Source: Actinomycetales bacterium
GTDB taxonomy: Bacteria; Actinomycetota; Actinomycetes; Actinomycetales; Dermatophilaceae
Assembly (NCBI GenBank): GCA_002748155.1
Contig: PDRO01000008.1
Coordinates: forward strand, 1,998-65,997
DNA length: 64,000 nt
Direction: 5' to 3'
Made by a program: the position numbers and the translations under genes. Below the pieces are notes generated by a model. The model saw only the letters and a program-made list of their open reading frames with translations. It was not told where the DNA came from and did no database searches. Shown one piece after another: positions 1 to 64,000 of the stretch. Positions within the stretch are counted from its first letter, which is position 1. Each line of letters begins with the position of its first letter.

Positions 1-1
1 A

Positions 2-550
2 GTGCGGGAGATGCGCGGCATCGTCGCTTACCACATGGGGGACTGGGCCGGCGCTCTCGGCGAGTTCCGCACGGCCCGACGGCTCTCCGGATCGCATCAT
101 GTCCTTCCATTCATCGTCGATTGTGAGCGCGCTCTCGGCCGTCCCGAACGGGCGCTCGAGCTCGCGGGTTCTCCCGAAGCGGAGTCTTTGGATGTGGCGG
201 AACGGGTCGAACTGGCCATCGTCGTTTCCGGGATCCGCCGAGACCTGGGAGAGCTGCAAGCAGCCGCAGCTGGGCTCGAAATGCCCGAATTGGTTCGCCC
301 GGCACGTGCCCCGTGGGCTGCACGACTCCGATATGCCTATGCAGAGATCAAACTTGCCCAGGGTGATCCGGAGTCGGCGCGCACCTGGTTTCGCCGGGCC
401 GCCGACGCTGACGAAAACCTCGCTACCGATGCGGTCGAGCGGATCGAGGAACTCGACGGGGTCAGCTACTCCGACTTGCTTGATGATCTCGAGGATCTCG
501 ATGAAGCCGATGAGTCCGGCGACCTCGACGGGCGCGCCGGGTCCACATGA
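2..550 (+). CDS. TPR-like helical repeat protein, 5' end cut by the window edge
   Basis: The ORF runs from the window edge. It has Ala/Leu/Arg-rich helical repeats (e.g. GDWAGALGEFRTARRL, AYAEIKLAQGDPESARTWFRRA) and an acidic tail. Its stop overlaps the next start (ATGA at 547-550). Its position upstream of the HAD hydrolase and tlyA matches mycobacterial synteny. Confidence 0.6.
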   Translation: MREMRGIVAYHMGDWAGALGEFRTARRLSGSHHVLPFIVDCERALGRPERALELAGSPEAESLDVAERVELAIVVSGIRRDLGELQAAAAGLEMPELVRPARAPWAARLRYAYAEIKLAQGDPESARTWFRRAADADENLATDAVERIEELDGVSYSDLLDDLEDLDEADESGDLDGRAGST

Positions 551-1626
551 CCACGCTCCTTGACCAGCATGTCGGTGTGGTGTGTGACCTCGATGGTGTC
601 GTCTACCGTGGGCCCGCGCCGATCCCGCACGCCGTGGCGTCGCTCGAGCGCGCACGCGAGCAGGCCAGTGTGGTTTTCGCGACGAACAACGCTTCCCGGA
701 CCATCGCCGATGTGTCGAACCAACTCCGGAGCCTGGGCATCGACGACCCACAGGTGATCACGAGTGCCGGGGCCGGAGCGGCCCTGATCGTCGAGCAGCT
801 TGGTCCTGAGGCGACAGTCCTGCCGGTTGGGGGCGAAGGCTTGGTCGAAGCGTTGACCCGGGTAGGACTTGTGCTGGTCCGGGACGCAAGTCAGAACCCG
901 GCGGCCGTGTTGCAGGGCTGGGCCCCACACGTGTCCCAGGCTGATCTGGCGCAGGCCACGATCGCGGTCAGTGGCGGCGCCTTCTGGGTGGCCACGAATA
1001 CGGACCTGGCCGTGCCGACCCCGGCAGGCCTGGTTCCCGGCAACGGACCATTGGTCGCTGCCGTGGCTGCGGTGACCGGTGTGGACCCGATGGTTGCCGG
1101 CAAGCCCCACCCGCCGCTGTTCCGATCCGCTGTCGCCCAGATCGGTTCCCAACGATCGGAAGTCGGGGCCGACACCGTGCTGGGGATCGGTGACCGGCTC
1201 GACACCGACGTCCTCGGCGCCACCGGAGCAGGACTACCCGCCTTGTGGGTGCTCACCGGAGTCGACCGGTTCGTCCAGCTGGCCGGGCATACCGCCACTC
1301 CAACGTATGCCGCCCCGGACTTGAACGCGTTGCATCGGCCGTATCCTGCTGTCAGCCGGCGCGACACAACGTGGGCCAGCGGCCCGATCTCCGTGACAGT
1401 AGGCGCACCGGGCGATCGGCTGACAGTCTGCGGGATGTCAGAACTGCCGGACGATCAGGCACTGGCCACGCTGGTGGCGATCGCTGCGCGGATCGTCTGC
1501 GGCATTCGCGATCTCGGTGACTCCGAGCTGGCCGGCAGGCTCGCCAGCGAGTTCGACGCGATCGTGGACGGATTCGCGTCTGCTGACCAGGACGACTCAG
1601 CGTCGCAGAGCAGTAGCGTGTCCTGA
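547..1626 (+). CDS. HAD-superfamily hydrolase/phosphatase
   Basis: The N-terminal motif VVCDLDGVVY is HAD motif I (DxDG). A later GDRLDTD motif is also present. The ATGA overlap with the upstream gene and the conserved neighbourhood with tlyA/nadK/recN support the call. Confidence 0.8.
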   Translation: MTTLLDQHVGVVCDLDGVVYRGPAPIPHAVASLERAREQASVVFATNNASRTIADVSNQLRSLGIDDPQVITSAGAGAALIVEQLGPEATVLPVGGEGLVEALTRVGLVLVRDASQNPAAVLQGWAPHVSQADLAQATIAVSGGAFWVATNTDLAVPTPAGLVPGNGPLVAAVAAVTGVDPMVAGKPHPPLFRSAVAQIGSQRSEVGADTVLGIGDRLDTDVLGATGAGLPALWVLTGVDRFVQLAGHTATPTYAAPDLNALHRPYPAVSRRDTTWASGPISVTVGAPGDRLTVCGMSELPDDQALATLVAIAARIVCGIRDLGDSELAGRLASEFDAIVDGFASADQDDSASQSSSVS

Positions 1627-1644
1627 AAACAAGGAGGCTGGACG

Positions 1645-2562
1645 ATGGCAACAGAGAACATCCGTGACTACGTGCAGTGGGTGACCGGGGCGGGCGAAGC
1701 AACCCGGGCGCGTGCAGTTGAGGTTGCCCAGGGTCTGCTGGGGCTAGCCGGGCGAGCGACGCCAGCGGAGATGGCGACGCAAGCGAGTGCTCTGGCCGAC
1801 GACTTGCTATCGGCAGCGCGCGCCAATCGCGACATGATCACCGACGTGGTGCGCAGCGAAGTGGCATCGTTGCTGGAAACGTCGTCGAGCATCGTGAGAA
1901 GCCAGGAGTTCGATCGGGTGCGCGACAGACTGTCCCAGGTCACAGACGAGGTCGAGGGATTGCGACGGCAAGTCATGCAGCTGACCGGACTCGAGAGCAG
2001 CAGCTCCGACCAGCCCGCGCCGCCTCGCCCGATACGTGCAGCAACGACCGGCAGCGCAACGCGGCGGACTTCGACGCGGCCGGGGCCCGCTACGCGGCGT
2101 CGGGCGGTGGCGCCGGCTACTGGCGATCAGAACGCTGTTCCGCAGGCAGCCCCCGCAGGGACCACACCGACACAGACGACGGCGAAGAAGACGGCAACGA
2201 AGAAGACGACGGCGACTGAGGCTACGGCCAAGAAGACAGCGGCTACCAAGACCGCAGCCACGAAGTCGACTGCTAGGAAGTCGAGTGCTAGGAAGTCGAC
2301 CGCTAAGAAGCCAGCCACGGCTACCAAGACCGCAGCCACGAAGTCGACTGCTAGGAAGTCGAGTGCTAGGAAGTCGACCGCTAAGAAGCCAGCCACGGCT
2401 ACCAAGACCGCAGCTCCGAAGACGACTGCTAAGAAGCCGACCGCCAAGAAGACCGCAGCGACGAAGCCAGCGCCGGCTCCTGAGCCGGCAAAGATGACCC
2501 AGCCGACCGTAGCCCCTGAGCCGACAGTAGCCCCTGAGCCGACGAAGCCGTCGGACTCGTGA
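1645..2562 (+). CDS. Coiled-coil (phasin-like) protein with a long Lys/Ala/Thr-rich basic tail
   Basis: A strong RBS (aaggagg) lies 7 nt upstream of the ATG. The N-terminal ~110 aa look helical/coiled-coil. The C-terminal ~190 aa are low-complexity A/K/T/P repeats (TAKKTATKKT, ATKSTARKSSARKSTAKKPATATKTA x2, PTVAPE x2), similar to histone-H1/HupB-type tails. Confidence 0.75.
   Translation: MATENIRDYVQWVTGAGEATRARAVEVAQGLLGLAGRATPAEMATQASALADDLLSAARANRDMITDVVRSEVASLLETSSSIVRSQEFDRVRDRLSQVTDEVEGLRRQVMQLTGLESSSSDQPAPPRPIRAATTGSATRRTSTRPGPATRRRAVAPATGDQNAVPQAAPAGTTPTQTTAKKTATKKTTATEATAKKTAATKTAATKSTARKSSARKSTAKKPATATKTAATKSTARKSSARKSTAKKPATATKTAAPKTTAKKPTAKKTAATKPAPAPEPAKMTQPTVAPEPTVAPEPTKPSDS
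2241..2414. repeat. Perfect 78-bp tandem repeat (2 full copies plus ~18 bp of a third) inside the basic-tail CDS
   Basis: The string ggctaccaagaccgcagccacgaagtcgactgctaggaag... begins at 2241, 2319 and 2397, an exact 78-nt period. Each unit encodes 26 aa in frame. Confidence 0.9.
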
Positions 2563-2807
2563 GTTCTCCAGGCGAGCGGGAGCCGGGGCCGGTGACTGAG
2601 CCGCTGCCCAGCGACGTCGTCTCCGGCGTAGCGACCCAGCCGCCCCGGACCGGGGTGTCCCCGGTCGATGATGCGGTCGCGCACTTCGTTGCCCGGCTGC
2701 CCGGCACCCTCGACGACCAGATCGAGGCCGCCACCGCACTCGATCATCAGCTGCGGACTCAGCTGGCCGATCTGGACGCGGACCGCACCGAGCCTCCCGG
2801 TCGCTAG
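2559..2807 (+). CDS. Small conserved-position hypothetical protein (82 aa)
   Basis: The GTG start overlaps the stop of the upstream gene (GTGA). It fills the gap before tlyA, where mycobacteria also carry a small ORF. I recognise no motif. Confidence 0.45.
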   Translation: MSSPGEREPGPVTEPLPSDVVSGVATQPPRTGVSPVDDAVAHFVARLPGTLDDQIEAATALDHQLRTQLADLDADRTEPPGR

Positions 2808-2824
2808 CTGCACTCGGGCACACG

Positions 2825-3643
2825 GTGAACACCGGCGGCCGGGCGCGGCTCGACGTGGAATTGGTATGCCGTGAGCTGGTCCGATCACGCGCGCAGGCCC
2901 GGGCGGTCATCGCTGCCGGACGTGTCCGAGTTGACGGCCGAACGCGGAGCAAACCGTCCACTCCGATAGCTCCGGACTCGGTCATCGAGGTCATCGACGC
3001 GGGACAGCAGGTCTGGGTCGGGCGGGCGGCATACAAGCTGGCAGCCGCGATCGAACAGTTCGGCCCCGAGGGGCTCGACGTCCGGGAGCGTACCTGCCTC
3101 GACGTGGGAGCCAGCACCGGCGGCTTCACCCAGGTCCTGCTCCACCACGGAGCCCGACACGTGGTTGCCCTGGATGTCGGACACGACCAACTGGCCGCCA
3201 CGGTTTCGGCCGATCCGAGGGTCACCGAACGGTCCGGAGTCAACATCCGGGATGTCGGTCCCACCGATCTCGGCGGGCCCTTCGACGTGGTCGTCGTCGA
3301 TGTCAGCTTCATCTCGCTGTGCCTGATCGTCGGCCCCCTGCGAGAGCAGCTCGCCACCGGTGGTGACCTCGTCGTGTTGGTCAAACCGCAGTTCGAGGTC
3401 GGGCGGGCCCGACTCGGTAAGGGCGGGATCGTCCGCGCCCGCCGGGACCGGCTCGATGCGCTCCGCAGCGTGCTCGACGCGGCCGGTGTGGCAGGCTTCG
3501 ACGTGCTCGATCTGATGCCGAGCCCGATCCGGGGCGCCGCCGGGAATCTCGAGTATCTAGTCTGGTTGACGACGAGCCCGGCCGTCCGGCCCGGAGCAGC
3601 TGACCTGGAAAGGCTGATCGACCAGATGGAACCGCCGCTATGA
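2825..3643 (+). CDS. tlyA: 16S/23S rRNA (cytidine-2'-O)-methyltransferase TlyA
   Basis: There is an N-terminal S4-like RNA-binding segment (RLDVELVCRELVRSRAQARAVIAAGRVRVDG). An FtsJ-type SAM motif follows (CLDVGASTGGFTQVLL). The tlyA-nadK-recN synteny also fits. Confidence 0.85.
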   Translation: MNTGGRARLDVELVCRELVRSRAQARAVIAAGRVRVDGRTRSKPSTPIAPDSVIEVIDAGQQVWVGRAAYKLAAAIEQFGPEGLDVRERTCLDVGASTGGFTQVLLHHGARHVVALDVGHDQLAATVSADPRVTERSGVNIRDVGPTDLGGPFDVVVVDVSFISLCLIVGPLREQLATGGDLVVLVKPQFEVGRARLGKGGIVRARRDRLDALRSVLDAAGVAGFDVLDLMPSPIRGAAGNLEYLVWLTTSPAVRPGAADLERLIDQMEPPL

Positions 3644-4668
3644 GCCGACAGACTCAGCGTCGGGTGCTGCTCCTGGCCCATCCGAGTCGCCCCGACATGG
3701 CCGAGTTCATCCGTGATGTGGCCGAACGTCTCGCAGCAGCTGGGGTGAGCCCACGGTTACCGGCATCCGATGCGGCAGAGCTCCAGCAACAGAGACAGGG
3801 GCAGGGAGAGGCACAGAGACAGAGACAGGGACACGGACTCGGGCCGGTCCACATCGTCGACGACGCCGGTGCCGGTGACGGTTGTGAACTGGTCCTGGTC
3901 CTCGGGGGCGACGGCACTATCCTGCGCGGCGCCGAGGCAGCCCGCGGGACGGATACTCCACTGCTTGGGATCAACCTCGGCAAAGTGGGTTTCTTGGCCG
4001 AGGCCGAGCGAGCTGACCTACCCAGGACGATCGAGGCGATCGTGGCTCGTGACTACCAGGTCGAAGAGCGGATGACGCTCGATGTCACGGTGAGCCACGG
4101 TGGTCGGGTCGACGCGCGCACCTGGGCGCTCAACGAGGTGAGCATCGAGAAGGCGGCGCGCGAGCGGATGCTGGAGGTGGCCGTCGAAGTGGACGGCCGG
4201 CCCCTGTCTACATGGGCCTGCGACGGAGTCATCGTTGCCACGCCGACCGGCTCCACGGCATACGCATTCTCGGCCGGCGGCCCGGTCGTCTGGCCGGACG
4301 TCGAAGCCATCTTGCTCGTGCCCAATTCTGCGCATGCGCTGTTCGCTCGTCCCGTCGTGGTCGGCCCCGGTTCGCACCTCGCCGTCGAAGTGATCCGCGA
4401 CGCCGAAGGTGCGGGGGTCGTCTGGTGCGACGGACGTCGGCAATTCCACCTCACGCCGGGTGCCCGGATTGACGTATGCCGATCGCCCCGGCCGATGCGG
4501 CTGGCTCGGCTCACCGACTCGCCGTTCACCGATCGACTGGTCACCAAGTTTGACCTGCAGGTCGCCGGCTGGCGGGGCAACGACTCGACGGCGAGATCAC
4601 CATCGGGGCAGGCCGGTGCAGCGAAAGGGGGATGGGGAAACGGGCCGACACCGGCGCCGCACCCCTGA
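3640..4668 (+). CDS. nadK: NAD+ kinase
   Basis: The GGDGT motif (VLGGDGTILR) and the NE..IEK and TPTGSTAY motifs are present. The start overlaps the tlyA stop (ATGA). Confidence 0.9.
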   Translation: MSRQTQRRVLLLAHPSRPDMAEFIRDVAERLAAAGVSPRLPASDAAELQQQRQGQGEAQRQRQGHGLGPVHIVDDAGAGDGCELVLVLGGDGTILRGAEAARGTDTPLLGINLGKVGFLAEAERADLPRTIEAIVARDYQVEERMTLDVTVSHGGRVDARTWALNEVSIEKAARERMLEVAVEVDGRPLSTWACDGVIVATPTGSTAYAFSAGGPVVWPDVEAILLVPNSAHALFARPVVVGPGSHLAVEVIRDAEGAGVVWCDGRRQFHLTPGARIDVCRSPRPMRLARLTDSPFTDRLVTKFDLQVAGWRGNDSTARSPSGQAGAAKGGWGNGPTPAPHP

Positions 4669-4674
4669 CCATCG

Positions 4675-6450
4675 GTGCTGACTCAGCTGCGGATCACCGG
4701 CCTAGGCGTCATCGACGACGCCCGCCTTCAGCTGCATCCCGGCCTGACCGTGCTGACCGGCGAGACCGGGGCCGGTAAGACGATGGTCGTGCAAGGCTTG
4801 GGTCTGCTGCTCGGTGCACGTGCCGACTCCAGCCTGGTCCGGACCGGTCACCAGGCCACGGCCGTCGAGGGGATTCTCACCCTGGCCGACGGTCACCCGG
4901 CCCGAGAGCGAGCCGTCGATGCCGGTGGCCAGCTCGACGACGACGAACTGGTGCTGGTGCGCACCGTCTCGGCCGAAGGACGCTCTCGTGCACACGTCGG
5001 CGGCCGGGCCGCGCCGATCGGTGCCCTCGCCGAGCTCGGTCAGCTGCTGGTCGCGGTGCACGGCCAGGCCGACCAGTGGCGGCTGCGCCACGCCGAAGAA
5101 CACCGAGACCTGCTGGATACCTATGGCGGCCCCGACCTCACCGCCCGGCGGGCCGCCTTCGAGCGGGCGTATGCCGCGCTGCGCGAGGCACGCATGGAGC
5201 ACGACCGGTTGACGGCATTGGAGCGGGATCGGACACGCGAGACCGATCTGCTGACCGCCGGCCTGGAACACATCGAGAGCATCGGCCCGGAGCCGAACGA
5301 AGACATGACGCTTCGTGCTGAGGACGAGCGTCTGGCACACGCGGAGGGACTGCGACAGGCAGCGCTGCACGCCCAGGCCCTGGTTGCCGGCCCGGACGAT
5401 CCCGGCGTCACCGAGGGGGCCGGCATGGTCGAGCTGTGTGCCCGAGCGCGTGACCTGCTCGGATCGCAGTCCCGCCACGACCCGCGGCTCGGCGAACTGG
5501 AGACCCGAGCCACGGAGACCGGCTATCTGTTGGCTGATCTGGGTGCCGACTTGGCCCGGTATCTCGCCGACCTCGACGTCGATCCGGCTCGGCTGGCCTG
5601 GGTGCAGCAGCGGCGTGCCGACCTGGCCACGTTGACTCGACGCTACGGCGCCACCATCGACGATGTGCTTGCCTGGTCGCAGCAGGCCGCTGACCGGCTC
5701 ACCGAGCTGGCCCACGTGGACGACCGGCTAGGTCAGCTCGACCAGCAGTTGGACCAACTCCAGGCCCACGTGGACACCGCGGCCACAGCCCTCACCGCGG
5801 CCCGGCGCGCCGCCGCCGGCCGATTCGAGACCGCCGTGACCGAAGAGCTGTCCCACTTGGCCATGGGACGATCCCGGCTGCAAGTCAATGTCACCCCGGG
5901 TGGTCTCGGGCCGACCGGTGCCGACGATGTCGAGATCCGGTTGGCCGCCAACGCCGGTGATCCGCCTCGCTCGCTGGCCCGTGCGGCCAGCGGTGGCGAG
6001 CTGTCCCGGGTGATGCTGGCCATCGAGGTCGTCAGCGCGACAGCCGACGTCGATCCAGCCGCACCACGGTCGTCGACGCCACTGCCGACCTTCGTCTTCG
6101 ACGAGGTCGACGCAGGCGTCGGCGGAGCCGCTGCCCTCGACGTGGGGGCGCGGCTGGCCGCCCTGGCCCGGCATACTCAAGTGGTCGTCGTCACTCACCT
6201 GGCCCAGGTGGCCGCCTACGCGGACCGGCACCTCGTGGTGCGCAAGACCGACTTCGAGACTGCGGAATCAATCACCGAGAGCTCGGTCGTCGAAGTGGCC
6301 GGAGAAGCCCGCCTGCAAGAGTTGGCCAGGATGATGGGCGGTGACGACAGCAGGGCGGGGCGGGCGCACGCCGTGGCCCTGCTCGAGCAAGTCTCGGGAG
6401 GCGACGGGGCCGATGGCACCCGCACGTCACCGAGTGCTGCCCGGACATGA
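4675..6450 (+). CDS. recN: DNA repair protein RecN
   Basis: Walker A is [10 protein letters not shown] long central coiled coil is present. The C-terminal signature/Walker B region is [14 protein letters not shown]...[12 protein letters not shown]. Confidence 0.9.
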
Positions 6451-6466
6451 CATAGACTGGCCGTCC

Positions 6467-8170
<1,704 letters not shown>

Positions 8171-8181
8171 GGCGTGCCCGG

Positions 8182-8853
8182 ATGACTCTGGCCGCACCCC
8201 GGGGCACTATCGCGGACCTGATCGACGAGCGCGACCCGATGCCGGTGATCGATTCGGAGATCACCTTCCACGGGCTGGTCTTCGACGTGCGCCGTGACCA
8301 GGTCGACCTCGGTGACGCGGGGCAGGTGACCCGCGAATACCTCGACCACCCCGGTGCGGTTGTCGTGCTCGCCTGGCACGAGTTCGACGGCGTGCCGCAT
8401 CTGCTGCTCGTGCATCAGTATCGACATGCCACGGGAACGCGGTTGTGGGAGTTGCCGGCCGGTCTGCTCGACGTGCCGGGGGAGCCGCCGTGGCGCGCCG
8501 CCGCCCGGGAATTGGCCGAAGAGGGCGATCTCGTGGCAACGACGTGGCACGTGCTGTCCGACGACGTGGCATCGCCGGGCATCCTGCCCGAGTGGCGTCG
8601 GGTGTTCTTGGCTCGTGACCTGGGTGACCTGCCTGAGGACGAACGGCATACTCGTGAAGGCGAAGAACACGACCTACGCCCACTCTGGGTGCCGTTCGAC
8701 GACGCTGTCGAGGCAGTCATCACCGGTCGGCTACACAACGCCTCGACGGTCGCCGGGATCCTGGCCGCCGACGCGCACCGGCGGCGCCACTGGGTCCACC
8801 TGCGACCGTTCGATGCGCCCTGGCCGGAGCACCCGGCATACCTAGAGACCTAA
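8182..8853 (+). CDS. NUDIX hydrolase (ADP-ribose pyrophosphatase-like)
   Basis: The Nudix box GLLDVPGEPPWRAAARELAEEGD fits GX5EX7REUXEEXGU. The position after pyrG matches mycobacteria. Confidence 0.8.
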   Translation: MTLAAPRGTIADLIDERDPMPVIDSEITFHGLVFDVRRDQVDLGDAGQVTREYLDHPGAVVVLAWHEFDGVPHLLLVHQYRHATGTRLWELPAGLLDVPGEPPWRAAARELAEEGDLVATTWHVLSDDVASPGILPEWRRVFLARDLGDLPEDERHTREGEEHDLRPLWVPFDDAVEAVITGRLHNASTVAGILAADAHRRRHWVHLRPFDAPWPEHPAYLET

Positions 8854-8913
8854 CGGCGCGCGGCGCTCTAGGATTGGCCGCACCGCCGTCTCCACACGCC
8901 CGAAGGATTGATC

Positions 8914-10731
8914 GTGCTCCGCACCCACCAGGCCGGCACGCTCCGCGCCACCGACGTCACGACCCCACCCCTGATGGTCACGCTGACCGGGTGGGTCGAC
9001 TCGCGCCGCGACCACGGCGGAGTCGCCTTCATCGACCTGCGTGATGCCAGCGGGATCGTCCAGGTGGTCGCCCGTGACGAGGTGCTCACCGGCGGCGGCC
9101 ACGACCTGCGCAACGAATACTGCCTCAGGGTGACCGGCGAGGTCGTGCCTCGTGCGGAACACAACGTCAACCCCGACCTCCCGACCGGCCAGATCGAGGT
9201 CGTCGCCACCGAGATCGAGGTGCTCAACACGGCCGCGCCGTTGCCGTTCCAGATCGACGAGCGAGTCACGGTCGGCGAGGAAGTGCGGCTCAAGCACCGC
9301 TATCTCGACCTACGCCGCCCCGCCCCGGCGGCAGCAATCCGGTTGCGCTCCAAGGTCAATGCCGCCGCCCGCGCGGTGCTCGACCGGCACGACTTCGTCG
9401 AGATCGAGACACCCACGATGACCCGCTCGACCCCGGAAGGGGCCCGGGACTTCATCGTGCCGGCCCGGCTCGCGCCCGGCTCGTGGTATGCCTTGCCGCA
9501 GAGCCCGCAGCTGTTCAAGCAGCTGCTCATGGTTGCCGGGATGGAGCGCTACTACCAGATCGCGCGGTGCTATCGGGACGAGGACTTCCGGGCGGACCGG
9601 CAGCCCGAATTCACCCAACTCGACATCGAGATGAGTTTCGTCGAGCAGGACGACGTGCTCGCGCTCAGCGAAGAGATCGTCGTCGCGTTGTGGCGCCTTA
9701 TCGGTCACGACATCGAGACGCCGCTGCCGCGGCTGACGTATGCCGAGGCGCTGGCCCGGTTCGGCACCGACAAGCCGGACACCCGGTTCGGCCAGGAACT
9801 GACCGACTGCACGGCGTACTTCTCGGGCACCGGTTTCCGGGTTTTCCAAGCCGAATACGTCGGGGCGGTTGTCATGCCCGGCGGGGCCGACCAACCGCGC
9901 AAGACCCTCGACGCGTGGCAGGACTTCGCCAAACAGCGTGGCGCCAAGGGCCTGGCCTACGTGCTGGTCCAGCCCGACGGCACCCTGACCGGACCGGTGG
10001 CGAAGAACCTCTCCGAGACCGAGCTGGCCGGGTTGGCCGAGCAGGTCGGTGCGGTGCCGGGAGACTGCATCTTCTTCTCGGCGGGCGCGGCCAAAGCCTC
10101 CCGCGCGTTGCTCGGCGCGGTGCGGCTGGAGATCGCGCGGCGATGTGAGTTGATCCCGGAGGGCTCGTGGAGTCTGCTCTGGGTGCTCGATGCACCGTTG
10201 TTCGAGCCGGCCGGTGAAGCGGTGGCCGCCGGCGATGTGGCTGTCGGCTCGGGCGCGTGGACCGCGCTGCATCACGCCTTCACCTCTCCCAAGGCCGACT
10301 ACCTGGACACCTTCGACACCGACCCCGGCTCGGCTTTGGCCTACGCCTACGACCTGGTCTGCAACGGCAACGAGATCGGCGGGGGTTCGATCCGGATCCA
10401 CCGGCGTGACGTGCAAGAGCGGGTCTTCCGGGTGATGGGCCTGTCCGAGCAGGAGGCAACCGAGAAGTTCCACTTCTTGCTCGACGCCTTCCAGTACGGT
10501 GCGCCGCCGCACGGCGGGATCGCCTTCGGATGGGACCGGATCGTCGCCTTACTCGCCGGCGCCGAGTCGATCCGTGAGGTGATCGCCTTCCCGAAGAGCG
10601 GCGGTGGCTACGATCCGCTCACCGGGGCGCCGGCGCCCATCACCGCGCAGCAGCGCAAAGAGGCCGGGGTTGACGCTCGCCCCCCGGCGGCGCCAGCCGC
10701 CGGTTCCGGCCCGGCTCCGGCGACCGGGTAA
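8914..10731 (+). CDS. aspS: Aspartate--tRNA ligase (probably non-discriminating type)
   Basis: Class IIb motifs are present: [52 protein letters not shown]. The GTG at 8914, 6 nt after gaagga, is preferred over the TTG at 8908. Confidence 0.9.
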
Positions 10732-10892
10732 CCCATCGGGTTGGCACCGTCGGCGGGGGTGTCGGCAACGGCATCCTCGCGTGCACGAGTGCATAGCCGT
10801 GCACGAGTGCACAATCGTGCGGCGAGTCAACCTCGGATCCGCCGTTGTTGCGGGAAATGTGCACAGGCAAGCGCTTTCTCGCCGGGTTTGCG

Positions 10893-13109
10893 CTACTCGC
10901 TGAGCCCGTGGCGGGCGTGCCAGCGGCGTAGTGGCGCAGGCGCCCACCAGTTTCGGTCGCCGAGCAACTCCATGGTGGCCGGCACGAGCAGCATCCGCAC
11001 GATGCTCGCATCGAGCAGGATGGCGATCATCAGGGCGGTGCCGGTCTGTTTGATCGAGAGCATCTTGCCGGCAACGAAGCCGGCGAAGACGATGACGATG
11101 AGCAGGGCTGCGCTCGTGATGATCCGTCCGGAACGTTGCAGACCCAGCTCAACGGCCCGTTTACTCGACACCCCGGAGCGGTACACCTCCGCGATCCTCG
11201 AGATGAGAAACAGCTCGTAGTCCATGCTCAGGCCGAAGCCCAAGGCGAACACCAGTGGCGGGATCATGGATTCGACGGCCCCGGTCGAGGTGAATCCGAG
11301 AAGCTCGCTGAGGTGGCCGTTCTGGAAGATCCACGTCGTGATGCCGAGTGAAGCACCCAACGAGAGCACGTTGAGGATCAACGCTTTGATCGGGATGACG
11401 ACCGAACCGGTCATGAGGAAGAGCAACAGGAACGTGGCCGAGACCACCGAGGCAATAGCCAGCGGCGCCTTGGCTTTCAGCTCCTCGGTGAAGTCGGCCA
11501 AGTCTGCCGACTGCCCGGCCACCCAGGTCTCGAAGCCGGGGTCTTGAGCGCGCAAGGTCTCCACGAGGTCGTTGGTGACCGGGGAGAGGCTGCCTTCGTC
11601 GGTCCGGACCGAGACGACCGAGAAGCCGTCGCCCAACTCGTCCACCGAGACCGTGGCGACTCCGGTGAGTGGTTCGATGTCGTTCTTGGCATAGGCGGCT
11701 GCCTGGTCCGGCGATGCCTCGACGACAATGGTCGCCTCCGCAATGCCCAGTTGAGGGTAGTGGGCCTCGAGCGCGTCGAAGAAGTCGCGTTGGCTGGACC
11801 CGACCGGCAGCAGTTCGTATCTCGAATTGGTCAGCTGCATCGACAGTGTCGGCAGAGCGAAGACGATGAGGACACCGACAGTGACTGGGAACACGAGCCA
11901 CGGCATCCGATGCACCCAGCCGGCCAGCTTCGAGAACAGGCCGTGGTCGGAAGCGGTCTGCGTGCTCTTGGCCAGAAGCCGGTTAGCCGCGACAGCGCAC
12001 ATGGCAGGGACCAGCGAGATACCGGCCAGCATGGCGATGAGCACGACCGACATGCCGGCGGCACCGACGGCTCGCATGTACGACGCGTTGAAGACCATGA
12101 GCCCGGCCAGGGAGATGGCAACGGTGATCCCGGAGAAGAAGACCGTCCGGCCGGCGGTGGCGACGGTCCGAGAGATCGCTGTTTCGATCTCGGTGTCGGT
12201 GAGGCCGGCTGCCGGTCGGCCTCGGGCCACGACGCGCAACTCCTCACGCGCGCGCGAGACGATGAGCAGGCCGTAGTCGATGCTTAAGGCCAGGCCGAAC
12301 AGGGTGACGACGTTGACGACTGACGCGTCGAGGTCGAAGGCGTAGGTGAAACCGTAGAGGGCAGCCAGCCCACCAACGATTGAGGCGACCGCCCCGAGGA
12401 TCGGCATACCGGCAGCGATGAATCCACCGAAGACGAACACCATGAGAATGAAGCTCAACGGCAGGGCGATGCCTTCACCGGTGCGAAAGTCCTCTTGGAC
12501 CTGGTTGAGGATCTCGTCGACGAGCAGCGTCCTCCCCCCGATACTGGTCGACACCTCGGGGTCGCCGGGGAGCGTTCGTCCGAGATCCTCGTATGCCGAG
12601 CGCACGCTGGATTGTGCGGTCGTTAGGTGTTGCTCGTCGAGGCTCGAGTCGAACCGGGTGACCATGATGAAGCCGCCCGAGTCGAGCGCGCCGTCAGCGA
12701 TCAACCCGCGGGCTCGGGGATCGTTCGGACCATCGGGGAAGACGTAGGGGTTGGCCGCCGAGGTGACTCCGTCGATCCCCATGACCTCGGCTGCTGTACC
12801 GGCGGCCGCTTGAGCGACCTCGGGCGACGTGAGGTCCACCCCCTCGACCATGAGCAACACGCCAGCCTGCTCGCGCTCGTGCTCGTCGATGAGATCCCAT
12901 GCCGTCTGTGACTCTCCGGGCACGCTGGGAACGCCGCTGGTCAACCGGTCGAACAATGATTGGTTGGTGCCGAGGCCACCAAGGGCCACGGCGGCGGCGG
13001 CGATCGTGATGACCAACCACACAAGCGCGATCCGCCACGGATGCCTGGCGGTGACCCCACCCCACCGCGCCAGCAGGCTGTGACGATCAGCAGGGCTGCC
13101 GTTCCTCAT
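10893..13109 (-). CDS. MMPL/RND-superfamily membrane transporter
   Basis: The 738-aa protein has two blocks of transmembrane helices separated by soluble loops. Typical MMPL segments include GIALPLSFILMVFVFGG, DYGLLIVSRAREE and MDYELFLISRI. Confidence 0.85.
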   Translation of the reverse strand: MRNGSPADRHSLLARWGGVTARHPWRIALVWLVITIAAAAVALGGLGTNQSLFDRLTSGVPSVPGESQTAWDLIDEHEREQAGVLLMVEGVDLTSPEVAQAAAGTAAEVMGIDGVTSAANPYVFPDGPNDPRARGLIADGALDSGGFIMVTRFDSSLDEQHLTTAQSSVRSAYEDLGRTLPGDPEVSTSIGGRTLLVDEILNQVQEDFRTGEGIALPLSFILMVFVFGGFIAAGMPILGAVASIVGGLAALYGFTYAFDLDASVVNVVTLFGLALSIDYGLLIVSRAREELRVVARGRPAAGLTDTEIETAISRTVATAGRTVFFSGITVAISLAGLMVFNASYMRAVGAAGMSVVLIAMLAGISLVPAMCAVAANRLLAKSTQTASDHGLFSKLAGWVHRMPWLVFPVTVGVLIVFALPTLSMQLTNSRYELLPVGSSQRDFFDALEAHYPQLGIAEATIVVEASPDQAAAYAKNDIEPLTGVATVSVDELGDGFSVVSVRTDEGSLSPVTNDLVETLRAQDPGFETWVAGQSADLADFTEELKAKAPLAIASVVSATFLLLFLMTGSVVIPIKALILNVLSLGASLGITTWIFQNGHLSELLGFTSTGAVESMIPPLVFALGFGLSMDYELFLISRIAEVYRSGVSSKRAVELGLQRSGRIITSAALLIVIVFAGFVAGKMLSIKQTGTALMIAILLDASIVRMLLVPATMELLGDRNWWAPAPLRRWHARHGLSE

Positions 13110-13250
13110 GGCGGATAGCCTCTCATGGTGCGACCGGCTTCTGGATCACGAGCGGATGCGGCCGCAGTTCTCCCAAAGGCATTCTCCCTTGCGTTGCAGA
13201 GAAACTGGCGCCTTCAGCGAAGCTATCGTACGATGAGAACCTCGAGCGCA

Positions 13251-15506
13251 TTAGCCTACCCGTGCACCGTCGGCTGGTACGCCTTCGCGCCAATATGCCA
13301 TGCTGTTCTGCGTCTTTCCGGACAGGCCGAACTGACCTTTAAAGATCGAACGAACCGTTTGGGCTGCATTGAACTCTCCGGCGAACCAAGCATAGGACAC
13401 AGGTTCGTTCGTGCAGTTTCGGATCATATCCGCGACCTGCTCGGAAAAAACCGCCGGCTCCACTGCGGTCACTTTTCGGTTTGATGGAGGTAGATAGGCC
13501 TCCAGAGCCTCCTGTGACGGGGCGGCAGCGAATAGATAGCCGGTGACCCGGCCATCGACGTTCTCAATGAGTCTCGCCACCGCAGGCAGACCGGTGTAGT
13601 CAGCGGCCAGGACAACATTGTCAGTGCTAGGTAGGTGGGGGTCTCCGCCAGGGCCCATAACGCCCACCTCTTGTTCGTCACCTTCGAGTGCCGCCCAGTT
13701 CGAGATGAGACCGCCGTCATGATGGGCCACGTCGACATCGATCTCACGCTCATGTAACCGAATCTGGCGGATCGTCACGAAGCGGGCGTGGAGCTTGTCT
13801 TGTCCCTGAGGCCATGAAATGCCGCCGTTTTCAGCGATCACCGGCCAGACCGGCGTGCGGCCACGCTCTTCGGGCATCATCACTTTGATGTGGATGCCGT
13901 CCCGGGTCAGTGCCTCTACATCGATGCCTGAGAGCGTCACTCGGATCAGCCCTGGGAAGATCCCTTGTCTTCGGGTAGCTCGCAGGATGCGGAAGTTGGA
14001 GGGCAGCTCACCGACTCGGATACCCCCGGTCCAGCGCATCTCTTCGATCGCTTTCGGATCAATCTCACCCACATGCTCGACGATCTCATCGCGAATGAAG
14101 GTCATGAAATTATCAGTGGGGGTCTCAATGCGGATGTCGATCGCGCCTTCCAGTGCTTTCATCTCTACCTTGCAGCCCATTTCTTCCATCAGCAGACAGT
14201 CTGGCCCCGGTCGACTGCAGGTGATGCCGTGTTCGGCGAGTTCAACCTCGCAAACGTCCAGGATCTTTGCGGCGCTATCGGTCGTGATTGTTCCCGTTGA
14301 CACTACCTGCTCGCCATCAAGACCCACGGCAGACGTGCCGAAGGGACCAAACCAGAAGTAAAGGATCGCCAGGGGTACGAAGCCAAGCAAGACAGCCGTA
14401 GCGAAAACCGGCAGATAGCCTTGATTGTCGTAGATGTTGCCGGAGACGGGATTCATAAGAATGGGCAGGAATGACATGATTGCCACCTGCATCGTGAAAT
14501 CGAAGCCGGGGATTTGTGGGCGTACCTTGTCCATTGCTCCGCCATACAGCGCGACATCGGCTATTGCGATGGCAGCCCAGGCAATGATGATGGACACCCG
14601 GACTCCCCCAGGTAGGGTGGCGGCTAGAATACAGGCCGTGATCAGCACGGCGATGTTTATCAGCCCCACCAGATAGAGCGCGCTAACCCGAGGTAGGCGG
14701 CGGATCAGCGGGCCGATGATAAGCGACGAACCACCCGCCGCAGACATGGCTAACAGGCCGAACCACAGGGCGATTTCCTCGGTCGACATTCCCTGGTCAA
14801 CCATCATCATGCGTAGGGGCAGCGTGATCAGGGCAAGCGGCAGGCGCATCGTGCATAGTATCGCCAGCCAAGGCCGTATGCGCGGCTGCACGAAGAAGCG
14901 TAGCGCGTTTCGGAAAGTCACTTTGGGTGCGCTGCGCGGGCGCGCCGGTTCCTGCACAAGCACGAGCATCAGCAAAGGTGCGGTGAAGATCGCGGCCTGT
15001 GCCAGCAGAGCAACGGTCCAACCGATCCGGTCGTAGAGATGGAGAAACCCGAAACCCCCGACTATCGCCCCGAGATAGATGCCGAGGTTTTGAAAGCTGG
15101 CGCCCATAGTGCGCTCTTCACGGTGCGTGAGCGATATGGCCAATGCGTCCACAGCGACGTCTTGGGTGCTGACAGCCGCCAAGGCGATGAAAAGCACAAT
15201 GAAAAGAGGAATAACAGGACCAGAAGGATCGAGGAAAGCTAGGACAAGCAGTGCCGCCACGTGGAGGCTTGAGAGGGCAACGATCCAGGACTTGTAACGG
15301 TCGCGTCCGAGCCTGTATTTGTCGATTAGTGGCGCCCAAAGGAACTTAAGAATGTACGGTGTGCCGGCCAGCATAACGAAGCCGATGGTCGTGGCCGAGT
15401 GCCCTTCTTTGCGTAGCACAATCGGCACCGTCATCAGGGTGAAGGTCGCCGGGATGAACTGTACGGCGTAAAGCATCCCGATGACGGACAGGATACGCCA
15501 ACGCAT
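13251..15506 (-). CDS. Fusion protein: AmpG/RhtX-FptX-like MFS permease + DUF2218-like linker + siderophore-interacting protein (SIP/ViuB flavoreductase)
   Basis: The N-terminal ~400 aa are polytopic and AmpG/RhtX-like (LKFLWAPLIDKY...). The C-terminal ~270 aa carry SIP hallmarks: RFVTIR (cf. the RxYTxR FAD motif), IDVDVAHH, GPGG and YAWFAGE. It is one uninterrupted ORF. G+C is much lower than in the neighbours (line 14101-14160 is 31/60 G+C). Confidence 0.75.
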   Translation of the reverse strand: MRWRILSVIGMLYAVQFIPATFTLMTVPIVLRKEGHSATTIGFVMLAGTPYILKFLWAPLIDKYRLGRDRYKSWIVALSSLHVAALLVLAFLDPSGPVIPLFIVLFIALAAVSTQDVAVDALAISLTHREERTMGASFQNLGIYLGAIVGGFGFLHLYDRIGWTVALLAQAAIFTAPLLMLVLVQEPARPRSAPKVTFRNALRFFVQPRIRPWLAILCTMRLPLALITLPLRMMMVDQGMSTEEIALWFGLLAMSAAGGSSLIIGPLIRRLPRVSALYLVGLINIAVLITACILAATLPGGVRVSIIIAWAAIAIADVALYGGAMDKVRPQIPGFDFTMQVAIMSFLPILMNPVSGNIYDNQGYLPVFATAVLLGFVPLAILYFWFGPFGTSAVGLDGEQVVSTGTITTDSAAKILDVCEVELAEHGITCSRPGPDCLLMEEMGCKVEMKALEGAIDIRIETPTDNFMTFIRDEIVEHVGEIDPKAIEEMRWTGGIRVGELPSNFRILRATRRQGIFPGLIRVTLSGIDVEALTRDGIHIKVMMPEERGRTPVWPVIAENGGISWPQGQDKLHARFVTIRQIRLHEREIDVDVAHHDGGLISNWAALEGDEQEVGVMGPGGDPHLPSTDNVVLAADYTGLPAVARLIENVDGRVTGYLFAAAPSQEALEAYLPPSNRKVTAVEPAVFSEQVADMIRNCTNEPVSYAWFAGEFNAAQTVRSIFKGQFGLSGKTQNSMAYWREGVPADGARVG

Positions 15507-15589
15507 ACAGACCTCCTATGTTCTAGATTGCTAGTGGAAGCACAGCAGGGCTGTTTTTAGTAAAGCAATGTGAGGGCCACCGGAAAGGT

Positions 15590-15760
15590 TCGTAGGCCCC
15601 GAATGAGTAGAAGAAGTCGAGGTGACTCGAGCCGACCGGCAGCAGCTCGTGTTTCGGACCGGTCAGTTGCATCGACGGTGTCGGCAGAGCCACGATGAGT
15701 GGTGACCTCGCGCCACCAGGTGAGCAGACTCCGGCGATCCCCGAGGTTAGCCATGCTCAC
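15590..15760 (-). pseudogene. Decayed remnant of a second MMPL gene (N-terminus joined to a mid-gene fragment)
   Basis: 15592-15700 aligns by eye at roughly three-quarters identity to 11761-11870 of the intact MMPL gene (..LPTLSMQLTNSRYELLPVGSSQRDFF..). 15700-15760 resembles the MMPL start region 13050-13109 (DRRSLLTWW vs DRHSLLARW). The two pieces are out of frame, and more than 1 kb of the gene is missing between them. Confidence 0.55.
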
Positions 15761-15853
15761 AAAGGATAGCCTTACATAAGTAACCGGCTTCTGGACGAGG
15801 AGTCGGGATGAATCACTCGGCCCGCGTCGGTCGTTCGCCGTGAAGGAGCAGGT

Positions 15854-17296
15854 GTGCCAGGCCGGTCCAGCACCCCCACCGGGTCCGACGACTTGTTCGG
15901 TGCTGCCGCAGCGAACCCGACCAGTTCTGCGGATCCGGCGTGGCGGGCCGCAGATGACGTGCTGCCACCGTTGGCGGTGCGGATGCGGCCACGCACCGTG
16001 GACGAGGTGCTCGGGCAGGACGGCGTGCTATCGGCCGGCACGCCGCTGCGACGATTGATCGACGGTGCCGCCGGCTTGGCCGGCCCGGTGTCGGCGATCA
16101 TCTGGGGCCCGGCCGGCACCGGTAAGACGACGTTGGCCCACCTGGTGGCGTCGGCCGCTGAGCGCAGGTTTGTCGAGCTGTCCGCGGTCACCGCCGGTGT
16201 CAAAGACGTCCGGGCCGCTATGGACGCCGCGGCTCGGGAGCGTGACCTGACCGGCCGTCAGACGGTGCTTTTCCTCGACGAGATCCACCGGTTCACCAAA
16301 GCCCAACAAGACGCCTTGCTCCCAGGGGTGGAGAATCGCCAGGTCATCCTGGTGGCAGCCACCACCGAGAATCCGTCTTTTTCCGTGATCACGCCCTTGT
16401 TGTCCCGCTCGGTGCTGGTCACCGTGGCAGCGCTGAGCGAGGCGGACATCGATGCCGTGGTGCAGCGGGCACTCGTCGACGAGCGCGGGTTCGGTGGGGC
16501 CGTCGAGCTGACCTCGCAGGCCCGGGAGCACTTGGTGCGGATCGCCGGCGGTGATGCCCGCCGCGCGTTGACCTCGCTCGAGGCCGGTGTCGGGGTGGCT
16601 CTGGACGATCAGCCCGGGATCGCCATGGCGGACGTCGATCAGGAGTCACCCCCGGCGACGGTGACGGTCCAGCTCGCGCACGTCGAACGTGCGGTGGCGA
16701 CGGCTGCCGTGCGCTACGACCGAGCGGGTGATCAGCACTACGACGTGGCGTCGGCGCTGATCAAGTCGATGCGCGGTTCTGACGCCGATGCAGCGTTGCA
16801 CTACCTGGCCCGCATGCTCGAAGCCGGCGAGGATCCACGATTCGTCGCCCGCCGGATCGTCATCGCGGCCAGTGAGGACGTCGGGATGGCCGACCCGACC
16901 GCACTCCAGACCGCAGTCGCCGCGATGCACGCCGTCGCCCAGATCGGCATGCCCGAAGCCCGGATCGTCCTGGCCCAAGCGGTCGTGCACGTCACGCTCG
17001 CCCCCAAGTCGAACGCGGCATACGTGGGCATCAACGCTGCGATCGCTGATCTGCGAGCTGGGCGCGGCGGCCCGGTGCCGGGACACCTGCGAGGCAGTGG
17101 GTATGCCGGTGCTGCGCGATTGGGTCACGGGGCCGGCTACGTCTACGCGCACGACGAACCGGACGGGGTCGCGGCCCAGCAGTATCTGCCCGACGACCTG
17201 CACGGCATCGTCGACTACTACCGGCCGACCGCGCGCGGTTTCGAGGAGCGGTTGGCGCAGCGGTGGCGTTGGCTCCGTGATCGGCTTCGTAGCTGA
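15854..17296 (+). CDS. rarA: Replication-associated recombination protein A (AAA+ ATPase RarA/MgsA)
   Basis: Walker A is GPAGTGKTT and Walker B is [10 protein letters not shown]. The C-terminal MgsA domain has [19 protein letters not shown] gaaggag RBS precedes the GTG start. Confidence 0.85.
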
Positions 17297-17336
17297 TCTC
17301 GCACGCAGGGGCTGGTCAGGGTAGAGCCGTCGACTG

Positions 17337-18515
17337 CTAGGCGGGAGAGTCCACCGAGTCGATCGGGGCGTCCTGCGGCTCGACAGGTGCGTCCTGCGCT
17401 CCGGTCAAGTCGGCCGACGTCGCCCACGGACCGGCAGCGGACTCCTGGCTGGCCCCCTGACTGGCGTCGGGCCCGACGACCGCCCGGGGCTCGGCGAAGT
17501 GACAGGCGCTGCGGTGCTCGAGCTCACCGTCGGGCCGGTCGACGAGCTCGGGTTCTTCCTCGATGCAGAGTTCTTGAGTCCGCCAGCATCGGGTGTGGAA
17601 CCGGCAGCCGCTCGGTGGATTGGCCGGTGACGGCACGTCGCCGGTGAGCACGATGACCGCTTTGCGTTCCCGGTAGGTCGGGTCGGGCACCGGCACTGCC
17701 GACAGCAGTGCCTGGGTGTAGGGATGGGTCGGGCGCTGATAGATCTGGCCTTCGTCACCGAACTCGGCGAGCTTGCCGAGATACATCACGCCCACCCGGT
17801 CGGAAATGTGCCGGACGACGGACAAGTCGTGGGCGATGAAGACGTAGGAGAGACCGAGCTCGTCCTGCAGTTCCTCCAGCAGGTTGACCACCTGGGCCTG
17901 CACCGATACGTCGAGCGCGGACACCGGCTCATCGCAGATCAGCACCTTGGGATGCAGCGCGATACCGCGAGCGATGCCGATCCGTTGACGCTGGCCGCCG
18001 GAGAACTGATGGGGGAAACGGTTGATGTGCTCGGGATTGAGCCCGACCAGGTCGAGCAGTTCCTCGACCCGCTTCCGTCGCTGCGCTTTCGGCACGACGT
18101 CCGGGTGGATCTCGAACGGCTCGCCGACGATGTCGCCGACCGTTCGCCGCGGGTTGAGCGACGTGTAGGGATCCTGGAAGACGATCTGGATGTCGCGTCG
18201 CAACCGCCGCATGTCGGCGCCGCTGTGGGCGTACATGTCCACGCCCTCGAACATGACGGTGCCGGAAGTCGGCTCCTCGAGGCGCATCAGCAGCCGGCCC
18301 AGAGTGGACTTGCCACAACCGGATTCACCGACGATGCCCAGCGTTTCACCGCGGCGCAGCTCGAAGGACACCCCGTCGACGGCTTTGACGTGACCGATGG
18401 TGTGTTTGAGGATGCCGCCCTTGATCGGGTAGTGCTTGACGAGGTCCTGAGCGACGAGGATCGGGTCACCGGGCTTGGGGGGCTTGGGGTCGGCCGGCTT
18501 GGAGTGTTCAGGCAT
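17337..18515 (-). CDS. Peptide ABC transporter ATP-binding protein (DppF/OppF type) with a Pro/Asp/Ala-rich C-terminal tail
   Basis: Motifs present: [34 protein letters not shown], and the oligopeptide C-terminal Cys motif (CRFHTRC). The start is set to the ATG at 18515, which gives an 8-nt ATGCCTGA overlap with the upstream gene. Confidence 0.85.
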
Positions 18516-19563
18516 TGAGCACCTCCTCGCTGTGGTGGCAGGCCGCCAGTCGTCCGGGGCGCACCTCACGTAGCACGGGCACGTGCTCACGACACATATC
18601 GGTGGCGAAGACACATCGTGGGTTGAAGGCGCAACCCGGTGGGATCCGCATCAGGTTCGGTGGCAGGCCACCGATCGCAGCGAGGTTCCGGCCCTTCTGG
18701 TCGAGTCGTGGGATCGAGTCGAGCAGACCCTTGGTGTAGGCGTGCGCGGGCTTGGCGTAGACGTCATGGACGTCGGCCTTCTCGACCAGCCGCCCGGCAT
18801 ACATCACGCCGATGCGGTCGGCGACATCGGCCACCACTCCGAGGTCGTGGGTGATCAGGATGAGACCCATCTGCCGTTCGTGCTGGATCTCCTTGAGTAG
18901 GTCCATGATCTGGGCCTGCACGGTGACGTCGAGCGCCGTAGTCGGTTCGTCGGCGATGAGCACCTTCGGGTCGAGGGCGATGGCCATGGCGATCATGATC
19001 CGCTGACGCATGCCGCCGGAAAACTGGTGCGGGTAGGCCTTGGCCCGCTGCCGGGCTGCCGGGATCTGGACGAGTTCCATGAGCCGGACGGCTTCTTCGT
19101 ATGCCGCTGACCGGCCCAGCCTACGATGGACGCGGAACATCTCGGCGATTTGCCAACCCACCGGGAAGGTCGGGTTGAGCGCACTGAGGGCATCCTGGAA
19201 GATCATCGAGATCTCCGGGCCGCGGGTCTTGCGGCGCGCTTCCTCGGGGAGGGTGAGCAGGTCGACTCCGCAATAGGCGATCGTTCCGTACGGGATCTGG
19301 GCCACGGGTGCGTCGAGGATGCCCATGATCGCCTGGGCGGTGACCGACTTGCCCGACCCGGACTCGCCGATGATCGCCAAGGTCTCGCCTTCGTGCAGCG
19401 TCATCGACACACCGTTGATCGCCTTGGCGACTCCGTCGAGAGTGTGGAACTCGACGTAGAGATCCTGGACGTCGAGCAGGAGCCCGTCGACCGGCTGGTA
19501 GTTGCCCGGTGGCGCCGGGGGGCTTGATGGTGTTTGAGCTTCGGTGATCGTCATCGGGCTCAC
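18508..19563 (-). CDS. Peptide ABC transporter ATP-binding protein (DppD/OppD type)
   Basis: Motifs present: [34 protein letters not shown]. Confidence 0.85.
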
Positions 19564-20504
19564 CTGGTCTTCGGATCGAAGGCGTCGCGGACGGTGTCAC
19601 CGAGCATGATGAACGCGAGCACGGCGAGGCTGAGGAAGAGGGACGGGAACATCAACATGTAGGGCGCCACCCGGATGTAGTCGAGCGAGTCGGAGATCGC
19701 CACGCCCCACGAGATCGCTGGGGAGACCAATCCGATCCCGAGAAACGACAGGGTCGCCTCGGCGGCGATGTAGGCGCCGAGGTTGATCGTCGCGACGACG
19801 ATGACCGGGCCGACCGCGTTCGGCAGGATGTGCGAACGGATGATCCGCCACGGGCTGGCACCGAGCGCGCGGGCCGCCTGCACGTAGTCGTTGGGCAGCA
19901 CTTGCAACACCGAGCCCCGGATGAGTCGGGCGATGCCGGGCCAGCCGAGCACGGCCAAGGCGATCACGACCTTGCCAATCACCGAGAAGAAGCTCGAATT
20001 GACGTCGTTGGGAAAGGTCGTCATGAGCAGGATGCCACCGAGCAAGAAGGGGATAGCGAAGAAGACATCGGTGATCCGCATGACGATCGCATCCCAGACA
20101 CCACCTCGGTAGGCGGCCGCAGTGCCGACAATGACCCCGACGACTGAGGTGCAGATCGTGGCCAACAGGCCGACCAGGATCGAGGCGCGGGCTCCGTACA
20201 CGGTGCGGGCATAGATGTCGTAACCCTGCAGGTCGCGGCCGAACCACTGGTCAGCTGACGGTGGTGTCATGCTCTTGTCGAGCATGGCTTCGGTCGGGTC
20301 TTTGTCCGTGAACACCTGCGGTGCGACCGCCATGACGACGAAAAGCACGATGAGCGTGATCGCGACCCAGAAGAGCGGCTTGCGCCGCAGGTCGCGCCAA
20401 GCTTCGGAGGTCAGCGACCGGGGTGGCTCGCGGTCTTCGATCTCGGCAGTGAGTGGCGTGGCCTCGCCGATCTGATCGCTCGGGGGGGTGTCCCGACTAG
20501 TCAT
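19560..20504 (-). CDS. Peptide ABC transporter permease (DppC/OppC type)
   Basis: It is a polytopic protein with the BPD-transporter EAA-like loop (AARALGASPWRIIRSHILPN). Its ends overlap both neighbouring genes. Confidence 0.85.
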   Translation of the reverse strand: MTSRDTPPSDQIGEATPLTAEIEDREPPRSLTSEAWRDLRRKPLFWVAITLIVLFVVMAVAPQVFTDKDPTEAMLDKSMTPPSADQWFGRDLQGYDIYARTVYGARASILVGLLATICTSVVGVIVGTAAAYRGGVWDAIVMRITDVFFAIPFLLGGILLMTTFPNDVNSSFFSVIGKVVIALAVLGWPGIARLIRGSVLQVLPNDYVQAARALGASPWRIIRSHILPNAVGPVIVVATINLGAYIAAEATLSFLGIGLVSPAISWGVAISDSLDYIRVAPYMLMFPSLFLSLAVLAFIMLGDTVRDAFDPKTR

Positions 20505-21423
20505 GGCTGATCCTCGGGTCCAGGACGCCGTAGAGCACGTCGACGATGAGATTCATGACGAGATAGACGATGACGAGCACGGTGACCGCACCGACGACGA
20601 CGACCCCGTCCCGGCCGTGGATGCCTTGGAAGATGAAGCCGCCGACTCCGCGAATGTTGAAGATGCTCTCGGTGACGATCGCACCGCCGAGCAGCGCCCC
20701 GAAGTCGGCGCCGACGTAGGTGACGACTGGGATGAGGGAATTGCGCAGGGTATGGATGCCGATCGTTCGTCGTCGGCTCAGGCCCTTGGCGATTGCCGTG
20801 CGCACGTAGTCGGCCCGAAGGTTCTCGACCAGGTTGGTGCGGGTGAGCCGTGCCACGTACGCGAGAGAGAGGGCACCGAGCACGATGCCGGGTAGCAGCA
20901 GCTCGCCCCAGTTGCCGGCTGACGACACAGTGGGGGGGAACCAGCCGAGGTTGACCCCGAAGATGGTCTGGCTCACCGAGCCGATGACGAATACCGGGAT
21001 AGCGATGACGACCAGAGTGCTCAGCAGCACCAGACTGTCGACGAAACCTCCTTTGCGGATGCCGGCGATGACCCCGGCGAGGACGCCGACGACCAGTTCC
21101 ATGACCACGGCGATGATCGCGAGCCGGGCAGTGATCGGGTAACGCTGAAGCAGTTCTTCGCGGACATCGAGACCTTGGAAGGTCGTGCCGAAGTCGCCTT
21201 GACCGAGGTTGCCGAGGTAGTTGACATAGCGCACCGGTAGCGGGTCGTCGAGGTGGTGTTCAGCGCGGAACTTGGCCTCGAAGGCGGCTGGACAAGGCCG
21301 TTCGCCGCACTTGCCGGCCAACGGGTCACCGGGGAGGGCGTAGACCATGGCGAAGATGAGGAAGGTAGCGCCGAGCACCACGGGGATCATCTGCAGCAGG
21401 CGCCTGACGATGTACCTGCCCAT
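20497..21423 (-). CDS. Peptide ABC transporter permease (DppB/OppB type)
   Basis: The typical N-terminus MGRYIVRRLLQMIPV is present, along with the loop YVRTAIAKGLSRRRTIGIHTLRNSL. The start is set to the ATG at 21423. Confidence 0.85.
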   Translation of the reverse strand: MGRYIVRRLLQMIPVVLGATFLIFAMVYALPGDPLAGKCGERPCPAAFEAKFRAEHHLDDPLPVRYVNYLGNLGQGDFGTTFQGLDVREELLQRYPITARLAIIAVVMELVVGVLAGVIAGIRKGGFVDSLVLLSTLVVIAIPVFVIGSVSQTIFGVNLGWFPPTVSSAGNWGELLLPGIVLGALSLAYVARLTRTNLVENLRADYVRTAIAKGLSRRRTIGIHTLRNSLIPVVTYVGADFGALLGGAIVTESIFNIRGVGGFIFQGIHGRDGVVVVGAVTVLVIVYLVMNLIVDVLYGVLDPRISHD

Positions 21424-21599
21424 GGGTTGCCTCCTCGGTGTTCGCCGCAATGACGGGGCTGTGGATGACAGGGCTGGGCCAGGCTAGCCGATCCCTAGTG
21501 CGGGCAGCCGTTGGCCCACCGATCCATGCGGGTCGGCGGGCCAACGGGTCAGCTCGGTCGTCGTCGCGGGCTTGGGCCCGTCGACGATAGGCCGTTCGG

Positions 21600-23240
21600 C
21601 TACTTGAGGGTGACCGAAGCCAGGTCGAAGACTCCGAACGGGGTCATTCTCACGTTGTCAACCCGGGTCGACCAGCCCGCAACGGCTTTGCCGTACCACA
21701 TCGGGATGACTGGCATGTCCTCGGCCAGAACGGCCTCGGCCTGTTGGTAGAACTCGTTCACTGAGTCACCCTGGGCCGCCGCAGCCTCGGTGAGCAGCTG
21801 GTCGAACTTGGGGTTCGAGTAGTCGCCGTCGTTCGAGCTAGCACCGGTTGCGTACAAGGGGGTGAGGAAGTTCTCGATCGACGGGTAGTCCATCTGCCAG
21901 CCGGTGCGGAACATCCCGGGCATCTCGTCGGCGTTGATCTTCTTGCGGAAGGTCGAGAAGTCGGGTTCGGCCGTCGCGACGCACTCGACACCCAGGGCGT
22001 CGGTGATCGAGTTGCACGTCGCTTCGGTCCATGCCTTGTGGTCGCCGTCGGCGTTGTAGGCGAGGGTGATCTTGTTACCGGTCTCGGCGTTGGTGTAGCC
22101 GCCGGCCTGGTCGAACAGCGCTTTGGCCTTGGCCTTGTCGTAAGTACACCACTCGCCACATGCTCCGGCCTTGGAGCCGTCGACGACTGCCGGGACCCAG
22201 CCGTCGGCCGGGATCCGGGTGCCGGCGAGCACCTTGTTGACGATCCTGTCGCGGTCGATGGCCATCGAGATGGCGCGGCGCAAGTCGGTGTTGTCGAAGG
22301 AGTTGTCGATCGCCGACGGCGCGAAGGTAATCGTGGCGATCGACCCTGTGGTCTTCACCAGGTTGCGGTCGGGCAGGTCGGTCTTGAATTTCTCACCGGC
22401 CAGCGCGCTGGTCGGCAGCTGACGCACGAAGTCGAGTTGGTCGGCTTGCAGGTCTTTGTAGGCCGCGTCGCTGTCCTGGTAGATCTTGAAGGTGATCGTG
22501 TCGACCTGGCCACCGAACTCACCGGAATAATCCGGGTTTTTCTTCAGCACCATCGCGGTGCCGGGCTCGTAGGAGTCCAACGTATAGGGGCCGGCGCCGA
22601 TCGGGTTATCGCCGAAGGACTTGCCGTCGTCGGTGAAGAAGCTGTCCGGCAGGGGCGCGAAGACGGAGTAGCCGAGCCGAATCGGCAGGTTCGAGACCTT
22701 GCCGGTCGTCTTGATCGTGAAGGTGTAGTCGTCGACGACCGCCAGACCGGTCATGGTCTCGGCCTTCGGTGGATCGGCTTCGCAGTCCTTGCTACCGCAG
22801 GCCACCTCTGCGGAGCCTTCGATCGGCTCGAAGAAGTAGGAGTTGAGCTGCCCGTTCTTGCCGTTGGCGGCCCAGTTCCACGCGTCGACGAAGTTGTGTG
22901 CCTTCACTTCGGTGCCGTCGGAGAACTTGTAGCCCTTCTTCAACGTGACGGTGAAGGTCTGGTTGTCGGCGGACTCGATCGACTCCGCGATGTCCATCTC
23001 GGGAGCTGCCGTGTCGGGGTTGTAGTGCACCAACTTGGCGATGACCAGGTCGAGCACGTTGCCGCCGCAAGTTTCGTTCGTGTTGGACGGGATGAACTTG
23101 TTCTCCGGCGTACAACCCTGGACGGTGATCCCATCGGCGTCGGTGTCGCCGCCGCTACCGCCGCTGCTGGTACAACCGGCCGCGGCCAAGGCCACTGCGG
23201 CTACCCCGGCGGACAGCGCCGCGCGAGTGCTTCCTCGCAT
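21600..23240 (-). CDS. Peptide/nickel ABC substrate-binding lipoprotein (family 5, DppA/OppA type)
   Basis: A signal peptide with lipobox LAAAGC is followed by a Ser/Gly linker. At 546 aa it has SBP_bac_5-like length and composition. It heads the minus-strand transporter operon. Confidence 0.85.
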   Translation of the reverse strand: MRGSTRAALSAGVAAVALAAAGCTSSGGSGGDTDADGITVQGCTPENKFIPSNTNETCGGNVLDLVIAKLVHYNPDTAAPEMDIAESIESADNQTFTVTLKKGYKFSDGTEVKAHNFVDAWNWAANGKNGQLNSYFFEPIEGSAEVACGSKDCEADPPKAETMTGLAVVDDYTFTIKTTGKVSNLPIRLGYSVFAPLPDSFFTDDGKSFGDNPIGAGPYTLDSYEPGTAMVLKKNPDYSGEFGGQVDTITFKIYQDSDAAYKDLQADQLDFVRQLPTSALAGEKFKTDLPDRNLVKTTGSIATITFAPSAIDNSFDNTDLRRAISMAIDRDRIVNKVLAGTRIPADGWVPAVVDGSKAGACGEWCTYDKAKAKALFDQAGGYTNAETGNKITLAYNADGDHKAWTEATCNSITDALGVECVATAEPDFSTFRKKINADEMPGMFRTGWQMDYPSIENFLTPLYATGASSNDGDYSNPKFDQLLTEAAAAQGDSVNEFYQQAEAVLAEDMPVIPMWYGKAVAGWSTRVDNVRMTPFGVFDLASVTLK

Positions 23241-23560
23241 CGAGTTCCTCCTACGTGTTGTCAGTGAATCCGCTCCTCGCGGGGAGGCGGAAGCGTGAGC
23301 CAGCGACCGCAGCCTGGGGCCAGCCGGGCATGACGGTGCTGAAGTTATCCAAGACTAGGCCATAATGGACTTCGACCCTTGGAACTGAGCCGAGATCCAA
23401 CCGTGATCGTTTGGTGTCCGGCAGGTTCTTCGTCGCCTCAGGTGTCGTCGCTGGCTGGCACCCTGGATCGGCCCGGATTCGGCCGTGACGGCACTTCGCC
23501 GTACCGTTCGGGGTGGATCGGGTCGGTCGCTCGATCAGTCCAGCCGTGCCAGGAGAGACG

Positions 23561-23755
23561 ATGACCCGCAGACTGCTTGCTCTGACCTCGGGAGCACTGG
23601 TCGGTGCAGCGGTGGTGCTCGCTGTGCGCGCTCTTGCCGACCGGTATGCCGCTGAAGGCGGACTGCCGACACCGCTGGCCGCTGCACTCGCCGAAGTCCG
23701 CGATCTGCTCGACGATCCGGCCGACGTCCGGGATGGTGCACCAGCCGACTTCTGA
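23561..23755 (+). CDS. Small putative membrane-anchored protein (64 aa)
   Basis: An aggagag RBS lies 4 nt before the ATG at 23561. There is one hydrophobic helix (LLALTSGALVGAAVVLAV) followed by an acidic tail. It is upstream of alaS. No family recognised. Confidence 0.4.
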   Translation: MTRRLLALTSGALVGAAVVLAVRALADRYAAEGGLPTPLAAALAEVRDLLDDPADVRDGAPADF

Positions 23756-23863
23756 TTCGGCGCGGCGCACTGGCTCGCTCCGAAGACTCCACCCCGCAGA
23801 CGGACCGAAACCCGAACCCACGATCACGCCGGAGGCTCCCGGCATACCGATGAGGACAGGCCC

Positions 23864-26569
23864 ATGGACACCGCCGAGATCAGGAATCGCTGGCTCGCCT
23901 TCTTTGAGCGCAAGCACCACACGGTGGTGCCGAGTGCCCCACTGCTCTACGACGACCCGACACTGCTGTTCGTCAATGCCGGCATGGTGCCGTTCAAGCC
24001 CTATTTCCTCGGCCAGCAGACGCCGCCCTACGACCGGGCGACCAGTGTGCAGAAGTGCGTGCGCACCGGGGATATCGAAGAGGTCGGCAAGACCAGCCGG
24101 CACCTGACCTTCTTCCAGATGAACGGCAACTTCTCGTTCGGCGACTACTTCAAGGCTGGTGCCATCGAGCTTGCGTGGGAGCTGCTGACCTCCGCGGTCG
24201 ATGACGGTGGCTACGGACTCGATCCCGATCGGCTCTGGACCACGGTCTACGAGGACGATGACGAGGCTGCCGACCTCTGGGTGCAACTCACCGACATCCC
24301 GGCCGAGCGGGTCCAACGGCGCGGCATGAAAGACAACTTCTGGTCCATGGGGGTGCCCGGGCCGTGCGGTCCCTGCTCGGAGATCTACTACGACCGGGGA
24401 CCGGACTACGGGCGCGAGGGTGGCCCGGTCGTCGACGAGGACCGCTACCTCGAGGTGTGGAACCTCGTTTTCATGCAGAACATCCGTGGTGAGGGTGGTG
24501 CCAAGGAGGGATACGAGATCCTCGGCGAGCTGCCTGCGAAGAACGTCGACACAGGAATGGGCCTGGAGCGGATGGCCAGCTTGCTCCAGGGCGTGGACAA
24601 CCTCTACGAGATCGACGAGGTCCGCCCGGTCATCGACGCCGCCGCCGACCTGACCGGCAAGGTGTACGGCACCCGGTCCGGACACGTCGCGACTGACAGC
24701 GACCCCGACGACGTGCGGTTGCGGGTCGTCGCCGATCACGTGCGGTCCTCGCTCATGCTCATCGGCGATGGTGTCGTGCCCGGCAATGAAGGCCGGGGGT
24801 ATGTGTTGCGCCGGATGCTGCGCCGCGCGGTCCGCTCGATGCGTCTGCTCGGGCTCACCGAGCCGGCGCTGCCTCAGCTGCTGCCGGTCAGCCTGGAGCG
24901 GATGGGCCGCTCCTATCCCCAGCTGCGCAGCGACTTCGGCCGGATCAGCGAGATCGCGTATGCCGAGGAGGAGGCTTTCCGGCGCACGCTCGCTTCCGGC
25001 ACGACGATCCTCGATAGTGCGGTGGGCCGAGCCAAGGAGGTCGCCGGCAGCGGGGTGGCCAGACTGTCGGGGGCGCAGGCCTTCACGTTGCACGACACTT
25101 ACGGATTCCCGATCGACCTGACCCTGGAGATGGCTTCCGAGCAGGGTGTGCAGGTCGACGAAGCGGGTTTCCGGCGGCTCATGCAGGAGCAGCGTGATCG
25201 GGCCAAAGCCGATGCGCAGGCCAAGAAGGTCGCCCACGGTGACATGGCCGTCTACCGTGAGGTCGCTGATCGTCTGGGCCACGCAGTGGAGTTCACCGGT
25301 TACGACGAGTTGGCCTCCGAGGCCCGGGTCGTCGGGCTGATCCGCGACGGGGCCACCGTGTCCACGGTGGGCGAAGGCGAGACGATCGAACTCGTCCTGG
25401 ACCGGACTCCTTTCTACGCCGAGGGCGGGGGCCAGCTCGCCGACGGTGGCCTGGTGCGACTGGCCGGGGGTGCGGTCGTCGAGGTCCGCGACGTCCAAGC
25501 CCCGCTTTCCGGGCTGTCGGTGCACCGTGCTGTGGTCGTCAGTGGTGAGGTTGGTGTCGGCGAGGGTGCCCAGGCTGCTGTCGATATCGCTCGGCGTCGG
25601 TCGATCTCACGGGCCCACACGGCAACTCACATGGTGCACAAGGCGATCCGTGAGGCACTCGGCGACACCGCCACACAAGCCGGCTCGGAGAACGGCCCGG
25701 GGCGTTTCCGGTTCGACTTCAACGCCCAACACGCGGTGCCGGCCAGCCAACTCGCCGACATCGAAGCCCGGGTCAACTCGGTGCTGCTCGACGACCTCCC
25801 GGTGCACGCCGAGGTGATGACCCAGCAAGAAGCCCTCGACACAGGCGCGATGATGCTCTTCGGGGAAAAGTACGGCGAGGCCGTGCGGGTGGTCTCGGTC
25901 GGGGACTGGGCTCGAGAGCTCTGTGGTGGCACGCACACGGCCCGCACCACGCAACTGGGTCTGGTCAAGCTGCTCGGTGAGTCGTCGATCGGCTCCGGTG
26001 TTCGCCGGGTCGAAGCGCTCGTCGGGGCCGACGCCTACGACTTCCTCGCGCGCGAGCACGCCATCGTCGGTCAGCTCACCGAGGTTCTCAAGGGCAGGGC
26101 CGAAGAACTGCCCGAGCGGATCAACGGGATCCTGGCGCGGCTCAAGGACGCCGAACGAGAGATCGCGGCTATCCACCAGGAACGGGCGCTCGCGGTCGCT
26201 CCGCAACTGGTCGCCAGTGCCCGCGACATCGGTCCGGTCCGTCTGGTCACCCACGACGCCGGAACCGGTGTCGCAGCGGACGACCTGCGCACACTGGTGC
26301 TCGACGTGCGTGCCCGGCTCGGCACCAACCACCCGGTCGTCGTGGCAATGACCGCCGCGCCCGCGAACAAGCCGGTCGTCATCGTCGCCACCACCGAGCC
26401 GGCCCGAGCGGCCGGGATCAAAGCCGGAGAGCTGGTGCGCCTGGCCGCCCGGACCCTCGGCGGAGGCGGTGGCGGTAAGGACGACTTGGCCCAAGGCGGC
26501 GGCACCGACAGCAGCAAGATGGGCCCGGCACTCGGGGCGATCGAGGAGCACCTGCGTAGGCTTGGCTGA
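23864..26569 (+). CDS. alaS: Alanine--tRNA ligase
   Basis: Class IIc motifs are present ([32 protein letters not shown]). The editing-domain HxxxH/CGGTH motif (HTATHMVH ... CGGTH) and a C-terminal DHHA1-like domain are also present. Confidence 0.95.
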
Positions 26570-26573
26570 CTCG

Positions 26574-27167
26574 ATGCCCGGCAACCAGTCGGCCAGGCCA
26601 CCTGACCCGGCGTCCCGGTCCGAACCGTCCCGGGTCGCCGACCGGGTGCCGCCGCACCGGGGGGTGCGCCTCGGCGTGGATGTCGGTGCTGCCCGGATCG
26701 GGGTGGCCCGTAGTGACCCCGACGGAGTGCTGGCGACACCGGTGTGCACCGTGCCAGTGGCCGGTGACCCGACCGGGGACGGACTCGAGGCGATCGCCGG
26801 CCTTGTCGCCGAGCACACGGCATACCTCGTGTATGTGGGGTTGCCCTTGTCGTTGGACGGGTCCGACGGACCCGCGGCCCGGCGAATCCGCGACTATGCC
26901 ACGCGGCTTGCTGGGCGGATCGCTCCCACCCGCGTACGGTTGGTCGATGAGCGGCTCACGACCGTAGCCGCGCATCGTCAGCTACACGACAGCGGTCGGC
27001 GGGAGCGGAGTCATCGTGCGGTCGTCGACCAGGCGGCGGCGGTCCTCATCCTGCAGGCGGCATTGGACGCCGAGCGGGCCACCGGCCGGGAAGCCGGCCA
27101 GCCGTGCGGCGACCGACGCGGTAGGCCGCGGCGCCGTGGTAGAGAGGACCGAGATGAGCGGACGTGA
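26574..27167 (+). CDS. ruvX: Holliday-junction resolvase-like putative pre-16S rRNA nuclease RuvX/YqgF
   Basis: The YqgF core LGVDVGAARIGVARSD is present. It sits directly after alaS, as in most bacteria. The start is set to the ATG at 26574, just after the alaS stop. Confidence 0.8.
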   Translation: MPGNQSARPPDPASRSEPSRVADRVPPHRGVRLGVDVGAARIGVARSDPDGVLATPVCTVPVAGDPTGDGLEAIAGLVAEHTAYLVYVGLPLSLDGSDGPAARRIRDYATRLAGRIAPTRVRLVDERLTTVAAHRQLHDSGRRERSHRAVVDQAAAVLILQAALDAERATGREAGQPCGDRRGRPRRRGREDRDERT

Positions 27168-28419
27168 CCGGCTAGGGCCGGGCTTGCCCGACAGCTCCGA
27201 AGGAGGGCCGGACGACGGTCCCGGACGGCCCCTCGTCGACGGTCACGACCATCGGGAAGACCACGACGACCACGACGACCACTCCGACGAGCCGGCATCC
27301 TCGACTGCCGCCGCACGGGGCCCCGAGGACTACCCGCATACTCGTCGAGAGCAGCGTACGCGGCGACGCGGCCGGTCTCTGCGCCGCATGCTCATACTGT
27401 CGGTGGTCCTAGGGCTTGTCGTCTGGGCCGGCTGGGTCAGCTTCAGCACGTTGGCACCGCTGAACAGTCAGGAAACCGAGTCGAGTGACTTCGAGGGCCC
27501 CGGCGGCGAGCAGGTCCTCTTCGTGGTCGCACCGGGGGACACGGGCCAAGCGATCGGCGGCAAGCTGGCCGAGGCAGGAATCGTCAAGACATCCCAGGCC
27601 TTCGTCGAGGCGGCCATGGCAGATCCGAGATCCGGTGGTATCCAGCCCGGGGACTATCTGTTGCGCGACCGGATGCGAGCGATGGACGCCTTGGCTGTGC
27701 TCGTCGACCCGGCCAACCGCAAGGTCGACCGGGTGATCATCCGCGAAGGCTTGTGGGCCGAGGCAGTCTTCACAGCACTGAGCGAAGCGACCGGGCATCC
27801 GGTCGAGGCCTACGAGCAGGCTGCTGCGGATCCGTCGGCCCTGGGCCTGCCGGCTGAGGCTGCCGGTGATCTCGAGGGGTATCTCTTCCCGGCGACGTAC
27901 GATTTCACCAGCCAAGACTCACCGGCCCAACAACTGCGGACGCTGATCACAAAGACCAAGTCGGAGTTGGCCAGCCGCGGGCTCGACCCCGAGCGGGCTC
28001 GCGACACACTGATCATCGCCAGCATCATCGAGGCGGAGGTGCGCCTGCCACAGGACCGGCCCAAGGTGGCTCGGGTCATCTTCAATCGGCTCGAAGGCGG
28101 CATGAATCTGCAAATGGATTCCACGGTCAACTTCGGGGTCGGCAAGCGATCCATCACCACGACCGACGAGGAACGAGCCGACGACAATCCGTGGAACACC
28201 TACAAGTACGGGGGGCTTCCAGCTGGACCCGTGTGCAGCCCAGGGGCGGCGTCGATCGAGGCAGCGCTTAGCCCGGTTGACGGGCCGTGGTTGTATTTCG
28301 TGGCGGTCAATCCCGACGCCGGTGAGACCAAGTTCGCGGTCACCAAAGCCGAGCACGACGTCAATGTCGCCGAGTTCCGGCAGTGGTGTGAGCTGCCCGA
28401 GAACGACGGCCGGTGCTGA
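27154..28419 (+). CDS. mltG: Endolytic murein transglycosylase MltG (YceG family)
   Basis: A disordered N-terminus is followed by one transmembrane helix (MLILSVVLGLVVWAGWV). The YceG domain has ASIIEAE and NTYKYGGLPAGP motifs. The alaS-ruvX-mltG-aroE synteny fits. Confidence 0.8.
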   Translation: MSGRDRLGPGLPDSSEGGPDDGPGRPLVDGHDHREDHDDHDDHSDEPASSTAAARGPEDYPHTRREQRTRRRGRSLRRMLILSVVLGLVVWAGWVSFSTLAPLNSQETESSDFEGPGGEQVLFVVAPGDTGQAIGGKLAEAGIVKTSQAFVEAAMADPRSGGIQPGDYLLRDRMRAMDALAVLVDPANRKVDRVIIREGLWAEAVFTALSEATGHPVEAYEQAAADPSALGLPAEAAGDLEGYLFPATYDFTSQDSPAQQLRTLITKTKSELASRGLDPERARDTLIIASIIEAEVRLPQDRPKVARVIFNRLEGGMNLQMDSTVNFGVGKRSITTTDEERADDNPWNTYKYGGLPAGPVCSPGAASIEAALSPVDGPWLYFVAVNPDAGETKFAVTKAEHDVNVAEFRQWCELPENDGRC

Positions 28420-28435
28420 GTCGCGGATCACCACG

Positions 28436-29344
28436 ATGGGTCCAAGTGAGAAGGCGGCGGAGCCAGTGCTTGCGCGGCTGGGGCCGTGCCGCGCCGGAGT
28501 GTGTGGCTCCCCGGTGGAGCATTCGTTTTCGCCGTTGCTGCACCGGGCGGCATACCGGGCCCTCGGATTAACTGACTGGAGCTATCACCGGGCGCGGATC
28601 GAGGCAGACCAGCTGGCCGGCCACGTGGCCGGACTCGACGAGACGTGGCGTGGGCTGTCGCTGACGATGCCGCTCAAGGAAGCTGCCTTCGGCGTCGTGC
28701 ACACGGCATCGCCGCTCGCGGTCCGGGTGGGAGCGATCAATACTCTGGTGCGAGACGACCGTGGTTGGTGGGGTGAGAACACCGACGTCCACGGCATCGT
28801 CGAGGCGTTGCGGGCAGTGGGGGTGCGGCACGCCGATGCTGCGGTGCTCGTCGGTGCTGGAGCAACGGCTCGTTCCGCGTTGGCGGCGCTCGTCCAGCTC
28901 GGTGTGCGACGGGTGACCTTCATAGTGCGTGATCGGGTGCGTCCGGAGACGAGCCGGCTAGCGGAGGAACTCGGCCTTGACGTGGCGGAGTCGCCGATGG
29001 GTGTCTGGCCGGAGGTCTTCGACGTGGTCGTCGGGACGGTCCCGGCCGTGGCATATCACCGTGATCGAGGCCCGGCCGGGATGTCTCCGGTCGAGGCTCT
29101 GCCTCGGGCGGTGCCGGGCAGTGCGGTGCTCGACTGTGTCTACGGTGACGGTCCCAGCCCCCTGCTCCAGGCCGCGGACTCGACCGGGTATGCCGTGGTG
29201 CCGGGCACCGAGATGCTGCTCCATCAAGCTGCCGAGCAGGTGCGACTCATGACCGGGCGGCAGCCACCGGTCCCGGAGATGCGGCACGCCCTTGCCGCGG
29301 CCGTCGACGCAACCGAGAGCGGGACGAGAGGCTCGCGTCGATGA
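28436..29344 (+). CDS. aroE: Shikimate dehydrogenase
   Basis: Motifs present: GSPVEHSFSPLLH, LSLTMPLK, the INTL..W.G.NTD motif, and GAGATARSA as the NADP glycine-rich loop. The start is set to the ATG at 28436. Confidence 0.8.
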   Translation: MGPSEKAAEPVLARLGPCRAGVCGSPVEHSFSPLLHRAAYRALGLTDWSYHRARIEADQLAGHVAGLDETWRGLSLTMPLKEAAFGVVHTASPLAVRVGAINTLVRDDRGWWGENTDVHGIVEALRAVGVRHADAAVLVGAGATARSALAALVQLGVRRVTFIVRDRVRPETSRLAEELGLDVAESPMGVWPEVFDVVVGTVPAVAYHRDRGPAGMSPVEALPRAVPGSAVLDCVYGDGPSPLLQAADSTGYAVVPGTEMLLHQAAEQVRLMTGRQPPVPEMRHALAAAVDATESGTRGSRR

Positions 29345-30021
29345 CCGGGAGCACCGGCCCGTTGTGGCTCGTCATCGGCTGCGCTGTCGCCGGGTTGCCG
29401 ATCGGTTGGTACATGCGTCGTGAGTTGGCCACTGGTGGCTATCGGATCGTCGAAGACGAGAGCGGCCCGTTGCCGCGGGGTCAATGGCTCGTCCTGGCCG
29501 GGGTGCCGGTGTTGTGGGGAGTGCTTGCCTGGCGGGTGGGCACGGCCGCGGACGGCACCCTCCTGCCGGCTCTCTTGCTGTATGCGACTGTCGGGGTGGC
29601 GTTGTCCTGGATCGATGCCGACGTGCATCGGCTGCCGCACGGGCTGACCATGCCGCTGGCGGCCGGTGTCGTGGGACTGCTGTTGGTCAGTGCCGCCCTG
29701 ACCCGGGACTTCGGCTCGTTGGGTCGGGCCGTCACCTGCGCCGGCATCAGCTTCGTCGTCTATCTCGTTCTCGTCCTGCTTTCTTCCGGCAGCTTCGGGA
29801 TCGGCGACCTCGTCCTCGGCACGATCACCGGTCTTCTGCTCGGGTTCCTCGGCTGGCCGCAGCCGCTGCTGGCTATCGCCGCGGGTTTCGTGATCAGCTC
29901 GGTGGTCTTGGTCGTGCGCCTCGTATTGCGCCAGATCACCCTCAAGACCACTGTGGCCTTCGGCCCGTACATCCTGCTCGGTGCCTTGTGGGTTGTGCTG
30001 GCGCACGCGCCGTCACCTTGA
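29341..30021 (+). CDS. Prepilin peptidase (A24 family aspartic membrane protease)
   Basis: It is a polytopic protein with both catalytic Asp contexts (SWIDADVHRLP and GIGDLVLG). The start overlaps the aroE stop (ATGA). Confidence 0.7.
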   Translation: MTGSTGPLWLVIGCAVAGLPIGWYMRRELATGGYRIVEDESGPLPRGQWLVLAGVPVLWGVLAWRVGTAADGTLLPALLLYATVGVALSWIDADVHRLPHGLTMPLAAGVVGLLLVSAALTRDFGSLGRAVTCAGISFVVYLVLVLLSSGSFGIGDLVLGTITGLLLGFLGWPQPLLAIAAGFVISSVVLVVRLVLRQITLKTTVAFGPYILLGALWVVLAHAPSP

Positions 30022-30636
30022 CGGGGGGCCGAACCCCTCGCCATATTCCAGGCATTGTTTCTCGCGGTCTCCAGATCGTGGGGGAGTCTCTCGCCGTGTT
30101 CGGGCACACCGGACAACGCGCCTCAGCCACCGGCCCGGGCTAGCTGCTGGCCCACGCCATCGGCACTGGACGGGCGGCCGGGGTGGTTGAGCAGGTATTG
30201 GCCCGGGCTGATGCGGCCTGCTGCGGGTGGGCTGTCGTCGGTAGCGTGATTCGGCGCCGGGCGTGACCGCCCGGATGACTCCCGCCGTGACCGCCGCGGT
30301 CACTGCGATCAGTGACGACCCGTGGCAGCCCATCACTTACCCTCACGCTATCTGTGGAGTCAATCGGGTCATCGGCACCGAACACTGAGTCTCAGACGCC
30401 GGAGTCGCCGAAACCCGGTTCACCGCCATCACTCACCGCCACCGCGACCAGCAGGTCGACTGTCGGCTGGTCTTACGCCGCCGTCGCAGATACCACCTCC
30501 GCGCATTCGCCTGAGAAACCCCTGGGCCTCCGGTTGTGCCTATTGGTGGGCGAGAAAGTGTATCAGCGATTCGTTTGATGCCTCTTGTTCTGTAGGCGCA
30601 TCCTGCGCCGAGCACTGAGCGAAAGGAGAGGCAGTC

Positions 30637-32769
30637 ATGTCTGCTCGTGCAATGGGTCCCACCTACGCTGGCGGCGCCCAGTCCGTCGTCCGCGACGGAT
30701 ACTCTATTCTTTACCTGCCTGATATCAACAACCAAGAACTCATTGCCACAGGCCAGTCGCCTGTCTACTACTTCGTCCCGAACCAAGTTCGGATGGCGAG
30801 GAAAAACGGTCCAGAAAGCGGCGATTATCTATTCAACCTCATCCGCTTCGCTGGAACTGGTGGCGATGGCGTCATCGGTGGCGCTGGAGAAACGGCAGGC
30901 GGCGTTCTGACATTCTCAGTCACCGGTGATCTACCCCCCAAAACCCGGAAGCAGGCCGAGTCGCATATTACCGAACTAGTGACCTCATGGGACGAGGCGT
31001 TCTGGGGCGCCAAAGCAGCCATGAAGCCCCCCGTATTCCGGCCCGCCATCGTCACTTCCTCGACTACGGCCATCTCCAACGTTGCGCCCACGCCACGAGG
31101 CTTTCCTGTGATGCTGCCAGAAGCGCGCGGGTCCTCCGCCGGGGAGATAGTCTATCGAGGCACGCTCGAGTCCCGCCCTCGCGACAGCAATGAATCGGAC
31201 TCGAATCTCGATCCGTGGTACTGGAAGATGGAAGGTCAAGGAACGGGGTCCATCGACCCTTCGGGCACGCATGCGTTCAGCGGGCTTCTTGGTGTCTATC
31301 CGACCAGCATCTGTTGGGCCGCCTTCCATGGCACAGCATCCCCGCTCATTGTCATACAGAACTACAAACTCAAAGTCTGGTCGCCTTTGATGAGCCTCAA
31401 GATTCATGGCAGCTGGGACAAAATATTCACCCACTTCTCCAAGGCAGCCGGTGCTGGAGTTCTTTGGTTCTCGGCCGGCATCAAGCACGAAATCAACGAA
31501 ATGGTTAAGAAGGGGGACATCGAAGTCGAGATGATAGTCGACCAGACCTTGCCGAACTCTAAGCAGATCGCGAAACAAATGCAAGAACGCAGCGATTTGG
31601 TGTTCACCAAGTTTATGGAGCAGGCCCAACGGGTTATTTTCGACCCCCCGATGCCCCAGGTGGAAGCCGCCCACGCATCCTCAGGTGGTGGCCTTTTTGG
31701 CCTATTCGGCGGTGGTTGTGCGCTCAACTACCGCCGTGACACGACGAGGCTGAGCCTTAGCTACGAGGAGACTTCCCAGTTCGCCTATCTGCAGGATCAC
31801 ACGATCAGCAGTTCGCTAGCGGGAATGTTCGACGAGATGCATGCCGACCCTGAGGCAGAACGCAAGTACTTCCAGACCGTCTACCTCGACGACTGGCCTC
31901 GGCGACTGGCCAGGGTGGTCCGTCCCGTCGTGCCGTGGCGTGATGCGACGGTCGATTTCGTTTCCGTGCAGGTCGGCTACCCCAACACCAACGGGGCCAT
32001 CAACTGGGAAGGGCACAGCTTTTCCGACACCGATGGCAATGATGGGACCTGGAAGTTCCAAACCGCGCAAAAGGCTTTGTCCGACGTATCATCGCCGCCT
32101 GCTAGTTGGAAACCCGACCTCACGTTCGTCAAGCGTAAAGTCCACTTGGCTGAACCACCGAGTGAAATCGAGGATCCGTATCGCCGGGTTCAGATCGAGC
32201 GCAACGTCATCGATCTCGATTCTGGTCCGCGCGGGTCACTCATTAACGACACGACTCTCGAAGTGCGAGCCGATTCGGCAGGCAGGCTCGCTGTCGGGCC
32301 GATCCAGTTGGGTGTGATGCTCACCGACGCGTCCCAGGTCGTCGAAGCCGTTTTCGAAGCCACGGACCCCGACGGAGAGCCACTGGGTCTCGCGCCCGTG
32401 CGGTTCCGGTGGAATCACTCTGATGTAGACACTGACCGGACGTGGACGATCTTCACCGGGGACCCAGATTTCAGGCCTTTCTACCGATACCAAGTCTCGG
32501 TGACCGTGAAGGGAACATTGTTCGAGCCCGGGCGGGCATGGACTGGGCCTTGGGTGAGCGCCAACGGCAACGGCCCCCTGGTCATCGACATCCCGAGGCC
32601 AGGTGACGACGGTGTCGTGACCCGCTCGATTCCTGAAGCTCGGGTGGCGGCTCTTCGCGCCTTGACTCGTGGAACAGCTGAGTCTCATCCAGTTGAGCGC
32701 AACGTGGCTGAAACGACCGGAGTCGCCGAGGACAAGACTGTCGTGCGTTTCCGCAATTATCAGGTGTGA
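30637..32769 (+). CDS. Uncharacterised 710-aa protein (island gene 1)
   Basis: A strong RBS (gaaaggagag) lies 7 nt before the ATG. The long ORF stays open in a region of reduced G+C. By eye I see no signal peptide, no transmembrane helix, no P-loop and no recognised catalytic motif. A Gly-rich hydrophobic patch (SSGGGLFGLFGGGCAL) sits mid-protein. Only 3 nt separate it from gene 2. Confidence 0.8.
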   Translation: MSARAMGPTYAGGAQSVVRDGYSILYLPDINNQELIATGQSPVYYFVPNQVRMARKNGPESGDYLFNLIRFAGTGGDGVIGGAGETAGGVLTFSVTGDLPPKTRKQAESHITELVTSWDEAFWGAKAAMKPPVFRPAIVTSSTTAISNVAPTPRGFPVMLPEARGSSAGEIVYRGTLESRPRDSNESDSNLDPWYWKMEGQGTGSIDPSGTHAFSGLLGVYPTSICWAAFHGTASPLIVIQNYKLKVWSPLMSLKIHGSWDKIFTHFSKAAGAGVLWFSAGIKHEINEMVKKGDIEVEMIVDQTLPNSKQIAKQMQERSDLVFTKFMEQAQRVIFDPPMPQVEAAHASSGGGLFGLFGGGCALNYRRDTTRLSLSYEETSQFAYLQDHTISSSLAGMFDEMHADPEAERKYFQTVYLDDWPRRLARVVRPVVPWRDATVDFVSVQVGYPNTNGAINWEGHSFSDTDGNDGTWKFQTAQKALSDVSSPPASWKPDLTFVKRKVHLAEPPSEIEDPYRRVQIERNVIDLDSGPRGSLINDTTLEVRADSAGRLAVGPIQLGVMLTDASQVVEAVFEATDPDGEPLGLAPVRFRWNHSDVDTDRTWTIFTGDPDFRPFYRYQVSVTVKGTLFEPGRAWTGPWVSANGNGPLVIDIPRPGDDGVVTRSIPEARVAALRALTRGTAESHPVERNVAETTGVAEDKTVVRFRNYQV

Positions 32770-32772
32770 ACC

Positions 32773-35283
32773 ATGAATACGGCAACGGTTGAGTTGGTTC
32801 GTGACGAAAAAGGGCGTGCCAGGCTGTCTGCAACGTTCCTCGTCACCCGCCTGCCCGCGCCCAATGAGCGGCTCGGAGATCTCGTTCACCACGCGAGCGT
32901 GGTGTTCGAGATCCGGGCAATCCCCGCCACCGGATGGCCACGCTGCACGACGCTGAGCGTCGATGGCGGGGAAACGCTCGAGCTGGAGGGCCCCTTCGCG
33001 CAGGCTGCTCTCCACCTGGTGGCCTCCGGTACGGCATCGGGTGAAGTGTTGCGCGCTCTGATACGCGGTTCCGGGGGACCCTTGGTGCGCGCCCATCTTG
33101 TCGGTGACTCGTGGCAGACCAGTTGCGAAGTGCCGCTGGGTGAACTCTTAGCATCTGAAATGCCGGACGATCATTGGTTGCATGTGACTACGACTGACTC
33201 GGACGGCCTCGTCGAAGTGGCACCAGTCCGACGGTCGCGAGGCGATGCTGATCGGTTTGTGACAGCTGGCTTGAAGCGTGCCAACAATGAAATAGTTCCG
33301 ATCAGCGTGGCGCTTCGACCCGACACGGCAAAACCTGTTCCGCTCATCCCGATCACGGCGATTGCCACTCCGCTGGTGACGATAGTTGCATCGCCACCCA
33401 CGCACGGTGGTCCGGTCCTTGGCCCGGTCACCGGGGCGATGCGAGACCGCGACAGTTCGGCTCAAGGCTGGTACCTGCCCGGCTGGAGCTGGGAAGCTCC
33501 AGGCCGGGGTCAGGTCGATCCCCAGGTCGCGCCATTCTCGTTTCGGATACGACGCGAGGGCTACACCATGGACGGTCGAGACGGGATTGTCGCGGTGGTG
33601 AGGTTCCGATTGTCCAAACAGGCTCCTGCTGGTCTTGATGTTTCCGCTCTGCGGGAGTTGCCGGCGCAGTATCGGGTTCAATTGGCCATCCCCTACCGGG
33701 ATGAGTCGGGTGAAGCCCGGATCGAATACCACGCGAGTACCCGGCAAGAGATCAATCAGGACGAGCTGATCGTGGACTTCGAGGTGCGTGACCAATGGGC
33801 GCGCATGGCCTACGGTGCACTCTCCACACCCGGTTTCCAAAGTGCTGGTGCGCAGCTCGTGGTGACCGCGACGTACTCGGGATGGCGCTTGCAGCGTCGA
33901 CGAATCGTTGGGGAGAAGATTGCTGTGGGCCTGGCCGGGCGCGAAGAGTTGCGCCCATCGTTATCGATGTTGGCCGGTGCGCGAGTTAATCTGAAGCCGA
34001 TCGCTCACCGAGTCGACATATCAGCGCTGCTTGAAGTCACGAAATCAGAATTAGTGTGGTCTCAGGTCACAGAGCGGTTGGATTCCATTGAGGTTCTGGT
34101 CGACTGCGCTATCTCGGGTGAGCTCTACCGGATGCTCGACCAGGGCCTGGACACGGCGCTGGGTTGCCAGCCCGTATTCAGTCTGGGGCAAGGGGAACCG
34201 AGGACCCACGAGGTTGTCGACGTGACAGCGGCGAGCGGCCGTGCCACGATCTTGCGTAGCCTGACCCGGCCGCGCCGGTTCTTGGTTGTGCCGGCAACGT
34301 ACTGCATCGGACGCTATGGCCCCGATGTGCAGGACGTGGCCTACCAGCCGTCGTTGTTGCTGCACTCAACCATCGACGTGGATTCCCCAGAGAACATTCG
34401 TTGTGTCATCGCAGCCGGGCTGCAGATGGATGTTCCTGGGCATCTTATGGCTCAGGTTGAGGCGGAGCTCGCTGGCGTTGAAGGCGGACCGGTGGTGCTT
34501 GAGTCACCCTGGGAGGCAGGTCTCATCCCCACTGTGGATTGGGCGTTGCCCAGTGCGACGACGGTAGAGTGCCTCGCCTGCGACACCGGATTCCAGCTCA
34601 TCGTGTCTAGCGACGTGCCTGGTTTCCTCACTCTGCAATCGTTGCTGCGCACTGCCGGAGTCAGTGGACTGGCCACCTATACGCTGCCCGACGGCACGGA
34701 AGTCACTTCCCAGTTGAGGTTGGCGTTGGATCGCGTAGTCGGCCCTTATCCTCACGGTGGAATTCGCCTCAGTGCTAATGGCTCTGAGGTGGAGCTTCGC
34801 AACGAGCTAACGCGGCGGGTTGCTGTTGGCGAATTGCTCCACAGGGGAGTGAAGGTGGCATCGATCGACGAGATTCTCGCCCCCGGTGATAGCACGCGGG
34901 TGGCTTGTTCTGAAACCACTGATCTGACCGTGAATAGTCACGTTGAACCCGGCTCGGAGACCCTGAACGAGATGCGGGCCTACGTCGAGGATCTGCAACT
35001 CAACCTCGTTCTCGTCGCCACGAAGGAGATTCCTCAAGGGGACAGCATCGATGTCGTCGTCACGATGAGAGATGATGGCGCGCGCGCTGAAGTCAGCCTC
35101 AATGACAGCAAACGCCAAGCCGATGTCACATTCACCCTTCCGCTGACCCGCTATCTTGCTGATCCGCAGCTAGACGTAACCACTTCCCGTGGTGGTTTGC
35201 GACTCGAGTCCTTCACATGGGCAGTTCGGACTCAGGGAGTTCTAATTCCACTATCCGTTCCTGAAGAAAGGCCTGTATCATGA
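32773..35283 (+). CDS. Uncharacterised 836-aa protein (island gene 2)
   Basis: The ATG is 3 nt after the gene-1 stop, and its own stop overlaps the gene-3 start (ATGA at 35280-35283). Composition looks beta-rich. I recognise no transmembrane segment, signal peptide or nucleotide-binding motif. Confidence 0.8.
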   Translation: MNTATVELVRDEKGRARLSATFLVTRLPAPNERLGDLVHHASVVFEIRAIPATGWPRCTTLSVDGGETLELEGPFAQAALHLVASGTASGEVLRALIRGSGGPLVRAHLVGDSWQTSCEVPLGELLASEMPDDHWLHVTTTDSDGLVEVAPVRRSRGDADRFVTAGLKRANNEIVPISVALRPDTAKPVPLIPITAIATPLVTIVASPPTHGGPVLGPVTGAMRDRDSSAQGWYLPGWSWEAPGRGQVDPQVAPFSFRIRREGYTMDGRDGIVAVVRFRLSKQAPAGLDVSALRELPAQYRVQLAIPYRDESGEARIEYHASTRQEINQDELIVDFEVRDQWARMAYGALSTPGFQSAGAQLVVTATYSGWRLQRRRIVGEKIAVGLAGREELRPSLSMLAGARVNLKPIAHRVDISALLEVTKSELVWSQVTERLDSIEVLVDCAISGELYRMLDQGLDTALGCQPVFSLGQGEPRTHEVVDVTAASGRATILRSLTRPRRFLVVPATYCIGRYGPDVQDVAYQPSLLLHSTIDVDSPENIRCVIAAGLQMDVPGHLMAQVEAELAGVEGGPVVLESPWEAGLIPTVDWALPSATTVECLACDTGFQLIVSSDVPGFLTLQSLLRTAGVSGLATYTLPDGTEVTSQLRLALDRVVGPYPHGGIRLSANGSEVELRNELTRRVAVGELLHRGVKVASIDEILAPGDSTRVACSETTDLTVNSHVEPGSETLNEMRAYVEDLQLNLVLVATKEIPQGDSIDVVVTMRDDGARAEVSLNDSKRQADVTFTLPLTRYLADPQLDVTTSRGGLRLESFTWAVRTQGVLIPLSVPEERPVS

Positions 35284-36629
35284 CTGGGTATTCACTTCAC
35301 ATCGGCCTGAACGACGTCGATCATTCTGCTTATCCTTCTGACTGGGATCCTTGGCTACCGACTTGCCACAACGATGCCAACGACATGCGGGATATTGCGG
35401 TGTCACAGGGCTTCCTTCCGACCGTGATGCTCGACTCGCAGGCTACCTCCTCGGCTGTGCTCAGCGCCATTGCCGGTCTGGCGAGGAAATGCGGCAGAGG
35501 TGACATCGCACTCATCACATTCGCCGGTCACGGTGGTCAGGTTGACGACTTCAACGGCGACGAGCCTGATCACTATGACGAGACATGGGTTTTGTGGGAT
35601 CGGCAGGTCACGGACGACGAGTTACATGCGGTCTACCGACAATTTCCTGCAGGCAGTCGGATCGTCGTTGTTTCCGACTCGTGCCACAGCGGCACCGTGG
35701 TGCGTTCCAAACTCTCCCTGGCGATGCGTGATGCCATTATTGGAATTCGGGAGGAGATCGGCGAAGAGGTCGTTGTCGAGCCAGGCGTCCCGCGTGCGAT
35801 GCCTGTGGGCACGGCGATTCGTGACGCGCGCGACCGAGCCGAGATTTATGCCATGGCTCAAGCAATCGCGGGGCCCAGGAGTACTAGTTTGGCTGCTGAA
35901 CTGATCCTGATAGCGGGATGCCAAGATCACCAGTTCGCCTTTGAGGGAGAAACGAACGGCGCGTTTACGGGCGCGCTCAAATCGGTTTGGGATGAAGGGA
36001 AATTCCAGGGAGACTATCCGCAGATGGTCAAGCGAATTGCCTCACGGATGCCAAGCGACCAGGTCCCGAATTACTTCACGATCTCAGCCAGTGCGGGGTT
36101 CCAGCGGCAGCGACCGTTCACCGTGGCCGACCCTGCCGCTGGCGGATCGGGTCCGCCGCCCCCGGCACCTCCGGGTGGCCGTCCGACACTCCGGCAGGGT
36201 TCTCGCGGTGAAGATGTGCGTGACTTGCAGCAATTGCTGATCAATCACGGATACTGGCTGGACGTCGACGGTATTTTTGGTGGGGAAACGGCTCGTGCGG
36301 TGCGTGACTTCCAACGTTCGAAAGGCCTGACTGTCGACGGTGTAGTGGGTGCTCAGACGTGGGCAGCGCTGGAGGGGGCAGGCTCCCCGTCGCATCCGAC
36401 GCCCGATCCCACGCCGCCGTCGACATCGTCGCGGCGGACGATCCGTCGCGGTGATAGAGGCGACGACGTCCTATACCTACAGCAACAGCTGAATAGCTTG
36501 GGGTATCGGCTAAGCGTGGACGGGATCTTCGGTTGGGTGACGGAATCGGCGGTCCGATCGTTCCAGAGCTCTCGTGGGCTGACTGCCGACGGGATCGTGG
36601 GACCGATGACGTGGGCTGCGCTTGGTTAA
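35280..36629 (+). CDS. Caspase-like cysteine peptidase (C14/metacaspase fold) fused to two PG_binding_1-type peptidoglycan-binding repeats (island gene 3)
   Basis: The N-terminal ~270 aa carry the caspase dyad in canonical contexts: ALITFAGHGG (His84, nt 35529-35531) and IVVVSDSCHSG (Cys135, nt 35682-35684). A Pro/Gly linker follows. Then come two ~65-aa repeats (LRQGSRGEDVRDLQQLLINHGYWLDVDGIFGGETARAVRDFQRSKGLTVDGVVGAQTWAAL and IRRGDRGDDVLYLQQQLNSLGYRLSVDGIFGWVTESAVRSFQSSRGLTADGIVGPMTWAAL) typical of PG_binding_1. No signal peptide is visible. Confidence 0.85.
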   Translation: MTGYSLHIGLNDVDHSAYPSDWDPWLPTCHNDANDMRDIAVSQGFLPTVMLDSQATSSAVLSAIAGLARKCGRGDIALITFAGHGGQVDDFNGDEPDHYDETWVLWDRQVTDDELHAVYRQFPAGSRIVVVSDSCHSGTVVRSKLSLAMRDAIIGIREEIGEEVVVEPGVPRAMPVGTAIRDARDRAEIYAMAQAIAGPRSTSLAAELILIAGCQDHQFAFEGETNGAFTGALKSVWDEGKFQGDYPQMVKRIASRMPSDQVPNYFTISASAGFQRQRPFTVADPAAGGSGPPPPAPPGGRPTLRQGSRGEDVRDLQQLLINHGYWLDVDGIFGGETARAVRDFQRSKGLTVDGVVGAQTWAALEGAGSPSHPTPDPTPPSTSSRRTIRRGDRGDDVLYLQQQLNSLGYRLSVDGIFGWVTESAVRSFQSSRGLTADGIVGPMTWAALG

Positions 36630-36646
36630 CGCCTGCTCCGGTGGTT

Positions 36647-36682
36647 GAGCCGGGCCGTGCGCGACAGTGAATGGCCCGGCTC
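36647..36682 (+). terminator. Stem-loop immediately after the island operon (possible intrinsic terminator)
   Basis: A perfect 10-bp inverted repeat, gagccgggcc (36647-36656) and ggcccggctc (36673-36682), flanks a 16-nt loop and starts 18 nt after the gene-3 stop. There is no U-tract, which is common in actinobacteria. Confidence 0.45.
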
Positions 36683-36856
36683 GAAATCGTCTCGTACCTG
36701 ACGTCGTTTCATGTGATGGGCAGTTTCGAGAGGCTCGCAGGCATTCGCCTAGCCAGCAGTGGTGGGGTCCGAATCCCGCCGGGGGAGCACAATCACGTCC
36801 CCGTCGCTCACGTCGCACCGCGTGCGACACGTGGACGACGTGAAAGGATCGGGTGC

Positions 36857-38080
36857 ATGCTGCGCTGGCTCACTGCGGGGGAGTCCCACGGTCCTGCCCT
36901 GGTCGCCATCATCGAAGGACTGCCGGCTGGTGTCGAGGTCACGACCACCGATCTCGCTGCCGCGCTGGCGCGTCGGCGCCTCGGCTACGGCCGCGGAGCG
37001 CGGATGTCTTTCGAGCAGGACGAGGTCGAAGTCCTGAGCGGGGTCCGGCACGGACGGACCCTCGGGTCTCCGGTGGCGATCCGGATCGGGAACTCCGAGT
37101 GGCCGAAGTGGCAGACCGTGATGAGCGCGGACCCGGTCGAGGCAGCGGCATACGCGGCAGCTGACGATGTCAATGCCGAGCGTGAGATCGCCCGGAACAA
37201 GCCGCTCACCCGGCCCCGTCCGGGGCACGCCGACCTGGTCGGGATGCAGAAATACGGCTTCGATGACGCCCGGCCGGTGCTCGAGCGGGCCTCGGCCCGG
37301 GAAACCGCGGCCCGGGTGGCCCTCGGCGAGGTTGCCGCCCGGCTGTTGCAGCAGGCCTACGGGGTGCAGCTGGTGTCGCACACGGTCGCCATCGGTGGTG
37401 CCGGTGTCGACGACAGTGCTCCACTGCCAGGCCCCGGGGACGTGGCGGCACTCGATGCCGACCCGGTGCGTGCCTTCGAGACCGCCGGGTCGGCGGCCAT
37501 GGTGGCCGAGGTCGACGCGGCGAAACGGGCCGGCGACACGCTCGGTGGCGTCGTCGAAGTGATCGCCTACGGACTGCCGCCCGGCCTCGGGTCACATGTG
37601 CACTGGGATCGGCGGCTGGACGCCCGACTGGCCGGCGCCCTGATGAGTGTCCAAGCGATCAAAGGGGTCGAAGTCGGCGACGGCTTCCGGACGGCGACCC
37701 GGCGGGGTAGCGCCGCCCACGACGAGATGGAGCGCGGCGCTGACGGGGTCATCCGTCGGCGCACTGGCCGGGCCGGCGGCACCGAGGGCGGCATGTCGGT
37801 CGGCGGGATGCTGCGGGTGCGTGCCGCGATGAAACCGATCTCGACCGTGCCCCGGGCCCTGGGCACCGTCGATGTCGCCAGCGACGAGCCGGCCACCGCC
37901 ATCCACCAACGCTCCGACGTGTGCGCCGTGCCCGCCGCCGGGGTGGTTGCCGAAGCCATGGTCGCGCTCGTGCTCGCCGAGGCGTGCCTGGAGAAGTTCG
38001 GTGGCGATTCGGTCACCGAGACCGCCCGCAACCACACGGCCTACCTGGAGGCCATCCCGGAGCGGATGCGCTCGTGGTGA
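36857..38080 (+). CDS. aroC: Chorismate synthase
   Basis: The canonical N-terminus [25 protein letters not shown] is present, with GRSSARETA-like ([12 protein letters not shown]) and GGMS motifs. A gaaagga RBS precedes the ATG at 36857. The longer ORF-track start at 36671 is rejected. Confidence 0.9.
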
Positions 38081-38688
38081 ACCAGCACGAGCAGCACCCG
38101 ACACCCGGCGTCGACGACTCCGGCGAGCCGGGTGGCTCGACTGGGAAGGACCCCGCTCGGCCGCGAGTCGTGCTCATCGGCCCACCCGGGGCCGGCAAGA
38201 GCACGACCGGCGCTCTGCTCGCCGAGCGGCTCGGGGTCGTGGTGCACGACACGGACGCCGCCGTCGAGGCCGAAGCCGGGCGTTCGATCTCGGACATCTT
38301 TCTCACCGCGGGCGAGTCCGGCTTCCGCGCGCTCGAGAAGGCCGCCGTCGCGGCGGCCTTGCGTGATCAGCGTGGGGTCGTGGCCTTGGGCGGGGGTGCG
38401 GTGCTCGACCCCGACACGCAGTCCTTGCTCGCCGGTCACCAGGTCATCTTCCTCGACGTGGGGATCGCCGACGCGGCAGACCGGATCGGTTTCAACCGGT
38501 CTCGGCCGCTGCTCGCAGTCAATCCCCGGGCCACATGGGTTGCCCTCATGGATGCCCGCCGGCCGATCTACCAGCGGTTGGGCCGGCTCCGAGTCGACAC
38601 CACAGGCCGGTCGGCGGAACAGGTCTGCGACGACATCCTTGCCTGGCTGAGGTGCCCGACGACAACGGAGGGACGAGGCGATGACTGA
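38077..38688 (+). CDS. aroK: Shikimate kinase
   Basis: Walker A is GPPGAGKST, followed by DTD and GGG motifs. The GTG start overlaps the aroC stop (GTGA). The N-terminal ~25 aa are a low-complexity extension, so the start is uncertain by a few codons. Confidence 0.85.
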
Positions 38689-39826
38689 ACCGGCCAACGG
38701 GCTCACCAGGGTGCCGGTCGGCACCGACTACGACGTGCTCGTCGGGCGCGGGGCACGTGCAGCCATCGCCGGATCACTGCCGGATCGAGCTGCGAAAGTG
38801 CTTGTCGTCTCGACGGATTCGGTGCAGGCGATCGCCGAATCGGTGACCAGCGCCATCCGCGCCGCCGGCCGGGAAGTGCTGCTCGAGCTGGTCCCGGATG
38901 CCGAAGCGGCCAAGACCGCGGCCGTGGCCGCCGGGTTGTGGGCCCGGCTCGGACAAGCCGGCTTCACCCGCTCGGATGCCGTCGTCGGGGTCGGCGGCGG
39001 AGCGGTCACCGACCTGGCCGGTTTCGTTGCGGCGACCTGGCTCCGTGGGGTGGCTCTCGTGCAGGTGCCCACCAGCTTGGCCGGGATGGTCGACGCGGCG
39101 ATCGGTGGCAAGACCGGCATCAACACCGGTGAAGGTAAGAACCTCGTGGGGGCCTTCTACCCCCCGGGCGCCGTCCTCTGCGACATCGACACACTGGCCA
39201 CGCTGCCCCCGGCCGAGCTAGTCACCGGGATGGCCGAGGTCGTCAAGCACGGCTTCATCGCCGACCCGACCACCCTCGAGCTCATCGAGGCCGACCCGGC
39301 CGCTGCCGTCGACCCGGGCGGATCGGCGCTGCCCGACCTGGTCGTGCGCTCGGTGCGGGTCAAGGCGCGGGTCGTCGCCGCTGACCTGCGGGAAGCCTCG
39401 CTGCGCGAGATCCTCAACTACGGCCACACCTTCGGGCACGCGATCGAGCAGGTCGAGGGCTACACCTGGCGACATGGGCACGCGGTCGCGGTCGGGCTGC
39501 GGTATGCCGCTACGCTCGGTGCGCTCGCCGGTCGCACCCCAGCCGCGCTGGTGACCCGGCATACCGAGATCCTCGCCGCACTGGGGTTGCCGGTGCACTA
39601 CCCGGATGCCGACGGCAGCCGATGGCCGCAGTTGCTGGCTGCGATGCGAGTCGACAAGAAGAGCCGCGGGTCGTTGTTGCGGTTCGTCGTCCTCGACGAC
39701 CTGGCCCAGCCCGGTCGGCTGGAAGGCCCGGACGAGCAGCTGCTGCGCACGGCATACGACGTGGTCCGTGGCACCGGCGGCCGCGCCGGCGACTCTGCCG
39801 GCTCGGACGACTCCCGCCTACAGTGA
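38681..39826 (+). CDS. aroB: 3-dehydroquinate synthase
   Basis: Motifs present: [26 protein letters not shown] and [11 protein letters not shown] (metal-binding His residues). Confidence 0.9.
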
Positions 39827-39830
39827 TCGC

Positions 39831-40268
39831 ATGGATGTCCTGCTGCTCAACGGCCCGAATCTCAACCTGCTGGGCACTCGCGAGCCCGAGGTCTACGGCA
39901 CGACGACGTTGCCCGAGATCGAGGCGCTGGTGCGGGACCGGCTCGCGGTGGCCGGGTTGAGCCTCGACACGATGCAGAGCAACCACGAAGGCGCAATCGT
40001 TGACCGGCTGCACGCCGCACGCACCGACGACACCAGATTCGTCATCATCAACCCGGGCGCGTTCACCCACACGAGCATCGCGATCCGCGACGCCTTCGAG
40101 GCAGTCCAGGTGCCATTCGTCGAGGTGCATCTGTCGAACGTCCACGCCCGCGAGGCGTTCCGGCGCCAGTCCTACCTGTCGGACATCGCAGTCGGCGTGA
40201 TCACCGGTTTCGGAGCGCAGGGTTACGAGCTGGCCGTCGAGGTCGCCGTGAAACGGCTCGCCACCTGA
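39831..40268 (+). CDS. aroQ: Type II 3-dehydroquinate dehydratase
   Basis: Motifs present: [46 protein letters not shown]. The start is set to the ATG at 39831. Confidence 0.9.
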
Positions 40269-40290
40269 GCCGCACCGTCGGCATCCGCTG

Positions 40291-40328
40291 TGCTCCCGGA
40301 CGTGGCCGGGCAGGGGCGCTCGGGAGCA
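40291..40328 (+). terminator. Stem-loop downstream of aroQ (possible terminator or RNA structure)
   Basis: A perfect 8-bp inverted repeat, tgctcccg (40291-40298) and cgggagca (40321-40328), flanks a 22-nt G+C-rich loop. It lies 23 nt after the aroQ stop. Confidence 0.3.
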
Positions 40329-40439
40329 GTCCGTCAGCACGCGGCACACGTTGGGTAGACCTCGCGTAGACTGGCGCGGTTCCCGACCTGACCTGACTGG
40401 GGTGACGCGCGCCCCGAGACCGACGAAGGATGCGACCTC

Positions 40440-41003
40440 GTGGCGACGACAAATGACCTCAAGAACGGCCTCGTGCTCAAGATCGACGGGCAGCTCTGGT
40501 CCGTCGTCGAGTTCCAACATGTCAAGCCCGGCAAAGGCCCGGCATTCGTGCGCACCAAACTCAAGAACGTGCTCTCCGGCAAAGTCGTCGACAAGACGTT
40601 CAACGCCGGTGTCAAGGTTGACACGGCCAACGTCGACAAGCGCACCATGCAATACCTCTACAAGGACGGCTCCGACTTCGTCTTCATGGACAACGACACC
40701 TACGACCAGGTGCACGTCTCCGCGGAGACCGTCGGCACGGCGGCCAACTACCTGCTGGAGGCCCAGAACGCCATCGTGGCCACCCACGAGGGTGCGCCGC
40801 TCTATGTCGAGCTGCCGGCCGCGGTGGTCCTGGAGATCACCTTCACCGAGCCCGGTCTGCAGGGAGACCGTTCCACCGGGGGCACCAAACCGGCGACTCT
40901 CGAGACCGGCGCGCAGATCTCGGTGCCGCTCTTCCTCGAGTCCGGCACCAAGGTCAAGGTTGACACCCGCGACGGGTCTTACCTCGGCCGCGTCAACGAC
41001 TGA
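40440..41003 (+). CDS. efp: Elongation factor P
   Basis: The canonical sequence is present: [46 protein letters not shown]. Confidence 0.95.
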
Positions 41004-41005
41004 GA

Positions 41006-41419
41006 ATGGGCGCGCGCACCAAGGCCCGGAAACGGGCACTGGATCTGCTTTTCGAGGCCGACCAACGGGGGGTCAACGTCCAAGTCCTCCTTGACGAACG
41101 GGTCGATCACCCGCGCACGCCGGCCCCGCTGCCGGCATACACGATCACGCTTGTCGAAGGTGTCGTCGCCCACTGGACCGACATCGAAGAGCTGCTCGCC
41201 ACCTATAGCCAAGGATGGACGATCGCCCGGATGCCGGCGGTCGACCGGGCGCTGCTGCGACTGGCCACCTGGGAGGTCGTCTACAACGACGACGTGCCCG
41301 AGGCAGTCGCGATCGCCGAGGCTGTTGCGCTGGCCAAGGAGCTGAGCACCGACGAGTCGCCCGGATTCGTCAACGGGCTGCTCGGCCGGATCGCCGAGGT
41401 CAAGCCGACCCTGTCGTGA
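41006..41419 (+). CDS. nusB: Transcription antitermination factor NusB
   Basis: It has a KARKRALDLLFEAD N-terminus and VPEAVAIAEAVALAKELS...FVNGLL. It follows efp directly, as in mycobacteria. Confidence 0.9.
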   Translation: MGARTKARKRALDLLFEADQRGVNVQVLLDERVDHPRTPAPLPAYTITLVEGVVAHWTDIEELLATYSQGWTIARMPAVDRALLRLATWEVVYNDDVPEAVAIAEAVALAKELSTDESPGFVNGLLGRIAEVKPTLS

Positions 41420-41435
41420 CGCCGCTCGGCGAGCG

Positions 41436-42839
41436 CTAGCCCAATCCGCAGAGGCGGTCGTATTCCAGCTCCATGTGCTGCCAGAGACGGTCGGCATCCG
41501 GGACGAGTTCGGCGCAGGTGGCGATCCCGACGTCGAGGTGACCCTGGTAACCGTGGACCGTGATGTTGATCCCGATGCCTTCGAAGACCGGGGCCAGCGG
41601 GTGTTGCGCCTGCACTTGCCGATTCCCGACGAAGAGCACGTCGTCGAACATCGGCACGTTCGAGATGACCAGGTTGATCGGCGTGGGCAGCAGATCCATG
41701 AGATGCAGGGTCTCCGACGTGTGCGCGGCGGTGCTCAGGGCGGTCGCGAAGAAGCGGGACGCCGTGTTCAGGCTGTGTTCGTCGAGCCAGGTGTGTTCCT
41801 TGGATCGCTGCATGGCCTCGTGGGCCTCTTGCAGCCGGGCGAGCGAGTCGGTGACCTGGGTCGGGATCTCGCACAGGGAGATGTCGATGCGGTTGGCGCC
41901 GTTGTGGTTGGCCTCGGTCTGACGGGCCGATAGCGGCACGAGTGCCACCAGGGGACCCTTGGGCAGGGCATCGCGGCCGATCAGCCAGTCACGCAGCGAC
42001 GCGGCGATCGTGGCGTGCAGGATGTCGTTGACCGTGACACCGTAGCGGCGGCGTACCGGCCGGCTGGCCTCGATGTCGAAAGAGCCGAAGGCCCACGCCC
42101 GGCGATCGCTCACGCTGCGGTTGAACGGGGTCTGCGGTGCCGACACGAGCTTGCCGACCGCGGAACGCACGGCATCCACGGGTGTGGTGACCACTGAGCG
42201 GACAGTGTCCCCGGGTGAGGTGATCACCGACCGGGCACCGCTGACCGCCGCGCCCGCGCCCCAGAGGGTGTTGTTCACCGCACTGCGGGCGAGCAACTCT
42301 GCTCGGTGCGGTGCGTCGCGCAGCACGACATCGGGTTCACGCTCCGACACGCCCGGCACACTCTCCGGTCCGAGCAGGGCGTCGAGGATCCGGCGCATCT
42401 GGAAGCCGTCGGCGATGACGTGGTGGACCTTGGTCATGACAGCCGACGTGGCGTGGGTCGGGTCGTGCAGCAGATGCACTTCCCACAAGGGGTGGTCTCG
42501 ATCCAGGTGGGTCATGGCGATCTCGGTGACCTGCTCGACCAGCAACGAGAGGCCGCCCGGGGCCGGGATCTGGTGCTCGAACACGTGGTTGCCCAGATCG
42601 AAATCAGCGTCATCGACCCACCAGGGCCGGTCCACGAGATCGATGACCGGAGCAACGTGCTGCAGCCGCCGGCGCAGCGAGGGCATCCGTCGGACGCCCA
42701 GGGCGATCTGCCGGCGCAGCGTGCGCATCGTCACCGGCCCCTCCAACGGCAGGTAGAGGCAGACGTGACCGGTGGTGGTGGGCCCGTCGAGCGCCAGATA
42801 GGCAGCATCGAGTGGGCGCAGTTGTTCGGCGTAGGTCAT
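41436..42839 (-). CDS. Wax ester synthase/diacylglycerol acyltransferase (WS/DGAT) family protein
   Basis: The catalytic HHxxxDG motif is present as KVHHVIADGFQ. The 467-aa length and the N-terminal PLDAAYL pattern are typical of the family. Confidence 0.8.
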   Translation of the reverse strand: MTYAEQLRPLDAAYLALDGPTTTGHVCLYLPLEGPVTMRTLRRQIALGVRRMPSLRRRLQHVAPVIDLVDRPWWVDDADFDLGNHVFEHQIPAPGGLSLLVEQVTEIAMTHLDRDHPLWEVHLLHDPTHATSAVMTKVHHVIADGFQMRRILDALLGPESVPGVSEREPDVVLRDAPHRAELLARSAVNNTLWGAGAAVSGARSVITSPGDTVRSVVTTPVDAVRSAVGKLVSAPQTPFNRSVSDRRAWAFGSFDIEASRPVRRRYGVTVNDILHATIAASLRDWLIGRDALPKGPLVALVPLSARQTEANHNGANRIDISLCEIPTQVTDSLARLQEAHEAMQRSKEHTWLDEHSLNTASRFFATALSTAAHTSETLHLMDLLPTPINLVISNVPMFDDVLFVGNRQVQAQHPLAPVFEGIGINITVHGYQGHLDVGIATCAELVPDADRLWQHMELEYDRLCGLG

Positions 42840-42979
42840 CGGTGTCCTTCGTGGTCTTTCGTGCCGGTCCGTCGTGACGTCGTCGCTGCCCGAGACTACC
42901 CATCGGATCCGCCGACCGGCTATCGGATCCGCCGACCGGCATCCGGTCCAGTGGCGATCGTGTCACGGCCCCGGGATAG

Positions 42980-44549
<1,570 letters not shown>

Positions 44550-44553
<4 letters not shown>

Positions 44554-45899
44554 CACCGGCCGGCGAAGAACTGCTGCTGCGTGGCGCCCGGGTCCTCGGC
44601 GAGCACGCTGCCGACGTGCTCGTCCGGGACGGCGTGATCGTGCAGATCGACCACGCGACCGGCTCCGGGGTGAAGGTATCGACGAAGAACCGCACGGTGG
44701 TCGACGGCGAGGGCCTCGTGCTGCTGCCCGGACTGGTCGACATGCACACCCACCTGCGTGAGCCGGGCCGGGAAGACGCCGAGACCATCGCCTCCGGGTC
44801 TGCGGCGGCCGCCGCCGGCGGTTTCACGGCGGTGCTGGCGATGGCGAACACCGATCCGGCCTGCGACACCGCCGAAGTCGCCGAGCGTGTGCTCGACCTG
44901 GGGCGGGCCGTCGATCTGGTCGACGTCATCCCCATCGGGTCGGTATCCAAAGGCCTGGCCGGCCAGGAGCTGGCCGAGCTGGGTCTGATGGCCCGCTCCC
45001 GTGCCCGGGTCCGGGTCTTCTCCGACGACGGCCGGTGCGTGCAGGATGCGCGGCTCATGCGGCGGGCACTCGACTACATCAAGGCATTCGACGGGGTCAT
45101 CTCGCAGCACTCCCAGGACTCCCGACTGGCCGACGGTCGCGCGTGCTGCCACGAGGGTGAGCTAGCCGGCCGGCTCGGCCTGCCGCCCTGGCCCGCGGCC
45201 GCCGAGGAGGTGATCGTGGCCCGGGACGTGCAACTGGCCCGGCATACCGGCTCACGGGTGCACGTCGCGCATGCCTCGACGGCCGCGTCCATCGACGTGG
45301 TGCGGTGGGCCAAGGCCAAGGGCATCGCGGTGACCGCCGAGGCGACCCCGCATCACCTGGCTCTGGGCACCGAGCTACTCAGCGGCTACGACCCGGTCTT
45401 TAAGGTCAACCCACCGCTTCGCCCCACCGAGGATCAGCTCGCGTTACGGCACGCGGTCGCCGATGGCACGGTCGACATCATTGCCACCGACCACGCCCCA
45501 CACGCCCGGCACGACAAAGAGCATGCCTTCCCCGACGCGGCTTTCGGGATGCTCGGCCTGGAGACGGCGCTCGGCGTCGTGGCCGACACGCTGGTGCATG
45601 GCGAGGTCACCCTGAGCTGGGCTGACGTCGCCCGGGTGATGTCCCATGCTCCGGCCCGGATCGCCCGGCTGCCCGACCAGGGTCGCCCGATCGCAGTCGG
45701 CGAACCGGCCAACCTCACTCTCGTCGACCCCGACGCCCGGTGGACGGTCGACGCCGACGCCTCCTACAGCCGCTCGCGCAACAACCCGTGGCACGGGCGC
45801 ACACTACGCGGGCAGGTTGTCGCGACCTTCCGCCGCGGCGAATGCACCGCCTGGCGGGGCCGGATCCGCGGACAGTTCGACAGCAAGGAGATCGGATGA
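44550..45899 (+). CDS. pyrC: Dihydroorotase (or dihydroorotase-like)
   Basis: The amidohydrolase metal motif [10 protein letters not shown] is present, with later [11 protein letters not shown] overlaps occur on both sides. Confidence 0.9.
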
Positions 45900-47071
45900 A
45901 CAGCGCTGCGCCCCAGCGTGATCCGGCTGTACTGGTATTGGAGGACGGGCGGATCTTCCACGGCCGGTCCTTCGGTGCCATCGGCGAAACGGTGGGTGAG
46001 GCGGTCTTCTCGACCGGGATGACCGGCTATCAGGAGACGCTGACCGACCCGAGCTACCGGCGACAGGTCGTCGTTATGACCGCCCCGCACGTCGGCAACA
46101 CCGGATGGAACGACGAGGACGACGAGTCCAGCCGGATCTGGGTGGCCGGCTACGTCGTCCGTGACCCGGCGCTACGGCCCTCCAACTGGCGCTCACGCCG
46201 GTCACTGGAGGACGAGTTGCGTGCCCAAGGCATCGTCGGAGTCTGCGAGATCGACACTCGTGCGTTGACCCGGCACCTGCGTGAGCGGGGTGCGATGCGA
46301 GTCGGGCTGTTCTCCGGTGCGGCCTGCGCCGTTCCGGAGGCCGAGCTGCTGCAGAAGGTCTTGGCCGCACCGAAGATGACCGGTGCCGAGCTCGCTTCCG
46401 AGGTCTCGACCGTTGAGTCGTATCGGGTTCCGGCCGTCGGACAGCGCCGGTTCGTCGTCGCCGCGATCGATCTCGGCATCAAGGGCATGACGCCGGCGCT
46501 GATGGCCGAAGAAGGCATCGAGGTTTATGTCCTGCCGGCCACCGCGACCATCGACGACGTGCTCGACGTCGCTGACGGATCCGGACCCGACGGGGTGTTT
46601 TTCTCCAACGGCCCCGGCGATCCGGCCACCGCAGACCTCACCCTGCTCACGGAGGTGCTCGACCGGCGGATCCCCTGCTTCGGCATCTGCTTCGGCAACC
46701 AACTGCTGGGCCGGGCCCTCGGGCTGGACACCTACAAGCTCAAGTACGGTCACCGCGGCATCAACCAGCCGGTGCTCGACCGGGCCACCGGCACAGTCGA
46801 GGTGACCGCTCACAACCACGGGTTCGCGATCCGCTGGCCCGGCTCGATCGACGAGCCCGTCGACAGCGGCTACGGCCGGGTGCGGGTCAGCCATATCTGT
46901 CTCAACGACGATGTCGTCGAAGGCCTGGAATGCCTTGACGTGCCGGCCTTCTCCGTGCAATACCACCCGGAGGCGGCGGCCGGGCCGCACGACTCGGCAT
47001 ACCTCTTCGGCAGATTCACCGCCCTGATGGCGAACAACCCGTGGAAGGCAGGCGCCCGTGCCCAGGCGTGA
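45896..47071 (+). CDS. carA: Carbamoyl-phosphate synthase small (glutaminase) subunit
   Basis: Motifs present: [25 protein letters not shown] (catalytic Cys) and the HPE motif. The start is set to the ATG at 45896, which overlaps the pyrC stop (ATGA). Confidence 0.9.
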
Positions 47072-50000
47072 GGACATCAGCAGCGTCCTGGTCATCGGCT
47101 CCGGACCGATCGTCATCGGGCAGGCTTGCGAATTCGACTATTCGGGCACTCAGGCCTGCCGGGTGCTGCGCGACGAGGGCATCCGGGTCGTGTTGGTCAA
47201 CTCCAACCCGGCGACGATCATGACCGATCCCGAGTTTGCCGCCGCCACCTACGTCGAGCCGATCACCGCCGAGGTCGTCGAAGCGATCATCGCCAAGGAA
47301 CGACCCGACGCCGTGCTTGCCACCCTCGGTGGGCAGACCGCGCTCAACTGCGCGATGGAGCTTCATCAGCGCGGGGTGCTCGAGCGCTACGACTGCCCGC
47401 TCATCGGGGCCAACGTTCACGCGATCGAGCTCGGCGAGGACCGCGAGCAGTTCAAAGGCGTCGTCGAACGGTGTGGAGCCGAGTCGGCCCGGTCGGTCAT
47501 CTGCAACGCCGACGACGCGCCCGAGGGCAGTAGTGAATCCGCCAAGGTCGATCATGCCCTGGGCAAGGCGGTGGCGGCTGCTGAGACCCTCGGCTACCCG
47601 GTTGTTGTGCGGCCGTCGTTCACCATGGGTGGGCTCGGCTCAGGCTTCGCTTATGACGAGGCTGACTTGCGCCGGATCGTCGGTGCCGGACTGCAGTATT
47701 CCCCGGTGACCGAGGTGCTGCTCGAGGAGTCGATCCTCGGGTGGAAGGAATTCGAGCTCGAGGTCATGCGCGACCACAAGGACAACGTCGTCGTGGTCTG
47801 CTCGATCGAGAATCTCGACCCAATGGGGGTGCACACCGGTGACTCGATCACGGTCGCCCCGGCACTGACGCTCACCGACCGCGAATACCAACGGCTGCGC
47901 GACATCGGGATCGCGGTCATCCGCGAGGTCGGCGTCGACACCGGCGGCTGCAACATCCAGTTCGCGGTCAACCCGCGTGACGGCCGGATCATCGTCATCG
48001 AGATGAACCCACGGGTGTCTCGCTCCAGTGCACTGGCGTCCAAGGCCACCGGCTTCCCGATCGCCAAGATCGCCGCGAAGATGGCCATCGGCTACACCCT
48101 CGACGAGGTGCCCAACGACATCACCCGGGAAACCCCGGCCTCTTTCGAACCGACCCTCGACTACATCGTCGTCAAAGTGCCGCGATTCGCCTTTGAGAAG
48201 TTCCCGGGCGCCGACGACACCCTGACCACGACGATGAAGTCAGTCGGTGAAGCAATGGCATTGGGGCGCAACTTCACCGAGTCGCTGCAGAAAGCACTGC
48301 GCTCGGTCGAGCGCAGCGAGTCCAGTTTTCACTGGCACGGCCCGGAGCCGGACGCCGCCGACGTGACACGCCTGCTGGCCAGCGCCCGGCGGCCCACCGA
48401 CGGTCGGATCGTCACCGTGCAGCAAGCGATGCGCGGCGGGGCCACGGTCGAGCAGGTCGCCGAGGTCACCGGCATCGACCCATGGTTCCTCGACCAGATC
48501 GGGCTCATCAACGAGATCGCCGAGCAGGTCCGCGCCGCCGACCGGTTGCGTCCCGACCTGCTCGCCCTGGCCAAACGCCACGGCTTCTCCGACCGTCAAC
48601 TCGCGTCACTGCGCGGGATGCCCGAGGACGTCGTGCGTGGGGTGCGACATGCCCTGGGCATCCGGCCGGTCTTCAAGACGGTCGACACGTGTGCCGCCGA
48701 ATTCGCCGCCCGGACGCCGTATCACTACTCCTCCTACGACGAGGAGACCGAGGTCGCACCTCGCGAACGGGAGGCGGTGATCATCCTCGGCTCCGGGCCC
48801 AACCGGATCGGTCAAGGAGTCGAGTTCGACTACTCGTGTGTGCACGCGAGTTTCGCACTGCGTGAAGCCGGCTACGACACGGTCATGGTCAACTGCAATC
48901 CGGAGACGGTGTCCACCGACTACGACACGAGCAGCCGGCTCTACTTCGAGCCGTTGACTCTCGAAGATGTCCTGGAGGTCTACGAGGCCGAACGGGCGGC
49001 CGGCCCGATCGCCGGGGTCGTCGTGCAACTCGGTGGCCAGACCCCACTGGGGCTCGCCCAGGCGTTGAAGAACGCCGGTGTGCCCATCGTCGGCACCTCA
49101 CCCGAAGCGATTCACCTAGCCGAAGACCGTGGAGCCTTCGGCCGGGTGCTGGCCGAGGCGGGTCTGCCGGCACCCCGGCACGGCACCGCGACAAGCGTCG
49201 ACGAAGCCCTCGAGGTCGCCCACGAGATCGGCTATCCGGTGCTCGTGCGCCCGTCCTACGTGCTCGGCGGGCGAGGGATGCAGATCGTCTACGACGACGA
49301 CACCCTGACCACCTATGTCGAGCAGGCGACGATCGCCTCACCTGAGCATCCGATCCTCGTCGACCGCTTCCTCGACGACGCCGTCGAGATCGACGTCGAT
49401 GCGCTCTACGACGGCGAGCAGATGTATCTCGGTGGCGTTATGGAGCACATCGAAGAGGCCGGCATCCACTCCGGCGACAGCGCCTGCGCGCTCCCGCCGA
49501 TGACGTTGGGCGACGCCGAGATCGAGTGGGTGCGCGCCTCGACACTGGCGCTGGCCGAGGGGATCGGTGTCCGTGGGTTGATGAACGTGCAGTTCGCACT
49601 CGCCCAGGACGTGCTCTACGTGCTCGAAGCCAACCCAAGGGCCTCCCGCACCGTCCCGTTCGTCGCGAAAGCAACGGGTGTGCCGCTGGCCAAGGCCGCA
49701 TCCCGGGTGATGCTCGGCGCGACTGTCGAGCAACTACGCCGTGAGGGCATCCTGCCCCCCGAGGGTGACGGTGGGTCGTTGCCGTCGCACGCCCCGATGT
49801 CGGTCAAGGAAGCGGTGCTGCCCTTCAACCGGTTCCGTACCGTCGAGGGGGAGACCGTCGACGCGGTGCTCGGCCCCGAGATGAAATCGACCGGTGAGGT
49901 CATGGGCATCGACACCGACTTCGGGACCGCCTTCGCCAAGAGCCAGCTCGCCGCATACGGCGGATTGCCCCAGTCGGGCACTGTCTTCGTCTCCATCGCC

Positions 50001-50423
50001 AACCGTGACAAGCGCGCCATGCTCTTCCCGATCCGGGCCCTGGCCGAGCTGGGCTTCCAGATCCTGGCCACCTCGGGCACGGCAGACGTGTTGCGGCGCA
50101 ACGGAATCAAAGCCGAGGTGGTGCGCAAGATCACCGAGCAGGGCGAAACCCCCGAGACCGCCGACGAGCGCACCATCGCCGAACGCATCCTGGCCGGGGA
50201 GATCGACATGATCGTCAACACCCCGACCGGGCAGCATGCCCGCGCCGACGGCTACGCCATCCGGGCGGCTGCGATCCTCGCCGCCAAGACCCTGATCACG
50301 ACGATGCAGGAGTTCGGTGCCGCCGTGCAGGCGATCGAGTCGATGCGCTCCTCGCCGATCCGGGTTGCGTCGTTGCAGGAGCATGCCCGGGCGCTTGATC
50401 TGTATGCCGGTGGGCGCCGATGA
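47058..50423 (+). CDS. carB: Carbamoyl-phosphate synthase large subunit
   Basis: The 1121-aa protein has duplicated ATP-grasp halves ([24 protein letters not shown] and [24 protein letters not shown]) and an MGS-like C-terminal domain. Confidence 0.95.
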
Positions 50424-51286
50424 GCGGGCCCGTCGCGGTGACCGGCCGGCTGGTCGACACGCGCCCCGCCGGGGCCTACCGCTGGCTCCGGATCGAGGCA
50501 CCAGAGGTGGCCCGATCCGCTCAGCCCGGACAGTTCGTGGCGCTCGCGGTCGGGGGAACCACGTCCGCGCATCTGCTGCGTCGCTGCTTCTCGATCCACC
50601 GGGTCGACGTCGGAGCCGGATTCGTCGAGATCGTCGTCGCTGCCCACGGGCCGGGCACGGTGTGGCTCGTCGGCCGCACCCCGGGAGAGCCGGTCGAGAT
50701 TGCCGGGCCGCTAGGTGCAGCATTCCCGATGCCCGAAGCGGCGACACCGTCGGTCCTTGTCGGGGGCGGCTACGGCAGCTCACCCCTGTTCTGGCTCGCC
50801 GACGAACTGCGTGCTCGCGGATGCCACGTCGAGTTTGTCCTCGGCGCTGCCGACTCAGACCATCTTTTCGGTGTCGATCTCGCCGGAGCCTGCGCCGACG
50901 CCGTCGAGGTCACGACCGACGACGGGTCGTCGGGCACCCAAGGCTGGGTCACTGTCGTGCTGCCCGAGGTGCTGAAACGCTGCCACGGGCGCATCGTCTA
51001 CGCCTGCGGGCCGATGGCCATGCTGCGCTCGATCACCGAGCAGGCGGCTGAAGCCGGGGCGGTGGCCCAGGTGGCGGTCGAGGAAGCCATGGCCTGCGGA
51101 GTCGGGATCTGCATGACCTGCGTGCTGCCGGTGCGTCGCGACGACGACAGCACGGTCATGGTGCGGTCTTGCCTCGACGGCCCGGTTTTCCGGGGTGACC
51201 GAGTCCGTTGGGACGCGTTCGCGGACGGCTACTGCCTGGTGCCCGCCGACACGGTCGGCGCACCCCAGCCGGTGGGAGGCCACTAA
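50420..51286 (+). CDS. pyrK: Dihydroorotate dehydrogenase (class 1B) electron-transfer subunit PyrK
   Basis: It has a ferredoxin-reductase-like fold (RCFSIH FAD motif, [13 protein letters not shown] loop). A C-terminal 2Fe-2S Cys cluster is present ([11 protein letters not shown] ... C). The start overlaps the carB stop (ATGA). Confidence 0.8.
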
Positions 51287-52269
51287 TGCCGGGGGGCGAG
51301 CCGGCCGACCCGACCTCCGCAGTGCGGATGGGCATCGACCTGGCCGGCATGGCGCTGCCGAACCCGCTGATGACCGCCTCCGGTTGCGCAGCCAACGGCC
51401 AGGAGCTGCATCGCTTCTTCGATATCTCCCGCCTCGGGGCGTTCGTCACCAAGACGGTCATGGCCGCCCCTCGCAGCGGGCGCGGCACTCCCAGGATGGC
51501 CGAGACTCCTTCCGGGATGCTCAACAGCATCGGTCTGCAAGGCCCGGGCATCGAAGCGTTCTGCGCCCGCGACCTGCCCTGGCTGGCGTCGGTCGGTGCC
51601 CGGGTGCTGGTCTCGGTCGCCGGTGGCAGCGTCGACGAATTCGCTTCCGTGGCAGCCGCAGTGGGCAGCAATCCGGCGGCAGGCGTGGCCTGCGGGATCG
51701 AAGTCAACATCTCGTGCCCCAACGTCGCCAGTCGCGGCCAGGTCTTCGCCATCGACCCGGCGGCCTCCGCCGCCGTCGTGCGAGCCGTGCGCGAAACGGT
51801 GGCACCCGGCATACCCGTGTTCGCGAAACTCAGCCCCGACGTCACCGACCTCGTCGAGGTTGCCGCAGCCGTCCTCGATGCCGGCGCCGACGGGTTGACC
51901 TTGATCAACACGACCCTCGGGATGGCCATCGACACCGAGCGAATGCGACCGCATCTGGCCGGTGTCACCGGAGGACTCTCCGGCCCGGCGATCCGACCTA
52001 TCGCCGTGCGCGCTATCTGGCAGGTGCACGGGGCGATGCGTGGCGGACGGATCCGATCGGCACCGATCATCGGGGTCGGGGGAGTGCGGACCGGGGCCGA
52101 CGCACTCGAGCTGGTTGCTGCCGGCGCATCGGCCGTGCAAGTCGGCACCGCCACCTTCAACGACCCCATGGCTCCGGTGCGAGTCCTCGACGAGCTCACC
52201 GAACTGCTTGCCCGACGCGGGTATGCCGCGTTCGACGAAGTGGTCGGAGCCGCCCAGCCGCGCCCGTGA
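51286..52269 (+). CDS. pyrD: Dihydroorotate dehydrogenase catalytic subunit (class 1B)
   Basis: Motifs present: NPLMTASGC, EVNISCPN (active-site Cys) and GGLSGPAIRPIA. The TAATG stop/start junction with pyrK shares 1 nt. Confidence 0.85.
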   Translation: MPGGEPADPTSAVRMGIDLAGMALPNPLMTASGCAANGQELHRFFDISRLGAFVTKTVMAAPRSGRGTPRMAETPSGMLNSIGLQGPGIEAFCARDLPWLASVGARVLVSVAGGSVDEFASVAAAVGSNPAAGVACGIEVNISCPNVASRGQVFAIDPAASAAVVRAVRETVAPGIPVFAKLSPDVTDLVEVAAAVLDAGADGLTLINTTLGMAIDTERMRPHLAGVTGGLSGPAIRPIAVRAIWQVHGAMRGGRIRSAPIIGVGGVRTGADALELVAAGASAVQVGTATFNDPMAPVRVLDELTELLARRGYAAFDEVVGAAQPRP

Positions 52270-52280
52270 GAGAGGACCCC

Positions 52281-53147
52281 ATGACCGAATCCGTTCGCTG
52301 CCCGTTCGGCGCCCGGCTCCGTGACACGATCCACGAGCGAGGGCCGCTGTGCGCCGGCATCGACCCGCACACCGAGCTGCTGCGGGCCTGGGAGCTACCG
52401 GTCAGCGTGGACGGTCTGGAGCGTTTCGCGATGACCTGCGTCGAGGCCTTCGCCGGCACGGTCGCCGTCGTCAAACCACAGTCCGCCTTCTTCGAAGTCT
52501 TCGGAGCCGCCGGCATCGGCGTGCTCGAGCGGGTCGTCGACGGGTTCCGGGGCAGCGGCACGCTCGTGCTGCTCGACGTCAAACGTGGGGACATCGGCTC
52601 GACCATGGCCGCCTACGCCCGGGCCTACCTCGCCGACGACAGCCCGCTGGCTGTCGACGCGATCACGGTCAGCCCGTATCTCGGCTACGAGTCGCTCCGC
52701 CCGGCTCTCGACCTGGCGGCGAGCACCGGACGCGGGGTCTTCGTGCTGGCCCTCACCTCGAACCCGGAGGGACCGTCGGTCCAGCACGCCACCCAGGCCG
52801 GACGGAGCGTCGCTGCCGGTGTCGTCGACGGGGTCCGGGGCGACAACGCCCCGGCGGCGCAGCGCGGTGAACTCGGCTCTGTCGGAATGGTGATCGGCGC
52901 GACCGTGGGAGATGCGGTCGAGCGACTGGGGCTCGACCTGGCCGGTGCGAACGCCCCACTGCTCGCGCCCGGTATCGGTGCTCAAGGCGGCACGGCGCAC
53001 AGCGTCCGGCGCGTCTTCGGAGCGGCGCTTCCGCAGGTGCTGGCCGCCAGCAGCCGGGAACTGCTGGCCGCTGGACCGGGAACACAACGGCTCCGCGAGC
53101 AGGCTCGGCACACGGCCGAGCAGCTGCGCGAGAGCTTGGGTCGCTGA
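52281..53147 (+). CDS. pyrF: Orotidine-5'-phosphate decarboxylase (long, type 2)
   Basis: Motifs present: LCAGIDPH, LLDVKRGDIGSTM and a PGIGAQGG C-terminal motif. The start is set to the ATG at 52281. The 5' 1.1 kb of the 650-aa ORF-track entry is an out-of-frame overlap of pyrD and is rejected. Confidence 0.85.
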   Translation: MTESVRCPFGARLRDTIHERGPLCAGIDPHTELLRAWELPVSVDGLERFAMTCVEAFAGTVAVVKPQSAFFEVFGAAGIGVLERVVDGFRGSGTLVLLDVKRGDIGSTMAAYARAYLADDSPLAVDAITVSPYLGYESLRPALDLAASTGRGVFVLALTSNPEGPSVQHATQAGRSVAAGVVDGVRGDNAPAAQRGELGSVGMVIGATVGDAVERLGLDLAGANAPLLAPGIGAQGGTAHSVRRVFGAALPQVLAASSRELLAAGPGTQRLREQARHTAEQLRESLGR

Positions 53148-53168
53148 CCGACCGGCATCCGGGTCACG

Positions 53169-54329
53169 TCAATCGGTGATGAGGACCGAGCGGACCGCCG
53201 CGAGCAGATCGGGATCGGGCCCACCTGCCGCCCGTCGCATCCGCTGGTAACCCGTGCCGTCCCGGACGAGCGTCTCGACGCCCGCGAGCTCTGCTACGCA
53301 GCCGAGGCGACGAGCGGTCGGTTCGAGTCGATCGAGCAGGGCCAGGGTGTCGTCGACGACCGGAACCTCCCGGCTGGAGGAGTCGGCAATGACGACGGCA
53401 TCGAGCCCGTAGCGAGCGGCGCGCCACTTGTTTTCCTGCACGTGCCACGGCGGTAGTGGCTCGGGGAGCCGACCGGAGTCGAGGTGGTCTTCGAGATGGA
53501 GCACCAGGCAGTGCACGAGGGCCGCCACGGCGGTCACATCCGCGACCCGGAACATTCCGTCGCAGGCCCGAACCTCGATCGTCCCGAGCTTGAGGGAAGG
53601 GCGGATGTCCCATCGCAGCTCAGTGGCGTCTTCGACCACACCTGTGGTGAAGACGTCGTCGAGATACGACCGGTAGCCCGCCCAAGTGTCGAACTGGAAC
53701 GGTAGCCCGGCGGTCGGCAACTGCTGGAACAGCATCGTGCGGTTGCTCGCATAGCCGGTGTCCACGCCGCCGGTGAACGGTGACGATGCCGTCAAAGCGG
53801 TCAAGTGAGGGTGGTAGGTGAGCAAGGCGTTGACCAGCGGCCAAACCTTGGCCGCCGAGGTCACCCCGACGTGCACGTGCACCCCGAAGATGACCATCTG
53901 CCGACCCCACCATTGGGTGCGCTCGATCAGCGTGGCGTACCGAGTGCCCGGGGAGACCTGCTGGTCCTCCCATCTGCTGAACGGGTGTGCCCCGCCACCG
54001 AAGAGCTCGACACCGAGCTGGTCGGCTGCGGCTCGGACTCGTCCCAGCCCTTCGTCGAGATCACCGGCGGCCTCTGATGCGTTCCGGCATACCCCGGTCA
54101 CGATCTCGACCGTATTGCGTAGCAGTTCCTTGGCCACCGACGAGCGGGGACCGGTGGCCGACACTCCGCTGCGATGCCAGGCGCCGTCGTCGACGGCAGC
54201 AATGAGCTGTTCGGCGCGGGAGGTCAACTCCAGGGTCGTCGGGTCCAACAGCCCGAGCTCCCACTCGACCCCGAGCGTGCGATCCGCGGAGGGTTGGAAG
54301 ACATGGTGCGAGCTCACGGGGCTCCTCAA
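53169..54329 (-). CDS. Carboxylate-amine ligase, glutamate--cysteine ligase family 2 (YbdK-like)
   Basis: It has a TLGVEWELGLLD N-terminal motif, HVHVGV, and YbdK/GCS2-like length (386 aa). Confidence 0.8.
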   Translation of the reverse strand: MRSPVSSHHVFQPSADRTLGVEWELGLLDPTTLELTSRAEQLIAAVDDGAWHRSGVSATGPRSSVAKELLRNTVEIVTGVCRNASEAAGDLDEGLGRVRAAADQLGVELFGGGAHPFSRWEDQQVSPGTRYATLIERTQWWGRQMVIFGVHVHVGVTSAAKVWPLVNALLTYHPHLTALTASSPFTGGVDTGYASNRTMLFQQLPTAGLPFQFDTWAGYRSYLDDVFTTGVVEDATELRWDIRPSLKLGTIEVRACDGMFRVADVTAVAALVHCLVLHLEDHLDSGRLPEPLPPWHVQENKWRAARYGLDAVVIADSSSREVPVVDDTLALLDRLEPTARRLGCVAELAGVETLVRDGTGYQRMRRAAGGPDPDLLAAVRSVLITD

Positions 54330-54508
54330 CAGCCGTACATCAGTGATTGCTATGGATGCTATGACCGTGCTAGGAAGAGCGCCGCTTCGGGGGTCGAGAA
54401 CGTTCCCGGATCGCCAACGGTAGCAAAATGTGATCCGCGCAACGTTTGCAGCAGCCCCGACCCGTGAGTAGGTTCGACGGAAACACGTACCTGGGAATGG
54501 AGAAGATT

Positions 54509-54823
54509 GTGGCGCTACCGGAGCTCAGCCAGGAACAACGCGCTGCTGCCCTGGAGAAGGCCGCGCACGCGCGGCGTGAACGCGCTGCGGTGAAGAACCG
54601 GCTGAAATACTCGCAGGGTTCACTCGCGGAGGTCATTTCCGAAGGCAAGTCCAATGACGTCATCGGGAAGATGAAGGTCTCGGCACTGCTTGAGGCGCTG
54701 CCCGGGGTTGGTCGGGTGCGGGCTCGGCAGATCATGGGCGAGATCGGTATCTCCGAGTCGCGCCGCGTGCGCGGCCTCGGGGTCAACCAGGCGGCTGCGC
54801 TCATCACCCGTTTCGAGCAGTGA
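54509..54823 (+). CDS. mihF: Integration host factor MihF (actinobacterial IHF)
   Basis: The sequence [32 protein letters not shown]... matches the canonical mIHF N-terminus. The GTG at 54509 is preceded by ggagaag. It sits directly upstream of gmk-rpoZ, as in mycobacteria. Confidence 0.8.
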
Positions 54824-55446
54824 CCTCGGCTGGCTCGACCGCCGACTCCGGCGCACCCGACGGAAACGACCACCCACCGACCTCGCGCCTAGTCGTACTC
54901 GCCGGCCCGACCGCCGTCGGCAAAGGTACGGTCGCGGCATACGTGCGTAAGCATTTTCCAGGAGTCTGGCTCTCGGTGTCGATGACGACCCGCGCCCCTC
55001 GCCCGGGGGAGATCGACGGGGTGCACTATCTCTTCGTCGACGACGCCGAATTCGATCGGATGATCGCTGCCGACGAATTCCTCGAGTATGCCGTCGTGCA
55101 CGGGCACGCGAAGTACGGAACGCCTCGCGGGCCGGTCGAGCGGGCCCTCGGGGCGGGACGACCCGCGCTGTTGGAGATCGATCTGCAAGGGGCCCGGCAG
55201 GTGCGCCGGAGCATGCCCGAAGCGCTGCTCGTCTTCCTCGCCCCGCCGAGTTGGGACGAGCTGGTGACCCGCCAGCTCGGCCGTGGCACCGAGACCCCCC
55301 AGGAGCGGCAAGCGCGTCTGGCGACAGCGCGCGGTGAACTCGACGCGCAAGAGGAGTTCGACGTCGTCATCGTCAACGACGATGTTCGCCGGGCCGCCGA
55401 AGAACTCGTATCATGGCTAGGTGCCGGCCCACCGGCCGGCACGTGA
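54820..55446 (+). CDS. gmk: Guanylate kinase
   Basis: The P-loop GPTAVGKGT is present, along with TTR.PR.GE..G..Y.F. The start overlaps the mihF stop (GTGA). Confidence 0.9.
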
Positions 55447-55512
55447 CAGGCACCTAAAGCGTCTCGCGACACCCGCTCGCTGACCAGAACCGACCGAAAC
55501 GAGAGTGACCGC

Positions 55513-55788
55513 GTGTCCGGAACCGTGGCCAACCCCATCGGCATCACCAGCCCGCCCATCGACGACCTGCTCGAAGGCTCCGACAGCAAGTACGCGTTGG
55601 TCATCTACGCGGCGAAGCGGGCCCGCCAGATCAACGCCTACTACTCGCAGCTGCAAGAAGGCCTGCTCGACTATGTCGGCCCACTCGTCGAGACCGAAGT
55701 GAGCGAGAAACCGTTGTCGATCGCCCTTCGTGAGATCAACGAAGGCCTGCTGACCGCCGAGGCCACCCCCGAGGCTGCCGCCGACTGA
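55513..55788 (+). CDS. rpoZ: DNA-directed RNA polymerase subunit omega
   Basis: The core [20 protein letters not shown] is present. At 91 aa it lies between gmk and coaBC. Confidence 0.9.
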
Positions 55789-55868
55789 CGTCAGGCACTC
55801 CGGCTCCCCGGACAGGTCCGCGAACACCCTGACCCGGCCAGAGTGGCTCGGCGAGGCGAGAGGCTGTC

Positions 55869-57188
55869 ATGCGAGTTGTGCTCGGCGTCAGCGGTGGGAT
55901 CGCTGCCTACAAGGCGGTCTCGCTGCTGCGACTCTTCACTGAAAGCGGACACGAGGTCACCGTCGTGCCCACCGAGGCCGCCTTGCGATTCGTCGGTGAA
56001 CCGACCTGGGTCGCGTTGTCCGGCCACTCGATCGCCACGGACGTCTGGACCGACGTCGAGCAGGTGCCGCACGTGCGGATCGGCCAGCAGGCCGAGCTCG
56101 TCGTCGTCGCACCGGCTACGGCTGACCTGCTCGCGCGGGCCGCTGCCGGTCTTGCGGACGACCTGCTGACTGCCACACTGCTCACTGCCCGGTGCCCCGT
56201 CGTCTACGCCCCCGCGATGCACACCGAGATGTGGCTGCACCCGGCCACCCAGGCCAATGTCGCCACCCTGCAGAACCGAGGCGCGGTCGTCATCGAACCT
56301 GCTTCCGGCCGGCTGACCGGCACGGACTCGGGGCCCGGCCGGTTGCCCGAACCCGACGAGGTTTATGCCGCGTGCTTGGCCGCTGTTGACGCCTCCGTCG
56401 CGACGAAGCCTGAGGGCGGGCCGCCCGCGACCGCGTCAGCTGGGTCAATGCCGCAGACCACCAACAACAGCTTGGCCGGTCGGCAGGTCGTCATCAGTGC
56501 CGGTGGCACTCGTGAGCCACTCGACCCGGTGCGTTTCCTCGGTAATCGGTCCTCGGGCAAACAGGGTTACGCCCTCGCGGCCACCGCCGCAGCCCGCGGA
56601 GCCCGGGTCACCCTGGTGGCGGCGAACGTCGAGCTACCCGACCCGCCAGGAGTGCACGTCGTACGGGTCGGAACTGCTGTTGAATTGCAGGCCGCGATCA
56701 CCGAGGCCGCAAGCGGACCCCCGGCTGCCGACGTGGTCGTCATGGCCGCGGCGGTCGCCGATTTCCGGCCCAAGCATTACGTCGACCACAAGATCAAGAA
56801 GACCCACGCCGGCTACGACAGTGAGCAGCCGGGCCGACCCGACGACTCCGCCCCGGTCATCGAGCTAGTGCGCAACCCGGACATCCTGGCCGGCTTGGTC
56901 CGAGACCGGGGGACCGGACGAACACCGGTCATCGTCGGGTTCGCCGCCGAGACCGGCGATGACCACGGGTCGGTCATCGAGCTGGCCCGGGACAAACTGT
57001 CTCGCAAAGGCTGCGACGTGCTCGTGGCCAACGAAGTGGGCACAGACAAGACCTTTGGTCAGGACACCAGCACCGTGCACTTGCTCTTCGCCAACGGCAC
57101 GGATGACCGCACGGTCGGCCCGGTCGGCAAAGACATCGTCGCCGGTGCCGTTTGGGATGCAGCTAGCGCGCTCATCGACCGCAGCTAG
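55869..57188 (+). CDS. coaBC: Bifunctional phosphopantothenoylcysteine decarboxylase / phosphopantothenate--cysteine ligase
   Basis: The N-terminal flavoprotein domain has VLGVSGGIAAYK and PAMHTEMW. The C-terminal CoaB domain has ISAGGTREPLDPVRFLGNRSSGKQG and AAAVADF. Confidence 0.9.
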   Translation: MRVVLGVSGGIAAYKAVSLLRLFTESGHEVTVVPTEAALRFVGEPTWVALSGHSIATDVWTDVEQVPHVRIGQQAELVVVAPATADLLARAAAGLADDLLTATLLTARCPVVYAPAMHTEMWLHPATQANVATLQNRGAVVIEPASGRLTGTDSGPGRLPEPDEVYAACLAAVDASVATKPEGGPPATASAGSMPQTTNNSLAGRQVVISAGGTREPLDPVRFLGNRSSGKQGYALAATAAARGARVTLVAANVELPDPPGVHVVRVGTAVELQAAITEAASGPPAADVVVMAAAVADFRPKHYVDHKIKKTHAGYDSEQPGRPDDSAPVIELVRNPDILAGLVRDRGTGRTPVIVGFAAETGDDHGSVIELARDKLSRKGCDVLVANEVGTDKTFGQDTSTVHLLFANGTDDRTVGPVGKDIVAGAVWDAASALIDRS

Positions 57189-57277
57189 ACTGACTGAAAG
57201 ACCGATTACGGGATCGGCTGCCGCCAAGGCCGGTCTCGTCCCGTCCGCGAGCGTGTCATTGCCGACAGGAGTCCGTT

Positions 57278-58507
57278 TTGTCAGCACGCCTGTTCACGTC
57301 CGAGTCCGTTACCGAGGGACACCCCGACAAGATCTGCGACCAGATCAGCGACGCGATCCTCGACGCCATGCTCGAGCAGGATGCCCACTCCCGGGTGGCC
57401 GTCGAGACGATGGTGACCACCGGGCTGGTCCATGTTGCGGGGGAAGTGACGACCGAGGCTTACGTCGAGATCCCCCGGATCGTCCGTGACACCGTGCTGC
57501 AGATCGGCTACGACTCGTCGACGAAAGGATTCGACGGCGGGTCCTGTGGTGTCGAGGTCTCGATCGGGCAGCAGAGCCCCGACATCGCGCAAGGCGTCGA
57601 CACGGCATACGAGAACCGGATCGGCTCCGACGCCGGCACCGATGCCTACGACAAGCAAGGCGCCGGCGACCAGGGCCTGATGTTCGGATACGCCTGCGAT
57701 GACACGCCCGAGCTCATGCCCCTGCCGATCCACCTGGCCCACCGGCTGGCCGAACGGCTCACCGCGGTGCGCGTCAGCGGTGATGTCGCCTACCTGCGTC
57801 CCGACGGCAAGACCCAGGTGACCATCGAATACGACGGCACCCGGGCAGTGCGGCTGGACACCGTCGTCGTGTCCAGCCAGCACGCCGCAGACATCTCGCT
57901 CGAGCGGCTGCTGAAGCCCGATGTCACGAGGCACGTCATCGAACCGGTGCTCGCCGAACTCGCCCACGGCGGTTCGACGCTCGATGCTTCCGACTATCGC
58001 ATCCTGGTCAATCCCACCGGCCGGTTCGAGATCGGTGGCCCGATGGGGGACGCGGGCGTGACCGGTCGCAAGATCATCGTCGACACCTACGGCGGGATGG
58101 CCCGGCACGGCGGGGGCGCCTTTTCCGGCAAAGACCCGTCCAAGGTGGACCGCTCGGCGGCCTACGCCACCCGGTGGGTCGCCAAGAACGTCGTCGCTGC
58201 CGGGCTAGCCCGCCGGTGCGAGGTGCAGGTCGCGTATGCGATCGGCACTGCCCACCCGGTCGGGCTCTACGTCGAGACTTTCGGCACCGAGACCATGCCG
58301 GTCGACGCGATCCAGCGGGCGATCACGAGTGTCTTCGACCTGCGTCCGGCCGCGATCGTCGACCAACTCGACCTGCTTCGTCCCATCTATCGGCAGACTG
58401 CGGCATACGGGCACTTCGGGCGCACCTCGCTCGCCGGCACGGAGAACGCCTTCACGTGGGAACGCACCGATCGAGTCGAAGAACTGCAGGCGGCAGCTCA
58501 CGGCTGA
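57278..58507 (+). CDS. metK: S-adenosylmethionine synthase
   Basis: Motifs present: [36 protein letters not shown] and [19 protein letters not shown]. The start appears to be TTG. Confidence 0.95.
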
Positions 58508-58611
58508 GGCGCCGCTCCCGGGCCCGATACCGGGTGGCCGGTCGGTGGCTTGTCAGTGGCTCGTCGGAAGCTCGTCGGAAGCTCGTCGGTGGCCACAGCT
58601 AGATTCACGGT

Positions 58612-60789
58612 ATGCCGCACGTCGACCTGTCCCGGGCCCGCGAGCCACGTGGGGTCGCGGCGCGCACGGAGCCGGTGCAGCGGGCCTCGCGGGCTCCGTC
58701 TGTGCCGGTCGCGGAGGTCGTGGTCGACACCGGCCTCGCGCATCTGGATCATCCTTTCGAATACGCGGTCCCGGTCGCCCTGACCGACTCCGTCCAACCC
58801 GGGGTCCGGGTGCGGGTCCCGTTCGCGGGGCGGGATCGAGACGGCTTCGTCGTAGCTCGCCACGCTGCCGCCACACACCCGGGCAAGCTCGCGCAGATCC
58901 GCCGGGTGGTCAGTGCCGAGCCGGTGCTCCTGCCGCACACCCTGGCCTTGTGCCGCGCGGTCGCCGATCGGTATGCCGGCTCGCTCACCGATGTGCTCCG
59001 GCTGGCGGTGCCTAAGCGGCACGCTGCGGCCGAGCGGGCTCTGCCGGTCGAAGCCCCGGCGTTGGAGACCGTGGCAGCACCGGAGCTGGGGCCGTGGGAG
59101 GCATATCCGGCCGGTCCGGCATTCCTGCGCAGGCTGGCGGTCGGCGAGGCACCGGCCGCGGTGTGGGAGGCACTGCCCGGCCAGCCACCCGACCTCGACT
59201 GGCCGGCCGCCCTGGCGGTCGCAGCCAGCACGGCTGTGGCGGCCGGCCGGGGCGCGGTGATCGTGCTGCCTGATCACCGGGACCTCGATCGACTCGATGC
59301 CGAGCTGACCGCGCGGCTGGGTCGTCGTCGGCACGTGCGGCTCACCGCCGACCAGGGCCCACAAGCGCGATACACGGCATGGCTGAAAGTGCTCCGAGGC
59401 CACGTCAGGTGCGTCATCGGCAGCCGCGCAGCCGCGTTCGCTCCAGTGCGTGAGCTGGGACTGGTGGCCTGGTGGGACGACGCCGACGACCTGCACGACG
59501 AGCCCCGGTCGCCCTATCCGCACGTCCGCGAGATCCTCGGCCAGCGCGCCCAGCAGGAGTCCGCGGCGTTGCTCGCCGGCGGTTTCACCAGGTCGGTGGC
59601 ACTGCAGCAATGGGTCCAGGACGACCGGGCCGCCGAGATCCGTCCAGCGACCGCGACTGCCCGGGCGAGCCGGCCTCGAGTCGTGGTCGCCGGGGAGGCC
59701 ACCGGCGCCACCACCGACAGCGCGGCGGCGCACGCCCGGTTGGCACCCCAGGCCTGGCGGGCGGCGGCGCGTGGGCTGGAGCGGGGCCCGGTGCTCGTGC
59801 AGGTGCCACGAGGCGGCTACCTGCCGACGCTGTCCTGCCAGAGCTGCCGTTCACCGGTCCGCTGTCCGCGATGTCATGGTCCGGTGGGGCTCGGATCGAC
59901 CGGCGTTAGCCTCGGATGTCGTTGGTGCGCAACCCTGTTCCGGGAGCGGGAGCTGGAGTGCCCGCAGTGTGGCGATCGCCGGGTGCGCTCCAGCGTCGTC
60001 GGGGCGACGCGCACGGCCGAAGAGCTGGGGCGAGCCTTCCCGGGCGTGCCCGTGCTGACGTCCAGCGGCGACCAGGTGCTTGCTCAGGTGGGCGAGGACC
60101 CGGCGCTGGTCATCGCCACGCCGGGTGCCGAACCGCCCGCCGCCCACGGGTATACCGCGGCCCTGCTGCTCGACGCGTGGGCTCTTCTCGACCGACCGGT
60201 GCTCGACGCCCAGATCGAGACGCTGCGGCGCTGGCTGGCCGCCGCATCCCTGGTGCGCCCGGGCGCCGAGGGTGGTGTCGTCGTCGTGGCTGGAGTCCCT
60301 GTGGGGCCGCGCCCGCCGGCTGTGGAGGCTTTGGCGCGTTGGGATCCGGTCTGGCTCGCAGCCCGCGAGTTGAGTGAGCGCAAGGATCTCGGGTTGCCGC
60401 CGGCCGTGGTCATGGCCCGGCTGGTCGGTGAGCGCCGGGTCGTCGCTGCCGCCGTCGACGACGCGAGCCGGCAGCTGCACGAGCGCGGCGTCGAGCTCGT
60501 CCACTACGGCCCGACACTGGTCACTGCCGGCGCGACGCACCCATCGCAGCCCACACGCTCACCAAACCCATCCGGTCCGGCCGGCCTGCGAGATACCAGT
60601 TCGGCCGGAACCGATGCCGGCCACCCCCGTCTAGGCCAGCCCGAGGCGCCGGCCCCGGTCGCGTCGGTGCTGCGCGTGAGCTGCCACGAGGCCGGTGAGT
60701 TGGCGGCAGCGCTGCGAACGGTCGCCGCTCAACGCAGCGCCCGCAAGGCCCCTGGCCCGTTGCAGATCCGGCTGCACTGGCCTGGATGA
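58612..60789 (+). CDS. priA: Primosomal protein N' (PriA), apparently with degenerate helicase ATPase motifs
   Basis: It has an N-terminal 3'-DNA-binding domain (VDTGLAHLDHPFEYAVP, VRVPFAGR). The Cys-rich zinc region is CQSCRSPVRCPRCHGPV...CRWC...CPQCG. The position before def-fmt fits. I found no GxGKT/S or DExH motif by eye. Confidence 0.85.
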   Translation: MPHVDLSRAREPRGVAARTEPVQRASRAPSVPVAEVVVDTGLAHLDHPFEYAVPVALTDSVQPGVRVRVPFAGRDRDGFVVARHAAATHPGKLAQIRRVVSAEPVLLPHTLALCRAVADRYAGSLTDVLRLAVPKRHAAAERALPVEAPALETVAAPELGPWEAYPAGPAFLRRLAVGEAPAAVWEALPGQPPDLDWPAALAVAASTAVAAGRGAVIVLPDHRDLDRLDAELTARLGRRRHVRLTADQGPQARYTAWLKVLRGHVRCVIGSRAAAFAPVRELGLVAWWDDADDLHDEPRSPYPHVREILGQRAQQESAALLAGGFTRSVALQQWVQDDRAAEIRPATATARASRPRVVVAGEATGATTDSAAAHARLAPQAWRAAARGLERGPVLVQVPRGGYLPTLSCQSCRSPVRCPRCHGPVGLGSTGVSLGCRWCATLFRERELECPQCGDRRVRSSVVGATRTAEELGRAFPGVPVLTSSGDQVLAQVGEDPALVIATPGAEPPAAHGYTAALLLDAWALLDRPVLDAQIETLRRWLAAASLVRPGAEGGVVVVAGVPVGPRPPAVEALARWDPVWLAARELSERKDLGLPPAVVMARLVGERRVVAAAVDDASRQLHERGVELVHYGPTLVTAGATHPSQPTRSPNPSGPAGLRDTSSAGTDAGHPRLGQPEAPAPVASVLRVSCHEAGELAAALRTVAAQRSARKAPGPLQIRLHWPG

Positions 60790-60945
60790 CTGCCTGGATG
60801 ACTGATCAGCGGCCACCGGACCGACCGGACTGCTCCGTGACCGCGTGGCACCTTAGACTGAGTGAACCGGTCCGCCACGGCACGGGCACCTGTCCCGGGA
60901 GCGTCGGCGCCGGAACAGCCGCAACCCACCCGTCGAAGGAACCAC

Positions 60946-61491
60946 GTGTCGGTCAAACCCATTCGCCTCTTCGGTGACCCGATCCTGCGCACACCCGCTG
61001 AGCCGGTCGTCGACTTCGACAAGGAGCTGCGCCACCTCGTCGCGGACCTCACCGACACGATGCTCGACGCGCCGGGCGCGGGCTTGGCCGCACCTCAGAT
61101 CGGGGTCGGGCTGCGGGTCTTCGTCTACTACGTCGACGGAACCGTCGGCCACCTGATCAACCCGTCGCTCGACCTCGGCGAAGACATCGACGAACAACCT
61201 GAGGGGTGCCTGTCGTTGCCGGACCTGAGCTTCCCCACGCCACGGGCCTACCGCGCGGTGGCGACCGGCTGGGATCAGCACGGTGAGCCGGTCACCATCG
61301 AGGGCACCGAGCTGCTGGCTCGGGCGGTGCAACACGAGACCGATCACCTGGACGGCATCCTGTTCATCGACCGGCTCGACCGTGAGCAACGCAAACTCGC
61401 GATGAAGGCCATCCGAGAAGCCGAGTGGGCCGGTGGACCGGTGCCCGTGGTCAAGGCCAGCCCACACGCGACTCTCGGTTTGGGGCTCTGA
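60946..61491 (+). CDS. def: Peptide deformylase
   Basis: Motifs present: [15 protein letters not shown] and QHETDHLDG. The GTG at 60946 is preceded by gaagga. The longer ORF-track start is rejected. Confidence 0.85.
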
Positions 61492-61492
61492 C

Positions 61493-62434
61493 ATGAGGGT
61501 CGTCTTCGCCGGCACACCCGAGGTGGCCCTGCCTAGCCTCGAGGCCATCCACGCGTCACACCACGAGATCGTCGCGGTCGTGACCCGCCCGGACGCCCCG
61601 GCCGGCCGGGGCCGTCGCCTCGTGCCTTCGCCGGTGCGGGCCCGTGCGGAAGACCTCGGCATCCCGGCGCTCACCCCGGCCACTCCGAAAGACCCCGAGT
61701 TCCTCGCCCAGCTGACCGAACTGGCGCCAGACTGCTGCCCGGTGGTGGCCTATGGCGCGTTGCTGCCGCCGGTGGCGCTCGACATCCCGCACCACGGCTG
61801 GGTGAATCTGCACTTCTCGCTGCTGCCGGCCTGGCGTGGCGCGGCACCAGTTCAGCGCGCTGTGCTCTCCGGCGACGAGATCACCGGGGCCAGCACCTTC
61901 CAGATCGAGCGTGGCATGGACACCGGGCCGGTCTACGGGATGCTCACCGAGGCCGTCCGGCCCCGGGACACCAGCGGCGACCTGCTCGGCCGACTCGCCA
62001 CGGCCGGAGCGGGACTGCTCGTGGCCACCCTCGACGGCATCGAGGACGGCTCACTGGTCGCGCGACCACAAGAAACAGAAGGCGTGTCGCTGGCACCCAA
62101 GATCGAGGCCGACGACGCTCAGGTCGATTGGCACAAACCGGCGCTCGCCGTCGACCGGCTGGTCAGGGCCTGCACCCCGGCTCCGGGAGCCTGGACGGTG
62201 TTCCGCGACGAGCGGCTCAAGCTCGGGCCGGTCGAGCCCGTCGGCGAGGACGTGGCCTCGGGGCTACCCCCGGGTGAGCTGCTGGTCACCAAACGCGAGG
62301 TGTATGCCGGCACCGGCGGCGGTGCGGTGCGGCTGGGCCTAGTGCGACCACACGGCAAGAAAGACATGCCCGCCGCGGACTGGGCCCGCGGGGTGCGGAT
62401 CGAGGCCGGTGAACGGCTCGGTGCCGGCGCCTGA
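61493..62434 (+). CDS. fmt: Methionyl-tRNA formyltransferase
   Basis: Motifs present: [35 protein letters not shown]. The ATG is 1 nt after the def stop. Confidence 0.9.
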
Positions 62435-63941
62435 GCGGCCCCGCCGGTCGCGCCAGGGCCACCAGCCGAGCCGGTCCCGGCAGCGTCCGGCAGAACGATC
62501 CCGGCGGTCCGACCCGGCCCGGCGGGCGGCATACACCGTGCTCCGAGCTGTCGATGGGGGAGCCTACGCGAACCTGGAGCTACCGAAGATCCTTCGCAGC
62601 CAACGGATCTCGGGTCGTGATGCGGCTTTCGCCACCGACCTGGCCTACGGCACGCTCCGGTTGCGGGGACGCTATGACCCGATCATCGCCCTGGCAGCCG
62701 ATCGCACCCTGATCAGCATCGACCGGCCGGTGCTCGACACGCTACGGCTCGGCGCACATCAACTGCTGGGTATGCGGGTGCCCGAGCACGCCGCCGTGGC
62801 CGAGACCGTCGCGTTGGCCCGCCAGGTCAACGGCTCCGGTGCAGCAGGATTCGTCAACGCCGTGCTGCGCCGGGTCAGCGAACGCTCACTCGACTCCTGG
62901 CTCGACGCGGTGGCCCCGGCCGACTCAGAAACCACTGCCGCACTGGCCGTTCGTGAGTCACACCCACCGTGGATCGTCAAAGCCCTACGGCAGGCACTGA
63001 TCGGCCACGGCCAGGCCACGCCCGACACCGTGGATGCCCAGCTTGCCGAGCTGCTCGCCGCCGACAACGACCCGGCCCGGGTGTCGCTCGTGGCCCGGCC
63101 TGGTCTGGCGACCGTCGACGAGCTGCTTTCCGCTGGAGGCGAGCCCGGGCGATGGGCACCGACAGCGGTGCAGCTGCCCGGAGGTGACCCCGGGGGCCTC
63201 GCCGCCGTGCGTGAGGGCCGGGCCGCGGTGCAGGACGAAGGCTCACAGCTGGTCACCCTGGCCCTGGCCGCCGTCGCCGTGGCATCCGGGCCGGCACACG
63301 GCACGGGGGAGCGCTGGCTGGACATGTGCGCCGGTCCCGGCGGCAAAGCCGGCCTGCTGGCCGCGCTGGCCGTCGAACGTGGAGCCCGGTTGGTAGCCAA
63401 CGAGATCAGCGAGCACCGGGCCGACTTGGTGCGCTCCACGCTCGGTGCCGCGATCGCAGCCGCGCCGGCCGACGCGGTCGAGGTGCGCGTCACCGACGGG
63501 CGGCAGATCGGCAGCCTCGAGCCCGCGGCATACGACCGGGTGTTGCTCGACGCACCGTGCACCGGGCTCGGCGCTTTGCGGCGCCGCCCGGAAGCCCGCT
63601 GGCGGCGCACCAGTGCCGACCTGGCGACGTTGACGAAACTGCAGCGCGAGCTGCTGCACAGTGCGCTGGACGCGACCCGGCCCGGGGGAGTGGTGGCCTA
63701 CGTGACGTGCAGCCCGCATCTGGCCGAGACCCGGTTCGCCGTGGCCGACGTGCTCAAGCAACGTCACGATGTGCACGAGCTGTCGCCGTCGGAGGTCGGT
63801 GAAGCCCTCGATGCGGTGGCGCCCGGACTGCTGGGCTCGCTGGCGGCCGGGCCGGATCCGTCCGATACGTCGGCCGTGCAACTGTGGCCGCACGTCCACG
63901 GCACCGACGCGATGTTCTGCGCACTGCTGCGCAACGGCTGA
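62409..63941 (+). CDS. rsmB: 16S rRNA (cytosine-C5)-methyltransferase RsmB/Sun family
   Basis: It has a NusB-like N-terminal domain ([18 protein letters not shown]). The SAM methyltransferase core has [17 protein letters not shown] and YVTCS (catalytic Cys residues). The start is uncertain: GTG at 62409 or 62421, and either overlaps the fmt 3' end. Confidence 0.8.
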
Positions 63942-64000
63942 CCGCAGCCGCGCCTGCCGGCACGACCGGCCGGTGATCCGTGATCAGTGGAAGCCGGGTG

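Follow-up and report, generated by a model that had tools for sequence, protein, structure and literature searches.

A widespread three-gene operon with a caspase-like protease and two large partner proteins as a candidate protease-gated executioner module

Gasdermins, Pepco and EACC1 are protease-gated death effectors that together represent an emerging logic shared by bacterial and animal immunity. Operons encoding a gasdermin and a protease have been described (Johnson et al.; bioRxiv 10.1101/2021.06.07.447441), as have protease-effector modules with Pepco, EACC1, MBL-fold and alpha/beta-hydrolase partners (Evans et al. 2025, PMC12642450). In the latter, proteases fused to peptidoglycan-binding domains pair with the pore-former Pepco (PMC12642450). 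Type III-E Craspase consists of the TPR-CHAT protease Csx29, Csx30 and RpoE (PMC10028731), and a CHAT-to-caspase cascade with a sigma factor (SAVED-CHAT to PCaspase) is also known (10.1101/2023.06.23.546230).

Here we analyze a caspase-encoding operon in a 64-kb stretch of DNA (hereafter the window). Three long ORFs lie head to tail on the forward strand and encode P1 (30637-32769, 710 aa), P2 (32773-35283, 836 aa) and P3 (35280-36629, 449 aa). P1 and P2 are separated by a 3-nt gap, while P2 and P3 overlap by 4 nt (ATGA), so the tight packing given in the original prediction was borne out by the ORF analysis. All three ORFs are intact, with the catalytic residues and the promoter motif kept. 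The trio is a low-GC insertion with a prepilin-peptidase (A24) gene on one side and aroC on the other: GC is 0.59-0.62 over 30-36 kb against 0.67-0.71 in the flanks, a dip of about 8 points. The flanking genes in the window are alaS, mltG, aroE, the A24 peptidase gene, aroC, aroK and aroB. The operon had been placed in the aro cluster; we read this position as an accident of insertion, without a functional tie to the aro genes.

To describe the linkage of the three genes, we fetched 67 loci through P1 and analyzed them using tblastn and ORF analysis. P2 followed P1 in every locus reaching far enough, except in L058 and in decayed copies, and in nearly all loci of sufficient length the third gene encoded a C14 or S8 protease. 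The order and orientation of P1 and P2 are kept in about 60 genomes from at least 10 bacterial phyla and three archaeal lineages, and the trio is represented by about 400 clusters at 50% identity. The three genes are indeed a unit, as had been proposed, and no class of homologues without a linked protease was found, save one odd Streptomyces locus. One related locus, L070, is frameshifted. A single P1 clade spans archaea, Mycolicibacterium, Acidobacteriota and Bacteroidota; in Streptomyces and Deinococcus the copies are adjoined by transposases, and a megaplasmid carries one copy. These features and the GC dip show that the trio is horizontally mobile and crosses phyla and domains, a spread that the original prediction did not include.

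P3 matches Peptidase_C14 in Pfam (PF00656; 80.8 bits for a cut-off of 21.4, E 1.6e-22). Its protease domain (35280..36134, + strand) is of the metacaspase/orthocaspase type, and His84 and Cys135 (motif DSCHSG) are invariant in 39 orthologues. The C-terminal half (36204..36626, + strand) contains two PG_binding_1 repeats (aa 309-364 and ~393-449; E 7e-43) with Pro-rich linkers. The earlier description of a C14 caspase-like peptidase with an intact His/Cys dyad and two peptidoglycan-binding repeats is therefore correct, and the dyad is conserved in position. As DSCHSG is metacaspase-like, P3 would presumably have Arg/Lys rather than Asp cleavage specificity. PADLOC returned a single weak match for P3, to its generic 'caspase' model (33.4 bits), and the NCBIfam model 'caspase, EACC1-associated type' scored 37.8 bits, for a cut-off of 140.

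The protease is not the same in all loci. In a neighbour-joining tree the seven S8-linked P1 sequences form one clade, in which C14 is replaced by an S8 subtilase with its His and Ser motifs present. The sister of this clade is L043, which has a C14 protease with two copies of an accessory 'domain X'. This domain occurs in one or two copies on caspases of Bacteroidota and Chloroflexota, and the S8 proteins have two or three. The replacement of C14 by S8 is the pattern expected of a protease that acts on P1 and P2, and this exchange suggests that the core function is the proteolysis of P1/P2. A similar mix of neighbouring protease families, C14 and CHAT, is seen with bacterial gasdermins (bioRxiv 10.1101/2021.06.07.447441).

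P1 and P2 had no significant match in Pfam, NCBIfam, PADLOC or PHROGs and no match among PDB sequences, consistent with the earlier remark that the 710- and 836-aa products carry no assignable motif; no housekeeping or structural family emerged from these searches. AlphaFold models of P1 and P2 are of moderate confidence (pLDDT 73 and 69, respectively). P1 has an N-terminal module (approximately residues 1-410) with long beta-hairpins, one long helix and a Gly-rich hydrophobic loop, followed by three beta-sandwich domains (~420-665) and a disordered tail ending in FRNYQV. The tail is long, variable, of low confidence and not confidently docked in the model, yet its aromatic end-motif is conserved ([FY]xxYx[VL]-COOH in Actinomycetota, GWxx[VL] elsewhere), independent of the type of linked protease. 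P2 is a chain of beta-sandwich domains with long disordered linkers (131-209 and 376-423). P1 and P2 have related N-terminal modules. Part of the P2 module is deleted in the short form found in the window; in the long forms, the module aligns with P1 residues 8-412 (hhalign probability 95.6%, E 1.2e-8). The two proteins are distant paralogues with a common N-terminal module, a relationship absent from the original prediction. No hydrophobic segment conserved across the P1 or P2 orthologues was found. P1 is the most conserved component of the trio and P2 the fast-evolving one (mean pairwise identities of 50% for P1, 29% for P2 and 45% for C14), a pattern that fits a constrained executor (P1) with a fast-evolving partner (P2). 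In Foldseek searches with both models, the only structures retrieved were arrays of generic beta-sandwiches (query-normalised TM-scores of 0.18 or lower), and no known pore-former or effector fold was matched.

The 615 bp between the A24 prepilin-peptidase gene and P1 (30022..30636, + strand) had been described as an untranslated region. The stretch is probably not a 615-nt leader, because a conserved promoter-like motif, GTATCA-N16-CTCTTG (30560..30587, + strand), lies only 50 nt before the P1 ATG; it is better read as an intergenic region with the promoter near the genes. The motif occurs once in the 64 kb, where 0.09 copies are expected by chance, and it precedes P1 at equal distance in 12 related loci (13 with the window). 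In those related loci it also recurs ahead of the ECF-sigma gene or operon, so that the sigma operon and the trio operon have a two-block promoter motif in common. We infer an ECF-sigma-type promoter and a sigma dependence of the trio. A homologue search with the small ORFs of 30022-30636 was negative, and blastn/tblastx comparison of this region with related loci gave no similarity of note. The strong ribosome-binding site that had been noted can be read from the sequence as AAGGAG (30623-30628, + strand), 8 nt before the P1 ATG. The predicted hairpin after the P3 stop exists too (36645-36684, + strand; dG -36.6 kcal/mol, z -3.97 against shuffled sequences), but its stem is stronger than the 10 bp claimed (~14 + 3 bp). 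It is without a T-run, which rules it out as a canonical intrinsic terminator.

In the nearest relatives, the trio is preceded by genes for an ECF sigma factor, a small partner protein, a TPR-CHAT protease and an S8 protease, an upstream regulatory module that is a further addition to the original prediction. None of these four proteins had a tblastn match in the 64-kb window; the cognate genes could lie elsewhere in its genome. In other loci, LuxR/GerE, BTAD and two-component regulators are the most frequent of the recurrent neighbours.

We propose, tentatively and a little short of an even chance, that the trio is a self-contained, horizontally mobile executioner module gated by both transcription and proteolysis. 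P1 and P2 would be made as soluble, latent cytoplasmic proteins, and the co-encoded protease (C14 here, S8 in one clade) would cut them in long disordered, poorly conserved segments, for which the P1 tail (~666-705), P1 149-201, P2 131-209 and P2 376-423 are candidates. Cleavage would free the conserved N-terminal modules, which would then assemble. Their most likely target would be the membrane, with access provided by the long beta-hairpins of P1 and its conserved Gly-rich hydrophobic loop, and the producing cell would stop growing, die or lyse. PG_binding_1 (here) or Peptidase_M15_3 (elsewhere) may make the protease responsive to peptidoglycan fragments or, as a second option, may deliver it to the wall in an endolysin-like manner after the membrane is breached. 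Expression would be gated as well: the nearest relatives encode a dedicated ECF sigma factor, and in them the sigma-type motif stands ahead of both the sigma operon and the trio.

The protease-gated effector module of the original prediction gains from the unity of the trio and the exchange of C14 for S8, whereas the analysis gave no support for its abortive-infection or anti-phage part. Most of the genes immediately next to the trio have housekeeping or regulatory functions, its flanks do not form defence islands, and PADLOC matched just a handful of 101 ORFs there. Neither a phage or IMG/VR record nor a mobilisable plasmid carrying P1 was found. These observations also count against the executioner module itself, as do the lack of a match between P1/P2 and any known pore-former or effector fold, the moderate confidence of the models and the tight transcriptional control, which is less typical of constitutive defence systems. 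Moreover, PG_binding_1 and M15 are domains normally found outside the cytoplasm or in endolysins and suit a wall-directed role no less than one in sensing, and the archaeal hosts have no peptidoglycan.

Such a wall-directed role would make the trio a lysis or antibacterial cassette, with P1 and P2 forming a holin-like breach or being released by lysis, and with P3 acting on the wall of the producer or of competitors. The PG_binding_1 repeats of P3 resemble the wall-binding domains of phage endolysins, its top PHROG matches are all endolysins (E down to 2.5e-43), and endolysins are also without signal peptides. In the archaeal S8 proteins, both Zn-binding motifs of the Peptidase_M15_3 domain (SxHxxGxAxD and HVD) are retained, so this domain may be an active peptidoglycan peptidase; because the archaeal hosts are without peptidoglycan, an outward-directed target is plausible. 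However, C14 and S8 domains are not known as peptidoglycan hydrolases, and the wall-related domain is dispensable: both PG_binding_1 and M15 are missing from L043, L055 and several S8 forms. Near the trio, neither a secretion signal nor genes for a secretion system or for immunity were found. We consider this explanation unlikely, although it is the strongest of the alternatives.

Next in probability, and also unlikely, is that the protease is the effector and that P1 and P2 are sensors, baits or regulators. Their multi-beta-sandwich scaffolds, working on a principle like that of alpha-2-macroglobulin or complement proteins, would use their exposed linkers to sense a ligand or a foreign protease and turn P3 on for broad degradation of the PCaspase type, an established killing mechanism (10.1101/2023.06.23.546230). 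The low mean identity of P2 (29%) and its range of lengths across loci (836 to 1190 aa) resemble those of a recognition component, and in Foldseek both models repeatedly gave weak matches to MG-domain arrays, namely those of complement C3/C4/C5, CD109 and alpha-2-macroglobulin. The TM-scores are nevertheless very low, so the likeness to complement amounts to 'many beta-sandwiches'. In addition, the thioester motif CGEQ is absent, P2 having only an invariant GCQ, and P1 is much more conserved than would be expected of a sensor.

Assembly of type V pili requires a clan-CD cysteine protease. The trio might similarly produce a protease-matured structural polymer without any role in conflict: cleavage would expose strands or grooves, and the beta-sandwiches, like type V pilins once cut by gingipain, would polymerise into a filament, sheath or matrix during envelope stress or development. 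In Foldseek, the C-terminal domains of P1 match the pilins Mfa3 (5nf4; probability 0.99, target-normalised TM-score 0.36), FimA2 (6jzj) and Spy0128, and ECF sigma, two-component and BTAD regulators are typical of stress or developmental regulons. These matches exist only at the level of single generic domains, though, and export signals are missing, as are usher, sortase and anchoring genes. The patchy distribution with transfer across domains is also unusual for a structural organelle, and we rate this explanation as less probable again. That the trio is non-functional (three chance-adjacent hypothetical genes or a decaying remnant) is highly improbable: the window does miss the sigma and CHAT genes of its closest relatives and L070 is disrupted, but about 60 genomes from two domains share the gene order and orientation, and the window's ORFs, dyad and motif are intact.

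The executioner module can also be framed more boldly. P1 and P2 may be a new family of large, two-component, protease-activated executioners, unrelated to gasdermins, MACPF and Pepco, that spread between bacteria and archaea. Their protease would become active when PG_binding_1/M15 recognises peptidoglycan fragments in the cytosol, as a prokaryotic analogue of NOD-type muropeptide sensing and caspase death, and in some lineages the module would act downstream of a TPR-CHAT/ECF-sigma cascade. We regard this full picture as doubtful. The trio would add a widespread module with two large partners that match no described family or fold, and it offers a natural experiment in protease swapping with the accessory domains kept. 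The nearest relatives offer a TPR-CHAT/ECF-sigma module whose candidate target operon can be identified, which addresses what the released sigma factor of the Craspase/Calp pathways turns on. Neither opportunity is provided by the current systems. Finally, wall-binding domains on a protease without an export signal raise the idea that bacteria may couple the sensing of cell-wall damage to proteolytic death.

As originally predicted, the trio fits none of the named systems. P1 and P2 match no PADLOC-DB v2 model of such a system. The trio contains no P-loop NTPase domain of the kind found in the NTPase-centred conflict systems (STAND, vWA-MoxR, GTPase) of Kaur et al. (2020, PMC7159879), and none recurs among its neighbours; the flanking genes include no Cas effector, and the 64-kb window has no CRISPR-like repeat array. 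P3 has the layout of endolysins, with an N-terminal catalytic domain, C-terminal PG_binding_1 and no signal peptide, but its catalytic domain is a C14 protease where endolysins have a muramidase, amidase or CHAP domain. The locus lies outside any prophage, and phage collections contain no P1. Type V pilins of Bacteroidota likewise involve beta-sandwich subunits and a clan-CD cysteine protease, and P1 domains match Mfa3/FimA; in contrast, the trio has no lipoprotein signal, export or anchoring genes, its target-normalised TM-scores do not exceed 0.36, and it is also present in Gram-positive bacteria and archaea.

The closest relatives of the trio resemble the Craspase, Calp (CalpL/CalpT/CalpS) and SAVED-CHAT systems: a TPR-CHAT protease, an ECF sigma factor with its small partner and a second protease are encoded directly upstream of the C14 protease operon, suggesting a proteolytic-transcriptional cascade. 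Unlike those systems, the trio has no CRISPR-Cas, Cas7-11, SAVED or cyclic-oligonucleotide component; the sigma-type motif marks it as a candidate target operon, and the upstream genes are absent from the window. Neither size nor sequence relates P1 and P2 to any of the four effectors of the Pepco, EACC1, MBL-fold and hydrolase modules, no Lactamase_B, hydrolase or small-effector match was found in the trio with Pfam, and no STAND or Avs sensor is fused in it. The proposed logic, in which site-specific proteolysis frees a latent death effector, is nevertheless that of these modules, which are common in Actinomycetota, and proteases linked to Pepco can likewise carry peptidoglycan-binding domains.

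Compared with gasdermin operons, the trio has no gasdermin-fold protein of ~240-300 aa (no PADLOC or Pfam match, and none among the best 50 PDB matches that Foldseek gave for each model). Its partners are two largely beta-sandwich paralogues of 700-1200 aa, and its protease has wall-binding domains instead of TPR, LRR, WD40 or NACHT. Both, on the other hand, have a neighbouring protease from the C14, CHAT or subtilase families. In both, a putatively latent protein is encoded beside a caspase-like or other protease, one protease family can replace another, a C-terminal tail is the candidate for the inhibitory element, and the genes form a compact cassette that is horizontally mobile.

The three genes of the trio lie head to tail on the forward strand of the window, with P1 (710 aa) at 30637-32769, P2 (836 aa) at 32773-35283 and the caspase-like protease P3 (449 aa) at 35280-36629. 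P1 and P2 are separated by 3 nt, P2 and P3 overlap in an ATGA, and the ribosome-binding site AAGGAG is positioned 8 nt 5' of the P1 start codon. Downstream of the P3 stop codon, at 36645-36684, there is a very stable hairpin (dG -36.6 kcal/mol, z -3.97) that lacks a T-run. The deposited gene models, CSA84_04670 and CSA84_04675, shorten the two proteins to 552 aa (P1) and 794 aa (P2). Because homologs align from residue 1 of the longer ORFs, and the N-terminus of P1 (MGPTYAGG) is conserved, the alignments indicate that the longer ORFs are correct and that the deposited starts are too late.

The original prediction placed the operon in the aro cluster. The genes around it are conserved housekeeping genes (alaS, mltG (YceG), aroE and an A24 prepilin peptidase upstream; aroC, aroK and aroB downstream), and the GC content is 0.59-0.62 across 30-36 kb versus 0.67-0.71 on both flanks. 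Thus, the trio is an insertion into a conserved housekeeping cluster and is not part of aromatic amino-acid biosynthesis. At the insertion, searches for a tRNA gene, a CRISPR-like array or a convincing flanking direct repeat found none. The 615 bp upstream resemble neither the CHAT or sigma genes of related loci nor any transposase, so our first impression of an insertion-sequence remnant there was dropped. The window comes from a metagenome-assembled genome (MAG) labeled 'Actinomycetales bacterium'.

Several other features of the window were recorded. The longest aroC ORF (36671-38080) begins within the 3' arm of the hairpin. The chorismate synthase domain is not reached until residue 64, so translation probably starts at a later codon. 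GC content also drops to 0.59-0.63 at 10893-15506; this second stretch, which may be another acquired block, codes on the reverse strand for a 738-aa MMPL transporter and a 751-aa protein in which an MFS transporter is fused to a siderophore-interacting FAD-binding protein. Tandem repeats with periods of 15 nt and 78 nt (score up to 367) at 2174-2543 are probably part of a repetitive coding sequence.

The trio is conserved as a unit, is mobile and has been transferred horizontally. P1 has over 225 close relatives, every one of which carries the annotation hypothetical. An exhaustive search of 1.84 billion representative proteins with a P1 HMM returned 408 matches at E <= 1e-3, including 108 at E <= 1e-30, and a scan of one genome per species yielded 63 P1 loci. 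These are found in the bacterial groups Actinomycetota, Bacteroidota, Chloroflexota, Myxococcota, Alphaproteobacteria, Desulfobacterota, Planctomycetota, Acidobacteriota and Armatimonadota, and also in archaea: a Methanosarcina MAG (locus L047), a Methanotrichaceae MAG (L049) and the isolate Halogeometricum pallidum (L056). The trio also occurs on a Deinococcus megaplasmid, where RefSeq labels the proteins 'hypothetical, hypothetical, caspase family protein'. Some copies are flanked by transposases. Searches of 50,697 phage records and of IMG/VR turned up no copy of P1, and the sole match of a plasmid search was on a non-mobilizable megaplasmid.

Wherever the DNA is long enough P2 follows P1, except in decayed copies and at one Streptomyces varsoviensis locus. 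The latter (L058:9844-13872) encodes a 1342-aa ORF made of two tandem P1-like copies fused together, followed by neither a P2 nor a protease gene. One metagenomic trio (L070:12290-16995) is frameshifted and apparently decaying, and in a Mycolicibacterium MAG a P2-like fragment lies upstream of P1 on the opposite strand (L052:7804-9843, - strand). Mean pairwise identity is 50% for P1, 29% for P2 and 45% for the caspase. The pairwise identities of P1 correlate moderately with those of P2 or P3 (Spearman 0.37-0.42, computed from single HSPs), and we set this correlation aside as evidence of co-evolution, for which the neighbor-joining tree described below is better evidence.

Neither P1 nor P2 has a match in Pfam, NCBIfam, PADLOC or PHROGs, and profile searches of PDB sequences with the two families had no match below E 0.1. 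Both lack a signal peptide and any conserved hydrophobic segment; a hydrophobic stretch in the window's P2 (residues 189-207) was rejected as a membrane anchor because orthologs do not conserve it. The structure model of P1 (pLDDT 72.9) consists of an N-terminal module (~residues 1-410), three well-predicted beta-sandwich domains (420-665) and a disordered tail. It includes a 28-residue helix, and two beta-hairpins of the N-terminal module (252-300 and 360-393) are very long. Residues 346-361 form a conserved Gly-rich hydrophobic loop (SSGGGLFGLFGGG; family consensus GGG..PWGVG). P2 was modeled from a shallow alignment (pLDDT 68.9; a second profile search gave the same 14 proteins) as a chain of beta-sandwiches with long disordered linkers at 131-209 and 376-423. 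Foldseek, run for P1 against PDB and BFVD and for P2 against PDB, returned only generic arrays of Ig, FN3, pilin and macroglobulin (MG) domains, with query-length-normalized TM-scores <=0.18. Because these matches are generic and their scores very low, neither protein was placed in any known fold family, and complement-like, pilin-like and known pore-forming identities were rejected. Residues 8-412 of P1 align with the N-terminal module of long P2 forms (profile-profile probability 95.6%, E 1.2e-8), and this alignment identifies P1 and P2 as distant paralogs. The short P2 of the window has lost part of the module.

The C-terminal tail of P1 (45-100 residues) is highly variable and predicted to be disordered. 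Regardless of the linked protease, it closes with a conserved aromatic motif, which is FRNYQV, FLNYQL or YLDYKL in Actinomycetota and GWKQV, SWVRL or GWSL elsewhere. A variable linker with a conserved cap looks like an autoinhibitory or docking peptide, for which the tail is a candidate; the P1 model gives it no confident placement.

P3 combines a Peptidase_C14 match (E 1.6e-22) with two PG_binding_1 repeats (E 7e-43). Its active site is intact, with His84 and Cys135 invariant among 39 orthologs. The cysteine motif DSCHSG, which we take to be the metacaspase/orthocaspase signature and not the caspase QACxG, suggests cleavage after Arg or Lys.

The protease is exchangeable. Ten loci have something other than a caspase gene in third position; where scanned, this gene encodes a Peptidase_S8 subtilase of 800-1180 aa, sometimes with a fervidolysin-like prodomain. 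The seven S8-linked P1 sequences in a neighbor-joining tree form one clade, whose sister is the caspase-linked locus L043. An unannotated repeat of ~120 aa without a Pfam match, which we call domain X, is common to the C-termini of some caspases and to S8 subtilases. Actinobacterial caspases have no copies, caspases of Bacteroidota and Chloroflexota have one or two (for instance, aa 316-565 in L043 and 317-442 in L036), and subtilases have two or three (577-692, 707-821 and 1028-1148 in L047). This graded distribution indicates that the catalytic domain was swapped while the accessory architecture was kept. The exchange of the protease with retention of its accessory domains argues that it is proteolysis that is required and conserved, and that the protease acts on P1 and P2 or together with them. 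Interchangeable proteases are likewise a feature of bacterial gasdermin operons (bioRxiv 10.1101/2021.06.07.447441).

In the closest relatives (Tessaracoccus, Arachnia, Aestuariimicrobium and Propionibacteriales MAGs), the trio is immediately preceded by four additional genes. They encode an S8-like protease, an ECF sigma factor, a co-conserved 159-aa acidic protein that is an anti-sigma candidate by position only, and an 820-aa TPR-CHAT protease; all four lack membrane segments. This module is located ~5.5 kb upstream of P1 in loci L005, L006/L071, L007, L008, L010, L012-L014, L016 and L021. Alignment of the DNA preceding P1 revealed a promoter-like motif, GTATCA-N16-CTC[TC]TG, that is invariant 50-75 nt 5' of the P1 start in all these relatives and in the window (30560-30587, + strand). 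The same motif precedes the sigma gene or the S8-sigma operon in the same relatives. Copies from the two sites, before P1 and before the sigma genes, lie in L005 at 6285 and 9924, in L021 at 338 and 5432, in L012 at 4675 and 9913, and in others. Because it recurs at both places, the shared motif reads as the signature of an autoregulated ECF sigma factor with the trio as its target. The window contains a single copy, versus 0.09 expected by chance. With the motif so close to P1, the 615 bp originally described as an untranslated region are better regarded as an intergenic region with a promoter near the genes. No homolog of the sigma, partner, CHAT or S8 genes was found in the 64-kb window, so here the trio is orphaned unless a sigma factor encoded elsewhere serves it. 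Among the neighbors in other phyla, LuxR/GerE, BTAD, two-component and AraC regulators are the commonest.

The best-supported reading, which we hold tentatively and judge to have nearly even prospects, is that the trio serves as an executioner module gated both by its protease and at transcription. P1 and P2 would be latent paralogs that the cognate protease cuts within disordered segments, after which their conserved N-terminal modules would assemble. Our preferred guess is that they would then attack the membrane by means of their long hairpins and the Gly-rich hydrophobic loop; the producing cell would die or lyse. Peptidoglycan fragments may be what the wall-recognition domains of the protease sense; in Evans et al., the sensor domains fused to Pepco-linked proteases include peptidoglycan-binding domains (PMC12642450). 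Alternatively, the domains on the trio's protease may bring it to the wall following a breach of the membrane, in the manner of an endolysin.

A PHROGs scan identified the P3 repeats as the domain with which phage endolysins bind the wall, and the methanogen S8 proteins (L047 and L049) carry a Peptidase_M15_3 domain with intact Zn-binding motifs in hosts that have no peptidoglycan. We consider it unlikely that the trio is a wall-directed lysis or antibacterial cassette. Less probable again is that the protease acts as a broad-spectrum effector, with P1 and P2 as its sensors or baits. A structural polymer matured by the protease in the manner of a type V pilus is the most doubtful of these three.

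Whether the trio sits in defense islands was among the original questions. Its neighborhoods contain mostly housekeeping genes, and among 101 flanking ORFs, whose calls are crude in GC-rich DNA, PADLOC gave only isolated matches (PDC-S02, mads and PD-DExK). No defense-island context is therefore claimed, and a role in anti-phage immunity is a candidate to which the neighborhoods give no support. The trio is real, widespread and crosses domains, while its function and any immune role remain proposals.

Full-text literature searches found no paper on the trio. Among known systems, it would work most like the gasdermin-protease and Pepco/EACC1-protease pairs, but it belongs to neither because P1 and P2 are unrelated to their effectors. 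The upstream TPR-CHAT/sigma module of the relatives parallels Craspase-Csx30-RpoE (PMC10028731) and the cascade from SAVED-CHAT to PCaspase (10.1101/2023.06.23.546230), but has neither a CRISPR nor a cyclic-nucleotide component. As a four-gene cytoplasmic module it is also reminiscent of the protease/anti-sigma/sigma pathways that accompany type III CRISPR, although CRISPR is absent. We rate the trio as the logic of a protease-effector module built on a new protein family.

Follow-up and report, generated by a model that had tools for sequence, protein, structure and literature searches.

A caspase-like protease with tandem peptidoglycan-binding domains and no export signal is encoded by the last gene of a three-gene cassette found in many bacterial phyla

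Background

Phage endolysins have no export signal and depend on holins. A fold of the PG_binding_1 type is also known from animals, where matrix metalloproteinases carry it in their pro-domain as a module that inhibits the protease. In prokaryotes, the combination of a metacaspase with a putative peptidoglycan-binding domain was found in 11 of 671 sequences by a survey suggesting that it permits binding to the cell wall and may be extracellular (Asplund-Samuelsson et al. 2012, PMC3501461); the architecture of caspase plus peptidoglycan-binding domain has been catalogued since 2012. A recent preprint (Evans et al. 2025, PMC12642450) describes protease-effector defence modules (Pepco, EACC1, MBL, alpha/beta-hydrolase and bacterial gasdermin) and lists peptidoglycan-binding domains, fused to the proteases of Pepco modules, as 'sensors'.

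Here we analyse a protease of this architecture, encoded by gene C in a 64,000-nucleotide stretch of DNA (the window) from an Actinomycetales bacterium (GCA_002748155.1, PDRO01000008.1). A first-pass annotation had viewed gene C in isolation; its place in a conserved cassette changes the framing of the question. This cassette of A, B and a protease is spread over many bacterial phyla and has apparently not been described before, as far as we found.

Results

Gene C lies on an island of 6.8 kb, which was defined by its composition profile and by its absence from relatives:

29341-30021, prepilin peptidase gene, left flank of the island
30022-36860, no strand assigned, inserted island
30022-30636, plus strand, 615-bp leader without an ORF, upstream part of the island, from the prepilin peptidase stop to gene A
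30637-32769, plus strand, gene A, 710 aa, conserved signature protein of the cassette, no family match
32773-35283, plus strand, gene B, 836 aa, variable partner, no family match
35280-36629, plus strand, gene C, 449 aa, caspase-like protease with two C-terminal PG_binding_1 domains, no export signal
36860-38080, aroC, right flank of the island

The G+C content of the island is 0.59-0.62, compared with 0.66-0.72 in the flanks, and the genes flanking it are housekeeping genes. Gene A is present in none of the 40 related genomes searched, including all 19 of the same genus; in three same-genus genomes the insertion site is empty, and only ~40-105 bp separate the prepilin peptidase gene from the aroC gene that follows it in genomes of the genus. 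Judged by composition and by these empty sites, the cassette in this genome is a recent insertion. There is an imperfect direct repeat of 14 nucleotides (30182-30195 and 36640-36653), which may be a chance occurrence. Six-frame translation of the leader identified no open frame, and the leader has no similarity to the sigma70/CHAT genes that are found 5' of the cassette in Propionibacteriales loci.

Gene B starts 3 nucleotides after the stop of gene A, and the start of gene C overlaps the stop of gene B by 4 nucleotides (ATGA): gene C is translationally coupled and is the third gene of an A-B-protease cassette. The same order was found by tblastn and HMM mapping in ~45 of 58 fetched loci, from genomes of at least seven phyla (Actinomycetota, Bacteroidota, Chloroflexota, Pseudomonadota, Deinococcus and others are among the hosts), and gene calls gave it for three loci (L001, L002 and L072). 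No leader or transmembrane segment was found in A, B or the protease of the variants from Bacteroidota, Proteobacteria and Mycolicibacterium. The third gene is most often a caspase with one to three peptidoglycan-binding domains (PGBDs; 29 loci), followed by caspase-X-PGBD (12 loci) and caspase-X (4 loci), where X is a new repeat of ~110 amino acids that occurs in protease tails in up to four copies; two to three loci have an S8 protease (subtilase) with X repeats instead, in one locus with an additional Rv2525c GH25-like domain. The type of the third gene tracks the phylogeny of A, with 11 changes compared with a mean of 22 after shuffling (none of 200 shuffles was as low), which argues that peptidoglycan binding has been retained over deep divergence. 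The protease tail is the swappable part of the cassette, with a predicted wall-type binding module nearly always kept. PGBD-caspase fusions also exist in reverse order and without A and B, adjoining small Gly-rich proteins (L071). Caspase-only relatives from Cellulomonas likewise occur without A and B.

Among 134 flanking ORFs from ~50 loci there was no enrichment for known defence genes: PADLOC gave single matches to mad3/mad8, SduA and AbiLi and otherwise generic matches of the CARF/AriA type, and a Pfam census of the flanks returned mostly regulators, with CHAT in one clade. Taken together, the sequence data suggest that the cassette is a self-contained, horizontally mobile module of three genes, all of whose proteins would be made in the cytoplasm without an export signal.

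The two partners of the protease evolve at different rates, B fast and A slowly. The gene A product shares 63% identity with its Ruania homologue along the full length, has 225 homologues at 50-70% identity across phyla and is represented by 402 clusters among 1.84 billion proteins; its N-terminus is strongly conserved from residue 5 onwards (MGPTYAGG...). The gene has a strong ribosome-binding site (AAAGGAGAGG) in front of its start, and an in-frame stop lies seven codons upstream. The B product is only 34% identical to the Ruania homologue, and a word search identified just 14 homologues. Searches of Pfam, NCBIfam, PADLOC and PHROG gave no match for either protein. The AF2 model of A is of moderate confidence (mean pLDDT 66.5, pTM 0.41) and combines, in its N-terminal half, long beta-hairpins with helices and a conserved Gly-rich loop (residues 336-369); the C-terminal half is made of Ig-like sandwiches; Foldseek found generic pilin/FN3 matches only, and no pore-forming fold was recognisable in the models of A. 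B is modelled (mean pLDDT 70.8) as a chain of beta-sandwich (Ig/FN3-like) domains on disordered linkers, with generic Ig-array matches in Foldseek; one of the disordered linkers has a candidate dibasic site (PVRRSR), conserved in the nearest clades only. Ig-like beta-sandwiches of bacteria act mostly outside the cell.

Within the product of gene C, the following features were mapped, all on the plus strand:

35280-36152, Peptidase_C14 (caspase/metacaspase-like) domain (Pfam, E 1.6e-22; 3BIJ, E 4e-63; HMM map)
36141-36185, Pro/Gly linker GGSGPPPPAPPGGRP, residues 288-302 (read in the sequence)
36174-36377, PG_binding_1 domain 1 (Pfam, HMM map; PHROG endolysin families, up to E 2.5e-43)
36384-36431, Pro/Thr/Ser linker SPSHPTPDPTPPSTSS, residues 369-384 (read in the sequence)
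36429-36623, PG_binding_1 domain 2 (Pfam, HMM map; PDB sequence matches)

The ORF of 449 codons on the plus strand exists as described in the first-pass annotation, and its caspase domain does start at residue 1, as had been claimed: residues 3-284 align to residues 4-279 of GSU0716 (PDB 3BIJ), and the N-terminus corresponds to the first strand of the caspase fold. The nearest in-frame stop is only six codons upstream of the ATG, which makes a hidden leader or N-terminal extension impossible. With 80.8 bits over residues 15-266 (cut-off 21.4), the product passes the family-model threshold of Peptidase_C14 (PF00656). The catalytic residues are His84 in FAGHGGQ (codon 35529-35531) and Cys135 in SDSCHSG (codon 35682-35684); the latter aligns with the catalytic Cys of yeast metacaspase Yca1, which is Ala in the mutant chain 4F6P. 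The His84/Cys135 dyad is intact and of the metacaspase type. The domain also has the acidic residues D133 (D-x-C) and D32 (C-x-N-D), which presumably occupy the positions of the S1 pocket aspartates of metacaspases such as TbMCA2; metacaspases cleave after Arg/Lys and caspases after Asp.

We could likewise reproduce the absence of a signal peptide, lipobox, Tat motif and transmembrane helix; the evidence for this comes from hydropathy, from motif scans and from the alignment to the crystal structure. The Kyte-Doolittle maximum of 1.16 (window of 19 residues) is well under values typical for transmembrane helices, motif scans identified neither a [ST]RRxFL Tat motif nor a lipobox, nor a type VII motif (WXG or YxxxD/E), and on reading the sequence no LPXTG sorting motif was seen at the C-terminus. 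Among 120 listed homologues, the caspase-first proteins all open with (M)xGYSLHIGLN within their first residues, none of them with a hydrophobic leader; a sub-class starts directly with a PG-binding domain and has no leader either. The secretion signal that would have made this a wall-associated protease was therefore found neither in gene C nor in more than 100 relatives, and on these scans the protein does not classify as a Sec/Tat-exported or wall-anchored protease, which would need an N-terminal signal peptide, Tat motif, lipobox or transmembrane helix.

The C-terminal tail has two PG_binding_1-type repeats, as first annotated (Pfam E 7.3e-43, 145 bits compared with a cut-off of 23, two stretches). 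The best stretch covers the whole PF01471 model (positions 1-57 of 57); the two domains, 61% identical to each other, score ~72 bits each, close to the Pfam consensus. PDB sequence matches include 5NM7, 7RUM (endolysin), 4LPQ, 6TCI and 4FET (SleB). An unrelated fold, the other result that had been expected to overturn the first-pass annotation, did not emerge: the repeats are canonical PG_binding_1, with the best matches to PG-binding domains of endolysins, SleB and L,D-transpeptidase, and both linkers quoted there are present. The tail is thus predicted to consist of canonical peptidoglycan-binding modules.

Discussion

As there is no signal and the repeats are canonical PG_binding_1 domains, the paradox of a cytoplasmic protease with a peptidoglycan-binding tail is real, and it is common to the whole family; the interpretation given in the first-pass annotation is supported in part. 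We infer that selection has kept the tail as an input or targeting device for peptidoglycan, and that it is no relic.

The best explanation, to which we assign a probability of about 40%, is a latent cytoplasmic protease that reaches or senses peptidoglycan only on breach of the membrane, comparable to an endolysin, and then processes A and/or B. Endolysin logic is probable for the protease because no membrane protein is encoded and the hosts include bacteria with one and with two membranes. The protease would wait in the cytoplasm, with the membrane between it and its ligand, and would meet the sacculus only once the membrane is permeabilised by protein A, a phage holin or another injury. On the wall polymer, multivalent binding could then concentrate the caspase domains and allow their proximity-driven activation. 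Substrates of the activated protease may be A and/or B, or proteins associated with the wall, and their cleavage would either kill or lyse the cell or set A and B free as extracellular agents. Wall binding after release or breach is favoured by the variation in PGBD copy number from one to three, by the exchange of PGBDs for repeated modules of other kinds or for a GH25-like domain, by the similarity of the gene C PGBDs to those of endolysins, by the richness of A and B in Ig-like folds and by flanking genes that lack a defence-island context. However, a holin, a transmembrane protein and a peptidoglycan hydrolase are all missing from the cassette (in 30022-36860 no ORF, whether for a holin or for another small membrane protein, has a transmembrane segment), which makes the breach step hypothetical. 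The moderate-confidence models of A, with no pore-forming fold, and the conservation of the PVRRSR site of B in the nearest clades only also count against it, and we know of no caspase-type protease that acts on peptidoglycan. Moreover, it is hard to see the benefit of a protease that is switched on only once the membrane has given way, unless it serves to release A and B.

Besides export by an unrecognised route, the first-pass annotation had proposed an intracellular sensor, which we regard as possible, if somewhat doubtful. Here, the PGBDs would bind soluble peptidoglycan-derived molecules in the intact cell (candidates are muropeptides from recycling, UDP-MurNAc-peptide that accumulates, or precursors linked to lipid at the inner leaflet) and free the caspase from inhibition; A and/or B would be the latent effectors that the caspase then cleaves, so that envelope damage by phages or antibiotics results in a proteolytic response. 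Such a role agrees with three proteins that are signal-less in every phylum, with a cassette that encodes neither membrane component nor holin, and with the characterised bacterial caspase-like proteases, which work in the cytoplasm on effectors encoded by neighbouring genes. The fast evolution of B and slow evolution of A resemble a sensor/effector asymmetry, fusions in reverse order exist without A-B (L071), and PMC12642450 counts peptidoglycan-binding domains among protease-fused 'sensors'. However, one to three PGBDs, joined or replaced by as many as four copies of X or by a GH25-like domain, are typical of avidity binding to a polymer rather than of an allosteric site for a small ligand, neither A nor B has a match among known effector families, and the flanks are not defence islands, as only a handful of the 134 ORFs match PADLOC, mostly generically. 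It also counts against this role that, to our knowledge, there is no precedent for a PG_binding_1 domain as a cytosolic small-molecule receptor.

It is unlikely, although worth considering, that gene C is a 'peptidoglycan receptor plus caspase' in one polypeptide, a functional counterpart in bacteria of the cytosolic peptidoglycan sensing that leads to caspase activation in animals. Contact of the tandem PGBDs with peptidoglycan material that has no place in the cytoplasm, either soluble muropeptides or precursors or the sacculus reached through a breached membrane, would switch on the caspase, which would process its two large partners into a death or release machinery. If true, this would add a new class to the damage-sensing cell-death systems of bacteria, one independent of NTPases and present in at least seven phyla.

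Two further explanations are improbable. Ig-like arrays, Pro/Thr linkers and PG-binding modules typically occur in extracytoplasmic proteins, and the conserved N-terminus of A (MGPTYAGG...) could be a recognition motif for dedicated, non-lytic and signal-independent secretion from living cells, with a wall-anchored protease maturing surface-exposed or secreted Ig-like A and B; however, no specialised secretion system is common to the host phyla, no translocator is encoded in the cassette, and the type VII motifs WXG and YxxxD/E are missing from C, at whose C-terminus no LPXTG was seen either. It is just as improbable that the PG_binding_1 domains no longer bind peptidoglycan and instead, as modules for protein-protein contacts or autoinhibition, dock the protease on A/B or mask its active site, since, although the same fold serves as a protease pro-domain in animals and the tail is the variable, partner-specific part of the cassette, both copies score near consensus (145 bits) and are closest to endolysin PGBDs, and one subtilase variant carries the wall-related Rv2525c GH25-like domain in its tail, which argues for the wall as the common denominator. 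A protease that is latent until the membrane is breached remains our preferred reading.

Comparison with known systems

The prokaryotic metacaspases/orthocaspases of PMC3501461 have the same two-domain combination as gene C; the passages of that study on this combination do not address the absence of a signal or A-B partners and assign no function. GSU0716 of Geobacter sulfurreducens (PDB 3BIJ), an uncharacterised stand-alone caspase homologue, has the GHGGQ and DSCHSG motifs in common with the gene C product and also begins directly at the first strand of the fold, but lacks the PG-binding tail.

Like the modules of PMC12642450, the cassette encodes a caspase-like or serine protease beside its expected cleavage targets, with interchangeable caspase and subtilase versions, and the protease gene is co-inherited with the adjacent presumed substrate genes. 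In contrast to the single small effector of those modules, the cassette has two large partners, and its flanks differ from the defence-island location of protease-effector modules. A and B are not recognised effectors (no match among the ten families of PMC12642450, nor in PADLOC, NCBIfam, Pfam or PHROGs), and the gene C product scores far below the cut-off of the EACC1-type caspase model (37.8 compared with 140 bits).

In matrix metalloproteinases the domain is N-terminal and diverged, whereas in gene C it is C-terminal, tandem and near-consensus. A holin-endolysin lysis cassette is ruled out by Peptidase_C14 as the sole catalytic domain and by the absence of a prophage context; no peptidoglycan hydrolase is encoded in this cassette. 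The phage endolysins themselves (phiKZ gp144, PDB 3BKH; PHROG 2649/1493/1224) provide the best sequence matches of the gene C PGBDs and, like gene C, are signal-less and have terminal PG_binding_1 modules in variable number on flexible linkers; the difference lies in the catalytic domain, a peptidoglycan hydrolase in endolysins and a caspase-type protease in gene C.

The third gene of the cassette encodes a leaderless caspase-like protease

The three genes A, B and C form a tight trio on the plus strand with C in last position; the stop codon of B and the start codon of C overlap (ATGA).

Genes of the cassette and domains of protein C in the window (domain borders from our own HMM mapping)
30637-32769, plus strand: gene A, 710 amino acids, strong ribosome-binding site
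32773-35283, plus strand: gene B, 836 amino acids, start 3 nucleotides past the stop of A
35280-36629, plus strand: gene C, open reading frame of 449 amino acids
35280-36152, plus strand: caspase domain of C
36174-36377, plus strand: peptidoglycan-binding domain 1 of C
36429-36623, plus strand: peptidoglycan-binding domain 2 of C

Pfam recognises a Peptidase_C14 domain at residues 15-266 of C (E 1.6e-22) and two stretches of PG_binding_1 with full model coverage (total E 7.3e-43, 145 bits). The two repeats are 61% identical to each other and, by their sequence, canonical peptidoglycan-binding modules; the linkers quoted in the first-pass annotation both occur, spanning residues 288-302 and 369-384. 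Both motifs of the catalytic dyad are intact, with His84 in FAGHGGQ and Cys135 in SDSCHSG, the latter aligned to the catalytic cysteine of the yeast metacaspase Yca1 (alanine in the mutant chain 4F6P). Judged from these motifs, the protease appears active.

The nearest solved structure is GSU0716 (3BIJ, E 4e-63), a stand-alone bacterial caspase homologue: the alignment pairs its residues 4-279 with 3-284 of C, and thus the first strand of the fold is the start of the polypeptide. Hidden leaders on C, A and B are excluded by in-frame stop codons 6, 7 and 2 codons upstream, respectively; for C, the stop 6 codons before the ATG leaves no longer N-terminus. The hydropathy maximum of C is 1.16 (19-residue window) and a motif scan found no Tat motif, lipobox, WXG or YxxxD/E; hydropathy and motif scans found no signal or transmembrane segment in A or B either. 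Among the best 120 homologues of C, all caspase-first proteins have (M)xGYSLHIGLN at or within a few residues of their start, and a hydrophobic leader is absent from every one of them; a sub-class with the peptidoglycan-binding domain at the extreme N-terminus (MAGEPTLRRGSRG...) is likewise leaderless. The first-pass annotation had described a protein that combines a caspase with peptidoglycan-binding domains and has no signal, and this holds for the entire family (hydropathy, motif scans and structural alignment).

The cassette is found as a unit in unrelated genomic surroundings

The neighbours of the cassette in the window are housekeeping genes: alaS, a YceG/MltG gene, aroE and a prepilin peptidase gene upstream, and aroC, aroK and aroB downstream. 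The composition profile has a G+C content of 0.59-0.62 over 30-36 kb, compared to 0.66-0.72 in the surroundings; gene A is absent from all 40 related genomes (19 of the same genus) and in three genomes of the same genus the prepilin peptidase gene is directly followed by aroC. Composition and comparison with these relatives argue that the 6.8 kb at 30022-36860 is an insertion. The inserted island has no mobility gene, and a scan for promoters and terminators found nothing decisive. It is bracketed by an imperfect 14-nucleotide direct repeat, GGTGGTTGAGC(A/C)GG, at 30182-30195 (about 160 bp past the stop of the prepilin peptidase gene) and at 36640-36653 (11 bp past the stop of C); it may delimit the insertion or have arisen by chance, and is too short to tell the two apart. 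The genome assembly is incomplete, at about 75% completeness in 31 contigs.

Gene calls identified the same trio around three homologues of C, in an Arachnia MAG, in Ruania alkalisoli and on a plasmid of Deinococcus taeanensis, in surroundings that are unrelated. A profile search with A, restricted to one genome per species, returned 58 loci from Actinomycetota, Bacteroidota, Chloroflexota, Pseudomonadota, Thermodesulfobacteriota and Planctomycetota as well as from an Aminicenantes MAG and Gemmatimonadales. When these loci were mapped by tblastn and HMMs, the order was A, then B, then protease wherever the available sequence sufficed. At the level of genome comparison, the loci show that the protease is linked obligately to A and B and that the cassette moves horizontally as one unit.

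A is unusually conserved, with 63% full-length identity to the Ruania protein and 50-70% identity across phyla, while B is far more variable (21-47% identity). Searching 1.84 billion representative proteins with the A profile yielded no more than 402 clusters, of which many are fragments; by its sequence, the A family is rare and self-contained.

Proteins A and B match no family in the databases searched

Neither A nor B has a match in Pfam, NCBIfam, PADLOC or PHROGs; no significant hit came from scans of 31 homologues of A and of 10 longer members of the family. AlphaFold2 models are of moderate confidence (pLDDT 66.5 for A and 70.8 for B). The model of A combines long beta-hairpins with helices in its N-terminal half, which also contains a loop at residues 336-369, and Ig-like sandwiches make up the C-terminal half; the model of B is a chain of beta-sandwich domains separated by disordered linkers. 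Foldseek searches of both models against PDB and viral models returned only generic matches to Ig/FN3, pilins and adhesins with TM-scores of about 0.1-0.2, and we have rejected A as a pilin and B as an alpha-2-macroglobulin on these grounds. Because profile searches of A and B against PDB sequences were empty too, the fold family of the two proteins cannot be named.

The A loop (window 31642-31743) is disordered in the model, yet among the most conserved stretches of A across phyla, with the consensus F(D/E)PPxPxVEAAxASSGGG..PWGxGxALKYRRD, in which R366 and D368 are invariant. The loop could serve as a processing site or as a membrane-active element. A dibasic motif, PVRRSR, sits in disordered linker sequence at residues 151-158 of B. 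Its conservation extends only to the nearest clades and a single Mycolicibacterium locus, which rejects PVRRxR as a universal cleavage motif and leaves PVRRSR as a candidate cleavage site of local value.

The protease tails are modular

Third genes of the cassette loci differ in protease type and in the modules of the tail, and none of the classes has an export signal.

Types of third gene in the cassette loci
Caspase + 1-3 PG_binding_1: 29 loci (Actinomycetota, Chloroflexia, Alpha- and Deltaproteobacteria; includes the window)
Caspase + X + PG_binding_1: 12 loci (all Bacteroidota, Litorilinea, Deinococcus plasmid)
Caspase + X: 4 loci (Bacteroidota L036 and L049, Aminicenantes MAG L045, Amycolatopsis L060)
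Peptidase_S8 subtilase + 3-4 X: 2-3 loci (Noviherbaspirillum, Mycolicibacterium; possibly L054)
DUF6345 protein: 2 loci (Amycolatopsis)

X, a repeat of about 110 amino acids, is present in 1-4 copies in the tails of caspase and subtilase versions alike. Its motif is PPxF..YYxVExA...LFD...FYASW...YxxP..W..L...LYYR..SSS..W...AP and it has no sequence match in Pfam or PDB.

Proteases with domain X (positions within each locus)
L043:14961-18674
L044:14748-18197
L031:14132-15862
L040:14110-15837
L045:15076-16401
L072:8001-9605

When the third-gene types were mapped onto a maximum-likelihood tree of A, they tracked its phylogeny with 11 changes, compared to a mean of 22 after shuffling (none of 200 shuffles was as low). 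The caspase class with PG_binding_1 forms essentially one large clade, with the class that has both X and PG_binding_1 at its base. Peptidoglycan-type modules have thus been retained on the protease across deep divergence, and independent protease versions bear other wall-related modules: in L043, a Rv2525c-type GH25-like domain is added to the subtilase with X. To us this is evidence of selection on the protease subunit to recognise the wall polymer or a derivative.

The subtilase cassettes of L043 and L044, from a Mycolicibacterium MAG and Noviherbaspirillum humi, are sister taxa on the A tree (support 100/100), an indication that the cassette crossed between phyla; the Mycolicibacterium subtilase has a C-terminal domain of about 250 amino acids without a family match. 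One relative has the reverse order, PG_binding_1 followed by caspase (L071:7217-9474). It is signal-less, is found without A and B, and is located between a 232-amino-acid Gly-rich protein with hydrophobic stretches and an open reading frame of 69 amino acids; this arrangement may be a different small-effector module.

Regulators are frequent neighbours of the cassette, and one clade adds a second caspase-like protease

Regulators often adjoin the cassette. Among 134 flanking open reading frames from about 50 cassette loci, the recurrent Pfam families were CHAT (6), LuxR-type response regulators (5-6), BTAD regulators (3) and ECF-type sigma factors (3). PADLOC gave few matches, mostly generic, and a defence-island setting is unsupported by this census.

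All CHAT matches are from the Propionibacteriales clade nearest the window, with genes for an ECF-type sigma factor (sigma70), a 159-amino-acid protein and a CHAT protein preceding A-B-C on the same strand. The CHAT protein (about 820 amino acids, with weak TPR matches) is a second caspase-like protease. These genes are absent from the window, where the 615-bp leader has no remnant of them.

Position of the additional genes
L001:1376-4910: sigma70, 159-amino-acid and CHAT genes (equivalent positions in L003, L005, L008, L010, L011 and L014)

In Amycolatopsis xylanica (L041:4680-15554) the gene following A and B encodes a DUF6345 protein, and a 1264-amino-acid nSTAND1 NTPase with a beta-propeller is encoded two genes upstream; this is the only examined locus with a STAND-type neighbour.

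Possible function of the cassette

As the cassette is present in bacteria with one and with two membranes and encodes no membrane protein, we infer that it cannot rely on a phylum-specific secretion system. This leaves two options: contact of the protease with peptidoglycan material inside the cell, or contact with the sacculus after membrane permeabilisation. We favour the latter, with a probability of about 0.4. Protease C would wait in the cytoplasm and reach the sacculus once the membrane is permeabilised. This is favoured because the binding modules vary between one and three copies on flexible linkers, because further repeated modules, or a GH25-like domain, stand beside them or in their place, because those of C are most similar to wall-binding domains of endolysins (E 2.5e-43) and because the folds of A and B mostly act outside the cell in bacteria. 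Variable copy number, linkers, module exchange and endolysin likeness are typically seen in proteins that stay in the cytoplasm until a membrane lesion forms and then bind a polymer by avidity. Induced proximity is the classical mode of activation for caspase-type proteases; clustering on the sacculus would supply this proximity, and A and/or B would then be the substrates of C.

An intracellular sensor of muropeptides, with C meeting peptidoglycan material inside the cell, is a viable but less likely alternative; as a hypothesis it has a precedent, as peptidoglycan-binding domains are listed among the sensors fused to defence proteases (PMC12642450). Dedicated export of C is improbable, and so is a repurposed role in which its peptidoglycan-binding domains do not bind peptidoglycan.

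Significance and comparison with known systems

Bacterial caspase homologues cause cell death by cutting adjacent effector proteins; to our knowledge, the trigger of most of them is not known. The cassette may couple a caspase directly to the cell wall, in a link that is kept through deep divergence and through exchanges of both protease type and binding module. If contact with peptidoglycan is the trigger or the target, a compact set of three genes, transferable to laboratory strains, would tie envelope integrity to regulated proteolysis. If the cassette is instead a lysis-released toxin or adhesin set, it would add to the few signal-less extracellular systems outside phages. The analysis also defines A and B as two families of large proteins that are widespread, along with one repeat domain, X, for which we found no Pfam model and no structural relative.

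Literature searches gave no description of the A-B-protease cassette, the A and B families, domain X or DUF6345. The combination of caspase and peptidoglycan-binding domain is not new: a 2012 survey of 671 prokaryotic metacaspases records 11 with a putative peptidoglycan-binding domain and suggests wall binding (PMC3501461). C differs from EACC1-type caspases in scoring below the model threshold, and its cassette differs from endolysin cassettes in having no peptidoglycan hydrolase, holin or prophage context. We rate it as a protease-linked module with partners of no known family; a protease that adjoins the gene of its substrate is an established logic for gasdermin, EACC1, Pepco and zymogen effectors.
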